Assembly (NCBI RefSeq): GCF_006345805.1
Contig: NC_043002.1
Span: 72,540,001 to 72,604,000 of the forward strand
Origin: Octopus sinensis
Taxonomy: Eukaryota
Reading direction: 5' to 3'
Length of the DNA: 64,000 nt
The notes under the pieces were generated by a model. That model had not been told where the DNA came from. It ran no database searches and saw only the letters and a list, made by a program, of their open reading frames with translations. The stretch's first letter is position 1, and every line of letters begins with the position of its first letter. Of the stretch, positions 1 through 64,000 are shown in pieces. The position numbers were made by a program, and so were the translations under genes.

Positions 1-220
1 TGTTTATGAGTGAGACATCTAAGCTCCACGCGACTCCGGCAGAAGGTAATGGTGAAGCTTCTGCTGAGTCTTTCGCCACAACTTTCTCTTCTTTCCTCCT
101 GCATCTTGCAGCTCACCCGCGACGGACCGGCGTCCCGTCCAGGTGAGGAACCTATACGCCAAGGAAACTGGGAAACTGGTCCTTATGAGCCAGGCATGGC
201 TCGAGAAGGAACAAACAAAC
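1..220 (+). mobile_element. 3' part of a tRNA-derived SINE with a V-domain-like core
   Basis: gcgacggaccggcgtcccgtccagg motif and (aaca)n tail. A related 5' part with A/B boxes is at 52682-52860. Confidence 0.55.
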
Positions 221-806
221 CTTGCAAAGAGCACAGAACTACGCGATTCTTAGTATATGTAGGTATGGAAAGTGTTCGTTCAAGGGAGGTAACTATTTTA
301 AAGGCGTCTACGTAAACGGAATAAAATTGTTAGACGCTGGTCTCACAGGCTCCGACAAAAATAAAAGTAATGACGCTTAATGTTTAGAGCTTAAGATAAT
401 TTGTATCCTATTCACAATGACTTAAATACATATTATATAATCATAATAATATTGGCGTTAGAGTTTGCTGCTATAAATAGTCAAAGTATCCTGTAATACG
501 TCAACAAGCGAGCATGGTAAGGTAGACGGTTGATAAATACATTATCTCTGGAATTACTGCATGAAGTCAAGCCCTTCACGTAACTTTTCAATAGCTTAAT
601 TACTTTCATTGGAGATTAAATTATACCATAACAATAGTCAAATCTCTAGAGCAATATCATATTTATCACATACAGCGATAAGATAAACCTAGAGACCCCC
701 AGGACTTATTCTTTGTAAGCCTAGTCTCTTTTGCCGAACCGCTAAGTTACGGGGGCGTAAACACACCAGCATCGGTTGTCAAGAGATGTTGGAGGGACAA
801 ACACAG

Positions 807-851
<45 letters not shown>

Positions 852-1196
852 TACGACGGACTTCTTTCGATTTCTGTCAACCAAATCCACACAGACGCTT
901 GCCCAAGATGCCACACAGTGGGACTGAACCCGGAATCATGTGGTTTGTAAGCAAGCTACTTACCACACAGCCACTCCTACGTCTATAACTTGACAAAAAC
1001 ATTTCTATAATAAACGGTTGGTTTTTTTCCATAAGAAACGCCAGATAAGTGCACACCTGAGGTTTGGTGGTAGGCAATGAGTAAAGGACTCCTATTCTCT
1101 CTCTCTCTCACACACACACACACATAAAGTGCGAGAGAAAGAGAGAAAGTAAATGACAAAGGAGTTACAGAAATTAAACAGATGAGAAATTTCATT

Positions 1197-1556
1197 TATT
1201 ACCTCTGCCTTTGCTAAGGCAGAGGTATTGTTTTCAGTCATGTTTGTTTGTCCGTGGACAAGATATCTCAAGAACCGCAGAATGGATTCGGATGAAACTT
1301 ACAGGGATGTTTGGCCTTGTGACTGTCACAAACTGATTAGATTTTGGGATCGATCCGGTACCGGACAAGGATTCTGGATTATTTTTCCGGTATTTTTACT
1401 TAATTTTTGAGAGCGGTCAAATTCATTTTTAGTATTCTCATTTGTGGGAGCAGTTGAGATTATTTCAGATATTCTCATTTTAAAAATTGTCTCTGGCTAA
1501 TTGTTGAGAGAACGTTAGTGTTGCCTTGGCAGAGGTTTGCACTCTCTCAGTGCTCA
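1197..1556 (+). mobile_element. Non-autonomous Helentron-like element (HINE/DINE type)
   Basis: 5' acctctgcc...ggcagaggt subterminal inverted repeat, repeated near the 3' end, followed by the terminal hairpin gcactctctcagtgc. Confidence 0.55.
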
Positions 1557-2616
1557 TTTAATTATACATTAAGGTCATTTTTTTTATCTTCAACTTGTTT
1601 CAGTTATTGGAAGACAGCCATGCTGGGGCAAACACCATGAAAGGCTTAGTCAAACAAATCAAGCCCAATACTTTAACATCTGGTTCTTATTCTATCAGCC
1701 TCTTTTGCCAAAACACTAAGTTACAAGGACCTAACACTTTAGCATTCAGATTATTCTCTGTCAAATGTGATATTTATTTATACACATGGATTTAAGTTAA
1801 TCAAGCATTATCTTGTAGCTTCGAAAGCACCATTCAAATGTTGGGTCTCTCAGACACAGTGACAAGTGATCGAGACCTTTGGCAATATACCAGGCGGCAA
1901 GCTGGCAGAAACGTTAGCACGCCGAGCGAAATGCTTGGCAGTATTTAGACTGTCTTTACGTTCTGAGTTCAAATTCCGCCAAGGTCAACTTTGCCTTTCA
2001 TCCTTTCAGGATCAATAAATTAAGTACCAGTTGTGTACTGGGATCAATCTAATCGACTGGCTCCCCACTCCCCAAAAATTTTGGGCGCTGTAGAAAAGAA
2101 TATATTAAAGGTGGTGAGCTGGCAGAATCGTTAACACGCCAGGCAAAATGCTTAGTGGTATTTTATTATTATTGTATATATAACATGATGCAAACGTGTA
2201 GCTTTTTTGTGCATTTTGTTTGCAGAAAATAAAGAAATAACAGTAATAACATTTAATAAATGTTGCTTACTGCAAGTTATGGATGATTCTTTTATGACTT
2301 CATTGCTTTCAGGCTTAGCTTAAGGTATTTTCTCACACGACATCACAAAATGCGTCTGAATAAACATTGCTGGACAACAAATAGATTCTTGGACATTGCT
2401 TAGAAGATAATTTTCATTTTTAACCTAGTATATAGTACGCACTAGGGATTTTGACCTTTAAATTTTGGGGTAAAAATGCGGATTATACTCGAGGATTTAC
2501 AGTATTTGTCATATGACAAGTAACACTAGTTGCTTTAACAGTAAATAAAGGATAACAATACAAAAACATATCAGCCCTTTCAGGGCTGGTTCATGAGTGT
2601 TATTGCAAAAAGATAC

Positions 2617-2715
2617 GGAGCAATTCTGTCCCACTGAACTTCAAGGAAACCTTGCACGAGACTGAAGTCACTTGCTGGGAATCCTTCTTCCTTCAGTTTC
2701 ACATCTGTAGCAGTA
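2617..2715 (-). CDS. SSR2: SSR2 second coding exon (99 nt); downstream exons lie beyond the window start
   Basis: tgcag acceptor, phase compatible with the previous exon. TATDVKLKEEGFPASDFSLVQGFLEVQWDRIAP resembles human [32 protein letters not shown]. Donor GTATCTTT. Confidence 0.92.
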
Positions 2716-2858
2716 CTGCAAGTAGCATGAAAATAAAGATTTGCATTATTAGGTGATTCAACAGACATTTATTAAAAAATTTACAAGACATCAATTAAGC
2801 ATGCAACATTTTTAATCTATTTTATTAAATATTTTAACTCTCCTTCCACATGTATATA

Positions 2859-3048
2859 CAGGGTGGCCCAAAAGTAGGTTTACAGTTATCAAGTAGGCAC
2901 TTTAAATTTCCTTTAAAACATTTTATTACATTTAAATTTCTATCTTGCAAGTAACTAAATTAGCATGCAATAATGGTTTCTAAACTGTTAATATATGAAT
3001 GCAAAAGAGATAGATGAATAACTGTAAACCTACTTTTGGGCCACTCTG
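2859..3048. mobile_element. Tc1/mariner-type MITE
   Basis: TIRs cagggtggcccaaaagtaggtttacagttat and ataactgtaaacctacttttgggccactctg; TA on the left flank. Confidence 0.8.
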
Positions 3049-4250
3049 TGTGTATATATATATATATATATATCACTTTGATCACTTTGACCGACCAGTC
3101 CGTCAGGCGTCCATTTGACACCACTGGTCACAGCACGCTGTCCACTCCTCTATATATACACACTCACACATACATACATATACACACATATGTGTATATA
3201 TTTATAATAAGTTATATATAAAAACAATTTAACATTAAACTGAAGGGTTATGCAACACTTTTAGTAGAGTCCATATTAATACAGCACTCAGTTCAGGAAT
3301 TGAAACTGCAATCTTGCAATCAAAAGTGCAACACCCCAGCCACTAGGCCATGTGCCTTCACATATATAAATGTACCTTAAACATAATTCCCAAGACAAAT
3401 CCACATAACAGAGTACATAAATATTCGATACAAGATAGTTTTCAATGTGCTTTTATCTATACAATATTTTCATTCCCAGTCTATCTCATTCATTGTTTAC
3501 AATGTTCTCTCTCTCACACACACACACACACTCCAGGTTTGATTTCTAGAATCTACTGGCTCGATTTTTTCATGGTCAACTTTGTTGGTTGCTCCAGGGT
3601 AGGTAGTTTGCAAGACTTGGTCTATGATACAAACCAGAAAACAAGGAATGTAATTTACCTAGAAGCTCTTACATAATTTCCTTCAACATATGTGGTAGAA
3701 TTTTGTACTTTCCTTTATTATTATTATTATTATTTATATTATGAATTCAGAATTGATTTCTCAATTAAAGAATAAATTGTATCCCAATTGAAGAATAAAT
3801 TGAATTTAGAATAACAAATTTCTATACAACATATTTTGCTTTTTTCTTCCAATATGTAAGGAAAAATTTCATTCCCAGACAATGCCAGGACCCTCTGCTA
3901 GTATATATCTATATGTGTCTGTGTATGTGTGTATGTATGTATGTATGTGTGTGTAATTACTCAATCACTCAGGTTCATAATAACCTAAGTAAATAAATTA
4001 CACAGTTTCTACTGAGTTGATCACATGATAATTGTTGTCATAGAAACCATCCAGATATTCAACATGTACAACTGTTAATCCAGACATGCTTTTTTTCTTC
4101 CTCTCATCTACCTTCTCTCCTCATTCCTTTCTGTCAAACAGCAGAGGATTGAAACATGAAAGACTCTTCCATTTTTCTTGAGTGTCAAACTAATACACAT
4201 AGTTTGTTGATCCCTCACCTGTCTCTGTCTTTTGCTTAATTTTGAACCAT

Positions 4251-4348
4251 AGCTCGTAGTGTCGTCTGCCTAGTATCTGTGACCGAAGAGGAGATAACTA
4301 CTTCGAAATGCTAGCATCTCACAGTCTAAGTAGATGGCGCTGTGAGCT
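4251..4348 (+). ncRNA. Type I hammerhead ribozyme motif (U4C core variant) with extended stem I
   Basis: ctgtga-CCGAAGA-ggag(ataacta)cttc-GAAA-tgctagca-TC-tcacag, flanked by a 23-bp helix (4251-4273 with 4326-4348). Confidence 0.75.
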
Positions 4349-6874
4349 GATCTAGGTGTATACACACCATTTGTCAGCAAAACATAGTGACAAAACATAG
4401 TAAATAGCTTGTTCCCAAGTTCAAACGTCCTTCAAGCATATTTGAACTGATAATAACATTACAATTTCACTTGTCACTGCTTAGTGTTCTGCCTTTGTAA
4501 TATACAGGAGTGGCTGTGTGGTAAGTAACTTGCTTACCAACCACATGGCTCCAAGTTCAGTCCCACTGCATGGCACCTTGGGCAAGTGTCTTCTACTATA
4601 GCCTCGGACTGACCAAAGCCTTGTGAGTGGATTTGGTAGACAGAAACTGAAAGAAGACTGTCACGCATGCGTGTGTGTCCCCAACATCGCTTGACAACCG
4701 ATGGTGTGTTTGCTTCCCCATAACTTAGCGGTTCAGCAAAAGAGGCCGATAGAATAAGTACTAGGCTTACATAGAATAAGTCCTGGGGGTCGATTTGCTC
4801 CACTAAAGGCAGTGCTCCAGCATGGCCACAGTCAAATGACTGAAACATTAGAAGTGTGAAAGAGTATATCCTCATTCACTAAATATTAAATCTGCAACAT
4901 CCTTGTTATGTCTCATTGGATTCTAAAAGCAACTAAAAGATCTCAAATTTACAGGGCAGATGTACCTGTACTCAACTGGTACTACAGTTGATAAAGAGGA
5001 AGGCTGACTTTGGTGTGATTCGAACTCAAAACAGAAGCAAACCCAACTAAATGCTGGCAGCAATTTATAAATTTGCTAATAATATTCATTAAAATATCAC
5101 ATTGAAATGAAAAGCAATTTCCGGAAAGCTTAACTAAATCTTACATAAGTAAAAGAAAAAAAAATCACAAAAACCAAATCAATTTGGTGTAAACATCATT
5201 TATAAAGGTCAGTGTCATTGGTGTCATGTATAAACACATGTGGTTTTCTGCAGTGCTGACCTTTATACAAGATGTTTACACCAAATAAACTTGGTGTAAA
5301 CATCATCTACGATAAAGGTCACAACTGGTGTTAAGATAAACACATTAAGTTTTCTTCAAAACAATAATTAATAGCAGACAGGGATTTTAAAGACAAAGAC
5401 CTCAGCCAAAACTTAATGTAATATGAATGGGAATATGCAGTAGTGTTTATTTATTTAACCAGAACAGCATGAACAAAAGGTATTAAATGAGTGGACAAAA
5501 GGACAAAATGCCTCCATGTGGTCACTCAAAGTCCTAGAAATAGTAGCCAAATCCTCAAATCATACCCTGTTGTCTTCCACCCTTAAGTATTCACATTATT
5601 CTGCTAAATGTAATGCTTATTTATTCACAGTCACCATCATCATCATCGTTTAACATCCGTTTTCCATGCTAGCATGGGTTGGACGGTTCAACCGGGGTCT
5701 GGAAAGCCAGGAGGCTGCACCAGTCTCCAGTCTGGTCTGGTAGTGTTTCTACAGTTGGATGCCCTTCCTAACACCAACCACTCCATGAGTGTAGTGGATG
5801 CTTTTTACGTGCCAGGGAAGGCTGGCAATGGCCACAATTGGTTGGTGCTTTTTACGTGCCAACAGCACAGAAGCCAGTGAAGGCAGTGCTGGCATCAGCC
5901 ATGTTTGGATGGTGCTTTTTACATACCACCGGCACGGGTATCACAACTACAATTTCCATTTGATTATCCACAGTGTCTTGAATTAATCATACATCATCTC
6001 ATAGCTTTGAAATTTTGATGATATGATTGTAGACATTTAAAATGACACTGTAGGGTAGATGTGAGAGGTCAGATCTAGCTGGTTTACATTCTAAAGGGTT
6101 AAGAAAGGAAGGACACACTGCAGTTGTAGAAAAATGGAATGGCCCCAGTAGTTGAAATGCTTTTCATTTTATATACTAGCTCAGTCAAGGATAAAACAGT
6201 TTCAGAAAGCCAAATAAGCAACTTGCTTTCAGTTTATAATTGTAGCTGCTACATTTAGATTGCTAATATTTTTTAAGAAAAACAAGACAGTGAGCTGGCA
6301 GAAACGTAAGCATGCCAGGCGAAATGCATAGCAGTATTTCGTCTGTCTTTACGTTCTGAGTTCAAGTTCCGCCAAAGTCAACTTTGCCTTTCATCCTTTC
6401 GGCATCGATAAATTAAGTACCAGTTGTATACTGGGGTTGATCTAATCAACTGGGCCCCCTCCCCAAAAATTTCAGGCCTTGTGCCTAGAGTAGAAAAGAA
6501 TATTTTTAAGAAAGACATCAATGTCACACAATGACATTTCATCTTGTCTGTAAATATGGAGACCAATGACAATAAGAAATCAATATTTTATGTACCTATA
6601 ATGTTAGATGTGTGTGTGTGTATCTAAAAAAAAGTAAAGTTACCTTTTCGAGTCATACTGACTCATAAAGGGCTGGTTTCCTTTCAGTTTCCGTGGCATA
6701 TAAATTCCCCACCAGGCAGGGATGCCGAACCGTTGCAGGATTACTCATTTTTGCCAGCTGAGTGGACTGGAGTCATGTGAAATGAAGAATACAACGCAAA
6801 ACCCAATCCAAAAATCGAAACCACAATCTTACGAGCATGAGTCCAACACCCTAACCACTAAACCACATGCCTCC

Positions 6875-6905
<31 letters not shown>

Positions 6906-7280
6906 ATGGATGTATGTATATATATATATATATATATAGGTTTAAGAGACAGAATCACCCTCAAGCATCATTGAACGACATTATCCATGATAGATACATG
7001 CTCTTTACTCTTTTACTGGTTTCAGTCATTTGACTGTCTCTTACCACACAGGAGTTAATTAGTCATCTTCATTAGCTTACAACTGTTTCAACCATAAGAA
7101 GCAGTGCACTGAGAGCTGAGTGCTTGTGCAACATCCTATTACTTCCTCAGAGCCATCAAAAAGTGTAAGCATACTGAGTTCTAACATCGTTTAAATAACA
7201 GAAGAATATAAACAAAAACAAGTGCACATAAAAATTAAGCAATAACAGAATAAAAGAACTAATATGTTCATAATACTTAC

Positions 7281-7462
7281 GCTTCCCCAACATTGAAGAT
7301 CCTGTATTCTACAGTTACATCTTTTCCTTCAACCAAATATTGATTCATAACATTCTTAGATGCTAACAATCTGGCAATTTTCTCATCTTCTGCTCCCAAC
7401 GTCAGGGCAAACAGACACAAGAAACTTAAGGAAACACTCAGTAAGGACAGAGAATTCATCAT
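7281..7462 (-). CDS. SSR2: Translocon-associated protein beta (signal sequence receptor 2), first coding exon
   Basis: Acceptor ttttcag directly before ATG at 7462. Encodes a signal peptide plus ARLLASKNVMNQYLVEGKDVTVEYRIFNVG, matching TRAP-beta (human [30 protein letters not shown], recalled). Ends GC|gtaagt, phase 2. Confidence 0.93.
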
Positions 7463-10400
7463 CTGAAAATTACACAAATAACTGAGGTGAAATAACGTTG
7501 AAACATAAGTTTGTTATATTTAAAAAATATTTTTTTAAATGTCAAAGAAAAGAATTGCAAAACAGATTCTTCAGCAGGAGACGAGATGGTGGAATAATAT
7601 CCATAGTCTAAACTGGTCATATTTATGAATTCAGTCAGAAAGTGTAATGACAGGTGCTTCTAAGTAAGACCCTATGGAGGTGCTTGAGAACTCTACCCCA
7701 ACAACTCTTTCAGGAATAATAAATAGGAGATAGAGGGAGGGATTAAAAAATATAATTCAAATAAATTCAAATTTGGAGAAATGTCAAACATTATATAATG
7801 TAACAAGAAAATTGTTCTTATCTACCAAATCCATTTACAAGGCTTTGGTCAACCCAAGGCTATAGCAGAAGCCACTTGCTCAAGGTGCTACAGTGGGACT
7901 GAACTCAGAACCATGTGGCTGGAAACAAACTTCTTACCACAGAGCCACACTTAATGTAATTGTTGCAGGGTATTACTCTTTTACTTGTTTCACTCATTTG
8001 ACAGCAGCCATGCTGGAGAACCACCTTTAGTCAAGCAAATTGACCCTAGGACTTATTCTTTGTAAGCCTAGTACTTATTCTATTGGTCTCTTTTGCTGAA
8101 CCGCTAAGTTACAGGGATGTAAACACACCAGCATCGGTTGTCAAGCGATGTTGGGGGGACAAACACAGACACACGAACATATATACAAACACATACATAT
8201 ATATACATATATACAACGGGTTTCTTTCAGTTTCCGTCTACTAAATCCACTCACAAGGCTTTGGTCAAGGCTATAGTAGAAGACACTTGCCCAAGGTGCC
8301 ATGCTGTGGGACTGAACCCGGAACCATGTGGTTGGTAAACAAGCTACTTACCACACAGCCACTTCTGCCTATTAATGAGAAACAAATAACAAATTCAATG
8401 ACAGTCCCAAAAAGCATCATATCTGAGGAAGAATTCAACAGAAATTTTAGTAGTGGATCTGTAATTTGCACAAAAGCTGAGAAAAGAAGAATGGGATGTG
8501 TCTAATGTATTTATATGCATAGCTTAAGCATCAACAAGTTCAGAGAAGCAGAGATTATTACAATAGCTGTAGGAGAAACAACCATGTCACCTCACCTGTC
8601 TTAGAGGGTCTGAAAAGTCTATGGTCATTCCACACCAAACCTACAGAAAGGTGAGCAGGGTTCAGAGAATGTTTGGGAATGAAGGCTTGCCTATCAGGCT
8701 GATAGCTTTTTTTTTTTTTGATGCAGTATGGAATGCATCTCTCAACATAAATGCATGTGTAATGTAGCAGCCCTTATATTTCTAGTAATCCAGAGGGATT
8801 AATTTACAAAAACATTTCATGTCAACTGCAGCTTCAATTGTAAATAATTCTTAGTAACAGAAAATGTGTTTTATATCAAATGCATTTTTTGACAAATTTT
8901 TTTTTTTTAATATTATTTAGCTGAAAAAACTAGGGTATGACTTATAGATGGGGCAAGGCTGTACTTGAGAAGACCTGACAAGCCAAGTGAGATTGTAGTC
9001 ATGGCTGATGCCAGTGTTGCATAACTGGCACGTAAAAATCACCCCTCAAACGTTGGGTGATATGCCGTGCTTGAGAAGACCTGTCGAGGCAAGTGAAAGT
9101 GTAGCTGTGGCCGATGCCAGTGCCATTTGACTGGCACGACTACTGTTGAGAAAAATAACTAATATCTTGGAGTATCTAATAAAACAATCTTCTGAATACA
9201 AGAATCTGCAACTCTAAGAGTCAAAAAGTTGTGACTAAGAATCCTATGAAAGGAACATAAATGTTTATTGAGAGTAATGAAAGGGAAAAAATAAGGTAAG
9301 ATTTATTGCAGTCTACAACATTCACATTGTACAATATAGTTTTCAAAATAAGGCCTAAATAATTAAGGAGATATATTAGATGGCCAACAGTTAAAGAACA
9401 TGGGGATAAAAAAATACATATTGGACTATTTTCTGATTATAATATTTCAGAAGGATTTGGATGGCAAATTAGTAGAGCACAAAGGAAAATGTTTTGTGGT
9501 ATTTAGTTACATCTCTTTCAGTTCTGAATTAAAATCCTACCAAGATGAACTCCACTTTCTATTTTGCCAAAATCATCATTATTACCATCATTATAATTAT
9601 GCATCCATTTTCCATGGTTTGAAATGAATAAAAAAAAAAGTTGCTAGTAATAAACATGGAATTACTTTGAGCATTTATACCTGTACCCAATAAATTAGTA
9701 ATTCATTGCAGTACAGAATTTTGTCAATGAACAGGTCGCAGTCTCAAAGTGACGAAAATATTTTGACAAATTAAATTTAAATGTTGAAGTGAATCTAATG
9801 GATTTTGTGTGTTTCTTAAATGGCTTATAAACACCTTTCATGCTGCAATTGTTTTTGTTCCAGCACAAGATCTCAGATCAGGTCACTTGCTATGCAAGTA
9901 CATCTCCGTAATCTTAGTAATTAATATTTCAGAGAAAATGGAAATTCCTTAAAAGTTGCTAAAGTATACTCAGTAATTATCGCTTTCTTTATTATATCCT
10001 TATGTAATGAATGCAACACAGGTAAAATCCCAATGAAAAAAATCCTACACAGTTCCAATATCCCAATTTTAACCATTTAAAATTTATCTCCCCTTAATTT
10101 AGGAGAGGCAGAACCCATGACTTTAGCTGATTCTCCCATACTGATCAGATTGACCTAACTTAGCTTGCATATTAGCATGAGTTGGTCCAAGGTTTGGTCT
10201 AAATGCTAACAACAAAGTGAACTCCTCTAAAGGCACTCAAGGATTAGATGGTGATCTTAAACCAAACACAGTAACCTCAAAATCTTTTTAGTCCTCTATA
10301 AAATAATATCATGGTCTGAATGAATAAGCTTTTGGATAATCAATTCAAGATCAAGTGTTCAAACTCATTGCTGACATTTCCTTCTGACTAAGAACAACAC

Positions 10401-12477
10401 TTACTGCATTTGTGTATGAGTTCCACCCCTATTGTCATTATTTAACATTCGCTTTCCATGCTGGCATGGGTTGGATGGTTTGACTGAAAACTGGTGAGCT
10501 GGGGAGTTACACTAGGTTCCATTCTGGTTTGGCATGGTTTCTATGGCTGGATGCCCTTCCTAATGCCAACCACTCCAAGAGTGTAGTGGGTGCTTTATCA
10601 TGCCACCGGCACAGGTGTCACTGACATGATACTGGCATTGGCCATGCGCTTGAACGGTGTTTTTTACATACCACCCACACTGGCATTGACCATGGCTATG
10701 ATTTCACTTGGCTTAACAGGTGTTCTCAACATTTAAGGGGTGATTTTTACATGCCAGTTACACAACACTTGCATCAGCCATGACTACAATCTCACTTGGC
10801 TTGTTGTGTGTTTAAGACACTTGCTTTGCAATCACATAGTCCAGATTCAATCCCACTGCATGGAACCTTAGGCAAATATCTTCTACTATAGCCTCAGATT
10901 GCATAATACTTTGAGAGGAATAAATAAGATGGAAACTGTGCAGAAGCTTATATAAGGAGTATACATCAAGAGAAAACCAGACAGTATGTAGTTCTTATTT
11001 AGTGAAAGATTTTGATTATTAAAGTAGTTGTCTGGTTCCTTCAACAGAATAAAATAAACAGAAAGAATGCATTACTAATTTGGATGTCATTAAATTTTCT
11101 TTCCATTATCAAAACTACTAAATCTTATAGAGACAGAAGGAATTGCGAATACAAAATAAATGACAGAATATGCACTCTCTTTCCTCACATACTCTTTTCC
11201 TGTGTTCTTGCTTTGTTGCTTATACATAAACAACCTGATGGGATCATTACTATGTTGGGTTAACCAGCCATATTAGACCCAAGTATTTTACCTGTTTTCT
11301 GTTCAAACCCCACACACCTAACCAACAATGTCATACTAAAAATAAACAATCACATCACTGAAATCTCAAAACCATGTGAATAAATAAGCATTACGCTTGA
11401 CATATTAATCTGAATGCTAGAAGGTTAAGCACCTCTCAATCACCTTCTTTCTTATGTTCTGAATATCTGCCCACTTATTAAGAAATAGGTTTTCATCTAA
11501 CCATACTCAATCCCTCCTACATCATTTTATATTGCACTATATCTCTTCCATCAGGACACCTGTGTAACAGGAGACATGGCATTAAATCTGTCCATATACA
11601 GCTCTACCAACTAACATTTGTAAAAAGAGTAATTTGAAACATAGATATTGATGAAATAAATAAACTGCAAGTCAAAGTAATTAATTAAAGACCCTTGAAA
11701 ATGGAACCCCAATATGGCTGCAGTGAATAACTGCACTCACGCCGAAGCACCACTTCGAAGGGTTTTTACAAACCAGTTAGAAAAAAGAACACTATTTACT
11801 CAAATACATTAGGGTTCCTGATTTTTACACCTAGTTCAACTTTCTCAAATCAGTACAATTAAGATGTTTAAAAGAAATAAACTGAATCCTATTCTCATGT
11901 ATGAGTGATGGAAACAATGACGGACTCTCCCGTCAAAAATGATGCATGAGTGTTCAGGCAAATGACCTGTTTATAATGATCAAATGTATGTGCTGTACAT
12001 AAGCTCACTCCCTTCTTCAAATCGACTTTACCTGAACAGATGCACAGTGTACCATGTGTCGGGTGCTGAAGTGATCACAGAGCAAGATGAAGTGTTTTGC
12101 TCAAGAACACAACGCACCACCTGGTCTAGGAATTGAAACCATGATCTCACAATCATAAATGCAACACCCTAACCACAAGGCTATGTGCCCTCACACACCA
12201 CCATAGTATACCAGGGTAATAAAGAATGGTGGGGCTCAATACTATTTGTGCTTAAAGGTGTGCTGAACACAGCACTGTAAGCCTATTATGAAATTACTCA
12301 ACATCCTTGTTGACAAAAAGCAAAATTAACCAAATCACCATCAAATAACACTCTACTGTTTTAAAAATGGAGGAACACATAAGGCAATGGTAGCTAATCC
12401 AATAGCATAAAAAGACAGGTTGATCACACCTGAAATAATTATGATCATAAGCCTGCTTGTTCAAGCATAACTTAGGC

Positions 12478-12651
12478 CAGGGGCCTCCAAACTTTTTAGA
12501 CTATCGACCCCTTCATGGAATCCTTGACCCCCAGGCATGTACAAGAAAATAAATAAATTATAATAATAATTAAGTAGATGTGCATTTATTGACCCGTTGA
12601 ATAGTCCTACCGACTCCAGGGGGTCAATATCAACCACTTTGGAGACCCCTG
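12478..12651. mobile_element. hAT-type MITE
   Basis: TIRs caggggcctccaaa and tttggagacccctg; 8-bp target duplication acttaggc / atttaggc. Confidence 0.8.
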
Positions 12652-14068
12652 ATTTAGGCCAAAGAACAACAATAGTTGATTGGTTAACCTACATACAGCC
12701 AGATGGATTGAGCAATTGTGCTAGACGTAACAGAATACTGCTATCTGGTAGTTCTGAATGTTTGTTAACAAATTTAAAAAACAGTTATACACTTATAATG
12801 ATTATTTTGTCAAGTCAAACTTGTTTTCTCCCTTACATCTGCAAGTGAAGATAATTTGGTAAATTTTTACCGATAATTTTGTCCCGTGTTAGGCCTTAAT
12901 TTTCAGATGGTGGAATATCTCCAAACCACGAGTTACCTGTTGATTTGCCATTATTGGATTCCTTTCTTGTTTTATGATTTGAGAAATAACAACAAAAATA
13001 AATGTGCAATATTGCGTTAAAAAATATATGGAATAGGAAATAATAATTTCGGGACCAAATGCCCAAAAATCTGTCACAGAACCTAGAAAAATATGTTGCA
13101 ATATTTTACACACCGAAATAATTGGATAATATTTTTTGTAACTATATTCCCAAATGTTGAGTAAATCTAAAGTTTTACCATCAAACTTAGAAGGTATTGC
13201 CAATTTTTTTAGGTAATCGAATGATCGAAGCGTGTTTTTGTCCCTAAATTAACAAATTGATAAACATTTTTCAGTGAAAATATGTTCTCTACTTAAAAAG
13301 CTGTCTCAAAGGGCCCTACACCGTCAGCATTTTTGTTTGCAGTTCTTGAAAATTATTCGCGATTCGGTATCTATAGCTAAACACTGCGATTGATATTTTC
13401 ACATGGAATAAATAGCGATTTACAACTGGCAAGAAATAACGATTATTTAGGTAAATCGGGGGGAAATTTGTCGAAAAGTAAAAAAATAATAACGAAAAAT
13501 CGAATAATAATTTAACGAATCAGACGTTTTTACAAACGATAAAACTATTAATAATTATTTTCGTTAATTTGATGGAAAAACAATATCTTCTCATTAAATA
13601 GGAAGCCAGATATTGGTGTAGAATAGACCCAATGAATGAACATTTCAACTGAGAAACGTGCAATTCCGTTGATGATTTGAACCAATTAATTGAATAATAA
13701 ATGCAGCCAAGTGGAAATACTGCTCTTTTATTATATCTCTGATTTCGTAGTAAAGCGGATTTTGTTTATGTTTACGAAGTTTAATAAACGTAAATCGTCG
13801 AAGATTAAACAGTTTATATTTACGAAGGACCATGAGACCTAAACGTTTGCCTGAGTTAAATGCCACGTAAGCATTAGCAACAACAATAACAGATGCGAGC
13901 TTAAGTTGACTGCAAGTATCGATATATCGCAGACGAAATTATGATAAATGATAGAATAACACCGATCCGGGTAATATAATATTGAAGAATTTAAACAATA
14001 TGTTCGACAAAACTGATCAAATCTGTAAATATATGAGAAACACGAAGGAGGAGTGTCAATAAACTTAC

Positions 14069-14099
14069 GATGACCGGTGTTGGCAGTGTGTAAAAGAAC
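14069..14099 (-). other. SSR2: Probable non-coding first exon of SSR2
   Basis: The ATG exon begins at an acceptor, so an upstream UTR exon is required. Strong gtaagt donor at 14068 in a CpG-retaining region, preceded by a pyrimidine-rich CTTTT start. 5' boundary is a guess. Confidence 0.5.
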
Positions 14100-14392
14100 G
14101 TGGGATTGTGGGAACATTAATATTAACATTAACAAATATGTAATTTACTGCGATATTGAGTTAGGTTGGTTTATTTTTCGCAAATAAATTCTATAACACA
14201 GGTGTATAAAATCTTTCCTAAAATATTTTAAATATAACTGATTGTCCTATTGTACTCAAACTCTAAATCTAAAATTTTTAGTAATGAAAAGAAATATTTA
14301 TTTCTTCTCTGATTTAGTACGAAGCTGTCATTGTATTGCATTGCTTCCGGGTATGGCTGTTCTGTGTTGTTTGTGAAATTTTGCCGTCCACA
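14100..14392. promoter_or_regulatory. Putative bidirectional promoter between SSR2 and MRPL34
   Basis: Divergent first exons about 300 bp apart. Surrounding region (about 12.9-15.1 kb) retains CpG and is largely free of SINEs. ETS-like CTTCCGG at about 14344. Confidence 0.5.
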
Positions 14393-14448
14393 ATGTCAAA
14401 GTTATTTTATAAATTATCAGTCGTATCATCGACTGGACTGATTCCCAG
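14393..14448 (+). CDS. MRPL34: Mitochondrial ribosomal protein L34, exon 1 (start of targeting peptide)
   Basis: ATG in acaATG context; MSKLFYKLSVVSSTGLIP(R); AG|gtaagt donor, phase 2, joins exon 2 in frame. Confidence 0.78.
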
Positions 14449-14865
14449 GTAAGTTTTATGCACCTTATTTAAACTGACAAACTGGATATCATCTAACAGA
14501 CACATTTTGCATTAATTATCATGTCTTGTACGTGTTTGTCCTTCACATGTTCCCTACGAAAACTTGTTTAGCGCCAGGTCAGCCGTGATCGAGCAGACCT
14601 TATAATCAACATTATTGCAACTATGACCACTTCGTCTTTTTTTTTTTTTCCTGTCCTCGGATTATGGGCTAAGATTTATTTCAGCGACATAAAGTCTTCA
14701 ATGTCGCTTCCTTTTTTCTTTCTTTCTTTTTTTTTCTTTTTTTCGCTGTGCTCAAACCCTCACTATGTTTTCATGTACGAAAGGAGTGTAAATTTAAAAG
14801 GGGTATTTGAGGATTGTTGTGTATATTATGAACTTCCGCATGTTCTAATCTACGGTACTATTTAA

Positions 14866-15048
14866 GAAGAGTGGTCCCGGTGCGCGTACTTCGCATCCGC
14901 GCTAGCTAGTCGTGACTAGTCGATCCTACGACTACCTAGCAAAGTAAATAAAACAATTTTTTTAAAACAAAGTAAATAAAAAAAAACAAAGTAAGGATCG
15001 ACTAGTCACGACTAGCTAGCGCGAGTGCGCGCACCGGGACCACTCTTC
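14866..15048. repeat. CpG-rich fold-back element (MITE-like) in MRPL34 intron 1
   Basis: About 55-bp inverted arms gaagagtggtcccggtgcgcg...cgcgctagctagtcgtgactagtcgatcct around an A-rich spacer. Confidence 0.8.
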
Positions 15049-18000
15049 AACTATATTTCTTTTCTCCGAAGAGCATACAATTTTTACGGTCTTTTTAATA
15101 GTGGGTGGGGCAAAATTAGTAATCGGGGTAAAATGAGTAATCTTTGATTTTTTTTTTTTTTTTTGTTATTTTCCCTCTACCCGTTTGAAATCATTACATT
15201 GCAAGTATTGAATTTCTAACCTTTCTGATGTCTGAGGATGGATATTGATGTGTTTGAGTTTGTTTTCAAGTGTAATTCTGGAGAATTGAAGAGACAAAAT
15301 TACCTTGTCTCGGCTTATTCATTTTGCCCCGAAAAAATTTGTCTTTTATATGCTCAAAGAGAAAAAGGATAATTTTCTGAATATGTTATAGTGTTTTAAT
15401 GTATTTAGAGAAGGCCATTTACTTATCTGATATAGTTTTTATAAGGTAAAGCACCCACTTCACTCTCAGAGTGGTTGGCGGTAGGAAGGGCATCAAGTTG
15501 TAGAAATATTGCCAGATCAGATTGGAGCCTGGTGCAGCCGCTGGCTCTCCAGAACTTAGTCAAACCGTCCAACCCATGCCAGCATGGAAAACGGACGTTA
15601 AACGTTGATGATGAATATTTGTTAAAAAAATATCTTTTTTCTCATTCAAAAATGCAATAAAAACTCCTCATTGTGCCCCGCTCCGTTACCCTCTACGAGG
15701 CTGGGACATAACAAAACTATCATGAAAGATAACTCATGAGATTTTGTGACTTTTACGTTTTTTGTTGGTTTTTTTTTTTTGCAATGATATATATCTCTAA
15801 CAAAATTATCCAATGTGTCCTTCTATTCAGTGTGATATGAGGAACATTTGACTAGTATTTCTAGCAGGTTGATCAACGAGGTATAAGCACCCTCACTGCT
15901 TTGTGCTTCTGCATAATGAGACTTATTTCATTATTTAAATGAATGGCTTGTATGGTTTCTTATGTCAGGTTTGTGAAAATTTGCTACATTTTATTTATAG
16001 AGTTGTCACTTTCATTTCTTTTTCAGGAACCACAAGGATCCATTAGGTTGATACTTTACTGCAATATCTGTACCCTTAAGTGGAATGACAGGCAAATTTC
16101 CTCCTGTATATGATAGTAGTCTATTACAGGAAAGGATTTGTAAACAGATGCTGACAAATATATCTTCACAACTTCTTTGTTGTGCTCATCTCTCCTTTTA
16201 TTCGAGCATGTATATCTAAGACTACATCACATCATAATACATCCTTCCTTTTTTGAGACAGTAAGACACTATTTGCAGGAAATTTGGCTGCTATTTCCTA
16301 GTTGATGGAAAAATGTTGAAGTGTTACTGTAATTTTTTTTCCTTTATAAAAGTTATTCTGCATTGTCTGACGATTTCTATAATTTGATGCTATTAAACAA
16401 CTAGTTTCCAAAGCTACTGTATTGTCACCACACACAACATGTTTGCTCAACCTGGTAGAAATAGCAGCTAGATCACCTTCGGTATCTATGGATTGGCTTC
16501 ATACTGAGGTGTTTTTTTTTAATGAATTGATCAGGGGTGAAAGAGCATTGCCCTTAGCCTTTTTGTTTTTTTGCAGATTCTGACTTATGAGAGGAAGATA
16601 TCTTGACTAAGGATTTGGCCTGAATGTTTACTACAGAGTGGACTCTGCTTAAACTACACCCATAACTTGGTTTAACACTCACCATCTGGTCCATAGAAAC
16701 TGGAGCAACTTGAAATGGAGTGCCTTGCTCAAGAGTACAAGGTCAACACCCTAACCATTAGGGCATTATGCATTCACATTTTGCAACTGCATACATTTCC
16801 TGCATGACATGCTTTCTAGGCTGTCATTCTTTATCCAGGTCAATTCTGATCAAACAGACTAATGGTCAGTAGCATTGGAACTGTGATCAACTTTTTTTTT
16901 CTTTTTAGTTCTTAGAATAATGGGTGAGAACATAATTTTAGTGTTATAAAATCTTTAGCATGATCAATTACTGGCTTACTGTTAGGTTTTATCTTCCTGC
17001 AACCAATAAAATAGTCACAAGCAGACCAATAGAAGACCCTCTCCAAGGTCACTCAGCCTACAGAAAATAACAGCCAAGTCTCACTCTATAGTCTTAGAAA
17101 AAGAAAGGACGGACCTATTGCATATCTAGATACACTATTATCATCCTTACATTATCATGTGCATTTTTCCATTCTTGCATGGGTTGGCTAGGTCTTCACT
17201 ATGCCTGGCTACTTGCTGTAATCTTGTTGTCATCTCTTCCATGAGTTCTAGCCTCTCAAGATATCGTTGACTTTTTCCCATGCCTTTGGTCTTCCTCTTC
17301 TGCTGGTTCCTTTCACTTAGATTACTTGGCACTTCTTTATCCTGTTGTCATCCTTCATCTATATCACATGTCCAAACCAGCACAGTCTTACTCTTTTACT
17401 TGTTTCCATCATTTGACTGGAGCACTGCCATTAGTCGAGAGCAAATCGACCCCAGGACTTATTCTTTGTAAGCCTAGTATTTATTCTATCGGTCTCTTCT
17501 GCCGAACCGCTAAGTTACGGGGGAAATAAACACACCAGCATCGGTTGTCAAGCGATGTTGGGGGGTGACAAACACAGACACACAACCATATACACACACA
17601 CACACACATATATATACATATATACGACGGGCTTCTTTCAGTTTCTGTCTACCAAATCCACTCACAAGGTTTTGGTCGGCCCAAGGCTATAGTAGAAGAC
17701 ACTTGCCCAAGGTGCCATATAGTGGGACTGAACCCAGAACCATGTGGTTGGTAAGAATGCTACTTACCACACAGCCACTCCTGCTCTCTCAATTCGTTTG
17801 TGCTCCTTTGTTCGTCATCATCATCGTCGTCGTCAAACATCCATTTTCCATGCTGACATGGGTTGGACTGTTTGACCAGAGCTGGCAAGCAGGGAAGCTG
17901 CACCAGATTCCAGTCTGATTTGGCTTGAGTATTCATGCACACCAATATTAACATCCTGTAAAGCTTACCTGCCTCATTTCATTCAAGCCTTTGCACATAC

Positions 18001-19499
18001 CCTGCATCCAGTGCTCATGTTTCACATCTATACAACAACACATTTCAAAGAAGGGTTATGTAATCTGCCCTTAACTCAAAATGACAGTCTCTTTGTTGCT
18101 AGCATACGTAACAGTTCTCTGAACATTTTTTTTCCCTGTTCTTACTCAGGTAACTTTTCTCTCAAAACACCCAATTCCATACCTAATTAAATCTCCTTAA
18201 GTAAATGAAGCTATTAACTACTTCTTGAAGCCCTTGGAATATTTGAGAAAATATAATTTCAGGAGGAGTTTTTTTTTTGTTTTTGTTTTTTTTATTTATT
18301 TTTGCCACCTACTCCTGTGTTACCCTAAAAAAAAGTTCCAAATGGTCGTAGATCTGCTTGATAAAGTCTATGCTGGAGCTAAACAAAAACTATTTGTAAA
18401 TATAAATTTGGGTCACCTTTCTACTCATCCCAAAATTAAGAACCAATCTGTGGAAAGTAATGCTTTAAACATATTTATATATACAGTACATTTACTTGTG
18501 TGCATATATATATATATATCAGATCCTATGTAAAATGCTTTCATTTCTTGCAATACTCGTGAAGGTTAACCCATTAATATTGATCAAGCCTCAGCTTGTA
18601 GGGGAAATAACTCTTGACATGTGTTTCTAAGCATATGTGATTGTCTACCCTTCATATTACGTTATCCTATTTATTTTTGATATTTTTCCACCGTATCTGT
18701 CGGATTTATTCATTAAAATAACGGACTTCTTGCTGAGTCAGTTGTTTAAACCATATAGCTCTCCCTCCAAACAGAACGAATATATTACATTTTGTAGTCG
18801 TTAAAATTTACCATCTATAAGTACATGTACAGAGTTGACGAAATTAAATCAGTTTTCTGTAAATGGTTGAGTTTCGAATGATAGAACAATGAGTTTAGTC
18901 ATTTGTTAGTTATAATAATGATTTCTAATTAGGCACAACACCAGCAGTTTTGAGTGGAGGACTAAGATCACTGTCATCAACGTCAGTACTTGATTGATAT
19001 TTATTTTCTCAGCCTCAAAAGGAAGAAAATCAAAGTTGACTCTGGCAGGATCTGAACACGTAGCTGATTAAGAGATATATCACTTATGGACCCCAGAAGA
19101 TGAAAAGCAAAATTAACATCAGTAGGATTTGAACTCGGAACGTGAATGCTAAATACTGAAATTGCATTTTGTACGATACTCTAACGATTCAACCGATTCA
19201 CTAACTTTCATTTAACATTAATAATTAGTATTGCAATTAAGGTAGCAAGCTGACAGAATTGTTAGCATGCTGGACAAAAGGCTTAGTAGAATTTCAGCTT
19301 TGTTTTGAATTCAAATTCCACCGAGGTTGACTTTGCCTTTCATCCTCTCAGAGTCGATAAAATAAGTATCAGGTGAACACTGGGGTCAATGTAATCATTT
19401 AACTCCTCCCCAAAACTGCTGGCCTTGTACCAAAATTTGAAGCAAAAAATTATTATTGCAATTTAGAGAAATTGTTTCACTAGGCCCGCCTGAGTGGCT

Positions 19500-19790
19500 C
19501 CTGTGCCGGTAACACGTAAAAAGCACCATCTGAATGTGGCCGATGCCAGTACCCCCTGACTGGCTCTCATGCCAGTGGCACATAAAAAGTACCATCTGAA
19601 TGTGGCCAATGCCAGTACCCCCTGACTGGCTCTCGTGCCAGTGGCACATAAAAAGCACCATCCGAATGTGGCCAATGCCAGTACCCCCAACTGACCCCTA
19701 TGTTGGTGGCACTTAAAAAGCATTACCCGAACGTGATCGATGCCAGGCCTGCCTGATTGGCTCTTGTGCTGGTGGCACATAAAAAGCACC
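19500..19790 (+). repeat. About 62-bp tandem minisatellite (about 5 units) inside a family C SINE
   Basis: Repeated unit gtgccagtggcacataaaaagcaccatctgaatgtggccaatgccagtaccccctgactggctctc. Confidence 0.85.
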
Positions 19791-20264
19791 CACTGCACTC
19801 TGGGTGTTGGTATTAGGAAGGGCATCCAGCTGTAGAAACATTGCCTGATCTGATTGGACCCTGGTGCAGCTGCTGGTTCTCATGCCAGCAGGGAAAATGG
19901 ATGTTAAACAATGAAAATGATGATGATGATGACACATACACACAAACACTTACTCAAATCACTGCATAGTCACTTGGCTTAATAGAATTAGCAGCTAAAT
20001 CTCCCTCAGCTTGCACCATACAATTTTAAAAAGGAAAGAATGAATTAGATGGTGAAGTCCCAGATCAGTGGTTCTCAACCAAGGTCACATGATCCTTGGG
20101 GCTCCATATATGGTTTTCTGGAACGTAAGATTTGCATTTTATAATTATGTATTTTTACCTGCAAATCAACTTGATATTCTTTATTGTTTTACCTCACAAA
20201 TTATACATGATAACCAAGCTTTATATTTCATATTTACTTCTTTTTTATTTTTCACATGGGACAG

Positions 20265-20700
20265 ATCCATCAATTACTTCTCGACATTGTGCAGAAACCT
20301 TCCCTCATCTTTGACAAATGGAACAAACTTACTCCCTACCACATCGGCTGCTGTAAATCCAAGCCATGAAACTATTTTATCACAGAATGACCAAAATCCT
20401 GCTGTTCTCCAGCAATCAGTGCGATGTAAGAAAATTATCAATTATAAACCAAATGTATGGAAACGCATACACATGAATAGTCTTCATAAACGCATACTAA
20501 CAAAAGGAGGCATTGAAACTATATGGAAACGACTCTTAAAAGGACGCCATGTCCTTGTACCTTATGATGGTTTTCTCTTTGATAAGACTAAGAAAACAAA
20601 ACATTCACTAACTCAACCAAAGATTTACAGAGAGAACAGATTCATTAAAAAAGAGTTTGTAAAAAAGAAATCATTCTTAGATAGGCCATCAACCTATTAA
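20265..20700 (+). CDS. MRPL34: Mitochondrial ribosomal protein L34 (bL34m), exon 2
   Basis: Pyrimidine tract plus acag acceptor. QQSVRCKKIINYKPNVWKRIHMNSLHKRILTKGGIETIWKRLLKGRHVL fits the L34 pattern YxP..KR.....R..T.GG......R..KGR..L. Joined CDS is 163 aa. Confidence 0.85.
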
Positions 20701-22076
20701 ATGGAATTTTTATCTATGTGTGTATTTGACTTTAATAATTGAATTAAAGTTTTGGTTATTTTTCTTCTATAACTACTTTGTCTTTTCATTTTTCTTTGAC
20801 TTTGTGTACATTTTAACAGTTTGTTCTCTTATATGAATTAGTTGTTTCAAATTTGAAGCAAACATTTTACTTATTCTTAAGTCAAACAATTGTATTGGTT
20901 CTTGATTAAATATCCAAGATCAATTATCATTTTTCAGGTTGTTAACCCTTTTGTTAACATATTCCTGTTGAAATGCACTGCTTTTAGATCATTTAATTTT
21001 TTTAAATAATTAAGAATTTAGTAAAATAGCTTTGTCATTATTAATCTGGTGTTTGGGACACAAATGAACATGGAATTTTAATGGAAATTTTAAATTTAGA
21101 GCAATTAAAACAGGAAGATTTCATCATAGAACAAGGGGTAGTCTCAAACTGGTTATTATCAAAAGGTTTCAATTCATCTTTAGAGATGAAAGATATTTAA
21201 TGCTTACATCTCCACATAAAGTTTCAAGCAGTTTGATCTCCAAAATATCATCAGATATCTTATCCCTTGATGTATACTTAGTATTGGACTGGGTTCAAAC
21301 CAGCAACCTTTGTTTCCAAATTGTGGCTAAGAACAACCTTAGCCAGTAGGCCACTGAAGTATATATATCTTCAATCTCTAAAAGTGAGGTTAATAGTTCA
21401 AAAAATTATTCTATGTAAGTATATTTTAGTCTTAGTTTTCAGAATTGTGGTAATTGCTCTTTGGTCAAACCATATAACTCCAAATAAGGCCTGGAATCTG
21501 TGGGGAGGAGGATAGTCGATTACATTGACCCTAGTACATGACTGGTACATTTTTCATCAATCCCGAAAGGATGAAGGGCAAAGTCGACTTCGGCGGAATT
21601 TGAACTCAGAGCGTAGTGACAGATGCTATGCCACTAAGCATTTCACTCAGCATTCTAATGATTCTGCCAGCTCACCACCTTCAAGAACTCTAACTAATAA
21701 TTCCTTCTACTGGAAGCACAAGGCCTCAAATTCGAGGGAAGGGATTAAGTCGATTACATCGACCCTAGTGCTGAACCGGTACTTGTTTAATCAAGCCCAC
21801 AAAGATGAAAGGCGGAATTTGAACTCAGAATGTAACAGCAGATGAAATACTGCTAAGCATTTTGCCCAGCATGCTAGCAATTCTGCCAGCTTGACTTCAA
21901 ATAATAATGTTTCTAACATAGGTACATGGCCATAAACTTGGTGGAAAGGAAATAGTCAATTGTAGAGAAGCCACTACTTAGTCTTAGTTCTTCCTGTTTA
22001 TCAGGCAGCAAGATGTCTTCAGTAATCACTGTTTTGAGCATAGTCACATGCATCATCCTAGGGGATGCTTAGTTAC

Positions 22077-22304
22077 TTAACCCTTTCTTTACTGTATTTA
22101 TTTTGAGATGCTCTCTGTTTCTTTCAATTACTTTAAATATAACAAAGAATTTAGTAAAATAACTTAGTTATCATTAAACTAATGTTAGGAATATAAATTG
22201 TGACTAAGGTTTGATGGAAGATTTTAATTCAAAACTTATGAAAATAAGACATTTGTATTCAGAGCCAGAGCCGGTTTCAGCCGGGTTGGTAACGAAAGAG
22301 TTAA
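22077..22304. mobile_element. piggyBac-like MITE (TTAA CCC ends)
   Basis: ttaaccctttc ... gaaagagttaa. Inverted copy at 33432-33659; related copy at about 20942-21168. Confidence 0.7.
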
Positions 22305-23519
22305 CATCTTGGAAAGATGCATGCTGTGTCTTCTTCGCTACCCCTTACTTCCCTCATCCCTTTGGTGGTACCCATTGTATAGCTGTCCTTGGTATTTGTT
22401 CTGGCAGTTGAGAAACGTGATCTGCAAATCTCTTCTTCCTGCCACAATCTCCTGCGAGCTGTATAGAGTGGCTTGTCTCAAGCCTTCAATGATTGTGATT
22501 CTGTACTTTTAAGTGATCTTCAGTATTCTACATAGATGCCATTTTCAGAATGCATTCAACTGTACCTGACTGGTACTTTATTGTGAGATTAAGCACAGAA
22601 GGGGCTGTGTGGTAAGAAGCTTGCTTCTCAACCACATGGTTCTTCGAAGCAGTGCCCCAGCATGGCCACAGTGTAATGACTGAAACAAATACAAAAAAAA
22701 TTACATAAAGAAAGAAAACTGAATTTTACGTTGTTCCCCTTTCTTTTAACTATTTCACTTACCTCATTTTTTAATTTTCATTTTACATTGAATCATCAGC
22801 ATTGAATGAGAACCATTATTTGTTAAAACCAAACCTTTATCTGTAATATCTCATTATGGTCATTATGCCAACAATGAACATGTGCTCTGATTCTGTTTCA
22901 CTTATTATTATTATTATTATCAGTCAATATTTAACCAATTAACTACAGGCATGAAAATTAAGCTAAGCCTGAAAGCAATGAAGTCATTATAATGGTGATG
23001 TTCTTAACTGTTATATGGGAATGTAAATATGTTTGCAAATTGTTTTTGTTACATGTTATTCTGTGCTCTGAATACTTTTATTTTAATAAATGTTGCCTAC
23101 TGCAACAGTGTTTGTTCAACCAGGTGCTGCTGGCTTAATTACGCACAAATTGTGCTAAATAGTTCATCCTGCTGTTTATAATAAAATAATGAAATTATTG
23201 TATACAGTGCTCAGGTGCACCACAACTTGTCAGAAAGTGCATATAAAGTACATGCAGTAATGTAGAAATGTTTGTATTGGCAGTTTGAATCATTACTGTG
23301 GCAAATAATAGATACTTAATTAAATACCAGTATTAAATGTTTGAACTACTGTGGGTCTTTACTAGGGTTTTATTATAAGTGGAACTTAAACCTGTACACT
23401 AATCTTCTGGGCCTGGTGCAGCCTTCTGGCTTCCCAGATCCCAGTTGAACCGTCCAACCCATGCTAGCATGGAAAGCGAACGCTAAACGATGATGATGAT
23501 AATGATGATACATTACATG

Positions 23520-23821
23520 CCCATAAAATGCCTCGTAGATCTTATTCGGCTATGTTTCAACTTGTAGTTATGTCATATGCTGAAGTGCATGGTAATAGGG
23601 CCGTCGGAAGAAAATTTGAAAAGCTACACGTTTGCATTGTTATATATACAATAATAAATAATAAAGGACGTTACCACATACATTTTTACAAACCAAGGAC
23701 ATATTATAGACCTCCTTAACTCAAGTTAGAGAAGGGGTGCGTATTATATACAAGGTTTAGGTTTTTCAGAGGTACAGCCCCCTAAAAATCCCCTGCATAT
23801 TATACTCGAGGATTTACAGTA
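23520..23821 (+). mobile_element. pogo/Tigger-like transposon remnant
   Basis: MPRRSYSAMFQLVVMSYAEVHGNRAVGRKFE resembles a Brinker-type DNA-binding N-terminus of pogo transposases. Terminus tatactcgaggatttacagta is also seen at about 2485-2503. Confidence 0.6.
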
Positions 23822-25192
23822 ATTGTTCGGTTAATCAATCACTCAGATTTGTCATAGTCCTTTCATTGCCATTAGCAACCTCATCAGTAATGTTCCCTCT
23901 CTACACCAGGTTTATCTGTCTTACAAACCAAACACAAAAAATTAATTATCTGTTATAGCTTTCCTAATAAAAGCACACACCTGGTAAAAGCATTCATGGA
24001 AAATCCATCAGTAGCAACTAACTTGATATTATTTCTTCATCATCATTCTTGCATGCCTGCATGAGTCGAATAGAACTTGTGGCAGATTTTTTTTATGGTC
24101 AGATGTTCTTCCTGTTGCCAACCCTCCCCTGTTTACAAGTAAAATAATATTTCCCCATGGCCAGACATGTATTACAAGGAAGACTGGAAGCAATTTGCAT
24201 GATGGCAACACTTGTTTACAGCTGTCACAAGACAGTAACATGATCTCACACACACATCTACACATATATGTATATGATAAGCAAATGGGAATTGTAGTTG
24301 TGATACCCATGCCGATGGCATGTAAAAAAGACACCATCCGAATGTGGCTGATGCCAGTGGCACATAGAGAGCACCCACTATACTCACAGAGTGGTTGGTG
24401 TAAGGAAGGGCATCCAGCTGTAGAAACACTGCCAGATCAGACTGGAGCCTGGTGCAGCATCCTGGCTTCCCAGATCCCGATCGAACCGTCCAGTCCAACC
24501 CTTGCTAGCATGGAAAACGGATGTTAAACAATGATGATGATAGGCCTCTTTCAGATTATGTCTACCAAATCCATTTACAAGGTTTTGATCAGCCCTGGTC
24601 TATAGTAGAAGACACTCACCTGAGGTGTTATGCTAAGGGATTGAACACAACACCATGTGGCTAAAAAGCAAACTTCTTACTGCACAGCTATGACTGCACC
24701 CTTTGTTCTCTTACTCTTTACTCTTTTACTTGTTTCAGTCATTTGACTGCAGTCACGCTGGAGCACCACCTTTAGTCGAGCAACTCGACCCCAGGACTTA
24801 TTCTTTGTAAGCCTAGTATTTATTCTATCAGTCTCTTTTGCCGAACCACTAAGTTACGGGGACGTAAACACACCAGCATCGGTTGTCAAGCGATGTTGGG
24901 AGGCAAACACTGACACACATACATATACATATATACGACAGGCTTCTTTCAGTTTCTGTCTACCAAATCCACTCACAAGACTTTGGTCGGCCCAAGGCTA
25001 TAGTAGAAGACACTTGCCCAAAGTGTCACGCAGTGGGACTGAACCCGGAACCATGTGGCTGGTAAGCAAGCTACTTACCACACAGCCACTCCTGCGCCTT
25101 GTTTATTTTCCATAAAGAAAGTTATTTTCAGTTGGTTGATTCTTTTTGAGGAAGGTTTGCTTATTATAATTCTATTTGTTCTTAAGAAAATA

Positions 25193-25560
25193 TCATCATC
25201 ATCATCATCATCGTTTAACGTCCGCTTTCCATGCTAGCATGGGTTGGACGGTTCAACTGGGGTCTGGGAAGCCCGAAGGCTGCACCAGGTCAGTCAGATC
25301 TGGCAGTGTTTCTACAGCTGGATGCCCTTCCTAATGCCAGCCACTCCGAGAGTGTAGTGGGTGATTTTATGTGCCACCGACACAGGTGTCAGACGAGGCT
25401 GGCGAACGGCCACGCTCGGATGGTGTTTTTTACGTGCCACCGGCACAGAGGCCAGTCAATGCAGTACTGGCTACGGCCACATTCGGATGGTTTTCGTATG
25501 TGCCACCGGCACTGGTACCACAAAACTACAAATTCCATTAATGTTCATCAAGTTTGCTTT
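25193..25560 (-). mobile_element. SINE family C with (GAT)n tail and internal minisatellite (representative of about 12 copies)
   Basis: ggaagggcatccagctgtagaaac...ccaacccatgctagcatggaaa...(gat)n. Other copies near 5635, 10435, 15450, 19485, 24280, 43125, 47600, 50360 and 53728. Confidence 0.85.
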
Positions 25561-26104
25561 TGATTTTTCTCCATTTTTTCCATTTTCACTTGCCTCAACA
25601 GGTCTTCACAAGTAGAGTTATGTGTCCCAAGAAGGAAGGTATGCATAGGTGCACTGACTACGTTCCAGGTAGGGGCCATGGGTTATGGCCTCACTTGTCC
25701 AGCCTGGTCTTCTCACACACAGCATACTTCCAAAGGTCTCAGTCTCTGGTCATTTCCTCTGTGAGACCTAAAGAGCGAAGGTCGTTCTTCACCATCTCGT
25801 CGTTTAGGAAAAATCTTTAAATTGTGTGCAAGACTTTTAAACAATCTTGAATTAGGCAAACACTTTCAAACAGCCTTGCAATTCATAATTAGTTTTTAAC
25901 TAATATAGCCAGAAATTCCCAGGAAATAGAATACAATCCTTGGGATTCCCTTGGATTACATTCTTAGTCAAATTACCTGGGAAGCCCCACTCCCAAGTCA
26001 CTGGTTAATTCAAGGCTATAATAGAAGATATTTGTTCAAGATGCCACATAGTTGGATCAAACCTAAAACATATGATTGTAAACAAACTTAATCACACATA
26101 TATA

Positions 26105-26689
26105 TGTAGTGGATGCGTGGATGTATTAATAAATACATAAGTGCTTTGTAATAAATTAAAGATTTATTATCACTACATCAATTTGTAAGCAATGTTACAC
26201 ATCGCTTGTACAAAATGCATATTAAATAGTGGTTGCAAATAATACATATTAAAGGAATGCATAATACAGGATACACATTAAAGCAGAATATGTTTGATGG
26301 TGTGTGTGTGTGCGTGTGTGTAAATCATGCATGACAGAGTCACCTTTCTGATTATTCTTTCGTCGTCCTCATAAATGCGTGGCGTTCTCTTAAACGTTGG
26401 TTCGGGTTCTCTCTAGATACCTATTTCTCCGTTCTATTTATAACATCTCAAATAGCCAGAAAAATAGATATACCGCAAGAGTGTTATTGTGTACAGTAGG
26501 TCGCTGGTCGTCCTGTTAAACTTCGCCTGACCTGCTCGGGTCAGAGGTCGAAGGGAGACGATCCATCATTTTTTGTCAGAACAAAGAGATTCTGATTTCG
26601 CGCCTTTTTGTGCATTGGTATTTTACGACCAATGATTCTTGGGTCTGATTTCGAATCCAAGCTTTGAGAAGGAAGTGCTAATTCTTACA
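26105..26689 (-). repeat. 3' LTR of the Gypsy element
   Basis: Direct repeat of 31399-31983 with one substitution seen by eye. Preceded on the minus strand by the PPT AAGGGGGGTAG (26690-26700). Confidence 0.97.
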
Positions 26690-27262
26690 CTACCCCCCTT
26701 CTAGTGAGAAAGCCACAGAGATCGAACGATATTGGAAATGTATTATTATTATTATTTTTATTATTTTTTTATTTTTTTATTGTGTGCATGTAGAAAAAAA
26801 ATTTTTTTTTACACATTGAACGACAAAAATATGGATGAAAGGTTTACAATTTGTATGTGCTATATGGTGGGCAATATGTATATGTGCCCAGGCAGAATTA
26901 TGTTGGCGCGTTGAAAGAGATGTGCGTCTATTGATTACTCGACCTACTAGAGGTCTAATAGAGACAAGGTATCTTTCAGTGGCGAAAAAAAAAATCGAGT
27001 GATAGCACGCATGAGAACAAGATTTGTAAATGTGTGTGGATATACAGTTAGCAAAAAAATATATTTATGAGAAAGCAAACATTTTGAAGAGAAAACAAAA
27101 AATATGTACATGCAAAAATGAAAGAAATGTTCATCGGCAAAGTTCGATTTTGAAATGTTCCGTAAAAGTTCATACAGACAGTTTTTGTTTTCATTTTTTT
27201 TTCTTTACGTACACAAATGTTCTTTGATTTCTCTGGGTGGGTGTGATGCAGTTATGTGTTCA

Positions 27263-30200
27263 TTAGGAAGATGGATACGTTAGGAGTTCAGAACTTACCC
27301 GAAAAACTTGCACAAACCTTGCTGGCCATCGAACTGTCTCCTGATCCTGATTTGGTGTGTCGGGGTTGTGCAGCATCTGTGGTGTTCGCTGGAGTTGCCG
27401 AGTCTGTTTGAGGAAAAGAGGGGACTGAATGTAAGTCCTCCTCGATGAAAGCTTTTTTAAACGATCAATCGAGACCGTATTTCGTTTACCTCCATTATCG
27501 AGGACGAAATACTTGGGTTCTCTTTTGATGACCTTGTAGGGCCCGGAATATGGTGGTCGAAGTTGAGAGGGTATCCCATCATTCCTCACGAAGACATGAG
27601 TCCATGTGTTGATATCTTTTGGGACACGTGAAACGACGTTCTGTTGTCTGGGGCCTGAGGGTGATACTTGCGACATGGATGTTCGTAATCGGTGCACATA
27701 TTGTTGTGGGTCAGGGAAGTTTTGTGAAACAGGTTCGATCATCTGCCCAGGTAAGGTGAGTGTTGTGCCATAAACGAGTTCGGCCGGAGTATATCCCAGT
27801 TCTTCCTTAATCGTGGATCGAATTCCAAGGAGGATGAGAGGGAGATGTTCCAACCAGTGAGAACTGTCTGGAGCTGCTTTTATAGATGCCTTGAGTTGGC
27901 GGTGAAAGCGTTCCACCATGCCATTTGCTGCAGGGTGGTAAGCTGTAGTGCGGGTGTGTTTACACCCGAGGAGACGAGTCAGCTCGGTGAAAAGGTGGGA
28001 ATCGAACTGACGTCCTCTGTCGGTGGTAATTGTTGCGGGTGTTCCAAAACGCGAAACCCATTGTGATATCAGCGTTTTAGCGACCGTTTCTGCTGATATA
28101 TCAGATAGGGGCCAGGCTTCGGACCATCGCGAGAACCTATCTACGCAAGTTAGCAAATATGAATAGTTCTGCGAAGGTGGCAGGGGTCCAACGATATCAA
28201 TGTGAACGTGCTGAAATCGTGCATCGGGCTGCGAAAATGAACCGATTGGTGATTTTATGTGCCGGTGGATTTTCGCTTTTTGGCACGCAACACAGCACTT
28301 GGTCCATTCTCTGATATCCTTGTTGATACTGGTCCACACAAAACGGGTCGATATTAGCTTTTGAGTGGAGCGAATACCAGGATGTGACAGAGAATGTAGA
28401 GCGGAGAAAACTTCTCGACGATATTTCTGTGGTACATAAGGGCGTTGGTAACCAGTGGAAATATCACACCAAATATGGGCTGTGGATGATGGTAGTGGAA
28501 CATGCTGAAATTTCAGAGATGACGAATTCCGGAGCTTTAGAAGTTCTTCGTCATTCTCCTGGTCAGCTGCTATACGTGCCAGATCAATAGTAGACGTGGT
28601 GTGGATAGCATTGATCTGCGCACGTGAAAGTGCATCGGCTGCCACGTTGGTCGTCCCTTTGATGTAGCGTATATCCGTCGTGTACTGCGATATGAAATCG
28701 AGGTGGCGTATTTCTCTTGGCGAATGGCGATCCGGTTTGGTGTTAAATGCGTATACTAATGGCTTGTGGTCGGTATATATGGCAAAATTGGTACCTTCTA
28801 GCATATGACGGAAATGCTTAACGGCCAGGTATGCCGCCAATAATTCCCGACTGAATGTGCTGTATTTGGTTTCGCGGGTTTTAACCGCTTAGAAAAGAAA
28901 GACAACGGTTGCCATATACCGTCAACAAGCTGTTGTAGCACACCTCCGATTCCGGAATCGGATGCATCAACGAGTAAACATCGTGGGGCGTCTGGTTTTG
29001 GATAAACCAACATGGTAGCGCTAGATAACGCTTTTTTCAGGGCAGCAAAAGAAACGAGTTGATCTTCGGTCAGAGCTATATCTGCGTTTTTGCAGGTTCG
29101 CTGACGTAGCAAATCCGTGAGCGGTTGCGCTATTTCAGCGAGGTGGGGCACGAACCGTCGATAGAAATTCGCTAGACCGAGATATTCCCTTAATTTGCGG
29201 AGAGATGTGGGTGGTGGAAAATCCACGATGGCCTTGACTTTCTCGGGAAGGGGACGAATTCCATTTTTATCGACTATATGGCCGAGAAAATGAAGGGAAG
29301 CAACTCCGAACAAACATTTGGTAGGGTTGATAACAATTCCAAATTGACGTAGTCGTCCGAATAGCAGGTGAAGGTGTTGATTATGCTCTTCGTCCGAGTT
29401 ACTGGCCACGAGTATGTCGTCTATGTAGGCATAGACGAAAGGCAAACCTCTAGTCACCATGTCGATAAACCTTTGGAATGTCTGTGCCGCGTTTCGTAAA
29501 CCGAAAGGCATACGGGAATTCAAACATTCCGAAAGGTGTAGTCACTGCTGTCTTTGAGATGTCTGCAGGTTCGACTGGGATTTGGTTGTATGCTCGCACC
29601 AGGTCGATTTTTGAAAAGATGCGAGCTCCATGCAGCGAGCTGAAAAGTCCTGGAGAAAAGGCACCGGATAGGCATCACTGATAGTGCTTTTATTCAGTGA
29701 TCGATAATCGCCGCAAACCCGCCAATCGGTCGATGATTTTTTGGGACGCAGTGTATCGGCGAGGACCAGTTGCTGCTGGAAACGCGGATGATTCCGAGGT
29801 CGAGCATGTGCTGGAATTCCCGCTTGACGGCCTGGAGACGATCAGGTGGTAACCTTCTGGGCCTTGCAGCAACAGGTGGACCGCTGGTTTTGATGTGGTG
29901 GGTAACGTCGTGCTTTATCGGCTGGTTATGAAAAACTGGCCGGGCGACATCTGGATAATCATTCAGGATGGAACTGTGACGAGTCGTTGTCGTAAGCATT
30001 ACAGTTGGGCTGACTGTGTCCATTCGAGCGGCTATACCGCGCACAGTAAGCTTGGTGGTGGTGTCGACAAGTCGTCTGTTCTTTATGTCTACCAGGAGAC
30101 CGAAATGATGCAGGAAATCGGCTCCTAAGATAGGGGTCGGCAGTTTAGCGACGACGAATACCCACTGAAATGTGCGGCGTAGTCCTATGTTTAATGTTAG

Positions 30201-30430
30201 GGACTGTTCACCGTAGGTTGGAATGGGTGAATGGTTGACTGCCTGAAGACAGACTGATGTCTCTTTTCTTTTTCCAGAAGTGTTGGAGGAGATGGGATGA
30301 TGCTGACTTCCGCACCTGTGTCAACCAGGAAACGCGTGCCTGTTACACGATCGCAAACGAAAAACAGGCGACTGTGTGGGTGCGAACCAGGAACTTCCGT
30401 CGCGTTCAATTCCTGGCTGTGCCGTTTCCC
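27263..30430 (-). pseudogene. pol: Pol (protease, RT, RNase H, integrase), broken by about 6 frameshifts in this sequence
   Basis: FLVDTGAEVS (PR), [14 protein letters not shown] and YIDD (RT), DASD (RH), HHCC zinc finger, HIDIVGPLP and TDRGRQF (IN), GPY motif, spread over several reading frames. Confidence 0.93.
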
Positions 30431-31326
30431 GAACTGGGTGAGGAAAACGAGCACGGTACCGTACATTTTTGTGCCCGTGTTCCGAATGTTCGGTGGTACC
30501 AACACGTGTCATGTGAGTTTCGGGTAGCACTGGGGCTTCGAGACCGTCTGCCATCTCGTCGAGATCGGCTGGTGCTTCGACGCTGGGGACTAAACTTTAG
30601 GGCTTGTATTTGGGCTGTGAGAATTTGTATTTGCGCAGCTTGCTGCGTCATTAATGCACGCAAATCCGAAATCTCTGAAGAACTGGTTTGTGCACGGAAA
30701 GGATTGGTACTGGGAGCGGCTGGCGTCACCGTCGATACCGTTGGATATCTGTGCGGTACTTCGGCTATTTTGTCAGCTAGCTCCGCCAGTTCTTCAAGGG
30801 ATGTGTTTTCTCTGGTGGACGCGAGAACAACCTGGGTATTGGAGGGCAGACGCTGGAGAAAAAGTTGCTTGAAGATTTTTTCTGGGAGCGTCTCATCTCC
30901 GAGAAGCTGTTTCATTCTCCGAAGAAGCTGGGACGGCGTTTTGTCACCCAATTCTTCCGATATCAGAAGCTGGTGAAGTCTTTTTTGTTGGGATTCTGAG
31001 GTTCTGTTTATTAACGTGGTTTTAAAAACTTCATATGAAACAGAACCGGGTGGTGCCATGATAAGGTCGCGTATCACGTTCGTTATTTCTGGTGACAGAG
31101 AACTGATAACGTGAGAAAGTCGAGCCGCATCGCTCGATATTCTGTGAGAGGCAAACTGTGCCTCTATATGGTGAAACCACAATGTCGGGTCGTGGGTCCA
31201 GAATGGTGGAATTTTTAACGAGATCGCCGCTTGGAATGCCATGTCGATGTTGGCCGCTGGGTTTTGTTCGGGAGATTCATTGTTTTCGTCGGAATTTTCG
31301 GTTGCTTCGTTGCTGGTGATGTGCAA
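30406..31326 (-). CDS. gag: Gag of the Gypsy element
   Basis: LKIPPFWTHDPTLWFHHIEAQF, LGDKTPSQLLRRMKQL and CWYHRTFGTRAQKCTVPC (CHCC zinc motif). Confidence 0.93.
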   Translation of the reverse strand: MHITSNEATENSDENNESPEQNPAANIDMAFQAAISLKIPPFWTHDPTLWFHHIEAQFASHRISSDAARLSHVISSLSPEITNVIRDLIMAPPGSVSYEVFKTTLINRTSESQQKRLHQLLISEELGDKTPSQLLRRMKQLLGDETLPEKIFKQLFLQRLPSNTQVVLASTRENTSLEELAELADKIAEVPHRYPTVSTVTPAAPSTNPFRAQTSSSEISDLRALMTQQAAQIQILTAQIQALKFSPQRRSTSRSRRDGRRSRSPSATRNSHDTCWYHRTFGTRAQKCTVPCSFSSPSSGNGTARN

Positions 31327-31398
31327 ACTGTAATTCTTCGACGCGGTTGATGAAGCTGGTTCCAGGGAAGGCGCGATTCGTTTTACGGGGTCACCAAA

Positions 31399-31983
31399 TG
31401 TAGTGGATGCGTGGATGTATTAATAAATACATAAGTGCTTTGTAATAAATTAAAGATTTATTATCACTACATCAATTTGTAAGCAATGTTACACATCGCT
31501 TGTACAAAATGCATATTAAATAGTGGTTGCAAATAATACATATTAAAGGAATGCATAATACAGGATACACATTAAAGCAGAATATGTTTGATGGTGTGTG
31601 TGTGTGCGTGTGTGTAAATCATGCATGACAGAGTCACCTTTCTGATTATTCTTTCGTCGTCCTCATAAATGCGTGGCGTTCTCTTAAACGTTGGTTCGGG
31701 TTCTCTCTAGATACCTATTTCTCCGTTCTATTTATAACATCTCAAATAGCCAGAAAAATAGATATACCGCAAGAGTGTTATTGCGTACAGTAGGTCGCTG
31801 GTCGTCCTGTTAAACTTCGCCTGACCTGCTCGGGTCAGAGGTCGAAGGGAGACGATCCATCATTTTTTGTCAGAACAAAGAGATTCTGATTTCGCGCCTT
31901 TTTGTGCATTGGTATTTTACGACCAATGATTCTTGGGTCTGATTTCGAATCCAAGCTTTGAGAAGGAAGTGCTAATTCTTACA
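31399..31983 (-). repeat. 5' LTR of the Gypsy element
   Basis: TGTAAG...ACTACA, containing TATAAATAG and AATAAA on the minus strand. Followed by PBS TGGTGACCCCG (31386-31396), complementary to the tRNA-Trp 3' end. Confidence 0.97.
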
Positions 31984-32293
31984 TATATATAGTGAGGATG
32001 CATGACCTTGTGGTTCGGGCATTGCACTCACAATATACAAGATCACAGTTTCAGTTACTAAACCAAGAGGTGTATTATGTTCTTGAGCAAAATAACTTCA
32101 TCTCATGTTGCTCTGTAATCACTTCAACACCTGACGTATGGTACACTGTGAACCTGTTCAGGCAATGTTGATTTGGTAAACGAAGTGAGCTCATGTACAG
32201 CACATACATTTGATCACTATAAACAAATCATTTGTGTAGGTCGTTCAGCAAAAACTGAACACTCATATGTCATCTTTGATGGGGGAGTCCTTC

Positions 32294-32326
<33 letters not shown>

Positions 32327-32327
<1 letters not shown>

Positions 32328-32709
32328 GCGTAGGTGTGGCCGTGTGGTAAGTAGCTTGCTTACCAACCACATAGTTCCGGGTTCAGTCCCACTGCGTGGC
32401 ACCTTGGGCAAGTGTCTTCTACTATAGCCTCGGGCCGACCAAAGCCTTGTGAGTGGATTTGGTAGACGGAAACTGAAAGAAGCCTGTAGTATATATGTAT
32501 ATATATATGTATGTGTATATGTTTGTGTCTGTATTTGTCCCCCCAACACCGCTTGACAACTGATGCTGGTGTGTTTACATCCCCGTAACTTAGTTGTTCA
32601 GTAAAAGAGACCGATAGAATAAGTCCTGGGGTCGATTTGCTCGACTAAAGGCAGTGCTCCAGCATGGCCACAGTCAAATGACTGAAACAAGTAAAAGAGA
32701 GTAAAGAGT
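32327..32709 (+). mobile_element. tRNA-derived SINE family A (representative of about 15 copies)
   Basis: Head ggcgtaggt/agtggctgtgtggtaag...ggttcagtcccactg, internal (TA/TG)n, tail (gtaaaaga)n. Other copies near 695-985, 4506-4865, 7974-8370, 17388-17785, 24708-25098, 48706-49085, 53490-54420, 55054-55467, 56323-57397, 61249-61684 and 62117-62413. Confidence 0.9.
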
Positions 32710-33431
32710 AGAGAGAGAGGTTGATTAATTATGAAATTTATAAATGTGTCCTTATTTGACAGAAGTAGGCTTTTTACCTTATCAAAAATGATAATTTATA
32801 AGATCAAAGTTGAAATGACCCTTTGAATGCTCAAATAAAGGTCAATTTTTTTTGTGTGTGGATGTCCTCTTGTACTGTACTTGATCATCTAAGGTTGGCA
32901 AATTAGCACATCAGTAATAGCTAATAATAGATTTATGCATCAGCTAGCTAAAGTAAAAATTTACGTGATGTCTGTTAAACCAAACTGTCACCAGAGATGA
33001 AATATCTGGTAAAATTAGACAAAGATTAGGCTTAGAATTAATCTACTTCCATGATATTAGTGCAGTCTTTCAATGTCAGAAAAAAGCATTCACCAGTTAT
33101 TGTAAACTAAATCCTTATGGTCAGGTTACAACAACTACTTTCTAAATGAGGTGAGGAGAAAGATACTGCATGCTAGTAATAAGTGGCATCATGTAGAGAC
33201 AAACTTTGCAATCTAGCTGTTGCTATTTAACCCTTGGTTAACTCTGATTCAGCATCCATTTGTGACCAAACCCTGCCCTGATAGGTACAAACATCACCAT
33301 GTGGTTAAGAAATTTGCTTCACAACCACAGCATCGTTGATAAGTTTCTTGTAGTATAGCCCCAACTATTTGTCTTTCTTACTCTTTCAATTCTTCTGTCT
33401 CACTTCTGTTAAAGGATTAACATCCAAAATG

Positions 33432-33659
33432 TTAACCCTTTCATTACCAACCCAGCTGAAACCGGCTCTGGCTCTGAGTACAAATGTTTTGTTTTCATAA
33501 GTTTTTAATCAAAATCTTCCACCAAACCTTAGTCACAATTTATGTTCCTAATACTAGCTGAATGATAACTAAGTTATTTTACTAAATTTTTTGTTATATT
33601 CAAAGTAATTGAAAGAAACACAGAGCATCTCAAACTAAATACAGTAACGAAAGAATTAA
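33432..33659. mobile_element. piggyBac-like MITE, second copy
   Basis: Reverse complement of 22077-22304 with TTAA at both ends. Confidence 0.7.
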
Positions 33660-34264
33660 GGCACTTTTTCTTGACATTAAAGTGTTCAGCCAACACCATA
33701 TTCGTCAAACTTTGCTCCTCTTGTGTTGTTCATACTTTATTAACGATTACATTTACACTATGTGTATGTATGTCTCCTTATCCAGACATTGAACACTGTT
33801 TGCAACCATCATAAAAATGCTATCATTTGTTAGCAATCTTTTGCGAAAACCTGTCCAGAGCATCAGAAAATAATACCTTGCTTGGAAACAGGTGAAAGTT
33901 GGTAAGAAGAAGAGCATTTTATCATTGAAATTCTATTTGTCCCCCAGCTTCGCTTGACAACCAATGCTGGCATGTTTACGTCCCCGTAACTTAGCGGTTT
34001 GGCAAAAGAGACCGATAGAATAAGTACTAAGCTTACAAGGAATGAGTCCTGGGGTTGATTTCTTCGACTAAAGGTGGTGCTCCAGCATGGCCACAGTCAA
34101 ATGACTGAAACAACTAAAAGAGTAAAAGAGTAACCTTTGTAATAATGAGCTTATTGTGTACAGGGCTCAGTGCACTACAGCTATTTTTCTCTTGTATGGT
34201 AGAAGATTGAAGCAGTTACTGTAACCATGACTTCAGTATTCAGTTGTGCAAGACATCAATATTG

Positions 34265-34497
34265 AAGGCGGTGAGCTGGCAGAAACGTTAGCACGCTGGG
34301 TGGAATGCTTAGCAGTATTTTGTCTGCTGCTACGTTCTGAGTTCAAATTCCGCCGAGGTCGACTTTGCCTTTCATCCTTTCGGGGTTGATTAAATAAGTA
34401 CCAGTTACGCACTGGGGTTGATATAATTGACTTAATCTGTTTGTCTGTCCTTGTTTTCCCCCTGTGTGTAGCTTCTTGTGGGCAGTAAAGAAATAAT
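34265..34497 (+). mobile_element. SINE family B (representative of about 15 copies)
   Basis: aaggcggtgagctggcagaa...gagttcaaattcc (B box)...gactttgcctttcatcctttcgggg. Other copies near 1892, 6290, 19240, 21490, 21700, 38530, 39795, 51010, 51800, 52090, 56007 and 60567. Confidence 0.88.
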
Positions 34498-35304
34498 ATT
34501 GAAGATGCAAGGCCAACTGGTTAGGCTCACAAAGTCGTGGGTTTGATTCCTGAACTGGCAATATGTTGTGCTCTTGAGCAAGGTTGCTCCTGTCAGCTCA
34601 GCTGAAAGAAGTACCAGCTAAGTGCTGCAGCAGCTTTCTCTCCTGCCAAATTGTTACACCTTTGATATCAAATATCAAATACAGCCTCATGAAATTTTAT
34701 ATGCTGGCATGTAAAACTGAACCTAGAAACAACAACAATAACAATTGTTTACCTTCTTTTATTAATCATACTTACGTATGAAGGCTGTGGTTTGGCAGAG
34801 ATATTGCAGCATCTTAGAAAAAAAAAAACTTTATGCTCTTTTTTCCAGATCCTTATGTTCTGGGTTCAAATCCTACCAAGATTGTCTTTGCCTATTATCC
34901 TTTCCGGATCAATAAAATAAAGTATTGGTCAAGTACTGGTGCTAATGGTATCTACACACCCATTCCCCTCACAATCTCTGGTCTTGTGCTTAAGTCAGAA
35001 ACCATTAATTATACTTAAATATAAGAAAACTACAACATATTTTTAAAAGCACTCATGAATTAGTATGGCTTTTCTATTGTCTTAATCTATATTTGAAAGA
35101 CTTATTGATGCACCTAAATACACCTTGCAGAGCTTCATTTGAGAAGCACTTATGTAAAAAAAACTACCTCATTTACTCATCCAGCTCTTTTGATACTTTT
35201 AAAGTGTAAAATAAAATGTAGATCAAAGTTATGGGTGCTACAACAATCAGATTATCAACATTCAACTTAGCAAAATCTGATTTGTGGGGATTTTCCTTCT
35301 GTTT

Positions 35305-35350
35305 TATATATATATATATATATACACATATATATATGTGTGTGTGTATG

Positions 35351-35392
<42 letters not shown>

Positions 35393-35582
35393 CATACATA
35401 TATATATATACAAGCACATATATATATGTATGTATATATATATACATACATATATATATATATATATACATATATATATACAAGCACATATATATATGTA
35501 TGTATGTATGTATATATATATATATAATATATATATATATATATACATATATACAAGCACATACATGTATATATATACATAC

Positions 35583-35626
<44 letters not shown>

Positions 35627-35677
35627 ATATACATATATACAAGCACATACATGTATATATATACATACATATATATA

Positions 35678-35730
<53 letters not shown>

Positions 35731-35842
35731 CATATATATATATATACATATATATACATATATATACATACATATATATATATACATACATATATATATA
35801 CATACATATATATATATGTATGTATATATATATATATATGTA
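35305..35842. repeat. Compound (TA)n/(TACA)n microsatellite
   Basis: Directly visible; explains the spurious YIYI ORFs. Confidence 0.97.
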
Positions 35843-36120
35843 TAGTCTTAAAAATATTATCTCAGAAATTGATTTTTTTTTAATATTTTTAAGCACAAAC
35901 TGTAGACCTCTCCTCTGTGAAGCCTGCTTTCTATAGAGGATGTGACCTTGTGTGACATACACTTTTCTCAAGGTCATTAATCAATATTGCTTGTTTAAGT
36001 AGGCCTTGGATTAAAGGATTAGCAATTTAAGTAAAGTGAGATAGCTATAACTGAGGATCAAAACCAGATTATATATTTTGCTTGTTAGAACATTACTCTG
36101 CAGTTCTCAAAATGATATAT

Positions 36121-36176
<56 letters not shown>

Positions 36177-37308
36177 GTTCTAGGTCAAATTTTATGACAT
36201 AGAAATAATAGTTGATTGTAATTTATATTACTGATATTTAATTTTGGCCAAAACCCTAGCATGATTTGAATTCAGGATAGATTGAAGGGAAGAATTGATG
36301 AACGATCCTTAGGAACTTCTTTGACAAGCACTATGTGCTTACCATGCAACAGCCATGAGAGAATACAATGATGGTTCCAGTTACCATCTTTCAGGAAAGT
36401 TTTACAGGATAAAATCTTTTCAGTTAGATACAGACAAATTTAGTACTCACCTGGGTACTAAGAAAAATAAAGAACTAACAACAAATATCTCAAACCGTTT
36501 TGTCCATTGATGTACCAAGTTCGCCAGTCTATGCACCTGGACTGGTGCTTCTGCTATACCACCTTGCTTACCCTACTCTTAATATGCATGACTGGGGTGT
36601 ACAGGAGCATATAACAGACATCATATTGTATTTTTTTACTGCTAATACCAAGGAAGTGAGTCAATCAGTTTGTACAAAAAGCACCAATCAGCTTCCAAAA
36701 ACAAGTGTATGTTAAATAAAGCTTAAAGATACCAATAAATTTAGATAATGGCAAATATTTCAAATCCAGCAAGTGTAGAGAGCATTTTTTTCAAGGTGGG
36801 GGGACCTGGACAATGAAGCAGTATCAAGATCACGTTGATATGTGTACTTAGCTTCTCATGAGGGCACAGGATCGTAGAGGACACATTCCATCCATCTTTG
36901 CTTATTGTTGTACAACACAAGAGAGTGTCTATTGATTATGGCTATCATGACAAATATCTGATGTTATATTTTGGAGATATCTGCACCTTAGTACAGGACA
37001 AAAACTATTCAACTACAATTATGTTGACAGTGATACACAACATGAAATGGATAACTTATCAAAGGGAATGGAACAGAGATTCCCAGTGTGGTGAAGTACA
37101 TCTTGGTTGTGGCCACTCAAAGAAGAATATTATACTGGTGTTGACCAACTGAAACTTAAAACTATTTCTATTATGAGATTTTACTTTAAATATGAGTACT
37201 TTATTACAGGTGGTCTCAAGCAGGTTGGTCTAGAAATGATTAAAGTATCCACTATTGGTGCTTTGCCATTTACTTTAATTTAACAGCATTCAAATGAAGA
37301 TAAAAGTG

Positions 37309-37341
<33 letters not shown>

Positions 37342-37729
37342 ATTTTAACTTCTTATAATACATATCTTATAGATCTAGTGGTATTTCCAAGTTCTTGTAT
37401 TTATTCAGATGAGCCATGTTACTTATACCAAAGTCATGAGTGACAAGCCCTGAGTATGCTTGATTCTAGACTTGTCACATTAATCACTGCTGTAGTTGCA
37501 AGTGATCTACCAGAAAGGAACCTTTGGGAGAGAGAGATATGGAAAGAAGTGCATCAAATTAATCTCAGAATATCAAATGTTATGGAGATTGCAAGAAACT
37601 GTAAACATGCAGTGATATGCTGCTGGAAAAGACTTGTCCAAGCCATGGAAAAAAATGGATGTAAAACAATGATATCAATAATAAGGATAATAATAAAAAT
37701 AATTTCTTAAATAGGTACAAGGCCTCTTT

Positions 37730-38490
37730 TTATTGGCCACAAGGGCCCAGAACATTGGGGACAGTACAAAGGCAAAAGAAAACAAGAAACAGTTGAAGGG
37801 ATTTACATCAAGTGAAAGGGTGAGATCAACAAAACAATGACATTATTAATAAATAGCAATAACAGTTTAGAACAAAATAAGAATAAGAAAGTATAGGGGA
37901 GCAACCACATTGGGTAATATGAGACATCACACACACAGTCCCAAATTACCTGGTTGCACTAAAGGCAAGTGCCTTCTCGCAATTCTTGCTACCAACCTAT
38001 AGCTGTATAGTTAATGCAGGACCAATTAATCAGGCCAATTTTTGTCACTTTCGTCCACCTTTCATAAACTTTACTGGAGAGCAACACCTCCTCTGCTACA
38101 CGCATCTTCCTCTTTAAGTTGTAGTGGACAAAGTTGTTGAGGGCTTGACCTGAGAGGAAAAACTCACTCCTCAAACCTTTCAACAATATCCACCACACAA
38201 TTTTTTTGCCATAGCCACTAGACAGAAGAAAGACTACCCACCCTTCTTAGCCAAAGAAAGGTGGTAGGTCAGTTTTCTTGATTGACTTGACTAATCTGTC
38301 ACAAATATGATAACATCTGTTCAACTTAAATCTACAAATTAGCATTACATAGACACTGAACAAGTGTGTGCCTGGTAGTTTCATCACCCTGGATGCATCT
38401 CGGACAGGTTCATTTGCCGATGGTTCCATGACCATGCTTGGAAAGTTTATCCCAAACAGGCAAAACCCCCTCCCCTGTAGCACTGCCAGG
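37730..38490 (-). mobile_element. Decayed LINE 3' fragment (L1/Tx1-like)
   Basis: Peptide IVWWILLKGLRSEFFLSGQALNNFVHYNLKRKMRV...YERW, followed by a T-rich 3' region with AATAAA. Confidence 0.4.
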
Positions 38491-38492
38491 CC

Positions 38493-38526
<34 letters not shown>

Positions 38527-39419
38527 GCTTCAAATTTTGCCACAAGGGCAGCAATTTGGGGAGGGGCGAGTCAATTACATCAACCCCAGTGTTCAACTGG
38601 TACTTATTTAATCGACCCCAAAAGGATGAAAGGCAAAGTCGACCTTGGCAGAATTTGAACTCAGAACGTAGCGACAGACGAAATACCTCTAGGCATTTCA
38701 CCCAGCGTGCTAACGACTCTGCTAGCTCACCAGGGACATCAGATGAATAGAAAGATTTCTCACATAGGCGTAAGACAAGAAACTTTAAGGAGAAGCTGGT
38801 ATGGTTGATTATATAAAGCCAAGTACCTGACAAGTACTGATTTCATCAAATCTGCAAGATGAATGGTAAAGTCAATCACAGCTGGACTTGAATAATAATT
38901 CGAATAATTATATCAACCAAACATATTTCCTTTTTATTACCAACTCTCAAAATTTGTTTCAGCTGTTTACGTTTTAAGTTCAAATCTTACTGAAGTCAAC
39001 TCTACCTTCCACCCTTCGGTGGAGGTGGAAGGGGTCAATAAAATAAATAGAAAATGTATTCATCAAATACTGGGTTTGATATGATCAACTAACTCCTTCC
39101 ACCAGATTTATAGCTATAGGTCTATGTAAGAAACAGTTATTATTATTATCATTATTATTATTATTGTTATTATTATTGTCGTTGTTGTTGTTGTTGATGT
39201 TGTTGCTGTATTTTTTGAGAAGAGGAGTCTTCAGGAGTCAATATATTTTAATCATTTAGATTCAGTTTTACGAAAAACATAATGCTAAAAGCCAAAAACT
39301 TATTTGCGAAAGATTGGATTTCATACACACACACATACACACACACACAGATATGTATATGTTATATATATGTGTATATTGTATGATTTATTTGTATATA
39401 TTCATAAATATGTGTGTAA

Positions 39420-39466
<47 letters not shown>

Positions 39467-40708
39467 CATACACACATACTATATTGGTTTCATATTTTGG
39501 CACGAAGCCAATTATTGTGGTGGGGGTGTTTAGTCAATAACATTGACCCCAGTTCTCAACTGGTACTTATTTCATCGACCCTGAAATGATGATAGGAAAA
39601 GTTGACCTCAGTGGAATTTGAACTCAGAATGTAAAGACAGACAAAATGCCACTCAGTAGTCTGGCCAGCCTACAAACAATTTTGCCAGTTCACCCTCACC
39701 TTGTTTATACATATTATATTATGATTTATTTGTATATATCATTTGGATCTTTTTTAACCAACAGATTCTTTTGGCTATATATTTGAATGCATCAAGGCGC
39801 TGAGCTAGCAGAAACGTTAACATGCTGGGCGAAATGCTTAGTGGCATTTCGTCTGTCTTTACATTCTGAGTTCAAATTCTACCAAGGACAACTTTGCCTT
39901 TCATCCTTTCAGGGTCAATAAATTAAGTACCAGTTGCATACTGGGGTTGATCTAATCGACTGGCCCCCATCCCCCAAAATTTTGGGCTTTGTGCCTAGAG
40001 TAGAACACTATATATTTGAATGGATGTATTGGTTTGATGTTTGTGACAAGTCTGAGGTGATGGTATAATGGTTTTATATGTGTCATTGCTAATGCTTACA
40101 TTGATATATGAGTATATCTGATGATACATACTGTGTTATAGATGATTTTTATTGTTGGTAGTGTTGTTATTGTTGTTGTTTAGTCCCAAGTTGTCCCTGG
40201 TTGACACAGACTTATACTCAAAGGCATGCAAGCCTTGACCAAACTGTCTGTTTAGGTAGGGAAAAATCTAGGACTATTTTATCAAATGGGTTCTTGCAAT
40301 ATTAAGACAGCGGGCAGTGAAGGCTGATTTGAGGGAAGATTTGGCTGCTATTCTAAGCAAATTGAGCAACTGTGTAGAGGCATCCCTCTTTGGCATATTA
40401 TTATTGTTGATGGTGGTGGTCATCATCATTGCAGTCATTGTGGATATGACAAGATATCATGTTATTCTTATTATTGCTTTTCCTTTTCACTGTTGTTACC
40501 ATTTTTCATATATTTTCTACATTAAAAAGCATCGTAAAAGCAAAGCAAAAATGTCATTACTGATCATCCAAATTAATGCTGTCGATGTCATAATAATTTT
40601 TAAAAGTGGTGGTGATAGCGATGGTGGTGGTGTGTTTGTTAATATGATCTTTATATCTTTATTAATAATCATAGTAAAAATGTTGTTGCTGTTGCCATCT
40701 CATTTCTT

Positions 40709-40765
<57 letters not shown>

Positions 40766-41578
40766 GTATATATATGTATATGTATATATATATGGGTATA
40801 TATATATCAGGTTGTCAGAGAAGTTATGGTTTTTGTTTCAACTCCTCATCTTTTCTTTGTGAATCTAAAGTTTCATCCCTTATATTCATACGGCCGAAAT
40901 ACAGACGTCTTCTCAATGCGAAAGTCCGACAAAGCCAAGACCATGCCAAGGAACACTACTTTCAGAGCAGAATGTATGTTCCATGTGTTTCATGTTGGAA
41001 AGGGGAGGGGGAGGCAATATTTTTTGACGGGTAGTTTTTTTTTTCAGAGGGTGGGCTTTGTTTCAGTGTATGTAACATATTATAGTTTGGTGGATCAACG
41101 AATTGATGGAGGCTGCTCCAGTAAGCAAATCTTCAAAAAAAGATTTTTTTCTCTGAAGAAGTGGGAGAGTATTTTATTTTTCTCATTTTCCCTCCTTTTC
41201 TTTAAAAATAGGGGAAAACAAGAAAGATAGCCTCCATTATTTTTTTCCTTTTATACATGTTAATTATTAATTTTGAGAAAAATTTTATCATGAGATTTTA
41301 TTTTTGTTTCTGTTTTGTTTTTGCTTTTCATGTTGGGGTGAGTTTTTTCTTTTTGTTTTTTAAAGTTGAATTGCCTTTCTAATGCCAGACTCTCAGATAC
41401 GTATACTGAGAGAAGCAAAATAAAGTGCCTAGGCTTAAAAAAAAACCACAATGCCTCAGGCATGGTTTGAACATAAGACCTGCAGATTGGTTAGCCAGCA
41501 CACTAGGTGTTCACTCACCATACATCCTATAATTGAACTGATGAGTGAGTATTACATACATATGTGTGTGTGTATATG

Positions 41579-41613
<35 letters not shown>

Positions 41614-41683
41614 GTGTATGTATATGTATATGCATATGTATGTGTGTCTAAGCATGTGTAAGTATATGTGTGTGCGTGTGTGT

Positions 41684-41730
<47 letters not shown>

Positions 41731-42179
41731 TTCACATGTATGTTTGACAAACAGACATTCAGCTTCACTGAGTAATTCCAACGATGCTCAATGTGTGATT
41801 ATTAAACATACACAGGCAAGCTTATTCATAGATTATCCACAAACCACTGTTTCAGTATGTATGTACGTGTGTGTATATGCATTTGTGTGTATATGTATGT
41901 GTGTTTCTTTTGGTTATACTTTTCTAGTTTCTCTCCAACAGAGAAAAAGTCGGTCTTCAGCCCAGAAACAAATCTCATTCGTTGGAATTTCGACAACATC
42001 AACTAGATGGTCTATACACATGTGGTGTACATATATATAATTTGTATATGTATGTAATTGCATGTGTGAGAGATTGTGTGTGCATGTGTGTATGTGTGTG
42101 TGTGTGCACACATGTATAATTGTATAAGTGAAACAAGGTGGAAAAAAGAGTACTCGAATACCAGTGGTAGAGTAATATG

Positions 42180-42365
42180 CTTTATTTAAAGCAGCAGAAA
42201 ATTCAACAAAACCTGTTACTTTGAGTTTCGCGTTGCCGTTCATCGGACAGTTTTTGCTAGAATAGAACCGATATCGGTTCTATTCTAGCAAAAACTGTCC
42301 GATGAACGGCAACGCGAAACTCAGAGTAACAGGTTTTGTTGAATTTTCTGCTGCTTTAAATAAAG
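42180..42365. repeat. 186-bp near-perfect palindrome made of two inverted Penelope-like pLTR/hammerhead units
   Basis: Centre gat|atc at 42272/42273, one mismatch. Right arm reads ctgt-CCGATGA-acg(gcaa)cgc-GAAA-ctcagag-TA-acag and then AATAAAG. Confidence 0.85.
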
Positions 42366-42811
42366 TATATAATTATATATATATATGCGTATGTATGTAT
42401 GTATGTATGTATGTAGGTAAGTATGTATGTATGTATGATTTTGTAACATGCATGTTAAATTTGCATTGATACAACATAAACACAAATTTACATTTAAAAG
42501 ATACCAAAGGACATAATTTAACATAGGAATAAATCTAATATTGTTTTTTTTTAAAGACTCCTTCAACACATATACATTTAATAAACAAATCTGTGTCTGT
42601 ATCTAAGCATATATGCGTGTATTGTGTTCATGAATACAATTTCATGTCCGTATGTAGGTTTCTGTGAATTCCATGTGTCTTGGTTTGTGACTATAATTAT
42701 ATTTATATGTTTCTATATACGTATATCTGTTTTTGTATGTAAATATGCAAATATGCATTCATTCTCTCTCAGCTGCGCCATATGCAGTGAGCCAATGGTT
42801 TCTCAAATCAA

Positions 42812-43027
42812 TTAAGGCTTCTTGGATTCTGCTTTAGGAATGCTGCGGATACCAGCCACCAAGATGATCAGTGGGTACAGGATGACTCCAGATTTGGACA
42901 GGAGAGGGGCCATGGTAACAGACAAATGAGAAAGAGTGGTTCCTCCATCAGTTATTGCTGAATAGATGGAAACATAAGCAAATCCAGACCACGAGACAAG
43001 TGCAATAGGAATAAATATGGTTGCCAT
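42812..43027 (-). CDS. Retinochrome-like opsin, last coding exon (TM6-TM7)
   Basis: tttcag acceptor. MATIFIPIALVSWSGFAYVSIYSAITDGGTTLSHLSVTMAPLLSKSGVILYPLIILVAGIRSIPKAESKKP*. Retinal-binding Lys in LLSKSG; C-terminus resembles retinochrome RSLPKSDTKKP. Confidence 0.95.
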   Translation of the reverse strand: MATIFIPIALVSWSGFAYVSIYSAITDGGTTLSHLSVTMAPLLSKSGVILYPLIILVAGIRSIPKAESKKP

Positions 43028-43499
43028 CTGAAAAGATAGAGAAAAATGCAAGAATCTTTTAAGAATTACATTGATATATATCAAATTCATAGGAATAAGT
43101 TAAATTACAGTGTTTATGCCTATGCTGGTGCCGCATAAAAGCACCCCGTACACTCTGTACAGTGGTTAACATTAGGAAGGGCATCCAGCCATAGAAATCA
43201 TGCCAAAACAGACAAATGCGGCCTGGGCAGCTCTCCAGCCGGCCAGTTCCAGTTAAACTGTCCATCCAACCCATACCAGCATGGAAAAAACAAATGTTAA
43301 ATGATGATGATGGTGGTGGTGGTGGTGGTGATGATAATGATGATGCATTTCTCAAGAGCATTTTACATTTAAAATGGCCATATCAAGTCCAAATATTCAA
43401 CCTGTTTTGTGTTCAGACCAACATTGATACATCACATTTACCCTACAATGTCATTCTAAAAATGAACAATCACATAATCGAACTCTTGTCCCAGGTGTT

Positions 43500-44450
43500 T
43501 ATAATGATGATGATGATGGTGGTGATAACAACGATGACGATGATGATGATGCAGATACTAATAACGATGTTGATGATGATGATAATGATTCTTTAGTCAC
43601 CATTGCACCACCTCCTCTATGCTCGTAGCCATTATTACACTACCACATATACCACACCACTACTGTCACATTTTATAAAATCCCAGCTACTGTCACATCC
43701 CAGTACCATTACAACTTATATCATATCAACTACAACCATAACAGAATTACAGCTACCACCGTGCTACCACAACCAGTTCCACACCACCTTACTACTACAT
43801 CACACCATCTTACTACTACAGCCATCACCATATCATTACAACTACCACCTCTACAACCACTATCACCACTACAACCACCATTACAACATTACAAATACCA
43901 CTATACCTCTACTACTACAACCACCACTACAAAAACTACTACACATCTGCAACCCCACCACCACCACTACAACCACCATCACCACCAAGACTATAAAAAC
44001 TACTACACATCTACAACCACCATCACCACCACCACTACAAAAACTACTACAAATGTACAACTAACACCACCACCACCACTACAACCATCATCAACATCAC
44101 CACTACAACTATGATCACCACTACAAAAACTACTACACATCTACAACCACCACTACAAATACTACTATATCTCTGCAAGCACCACCACCACCACCACCAC
44201 CACCACTACTACAACTACAATCACCACTACAAATACTACTATATCTCTGCAAGCACCACCACCACCACCACCACCACCACTACTACAACTACAATCACCA
44301 CTACAAATACTACTATATCTCTGCAAGCACCAACACACCAATGCAACCATTATTATACTACCACTCAAACACTATCACATCCTCACCACTGCAACCACGA
44401 TTCCAACACTGCAAACACCCCACCACCACCATTATTACAATCACCATTCT
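43500..44450. repeat. Cryptic trinucleotide (CAC/CTA/CAT) low-complexity tract
   Basis: Directly visible; lies in the last retinochrome intron. Confidence 0.9.
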
Positions 44451-44629
44451 ACTCCTTTTGTTGCCAAGGGAACTGAACAACGGAGTCTAATACCTTAATA
44501 TGTAAAACGATACAAACTTGAGACATTTTAGCCAAGAGGCTGATAACTTTCTGCTGAAGTTTGCCAAGACACAATAACAAGGGGAAAGGGAAGAATAAAT
44601 CAAATGATTCTTTGGGGTGGGGGGTACAT

Positions 44630-45510
44630 CTTACACACACATACTCACACTCCCCCCACACACAACACACATGCACATACATACATACATACACTCACAG
44701 ATATACACACACATACATATACTCATAGATGCACACACATACAGACACACACACACACACGCACACACTCATACACGCATACATACACTCACAGGCACAC
44801 ATGCATACATACACTCAAAGGCACACATGCATACATACACTCATAGATGAGCACACGCATACAGACACAGACAAACACACACACACTCATAGATACACAC
44901 ACATACACTCATAGATGCACACACACATACACAGAGACACACACACACACAACACACGCACACACTCAGATACACACACATACACACACATGCATACATA
45001 CACTAATAGATGTGCACACACATACACAGACACACACACAACACACACACACTAATAGATACACACACACATACACACTGACACATGCATACATACACTC
45101 ATAGATGCGTACACACATAGACAGAGACAGACACACACACACACACAACACACACACTAATAGATACACACACACATACACACTGACACATGCATACATA
45201 CACTCATAGATGCGTACACACATAGACAGAGACAGACACACACACACACACAACACACACGCGCGCACGCACACACTCATAGATACACACACACATACAC
45301 ACTACATACACAGGCACACATGCTCGCATACACTCACAGATGCACACTCACACACTCATAGATATACACACACAAATACACACAGACACACCACATAGAC
45401 AGACACACATGCTCGCATACACTCACAGATGCACACTCAACAACACACACACACTCATTGATACACACACACCACATACACAAACACACATACAGGCATA
45501 CACACACATA
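44630..45510. repeat. Degenerate (CA)n tract with an about 105-bp higher-order duplication
   Basis: The unit starting actaatagat recurs at about 45051 and 45156. Confidence 0.9.
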
Positions 45511-45557
45511 CTTCTTAGAATTTGAAAGAAATATGAAAACAAATGATAACCACTTAC

Positions 45558-45777
45558 AGCAGTTAGCTGCTCTTCAGATAACAAATCACGGTCCTTTTCC
45601 TTCTCGCTGTCCGACATGTTGCCAAGTGCTGTCCATGCCTTGGAGACAGCATAGCAAGATACAACAATTGGGAAAGAGTAGGTAACAATAACCATTGACA
45701 TGATCAAAGACTGGAAGCTGTCAGTGGCATTGATATAAGAAATGGTACAAGAGGTTCCTGTTGGCTCCAGTCCATAC
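45558..45777 (-). CDS. Retinochrome-like opsin exon (EL2, TM5, IL3)
   Basis: ttacag acceptor, gtaagt donor. YGLEPTGTSCTISYINATDSFQSLIMSM...SKAWTALGNMSDSEKEKDRDLLSEEQLTA, including the Glu181-equivalent counterion. Confidence 0.95.
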
Positions 45778-46177
45778 CTGTAAAATAAATCAAAATAAAA
45801 GTGAATTTAGAGTATGCATGTTATGTTTATGGTGATGGCATGTGGCCTCGTGGTTAGGCTGTTGCACTCACAAATGTGAGATCATGGGATCAATTCCCAG
45901 ATAGGGTGGTATGTTGGGTGCTTGAGCAAAACACTGCATTTCATATTGCTCCAGTATCCCTTTCGATCAGTGGGAGGTGGAGAATGTTGATCTGCTTACC
46001 TAGCCAGTGGAGTAGTGTCATTGGATGGCTAAAATGATGCAAAGCGCATTGTGACCAGTGGTGTGTAACATCATCTGATAGTCTGATTGGTGACGTGATC
46101 ACGTGTGTTTATGAGAGGGACAGAGAGTGAGAGGTCATGATTGTGAAAGACAGTAAGTATATAAGATAATAAGATAA

Positions 46178-47046
46178 TAATGAAATTATTGTATACAGTG
46201 CTCAGGTGCACCACAACTTGTCAAAAAGTGCGTATAAAGTATATGCAGTAATGTACAAATGTCTGGAAAGCGAACAGTGTATGAGTCAGATACATGCTTG
46301 CGTGTAATTGGAGGGGAGAAAATCAGGTGTAATGTTGGTGAATCTCAGGAAGCATGGAAGTTTTGAAGGATGCAGTGCTCTGACAACTAACAACTGATGC
46401 TGGCAGTCTGTTCCATGCTTCAGCAACTCTTAGCGTGAAAAAATGTTTCCGAAAGTCATGGGAGCTGTGCTGTTTTCTGACTTTGTAAACAGTCCACGGG
46501 TGTTAGACAGAGGGAGTTTGAAAAGGTGCTCAGAGTTATTGTTTGTAAGATGGTTAATAATTTTATGGGTGTCTGCCAAGTCAGCTGCCAGACGTCAGAG
46601 TTTCAATGTGTCCATGCCCAGGGAAGTAAGGTGTTCAGAATATGGCAAATGCCTGATGGAGGGTATTCTCTTGGTTGCACATCGCTGAATAGCTTCCAGA
46701 CGATTAATATCCTGGGCAAGATAGGGGTTCCAGACCAGTGATGCAAATTCCAGGTGATATCGCACCATAGCTATATAAAGCCGCAGATAGACAGCCGGAG
46801 AGCGGCTCACAAAGGACTTGGTGAGTGATGCCAAGACACCCACAGCCTTCTTGGCAATTTTAGCGATCTATTTTGTCCAACGCAAATCGCTGTCGACAAT
46901 AACGCCCAGGTCACGTTCACACGAAGACTTTTTGAGATTAGTGTTGTGGAGGGAGTAAGTAGACACTGGGTTTTCCTCCCAAAATGCATGGTGGTACATT
47001 TGTCCACAGCCAGCTTGAGTTGCCAGTCCATGCTGGATATGCATTG
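46178..47046 (-). mobile_element. 5'-truncated CR1/L2-type LINE
   Basis: WQLKLAVDKC and LYIAMVRYHLEFASLVWNPYLAQDINRLEAIQRCATKRIP. The 3' end with a (TTA)-like tail is also present at about 23185-23270. Confidence 0.85.
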
Positions 47047-47079
<33 letters not shown>

Positions 47080-48299
47080 AGGAAGTGTCTTTATGGGTTC
47101 ATCAGAGGCAGGGAGTATGCTTGAGAGTGTGTGTGAGAGAAAACATACTTGTGAGTGTGATAGGAAGAGAGAAAGCATGTGAGTGAGAGAGAGAGGAAAA
47201 GCATGTTTGGGTGTGTATGTAAGAGAGGAAGAGAGAGGGCTGTAGAGAGAGAAAGCATGTTTATGTATGTGTGTGTGAGAGAGAGAGCGCGAGAAAAAGA
47301 GAGGGTGGTAAAGAGAGAGAACATGTTTGTGTGTGAGGGTGCATGTGTATGTATGGGGGGGCAGTATGTGTGTAAGAGAGTGAAAGAGAAAATGCATGTT
47401 TGTATGGGTAAATGAGAAAGAAAAGAGAGAGAAAAAACTGGTGTGTGTCTAAGAGAGGGAACACACACACTACTATTTTGGTAGAGCTAAATGGCCACAG
47501 CTAATGTACTAAAGGTTCAATATTTTTGAAGGGCATAAAGCCACCTCCTTAAATATTACTCCCCACTCAGTTGAGGGTGTCTTGTGAGTTATTTGGTGAC
47601 CTTACTAGTTCCAGTGCCAAGTAAAAAGCACCCAGTATACTTTGTAAAGTGGTTGATGTTAAGAAATGCATCCAGCCACAGAAACCATGCAAAAGCAGAC
47701 ATCGGAGTTTAGTGCAGACCTCTGGCTTGACAGCTCTTGTTTGAATCATCTAACCCATGCCATCATGGAAAACAGATGTTAAATGATAATGACAAACAAA
47801 TCAACGTACAGATGGATAGGTACATAGGTTATAAGAACAGACAAGCACACATATGCAAATGGAAACCGAAACACATGACCATATAAGCACTCACACTTTA
47901 CTCCACACAAGGACACATATGGAGACACAGATCCACATATATAGAGATGCAGATCCATACATACAAACATAGTACATAGTTGCATAACACACAAACACAC
48001 ACACACAGACATGCACACACAAGGAGACAGAGGTGCATACATATACAAACACACGCTCACACACACACATACATAGAAAATACACAAACACAAACATGCA
48101 AGCACATGAATATGCAGGATACATACATACAGATGCACGCACATACATACACATATACATATGCATACACACACATATATACATACATACACATGCATAC
48201 ATACATACACACATACATACATACATGCATAGGCACACACACACACTGACCCACACACATGCGCACAAACAAACAAAAAGGAACGCAGTGTAAATAACG

Positions 48300-48513
48300 G
48301 ACAGAGTCAAGACTATTGAAAAGGTTGCAAGACGCAATGAAAATTTTAGGAAAATAAAAATAAGAAACAAGTGATAATTTCACCGATGAGTGTGTTACAT
48401 TATAAGGCACAAAAAGAAAATGACTCTCCCCAGACACAACAGAATATGCTCCAACACATGAACTCATATAAAGAATCTTGCAAACCAAATCCAAAGACGA
48501 AAGATAATGACAC
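48300..48513 (+). mobile_element. Solo copy of the same Penelope-like repeat
   Basis: Near-identical to 62835-63025. Contains cta-TTGAAAA-g-gttgc(aagac)gcaat-GAAA-attt-tag. Confidence 0.65.
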
Positions 48514-48532
48514 AGTTTCAAAGAATACTTAC

Positions 48533-48629
48533 TCGCCCCATCCCAGAAGAGGCATGACAGCCCAGAAAGTACCAACTGAATACATAGCGGCAATCAACAA
48601 GGTGTAGTAAATGGAAGGCATTCTTTTGT
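48533..48629 (-). CDS. Retinochrome-like opsin exon (TM4); not shown in the ORF track
   Basis: ttccag acceptor, gtaagt donor. YKRMPSIYYTLLIAAMYSVGTFWAVMPLLGWGE. 97 nt, phases consistent. Confidence 0.93.
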
Positions 48630-49299
48630 CTGGAATTAGAAACAATAGCATAATTCAATATTACTCATATGGAAAACATCATGAATAGTGTCTCTTTTTT
48701 TTTTTACTCTTTCACTTGTTTCAGTCATTTGACTGTGGTCATGCTGGAGCACTGCCTTTAGTCAAGCAAATCGACCCCAGGACTTATTCTTTGTAAGCCT
48801 AGTTCTTATTCTATCGGTCTCTTTTGCCAAACAGCTAAGTTACGAGGACGTAAACACACCAGCATCAGCTGTCAAGCGATGTTGGGGGGACAAACACACA
48901 CACACACAAACATATACATATACATATATACGACGGGCTTCTTTCAGTTTCCGTCTGCCAAATCCACTCACAAGGCTTTGGTCGGCCCGAGGCTATAGTA
49001 GAAGACACTTGCCCATGGTGCCACGCAGTGGGACTGAACCATGTGGCTGGTAAGCAAACTAATTACCACACAGCCACTCCTGCACCTCTAGTGTCCTTAA
49101 GAAAGTTTGACAAGCATTTAGAATAATATATAACATTAACACAGAAAAACATTTTACAAAAGCACTACTGCAAGGGAATATGGTAATGGATTGTGGAAAC
49201 CATTGGGTCAAATTGCTGCATTTACCATTAGTTGGAATATTTCCAGGTCCTCCTGAGTCACTTGTCAAGCAGAATCCTAAACAATTCTCATCTCTGCAA

Positions 49300-49690
49300 G
49301 GTACCTCCTCATTTGCCATTACCATGTGGTATGTGGTCAACCAACACAAGCTGTCAACCCAGCCAGATTCTCAGTGAAGATATCTGCGCAGGAGGACAAA
49401 GGTTTGGGTCTTTAGGTCTCTGGTCCTCCCTGTTCTGAAGTAAGACTGCGAGACTGGGACACTGTCCAAGACCCTTAGGAGCTGCCTGAACTCCTTTCGT
49501 ACCAGGACACTTTGCAGGATTATGGATTACCATTGGTTGGATTTTGTATCCAACAAACAACACAACTCAGAAACAGGGATGCATCCTGTTACATGTATGA
49601 TTTAGGAGCACCAGCTCACACTCTTTGATCAAATCATTAGAGTCATCTTAGACTGTTTGGCCAAATCCTTAGAGCACTGGACAAAAGACC
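49300..49690 (+). mobile_element. Decayed RTE-type LINE fragment
   Basis: RTKVWVFRSLVLPVL..CETGTL...TLCRIMDYHWLDFVSN resembles the RTE C-terminal region. Confidence 0.55.
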
Positions 49691-50234
49691 AGCAGTATTA
49701 TTTTTTTGAATTCAAATCTTACCAGTGTCAACTTTATTTTCTGTTCCTTCTGAGGTCAATAAAATAAAGTACAAGTCAAGTAGCCTAGCATTGGACTCCA
49801 TTTAGTATTCCCATAAATCAGGAGTTCCCAACATCTTTCATTCTTTTTATCTCCTGGTACCTTTTTGAAGGTGGATTTACCTTCCACTCTGTTTTATTCA
49901 GTAAACCATGTGAAAAGCATTCATGTAAGCATATTATTCAATTGGTTCCTTTGATGTTGTAAATGCAATGAAACAAAGCTAGCCAAAGTAAATCAATGAA
50001 AACTCTCTTAGCCCTTTGACAACATAGTTAAATTTCAATTATCATCCAAAAAATAACATTGATATTTTCTGCTTCTGCAATACTTTTTCAGTATCTCCTG
50101 TAGGTACAATTTTCATATCTATCACCAAAAGTATTTGAATATTGTTCTGTAAGGGAATTTTTGATGAAATATGTGAAAGGAAGGATAGGAAAATATTAGA
50201 TTTATAAGCCCTAAAATTCACTCCATAATTGCTC

Positions 50235-50740
50235 ACCGGCATATGGCATTGTGGTTAAGAGCGCAAGCTAATAACCCCAAGATTCCAAGTTCGATTCCAG
50301 GCAGTAATTATTATTATTATTCAGTAACCTGAATAATAATAATAACAATAATAATTTCAGTGCCGGTGGCACGTAAAAAGTACCCACGTACACTCATGGA
50401 GTGGTTGGCGTTAGGAAGGGCATCCAGGCATAGAAACATTGCCAGATCAGACTGGGCCTGGTGCAGCCTTCTGACTTCCCAGACCCCAGTTGCACCTTCC
50501 AACCCATGCCAGCATGGAAAGTGGACACTAAACGATGATGATGATGATGAATAATAACATCAGAAAAATACCTTAGGAATGAGAACCCAGTTTCAAATTT
50601 CCCCCAGGTCACCTGATGAAGGCTGGAGAGTACATCAGCCAAAATGTATTAACAATAATGTATTAACAATAAACAAGATGAGGACAAATATCCATCAAAT
50701 GTAAATAATGTACATAATTCCTCATCTCTCAAAGATAGAA
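50235..50740 (+). mobile_element. Element with a tRNA-like head and a decayed hammerhead, interrupted by a (GAT)n-tailed SINE fragment (about 50360-50550)
   Basis: A box tggcattgtggttaag and B box gttcgattcc at 50243-50298. CTGATGA-a-ggctg...cagcc-AAAA at 50613-50644. Confidence 0.5.
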
Positions 50741-51220
50741 TTGCATGTGAAACAATTATGAAAATCTGAAAAATTGTCTTTTGTAAAAGGTGTCACTGGG
50801 GATGTCTTCACTTCTGGCTGTAAAAGGAGAGGTTGTATAAAACTGCTTTCTGCAGTTAACAGTAGTGAAATTTTTATCAGATATATCCAGTTTCCACATT
50901 CAAAGGGTTAAAAAATATGTCTTTGATGTATATTGTTGACGTCTGTATTATAAATATTATAAATGTATGTAATCATCATCATACTTATCCTCATAATAAT
51001 AATCATCATTTCTACTATAGGCACAAGGCCTGGATTATTGTGGGGAGTGGGGACAATCAATCACATCGACCCCAGTATGCAACTGGTACTTAATTTATCG
51101 ACCCCATAAAGATGAAAGGCAAAGTCGACCTCGGTGGTATTTGAATTCGGAGCGTAAAGATGGACGAAATACCACTTAGCGTTTTGTCTGGTGTACCAAC
51201 AATTCTGTCAGCTCACCACC

Positions 51221-51255
<35 letters not shown>

Positions 51256-51256
<1 letters not shown>

Positions 51257-51770
51257 GCACTGATGCAGTACCAGGCAGTGGCTCTCGTGGATTCTGATCT
51301 TAATTGATTGGAAATGTTATCATGTACATTGTTTTGTCTTGGTATAAAAGATGGGCTACAGATTTGCTTGTCAGTTGTTTGACCGTAACCAGTTGAGCAT
51401 ATCCCTTAGTGGCTGATAATATATGCATTTCTGATCATGAGCAGAAGTAGTGGGGGAGCATCATAGCCTAGTGCTGAGAGAGATTCTTAGGGGTTTAAAT
51501 AATTCACTTCTGGAAAAATGGGTGTTTCGTTCAACATCCTTAAACAACCCTTATTCAGGGACCTTTTGAGCGTGATGGGTTTACTTGACCAGAAGAAAAT
51601 TGTAACTAGGTCCCACCTGCAAGGTCATGTGCTGTTTATCTTGATATGAGATGATCATGTCGCACACATATGGTTGTGATGCATGTGCCTAGTGTAGTCA
51701 TGATGGGTATACTGGGTTACGTATATTTTACCCCAATGTCACTTTGATGGCATGCACTGCTCTCTCACTC
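51256..51770. mobile_element. About 515-bp non-coding element embedded in an (AAT)n microsatellite
   Basis: Complex-sequence block with (aat)n arrays abutting both ends. Confidence 0.5.
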
Positions 51771-52040
51771 AATAATAATAATAATAATAATAATAATAAT
51801 CCTTTCTACTATAGGCACAAGGCCTGACATTTTGTGGAGGAGGACTAGTCAATTACATCAGCCCCAGTGTTTCACTGGTGCTTAATTTATCAACCCCAAA
51901 AGGATGAAAAGTAAAGTCGACTTTGGCGGAATTTGAACTCAGAACGTGAAGATAGACGAAATGCCACTAACCGTTTTGTCCGGCATGCTAACAATTCTGT
52001 GAGTTCACCGCCTTAATAATATTACTACTACTACTACTAC

Positions 52041-52090
<50 letters not shown>

Positions 52091-53156
52091 GTTTGAAAAT
52101 TTTGGCACAAGGCCAGCAATTTAGAGAGAGTGGGGTGTAAGAGAAATACACTGACCCTAAAGATAAACTAATAATTATTTTATCAACCCTGAAAGGATGA
52201 AAAGCAAAGCTGATCCCAGCAGAATTTGAACTCAGAACACAAAGAGAAAGGAAATGCCGCTAAGCATGTTGTCCGCCATGCTAACAATTCTGTCATCTTG
52301 TCACCTTACAATGTTAACAATTAATAACATGTACTAATTATATTGTAATTGTACAGATATATTGTTTGGATTAATAAAATAATATGAGATTATATCAACT
52401 GCCATCTATTCAAAAGAATTCCTAACTATTAAGTATCAAATCACTGAGTATCTAAAGTAGTTGTTAATTTAAAAAATATTCTGTTATTGATTATTATGAT
52501 AGCTATAAAATATTGTTATCACTATCATCATCATCACTACCATTGTCATAATTATTGTTACCACCAACACCACACCACCACCACTATTACCATCATCGTC
52601 GTCATCATCATCTTCACCACCACCATCAACAGCAGCAACATCACCATCATCACTGTCATCACAGCCAACAACAGTATCAGTGGAGGCGCAATGGCCCAGT
52701 GGTTAGAGCAGCGGACTCACAGTCGTAAGAACACGGTTTCGATTCCCAGACTGGGCATTGTGAGTGTTTATTGAGCAAAAACACGTAAGCTCTATGAGGC
52801 TCCGATGCAGGGTGGTGGTGAACCCCACTGTACTCTTTCACCACAACTTTCTCTCACTCTTTCTTTCTACTTCTGTCACAAAGCAGAGGTACCATAGTGT
52901 AACCCACTATGGTGTGGTAAACTTTCAGACCCTAGTCTAGATTGTGAATCCTCTGTACCCCAGGATGGTTCAGCTCTCCACCTGTTAAAAGCCACCATTT
53001 ACGAAATGAGGATAACAACGTAGCTTTTGCACCCGTGCAACCGCCAGTTTCGCGTGTGGTGGGTGGATCTTCAAGTTGCCACACGCATTCTTAGTAGCTT
53101 AGAGTAGGCTCGAATTAGAGATTATTCTTCGTGACTAATGGCATGAGTCCTGATTG

Positions 53157-53227
53157 GAAGAAGAAGAAGAAGAAGAAGAAGAAGAAGAAGAAGAAGAAGA
53201 AGAAGAAGAAGGAGGAGGAGGAGGAGG
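53157..53227. repeat. (GAA)n(GGA)n microsatellite
   Basis: Directly visible. Confidence 0.97.
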
Positions 53228-54918
53228 TCCAAAACATTAAGACACTTCATATTCCATTTCAGCTTCTCAAGGATTCCACAAGCATATTTGATGACATAAA
53301 GAAATGAATGAGTAGGGCACTGCCTTGAAGAGTTTTCACTAAACAAATTGACCACAGTACTTATCTTTTAACGGCTTGGTACTCATTTTGTTGGTTACAG
53401 GGACACAAACACACCAACACCAGTTGTCAAGCAGCAGTGAGGGACAAACAAAGACACAGACACACACAGACATTACATTTACCTATATCCTTTTATTTGT
53501 TTCAGTCATTTGACTGCGGCCATGCTGGAGCACCACCATGAAAATTGACCCCAGGACTTATTCTTTGCAAGCCTAGTACTTATTCTATCGGTCTCTTTTG
53601 CCAAACCAAACCGCTAAGTTACAGGGATGTAAACACACCAGTATCGGTTGTCAAGTGATGTTGGGGGAGGGGGACAAACACAGATACACAATTATATACC
53701 TACATATGTATGTATATATATATATATTATCATCATCATCGTTTAACATCCGCTTTCCATGCTAGCATGGGTTGGACAATTTGACTGAGGGCTGGCGAAC
53801 CAGATGGCTGTCCTTCCTAATGCCAACCACTCCAAGAGTGTAGTGGGTGCTTTTACGTGCCACTGGGATGGGGGCCAGTCAGGCAGTACTGGCAATGACC
53901 TCACTTGAATCATTTTACACATCCCACTGGCACAGGGACCAGTAAGGTGATGCTGGTAATGATCCCGCTCGAATGGTGCCTTTTACGTGCCACCGGCACG
54001 GAAGCCAGTTAGCCACTCTGGCAACGATCACACTCGGATGGGGCTCAAGTGCCAGTAAGGCAATGCAGGTCATGATCACACTTGAATGTTGCCTTTTATG
54101 TGCCACTGGTACGGAAGCTGCTTAGCCGCTGCTCTGTCAACGATCACACTTGCATGGTGCTCTTTGCTCCTTGCTAGCATGGATGCCAGTCATCGAATTT
54201 GATATATATATATATATATATAACGGGCTTCTTTTCATTTTCCATCTACCAAATCCACTCACAAGGCTTTGGTCGGCCCGAGGCTATAGTAGAAGACACT
54301 TGCCCAAGGTGCCACGCAGTGGGACTGAACCCGGAACCATGTGGTTGGTAAGCAAGCTGCTTACCACACAGCTACTCCTGTGCCTATGGCTGCTTACCAC
54401 ACAGCCACTACTGTGTCTATGAATGTTTATAAAACATAGAATTCCTGTCAAACCTGAAGAGTCTTATAATTATCTCTACCACCATCACTGTTATTATTAC
54501 TACCACCATTACTATCCCTACTACTACCATTAATATCACTAACACTACTATCACTACTACAACTGTCCCTATCCCTAACATATTATCAGCGAGTGAACAA
54601 AGAAGCAGCTACATGGTTGCTCAACTCGCTAGATATAGCAGCCAATTCTCCCTCATATTACACACCCTTTCATCTTAGTAAAAGAAGAGCATATTGAACA
54701 AAAGAGCCCTAGATTTTCAAAACGACGGGATGGTCATGGCTGGAACATCTTCAATCAATTGATCTGATTGATAAATGCTAACCTCTTCCACTATATCTAG
54801 TCAATGAAAACCTCTCTATACAGTCATTTAAAATGCTGGCAAAGTACAGCCAAATCTCCCTCAAATCACTCACCATACAGTCTAAGAAGAAAATACAGAA
54901 TAATGCAGTCTGGGATAA

Positions 54919-54979
54919 ATTAACTCTTTAGTATTCAAACCAGACATATCCAGCCCAAATATTCAATGTTTTTATATAC

Positions 54980-55055
<76 letters not shown>

Positions 55056-55634
55056 CGTAGGAGTGGCTGTGTGGTAAGTAGCTTGCTTACGAACCACATG
55101 CTTCCGGGTTCAGTCCCACTGTGTGGCACCTTGGGCAAATGTCTTCTACTATAGCCTCAGGCCGACCAAAGCCTGGTAAGTGGATTTGGTAGACGGAAAC
55201 TGAAAGAAGCCCGTCGTTTTTATATGTACATATATATATATAGATATATATGTGTGTGTATATGTTTGTATGTCTGTATATGTCCCCCCAACATCGCTTG
55301 ACAACCGATGCTGGTGTGTTTACGTCTCTGTAACTTAGCAGTTCGGCAAAAGAGACTGATAGAATAAGTACTAGGCTTACAAAGAATAAGTCCTGGGGTC
55401 AATTTGCTCGACTAAAGGCGGTGCTCCAGCATGGCCACAGTCACATGACTCAAACAAATAAAAGAGTAAAACTAGCCAGATCCAGCCTCTCACACCTACC
55501 CTACAGTGTCATTCTAAAAGTAAACAATCACATCATTGAAATCTCAAAGCTACAAAATTATTCATGGTTTATTCAAAACAATGTGAATGAATAAGTATTA
55601 CATTTGATAGAGTAATCTGGATGCCAAAGGGTTA
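54919..55634. mobile_element. piggyBac-like MITE with a nested family A SINE
   Basis: ttaactctttagtattc ... atgccaaagggttaa. Related fragments at about 5580-6100 and 11260-11427. Confidence 0.55.
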
Positions 55635-56499
55635 AGCATAGTAAAGATGATAAGATGGCCAAAGTGTTATGTGTTTGATCACAGATTCATTGAGTGAGGA
55701 TGGACTTCGAACTAAACAGTAACCCCATCACCACTAACTCAATACTAAAAGCAACACTGCCATAGTAATCATATTTGTTATATAAGCTATCAAAAGGTTC
55801 ATTTACACACCAAATAAGGTTAATACAATCAACATTCAGAAGTAGCTTACTTGTTAATAGGATTAGAGCTTTAGATTCATTGAGGTGGAAGTATTTTTGA
55901 ATTCAAATCTGATCAAATACTTTCATACATTCAAACACACAAATAAAAAAAACCCAGTGTGTCCTCTAAGTTTTTTTGTGAGTATGCATAGAAATTTGCT
56001 TTTGTGAGGTGGCGAGCTGGCAGAACCATTAGCATGCTGGGCAAAATGCTTAGCGGTATTTTGTCTGCAGTTACATTCTGTGTTCAAATTCCACCGAGGT
56101 CGACTTTGCCTTTCATCCTTTCGGAGTTGATAAATTAAGTACCAGTTACACACTGGGCTCGATGTAATCGACTTAATCCCTTTGTCTGTCCTTGTTTGTC
56201 CCCTCTATGTTTAGCCCCATTGTGGGCAATAAAGAAATAAGAAATTTGGTTCTGTATAAATTTTGTCTTTCTTTACAGAATGTGTACACATCAATTATGA
56301 TATAAACATCTTTAAATAGGATAAGGAGTGGTTGTGTAGTAAGTAGCTTGCCTACGAACCACATGGCTCCGGGTTCAGTCCCACTGTGTGGCACCTTGGG
56401 CAAGTGTCTTCTACTATAGCCTCGGACTGACCAAAGCCTGGTGAGTAGATTTGGTAGATGGAAACTGAAAGAAGCCTGTCATATATATGTATATATATG

Positions 56500-57166
56500 G
56501 ATTCCTCCTTTTCGCCTTCGGCCCAGTGCGTCCATGCTGCCAACAAAGCACGCGGAATTCTGTTCTTGATTCGACGGTCATTCGGAATGCTCACAGCAGC
56601 CATATTCCTACCGCTCTATGTCATGCTGGTGAGACCCTTATTGGAGTACGGGATTCAAGCCTCTTCTCCTTATCTCCTCAAAGACATACAGCATCTCGAA
56701 AGAGTCCAGAAGCTGGCTACCCGCATGGTTCATGGTCTCAAGAATTTGTCTTATGAAGAAAGGCTGAAGACACTCGACCTTTATTCTCTAGAAAAACGCT
56801 GTCGCCGTGGTGATCTCATTCTCCCTCACAACATCATAAGCGGAAAGTGTAACGTCTCGAAAGAGCTGTTCTTCACTCCTGCTCCAGAGCGTCGGCTGCA
56901 GGGTCATTCCGAAAAGCTCTATCTGCGACGACTTCATCTCAATCAAATAAGAGGGGCTTTCTCCGTCCGGGTTGCGGATCCGTGGAACAAGCTGCCAGAT
57001 GAGATGGTGAAGATGCCAGATGAGATGGTGAAGATGCCGATGACCACTTTGTTCAAAGTCTCCCTTGACCTCAAATGGCCTGAACTCTTTACATGAACAC
57101 CACCCTGTACATAACTACATGGCCTTGCTTTTTGCTTTTTGAGCCAAAAATTAATTAACTAACTAA
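56500..57166 (+). mobile_element. 5'-truncated CR1-type LINE inserted in a SINE
   Basis: LYVMLVRPLLEYGIQASSPYLLKDIQHLERVQKLATRMV...RRGDLI; (aact)n tail. Flanked by the two halves of a family A SINE (56323-57397). Confidence 0.88.
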
Positions 57167-58026
57167 CATATATATATGTATGTGTGTGTGTATACGTTTG
57201 TGTCTGTGTTTGTCCTCCAGCATCGCTTGACAACCGATGCTGGTGTGTTTACATTTACGTAACTTAGCGGTTCAGCAAAAGAGACCAATAGAATCAGTAC
57301 TAAGCTTACAAAGAATAAGTCCTGAGGTCAATTTGCTCGACTAAAAGGCAGTGCTCCAGCATGGCCACAATCAAATGACTGGAACAAGTAAAAGAGTACT
57401 GAAACTTTCCATGAATAGCCTGATGTCCTATGCAAAACAGAACAAAAATATAGAAGGAAGAAGAGAACAGAAGGAACAGAAAAGAAGCGGACTCTGCTAG
57501 TCACAGCAAAGGCAACCCATCTCAGAGAATGGTAACTCTAAATAAAACTAGTATAGCCTACAGAGACCATTTAACCCCTTAATATTAAACTATAACTACA
57601 AAAGTTTGGACCATAATCATAATGTTAAATACATTTACCATGTTTATCATAAACTTGGAGACTGGACGTTGTAATTATAAATTTGGACATTACCAGCAAA
57701 CACACTTGAACAATGTAATCATGGGCATTATCATTAAACATTGAGCATTACTATCATAAAAATTGGACGTTATCAGCACAGAGCTTAGCACTGCAATAAT
57801 GAAAATGAATGTTATCATCACACACTGGAGCACAGTAATCACAAATATCAACATTATCAAACACCTGAGCAATGTTTTTACGAAAGCAAACATTACCACT
57901 ACACATCAGAGCATTGGAGTTACAAATATGGATATTATTATCACATATCTAAACACTAATTACAAAATGTAAATATAACATTATACATCTGAGAAAATAA
58001 GTACAAAAATGTAACAAAATACTCAC

Positions 58027-58154
58027 AGAATTCTCTATGGCAAGTAGCAATATATCGTTCAATACAAAATGCAAACAGCATCCATATGTGGGAAATTCCA
58101 ACAACAAATCCAATAAATCCATAGAAGTGGCAGCCAAAATTTCCAAAAAGCCAT
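58027..58154 (-). CDS. Retinochrome-like opsin exon (TM3, ERY motif)
   Basis: ctgcag acceptor, gtgagt donor. WLFGNFGCHFYGFIGFVVGISHIWMLFAFCIERYIATCHREF. 128 nt, phases consistent. Confidence 0.95.
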
Positions 58155-59679
58155 CTGCAGAAATACAAGGAACAATGATTATTTCTGCTCAATAGAGAAC
58201 TTACCATTATGCTATAGAAATGATTAAAAAAAAATTAGGTAAAAATCACATGAAGTTTTGCATTTTTATTTTTCATTTCATTAAGACTTATTATCAAAGT
58301 AATTGTTTAGTTTGTTTTAAAGACCAGGAATGGTGAAAGGAAAAGTTGGCCGCCTCAGGATTTGAACTCAAGTCTGGAAAAATATTCCAAAGCAATTTTT
58401 TTCTGATGTTCTAATAATTCTGCTAGCTCACAAATGTATATTTTCTATTCTTGAACCCGTTGCTATGATGGTAAAGGGACCTTACTGAACTGAAAGATAC
58501 AAAACCCAATAAAAGTTCTACAGAGAAACAGAATCACAAAAAAATACTGCAACTTTAAAATATTCGAAGAAAGAAAAATTCAGGTGAACCTGGAATGGAA
58601 GATAGCAGTCTATTGATTAAGAAAAACCTTCAGTTAAATCCCTGCTACAGGTACAATATCACTCTAGATCATATATATTATAATATTATTCATATGTATT
58701 ATAACTATTGTATTGTAGACCTCCAGGTATGCATTGCTGAATTCTTCTAGTTTCCAGGCCTTCAAAAAGATACCATCCAGACTACAAGCTTCACCAGCCT
58801 GGACTGATTTGCTGTCTATCAGTGGTGAAAGAACCCTTCCTTATGTAAAGTTCTTCAAGAAAGACTATATCAATATTGCTCTCAGTGATTTCTGGAGGTT
58901 TACCTAGGTCTTCAAAGCACTTTTTCTATAATCCAATCATCTCTCATTTCTATTATCCAATCCTCTCTCAGAGCCTTTAGTCTGGAAATATTTCACTTCT
59001 TCCATCCATTTTATTTACTGCTTTTTATGCAAGTCTTCAAAGCTGCAGTTGAATTAATTTTAATTTATGGTTCAATAAATGGACAGTTACAGCTTCCACA
59101 AAGAAAACTCAACTCTAAATGGCACATGCACCAGAATGCTCCATGTAGTTCTAAATATCTCATGGCATCAATACATAAATAATAAAGAATATAGTAGGAC
59201 ATCCCATATATCACAGAGACAATATGAAAACACAGGCTGAGATTTATTGCTCACAGCTGTTGTAACAAGGAGGGGCTAGGAGCTGAAGACCTTCGGTGAC
59301 GACCTTCTCATGGTAAACAGGGAAAAGGTAGACCAGTAAAAAAGACTACAAAAGCCAATTGCTTGAAAACATTGGATGCACCACCCAAGATCTTTAAAAT
59401 GCCAAGGACAACAGAAAGGAATGGAAGACACATGTCAGGAATGCCAAGAAATTTTCACTCTACTAACTATGGTTATTGTTGATGTTATTATATTATATAA
59501 TAAATATTATATTATATCATGAGCATGGCTCAATGGTTAGAGTGTCAGGCTCATAATCATGAGGTAGTGAGTTAAATTCCTGGACAGGGCTGTGTGTTGT
59601 GTTCTTAAGCAAAACACTTTATTTGATGTTATTCCAGTTCACTCAGCTGTAGAAATGAGTTGCAACATCACTGGTGCTA

Positions 59680-60554
59680 AGCTGTATTAGAAAGGATCAC
59701 AAAAGTACAGCTCCCAAAATTACTACAGAGCTTAATGACAACCTCGAGAACCCAGTTTCCACAAAAACTGTTTACTGGGAGCTGCACAAAGCCAGATTTC
59801 ACAGGAGGGCTGCAATCAGAAAATCACTACTTTCAAAAGCAAACGTTGCAAAGCATTTAGAGTGGAGTAAAAACCTACAGAATTGATCCCTAGAGCAGTG
59901 GAAGAATGTTATTTTCTCAGATGAGACATCCCTTACCTTATTTCCGACCACCAGCTGAGTATACATGTGGAGACAGCCAAAAGAAGCATTTGACCCAGAC
60001 TGCCTTCTTCCAACTACTGAACATGGAGGAGGATCTGTGATGATCGGGGGGGGGGGGCTATATCTTAGAAATCCACTGGCCCAGTGGTTTCCCTTCATGG
60101 CAGAATTAATAGTCAAGACTATTTAAGCATTTTATCTGATCAAATTCATCCTATGGTTGTGGAACTGTTTCCAGAGGGAAATGCAATCTTTCAGGATGAT
60201 AATGCACCAATTCACACAGCTAAAGTTATTACAGAATGGTACGAGGAACCTTCTAGTGAAGCTGAACATCTTATCTGGCCACCACAGTCTCCAGATCTCA
60301 AAATTATGGAACATTTATGGTACATTTTAGAAAAACAAGTAAAGAGTCGATATCCTCCACCATCATCACTATAAGAACTGGAGACTATTTTAGCTGAAGA
60401 ATGGACAAACATTCCTTAGGAAACAATTCAAACTTTGTACGAGTCCATACCTAATAGAATTCAAGCTATAATTACTGCCAAGGTGGTCCTACTCTATATT
60501 AAAATAAATTTGTTTGAAATTTTAAGGTGTTTCCATTATTTTGTCCAACCCCTG
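59680..60554 (+). mobile_element. Decayed Tc1 transposase fragment with right TIR
   Basis: Peptides NVIFSDE, PTTEHGGGSVMI, FQDDNAPIHTAK and WPPQSPDL with stops and frameshifts. End ttgtccaacccctg followed by TA. Confidence 0.88.
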
Positions 60555-61471
60555 TATATCATATCAAGGCAGCAAACTGACAGAATTGTTAGTACACCAG
60601 GCAAAATACTTAGCGGCTTTCCTCCAGCTCTTTAGATTCTGAGTTCAAATTCTACCAAGGCTAACTTTGCTTCTATCCTTTGGGAGTTGATGAAACAAGT
60701 ACTAGTTACACACTGGGGTTGATGTAATCAACTCATCCCCACCTCCCCCAAGCTGCCGTTGTGGAAAAAATTTTAAATATATTATATTTATTATATTTTA
60801 TTATATTACAGATAGACTAACAGACAGATATACCAGGTGACCCATTATTCAAATATAAATTGAAACATTGTTAGTCATAAAAACAGATGCAAATGCTATA
60901 CTACACTTCCTAACATTCTTTTGTTTTATTGTTTACTCATAATTAAATGTGGCAGCTCAAACAAAATGTGAACAAATTGTAGAATTGAAAATGGCTGGCA
61001 TATAGAACAGTAGAGTGATAAAACAGTTGGGAAAATATAAAGGGCTATGGTGAATACAAACGGTAGCCATTTTGAATTGTAAGTTTATGTGAAAATATTG
61101 TGAATAAATATAAAAATGAGTCTGAAAACTTTCATTAACCAAAACCTAAAACTTTTTATTTTATCTTGGTATCTCCCTAGACACAGCAAAATTTTTATTT
61201 TAGGATAAAATGAATGAGTAAATATATATGCCATGCCTGGTACTATATACTCTTTTACTCTTTTACTTGTTTCAGTCACTTTGACTGTGGCCATGCTGGA
61301 GCACCACCTTTAGTCGAGCACATCGACCCTAGGACTTATTCTTTGTAAGCCTAGCACTTATTCTATCGGTCCCGTTTGCCAAACCGCTAAGTTACAGGGA
61401 CGTAAACACACCAGCATCGGTTGTCAAGTGATGTTGGGGAGGCAAACACAGTCACACAAACATATACACAC

Positions 61472-61520
<49 letters not shown>

Positions 61521-61781
61521 GGGCTTCTTTCAGTTTCCGTCTACCAAATCCACTCACAAGACTTTGGTCGGCCCGAGGCTATAGTAGAAGACATTTGCCC
61601 AAGGTGCCATGCAGCAGTGGGACTGAACCCGGAACCATGTGGTTGGTAAGCAAGCTACTTACCACACAGCCACTCCTGTGCCTATTGGTTAACATTTTAG
61701 TTACCTAAGGTCATGTTGACAAAAACTGTAGAGAAGCCAGTATAAAATTTATTTGTTTTTTTTCTTTTCAGTGTCAATATA

Positions 61782-61943
61782 CTGTATTTTAACATGTATA
61801 AGGAACCCATTTTTGTCAAAAATTAGGTTAAAAAAGTATGGGAGTTTCTTATACATGGATAGTATTATAATCCCTTAGAAAACCTTTTCTCCAAATTTTA
61901 AGTCCCCAAAATTAGGGGATTCCTTACACATGTTAAAATACTG
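61782..61943. mobile_element. pogo-like MITE
   Basis: TIRs ctgtattttaacatgtataaggaaccc and gggattccttacacatgttaaaatactg, flanked by TA. Confidence 0.7.
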
Positions 61944-62431
61944 TAATATTTACTAGTGATATATTGAAGAGAGCTGCCATTTAACTCAACAGCTTCTTAT
62001 AAAAATTCTAGAGTTGGTCTTGTTTCTACTGTTCTACTGATTCTACCTTCACTTTAATATAATCACAATAACAAAAATATGAACAACAGCTATGGTATAT
62101 AACATATAAATATATAGGCGTAGGAGTGGCTATGTGGTAAGTAGCTTGCCTACGAACTACATGGTTCCGGGTTCAGTCCCACTGCATGGCACATTGGGCA
62201 AGTGTCTTCTACTATAGCCTTGGGCCAACCAAAACCTTGTGAGTGGATCTGGTTGATGGAAACTGAAAGAAACCGTCGTATGTGTGTGTGTGTGTCTGTG
62301 TTTGATGCCCCAACAACCGATGCTGGTGTGTTTATGTCCCCATCCTCGACTAAACGCAGTGCTCCAGCATGGCAGCATTCAAATGACTGAAACAAGTAAA
62401 AGAGTAAAAGAGTAATTATAGACAAACTTAC

Positions 62432-62591
62432 CTTCCAGCAATACTTGAAGATGAATTCAGAGGAAATCCAATATTGACCAAAGCACTTGTCAGAAGGAAG
62501 TAGATCAACATGCTGTACTTCCTTCGAGGTTGTGTATTCTGCCTTGCCAAAACAATTGCTGCAAGTCCATTGGTTGCGAAAGCCGTTACAC
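62432..62591 (-). CDS. Retinochrome-like opsin, first visible exon (TM1-TM2)
   Basis: aacag acceptor, gtaagt donor. GVTAFATNGLAAIVLARQNTQPRRKYSMLIYFLLTSALVNIGFPLNSSSSIAGR resembles squid retinochrome LARQSPKPRRKYAILI...ASSSIVGR (recalled). Confidence 0.92.
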
Positions 62592-62704
62592 CTGTTTCAA
62601 TAAGAAATATATAAATAGGGGAAACAAATTAGTAAAATAATATTAATATTATTAGCTTTTCAAATTTTGACTACATCTATCATACTACTGCAATCATTAT
62701 TATA

Positions 62705-63025
62705 ATTCTGTTGTGTTTGAGGAGAGTCATTTTCTTTTTGTGCCTTATAATTTAACACACTCACTGGTAAAATTTCCACTTATTTTTATTTTCCTAAAAT
62801 TTTCATTGCGTCTTGCAACCTTTTCAATAGTCTTGACTATTTAAAAGGTTGCCAGACGCAATGAAAATTTTAGGAAAATAAAAATAAAGAATAAGTGGAA
62901 ATTTTACCGATGAGCATGTTAAATTATAAGGCACAATAAGAAAATGACTCTCCTCAGACACAACAGAATATGCTTCAACACACGAACTCACATAAAGAAT
63001 CTTGCAAACCAAATCCAAAAACGAA
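62705..63025. mobile_element. Fold-back repeat (arms about 130 bp) of a Penelope-like family with an HHR-like motif
   Basis: Inverted repeat centred on aatagtc-tt-gactatt (62826-62841). The right arm matches the solo copy at 48300-48513. Confidence 0.7.
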
Positions 63026-63101
63026 ATTATTATAATTATTATCATCAAATCTTATGAGTGGATTTCATTGTCAGAAAACTGAAAGAAGTCTGGAGAATCT
63101 G

Positions 63102-63142
<41 letters not shown>

Positions 63143-63552
63143 TGTGCCTGTGTGCATACCTGTGTCTGTGTCTGTGCATGTGTGTGTGTTGTCCTGTCAT
63201 GATGTGATGGCTGTAAATTAGCATCACCATCATACAAGCGATGTTGTTTATTTCCAGACTGCCATGAAAAATATTTTCTGGCCTTTGCCCATCATCATCA
63301 TCTGCTTCATTCATATTCACAAGAATAATTTCCAGAACATGACACAAACATTGTAGAACAACCCACAGATAAATAAACACAATAATGCAGACATATAGAC
63401 ACATACAAACACATATATACTGCACACACACACACACACATGCATTTTTTAATCGGTTTTATTTTTAACCAGCAGAAACTTACAACTGACTCTCTTGCAC
63501 TATTCTACAGATTAAAAATAAAAGATGATATACATACTGTATATTTCCATTT

Positions 63553-63641
63553 GAGTCTCTGATGAAGCTATAAAGTGTTACTCAGACACTCAACTAGGAG
63601 TACAGTGCATCTTATAGTGAAACAGCTGTAAGCTAATAAAG
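63553..63641 (+). ncRNA. Type I hammerhead motif with long stem-loop II, slightly decayed
   Basis: agtct-CTGATGA-a-gctataa...ttatagt-GAAA-cagctg-TA-agct followed by AATAAAG. Stem III (ACAGCTGT) is palindromic. Confidence 0.6.
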
Positions 63642-63689
63642 TTTGTGTCATTTATTCCTTTGTCATCTCTTTTCTTTTATACATACATA

Positions 63690-64000
63690 TTGGGTCATCC
63701 CATAAATAATGCTGTTTTTTTCAACTGCATGAACTAAGAGAGGGATGGGATAAACTACCTGCATCAACCTGCTATAAAAGCAGTAATTTTACCTTGTGCT
63801 TATTCTTAGTACAAGTTTTGAAGAGTGCAGTTCGATTTTAACAGTTGTTTTTTCAAAGCTATTAAGGAAGTGACAATGGGGCATATTCGCCATGTTTTGC
63901 TTTATGAGTTCAATAAGGCAACAGCACAACGGAAAGTGCAAGGAATATTAATGCAGTATATGGGGATCAGACAATAAGTGTATGCCAGTATCAACAATGG
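63690..64000 (+). mobile_element. Left end of a mariner element
   Basis: TA plus ttgggtcatcccataaataatg TIR-like start. HIRHVLLYEFNK peptide typical of a mariner transposase N-terminus. Confidence 0.7.

What the first reader, a model, noticed from the sequence alone, without database searches (positions are those of the whole stretch)
4251..4348. Well-formed hammerhead ribozyme with a long G-U-rich stem I, antisense within an SSR2 intron
Seen: complete type I layout. Stem I is ctgtga/tcacag, the core is CCGAAGA...GAAA (C instead of U at position 4), stem II is ggag/cttc, stem III is the palindrome ATGCTAGCAT, and the cleavage triplet is AUC. Beyond a small internal loop, stem I continues for 23 more pairs: 16 Watson-Crick, 6 G-U and 1 mismatch. 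Six of the seven deviations still pair only on the plus-strand RNA, which suggests RNA-level structure rather than a decaying DNA palindrome. Known: palindromic stem III is typical of HHRs in Penelope-like elements and animal retrozymes, and a stem I internal loop can dock with loop II. Inference: a possibly active ribozyme from a cephalopod retrozyme or Penelope family that may be uncatalogued.
Basis: partly seen in the sequence, partly recalled or inferred. Interest (0 to 1): 0.75.

Follow-up and report, generated by a model that had tools for sequence, protein, structure and literature searches.

The report
Fossil hammerhead retrozyme with variant core
This hammerhead-shaped RNA motif is real, but it is the front end of one old, truncated copy of a scattered 342-base non-coding jumping repeat (a retrozyme, a kind already known in animals) that Penelope-type retrotransposon enzymes likely pasted into this intron, and this copy is probably inactive, although cutting has not been tested.

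Summary
The type I hammerhead at 4251-4348 is as described, and it lies antisense in a spliced SSR2 intron. It is not a stand-alone host ribozyme. It is the 5' part of a 255-bp solo copy (4251-4505) of a dispersed, non-coding ~342-bp repeat (about 600 search candidates) found as partial tandems and head-to-head pairs: a non-LTR retrozyme. Copy ends carry the Penelope signature: two fixed 3' end points about 38 nt apart, one of each in 14 of 16 classifiable head-to-head insertions, and AT-rich 8-12-bp target duplications. The U4-to-C core change and the G-U-rich stem are family traits. The stem III palindrome covaries (GCTAGC/GTTAAC) at a pair that fits a dimer. The family is old (9% non-CpG divergence, no young burst seen). 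This copy has its own lesions and is predicted to misfold. No partner Penelope element was identified; cleavage and circles are untested. The scan has already noted several such retrozyme families with Penelope-type ends in this and other genomes. Verdict: new member of a known kind, with a mildly unusual family-wide U4C core.

The parts
4251..4505 (+). 5'-truncated solo copy of the ~342-bp retrozyme unit (unit positions 1-264, two small deletions)
   Evidence: BLAST to family unit, 80% to L012 unit and 86% to family majority; only family copy in the window
4251..4348 (+). Type I hammerhead motif with long stem I
4251..4273 (+). 5' arm of outer stem I (pairs with 4326-4348; 16 WC, 6 G-U, 1 mismatch)
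   Evidence: sequence; fold
4274..4282 (+). Internal loop strand (UAU here; UGU in 52 of 64 copies) and 5' strand of core-proximal stem I
4283..4289 (+). Catalytic core box CCGAAGA (U4C variant; C in 52 of 64 copies)
4290..4304 (+). Stem II (4 bp) and 7-nt loop; G-U at 4291/4303 is a minority change (C in 57 of 64 copies)
4305..4318 (+). GAAA box, palindromic stem III (4308-4317) and predicted cut after C4318
4319..4348 (+). 3' strands of stem I
4467..4505 (+). Penelope-type 'tail' segment between the family's two preferred 3' end points (unit ~225 and ~262); this copy ends at the outer one
   Evidence: start coordinate derived from the alignment, approximate
2716..7280 (-). SSR2 (TRAP-beta) intron that hosts the copy, GT-AG, 4,565 bp
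4506..4847 (+). Very abundant SINE-like repeat abutting the 3' end of the copy (not part of the retrozyme)
   Evidence: contig depth far above the neighbours and loose ends at 4847; 'SINE' label is recalled, not tested

Best explanation
The motif is the hammerhead of an old, 5'-truncated copy of a ~342-nt non-coding retrozyme that was likely copied into the SSR2 intron by a Penelope-like element's enzyme and is now probably inactive. Shown: a dispersed family of non-coding units with one type I hammerhead each, in partial tandems and head-to-head pairs, with two fixed 3' ends and AT-rich target duplications. Inferred life cycle: tandem source copies were transcribed; two hammerheads paired through the palindromic stem III and cut weakly (U4C core) to release units that were likely ligated into circles; a Penelope RT/GIY-YIG protein nicked AT-rich DNA and started reverse transcription at two fixed internal sites about 157 and 194 nt downstream of the cut site, often from both DNA ends, running through the cut site and past one unit. 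This copy is one arm started at the outer site and broken off at the 5' base of stem I. Being antisense, it puts no hammerhead in the SSR2 pre-mRNA.
For: Family: 642 and 578 first-look candidates, 40 scored each. Unit 342 nt, 46.8% GC; longest ATG frame in a dimer 38 aa. Majority unit folds as a circle at z -8.9 on the plus strand against -2.9 on the minus (100 shuffles each). 3' ends: 46 of 92 fragments end in unit 221-228 or 258-268, 5' ends are scattered. Of 27 head-to-head insertions, 16 had both ends classifiable: 14 short+tailed, 2 short+short, 0 tailed+tailed (P 0.002). This matches the 30-40-bp tail on one end and the inverted 5'-truncated copy described for Penelope elements (10.1101/2021.04.23.441226) and the two RT start sites shown in vitro (PMC11167929). 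Flank duplications of 8-12 AT-rich bases in 6 of 17 insertions against 1.1% of 272 mismatched flank pairs. 66 of 87 arms cross the cut site, 24 exceed one unit, 0 start at it. Opposite arms share subtype alleles at 81% (222 of 273) against 62% between loci. Stem III positions 61/64 are the top covarying pair, C-G 34 and T-A 20 of 63. Intact RT + GIY-YIG frames of 775-781 aa exist in the genome. Age: 9.3% non-CpG and 26% CpG divergence; 5 and 4 exact matches to two 34-nt core patterns genome-wide; 7 of 64 copies keep a complete motif and no tandem pair has two.
Against: No partner element found: a family profile had no hit better than E 0.79 in 50 Penelope loci, a small sample of 5,029 candidates. 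No array over about 2.3 units was seen, so the source array is unidentified. Arms longer than one unit fit an uncut multimer as well as a circle. The sample is the top 40 hits of each of two queries plus pattern hits, so it favours copies that contain the hammerhead; this inflates the crossing count and could hide a diverged young subfamily. Three loci (L012, L019, L059) have arm pairs with mixed subtype alleles. The stem III covariation may be a single inherited event. C3 is changed in 10 of 59 copies. Inactivity of this copy rests on a folding model that ignores tertiary contacts; it is among the 7 of 64 complete motifs.
Confidence: 0.8

Rival explanations
1. The repeat is the pseudo-LTR of an autonomous Penelope-like element, and the copies are its 5'-truncated ends.
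For: Same tail, inversion and target-duplication signature; Penelope pLTRs carry type I hammerheads with palindromic stem III (PMC4209133).
Against: Arms longer than one unit continue into the same unit (24 of 87), not into a reading frame; tblastn with 4 frames from this genome (three GIY-YIG-bearing Penelope frames and one neighbouring frame) found nothing in 51 family loci of about 3 kb or in the window; the unit has no frame over 38 aa; stems I (6 bp) and II (4 bp) have the canonical, not the minimal, geometry.
Confidence: 0.08
2. This particular copy is a working ribozyme, kept or co-opted, that cuts an antisense transcript of the SSR2 locus.
For: All core boxes and stems are intact, which holds for only 7 of 64 copies; two molecules could pair through stem III (duplex -13.6 kcal/mol); a U4C hammerhead supports viroid infectivity (PMC3088659).
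Against: The motif is not significantly better kept than the rest of the copy (6 of 86 against 17 of 144 non-CpG changes, P 0.27); it carries G4329A, C4303T, C4343T and a loop G-to-A change; predicted misfolding pairs the core with stem II; it is a solo copy; 8 of 9 predicted Xenopus retrozyme dimers did not cleave in vitro (10.64898/2026.07.22.740005).
Confidence: 0.07
3. The family spread without cleavage: U4C disabled the ribozyme, and uncut multimer transcripts served as Penelope templates, the fold acting only as a binding or structural element.
For: Hammerhead catalysis is not needed for Penelope insertion in vitro (PMC11167929); U4C considerably lowers activity in vitro; no arm starts at the cut site.
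Against: The five core adenines are changed in 5 of 298 copy-sites against 15.9 expected from context-matched sites (P 0.0015, post hoc), and the palindrome was kept through a double change; both suggest constraint on catalysis while the family multiplied.
Confidence: 0.15
4. A decaying DNA palindrome or MITE with a chance hammerhead-like loop.
For: No Rfam match; part of the apparent covariation in the outer stem is CpG decay on both arms (pair 6/93).
Against: G-U is the commonest or joint commonest pair at several outer-stem positions across 52 copies; strand asymmetry of folding; the hairpin is internal to a 342-bp tandem unit, not terminal; 0 descriptor hits in control sequence.
Confidence: 0.01

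Closest known systems
Metazoan non-LTR retrozymes (Cervera and de la Pena 2020, PMC7229834; read parts 2-4 of 6 of the main text; supplement unreadable), especially Mytilus 350-390-bp and axolotl 330/350-bp units
   Same: Non-coding unit of 342 bp, one canonical-geometry type I hammerhead per unit, GC under 50%, strongly self-paired predicted circle, target duplications longer than 4 bp, Penelope elements in the same genome.
   Different: Family-wide U4C core; only short decayed tandems (up to about 2.3 units) seen; no circles or cleavage shown; Penelope-type end points documented here, whereas the parts read propose Penelope mobilisation from co-occurrence.
Vertebrate non-LTR retrozymes as non-autonomous Penelope derivatives (Li, Clavereau, Pollet 2026, 10.64898/2026.07.22.740005; read parts 1-3 of 5)
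   Same: Dispersed solo and dimer derivatives, intronic copies common, Penelope link.
   Different: Their link rests on homology to pLTRs and co-distribution; no homologous pLTR was found here. No mollusc is among the groups they list. No sampled locus meets their 'active' rule of two consecutive complete hammerheads.
Penelope/Poseidon element PAc of Anolis (Frangieh et al. 2024, PMC11167929; read parts 1-2 of 4)
   Same: Two internal RT start points downstream of the hammerhead that define a tail; AT-rich targets; both target strands extended.
   Different: PAc is autonomous, with the reading frame starting inside the hammerhead; this unit encodes nothing.
Natural U4C hammerhead of a viroid (as cited in Perreault et al. 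2011, PMC3088659; read passages and section 8)
   Same: C at core position 4 with the rest of the core intact.
   Different: A viroid sequence variant there; here the majority and inferred ancestral state of an animal repeat family.

Membership tests
Type I hammerhead ribozyme | Core boxes CUGANGA and GAAA, NUH triplet, three stems, ends in stem I | tested here: met
   Met except U4C, a known tolerated natural variant; 90.4% of cells paired in 52 copies
Type I hammerhead ribozyme | Match to an Rfam hammerhead model | tested here: not met
   No match at gathering score or at E up to 10
Type I hammerhead ribozyme | Loop 1-loop 2 tertiary contact | tested here: inconclusive
   Internal loop UGU/U after 6 bp in the family majority, and the same loop in an unrelated young family (L099); this copy has UAU; contact not modelled
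Type I hammerhead ribozyme | Self-cleavage after C17 | not testable with these tools
   Needs in vitro assay or raw stranded reads; only contigs were available
Metazoan non-LTR retrozyme | Tandem units of 150-450 bp with one type I hammerhead each | tested here: met
   342-344-bp unit; 6 of 87 arms cross the cut site twice
Metazoan non-LTR retrozyme | No protein coding; GC under 50% | tested here: met
   Longest ATG frame 38 aa; GC 46.8%
Metazoan non-LTR retrozyme | Target duplications longer than 4 bp when present | tested here: met
   8-12 bp in 6 of 17 head-to-head insertions against 1.1% in control; none evident at the window copy
Metazoan non-LTR retrozyme | Strongly self-paired predicted circle | tested here: met
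   Circular fold z -8.9, 68% paired, plus strand; prediction only
Metazoan non-LTR retrozyme | Expressed as circular and linear monomer RNA | tested here: inconclusive
   Contigs cannot show ends or circles; one low-depth contig crosses a unit boundary, which a tandem copy also explains
Metazoan non-LTR retrozyme | Absence of PBS and PPT | not tested
   No tRNA-complement search was run
Metazoan non-LTR retrozyme ('active' by Li et al. 2026) | Two consecutive units with complete hammerheads | tested here: not met
   The 7 complete motifs among 64 include no same-strand neighbours; sample limited to top hits
Autonomous Penelope-like element (pLTR) | Repeat flanks an RT + GIY-YIG reading frame | tested here: not met
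   No tblastn hit in 51 family loci or the window; no family match in 50 Penelope loci
Penelope-mobilised insertion | 30-40-bp tail on one end, inverted 5'-truncated arm, AT-rich target | tested here: met

The most novel reading that the evidence does not exclude
An animal retrozyme family multiplied to hundreds of copies with a fixed, attenuated U4C hammerhead that cuts only as a stem-III-swapped dimer, kept under selection through at least two subtypes, and its insertions record a Penelope enzyme copying one RNA circle from two fixed start sites at both ends of a DNA break. It would be a natural case of a ribozyme tuned down to protect its own circular template.
Probability: 0.3. Interest if true: 0.55.

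Novelty: new member of a known kind. Interest (0 to 1): 0.28.

Why it matters
For SSR2 it probably does not matter: the host pre-mRNA carries the reverse complement. For retrozyme biology, the family adds genomic footprint evidence (two fixed ends, one tail per insertion, target duplications) for Penelope mobilisation, which the papers read here propose from co-occurrence and homology. The scan has noted that footprint in other families, some of them young and better suited to experiments. The distinctive point here is the family-wide U4C core with a covarying palindrome, a cheap test of how much catalysis a retrozyme needs.

Tried and rejected
Rfam: no hammerhead model matched. Sequencing runs: no RNA holder listed for the L012 query; this is no evidence on expression. 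Contigs of four RNA-type runs laid on one unit gave 3, 1, 4 and 2 contigs at depth 2.6-6.7, none at 95% identity or more; contigs cannot show level, strand, ends or circles, and library type is not on record, so this is not used for or against. Partner search: 20 Penelope stretches of 8 kb and 30 of 3 kb gave no similarity to the family; the hammerhead beside the Penelope frame in L099 proved to be a separate young repeat family, not its pLTR, with no similarity to this family. Idea that the two arms of an insertion come from two different RNAs: seen in 3 loci but rejected as the rule. Idea that arm junctions fall on the two arms of stem I: only 2-3 of 27 by eye, dropped. Reversion of C4 to the canonical U in 10 of 64 copies is explained by CpG decay, since G5-to-A occurs in 23 of 64, not by selection. 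The scan's index had no look-alike by sequence and nothing near this window. A 2017 paper on Penelope-associated hammerhead dimers that I recalled was not held.

Full report
Observation. The 98-mer folds far better than shuffles on the plus strand (z -4.8) and not on the minus strand (z -1.1). My hand count of the outer stem gives 16 Watson-Crick pairs, 6 G-U and 1 mismatch. TRAP-beta exons flank it on the minus strand, and contigs of 2 of 3 RNA-type runs splice 7281 to 2715, so it is antisense in an SSR2 intron. Rfam does not recognise it.

It is a repeat copy. A search of the genome with 4200-4400 gave 642 candidates, 40 scored, the best other copies 84-94% identical. One locus holds the motif twice 344 bp apart, and that unit retrieved 578 candidates, 40 scored. 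A majority unit built in a script from 92 fragments in 49 distinct loci is 342 nt, 46.8% GC, with no ATG frame over 38 aa. The window holds one copy, 4251-4505, unit positions 1-264. Its 3' end abuts a very abundant repeat, and no target duplication is evident.

The hammerhead across copies. In 64 extracted copies (two are near-duplicates; some lack the 5' arm), position 4 is C in 52 and T in 10, and G5 is A in 23. That pattern is CpG decay of an ancestral CCG, so U4C is a family trait (inference). On 52 copies (12 dropped for a truncated or replaced 5' arm, or as a near-duplicate) 90.4% of cells pair, and G-U is the commonest or joint commonest pair at positions 7, 10, 12, 14, 18 and 20. Most variation is on one side, G-U to G-C or A-U. 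Some two-sided changes are CpG decay on both arms and are not evidence of selection. The strongest covariation is in stem III: GCTAGC against GTTAAC, C-G 34 and T-A 20 of 63. That pair would close a 2-nt loop in a monomer but sits inside a 10-bp duplex in a dimer (-13.6 kcal/mol), the dimer mode described for metazoan hammerheads (PMC4209133, parts 1-2 read). It may be one inherited event. Core adenines vary less than context-matched sites (5 of 298 against 15.9 expected, after dropping 9 loci tied to the window or to exact-core patterns; post hoc), but C3 is changed in 10 of 59. U4C is a known natural variant that lowers activity in vitro yet permits viroid infectivity (PMC3088659, passages and section 8).

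How it moved. 3' ends pile up at two sites: 46 of 92 fragments end in unit 221-228 or 258-268, while 5' ends scatter. Of 27 head-to-head insertions in 51 loci, 16 had both ends in one of two classes (205-235, 240-270): 14 had one short and one tailed end, 2 two short ends, none two tailed ends; 11 had one end elsewhere (P 0.002). With hand-set boundaries, 6 of 17 show 8-12-bp AT-rich flank duplications against 1.1% of 272 mismatched pairs. A tail on one end and an inverted 5'-truncated arm are the Penelope pattern (10.1101/2021.04.23.441226, passages), and the tail corresponds to two internal RT start sites in vitro (PMC11167929, parts 1-2). 66 of 87 arms cross the cut site, 24 exceed one unit, and none starts within 5 nt of it. 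The template was therefore a circle or an uncut multimer (inference; the sample favours hammerhead-bearing arms). Opposite arms share subtype alleles as often as tandem units do (81% and 79%, against 62% between loci), with three loci mixed. The genome encodes intact RT + GIY-YIG frames (the RVT_1 scores fall just under Pfam's cut-off). None of 50 sampled Penelope loci resembles this unit, and none of 51 family loci holds Penelope coding sequence.

Is it alive. Copies over 150 bp differ from the majority by 5.5-15.3% at non-CpG sites (9.3% over all fragments) and 26% at CpG sites; the window copy by 10.5% and 27%. Two 34-nt core patterns match exactly only 5 and 4 times in 2.7 Gb, controls 0. 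Seven of 64 copies keep a complete motif, this one among them, and no two are tandem neighbours. This copy differs from the majority at 7 of 98 positions, and its hammerhead-compatible ensemble lies 5.1 kcal/mol above the total against 2.5 for the majority. The motif is not significantly better kept than the rest of the copy (P 0.27). It is probably a fossil that kept its core by chance. Expression could not be judged (see Tried and rejected).

Comparison. It works like, and meets the genomic criteria of, a metazoan non-LTR retrozyme (PMC7229834, parts 2-4; 10.64898/2026.07.22.740005, parts 1-3). Cleavage and circles are untested. Six full-text searches (listings only unless stated) showed no paper on this family or on octopus retrozymes, and one paper with the term U4C. 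The giant squid genome paper reports 235 Rfam hammerhead matches (PMC6962438, passages), so cephalopod hammerheads are in print. The unreadable supplement of PMC7229834, the closed bioRxiv supplements, Repbase and Dfam may list it. The scan's notes describe several retrozyme families with Penelope-type ends in this and other genomes, three of them old families of 332-359 bp in this genome; I could not tell whether any is this family.

Verdict. Real motif, real family, known kind, probably dead copy. The family-wide U4C core and the covarying palindrome are the points worth a bench test. Interest 0.28.

Noticed in passing
L099:6452-6772 (G000 C8, about 18,821,950-18,822,270) and L120-L139: A separate, young hammerhead repeat family (2,248 candidates, best copies 92-98% identical) inserted in TA microsatellite, canonical CUGAUGA core in the L099 copy, long stem I with the same UGU/U internal loop, partial tandems about 350 bp apart and two preferred 3' ends 46 nt apart. 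No sequence similarity to the family studied. A better candidate for an active retrozyme.
   Followed up: partly
L108:5530-5630, minus strand: Another hammerhead-like motif with a U4C core (CCGACGA), 3-bp stem II with GGAA loop and a near-perfect long stem I, in a fold-back repeat downstream of a Penelope frame. Probably the family in scan note e1-9541343.
   Followed up: no
L097:5163, L115:5069 and L115:6006: Hammerhead motifs with the U3-A8 covariant core (TTGATAA) downstream of Penelope frames.
   Followed up: no
L096-L103: Intact 775-883-codon frames with RT and C-terminal GIY-YIG, several near-identical copies, some preceded by an overlapping upstream frame of 280-479 codons; a young Penelope family with a two-frame layout.
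   Followed up: partly
window 27263-31419, minus strand: Gypsy-type LTR retrotransposon with gag, protease, RT and integrase-like frames broken by frameshifts (labels by eye, not tested).
   Followed up: no
window 20056-20700, plus strand: 214-codon stop-to-stop frame whose middle resembles a mitochondrial ribosomal protein L34-like motif (recalled, by eye).
   Followed up: no
family loci L001-L065: CpG decay varies from about 4% to 50% between copies of similar non-CpG divergence, suggesting that copies sit in differently methylated regions.
   Followed up: no
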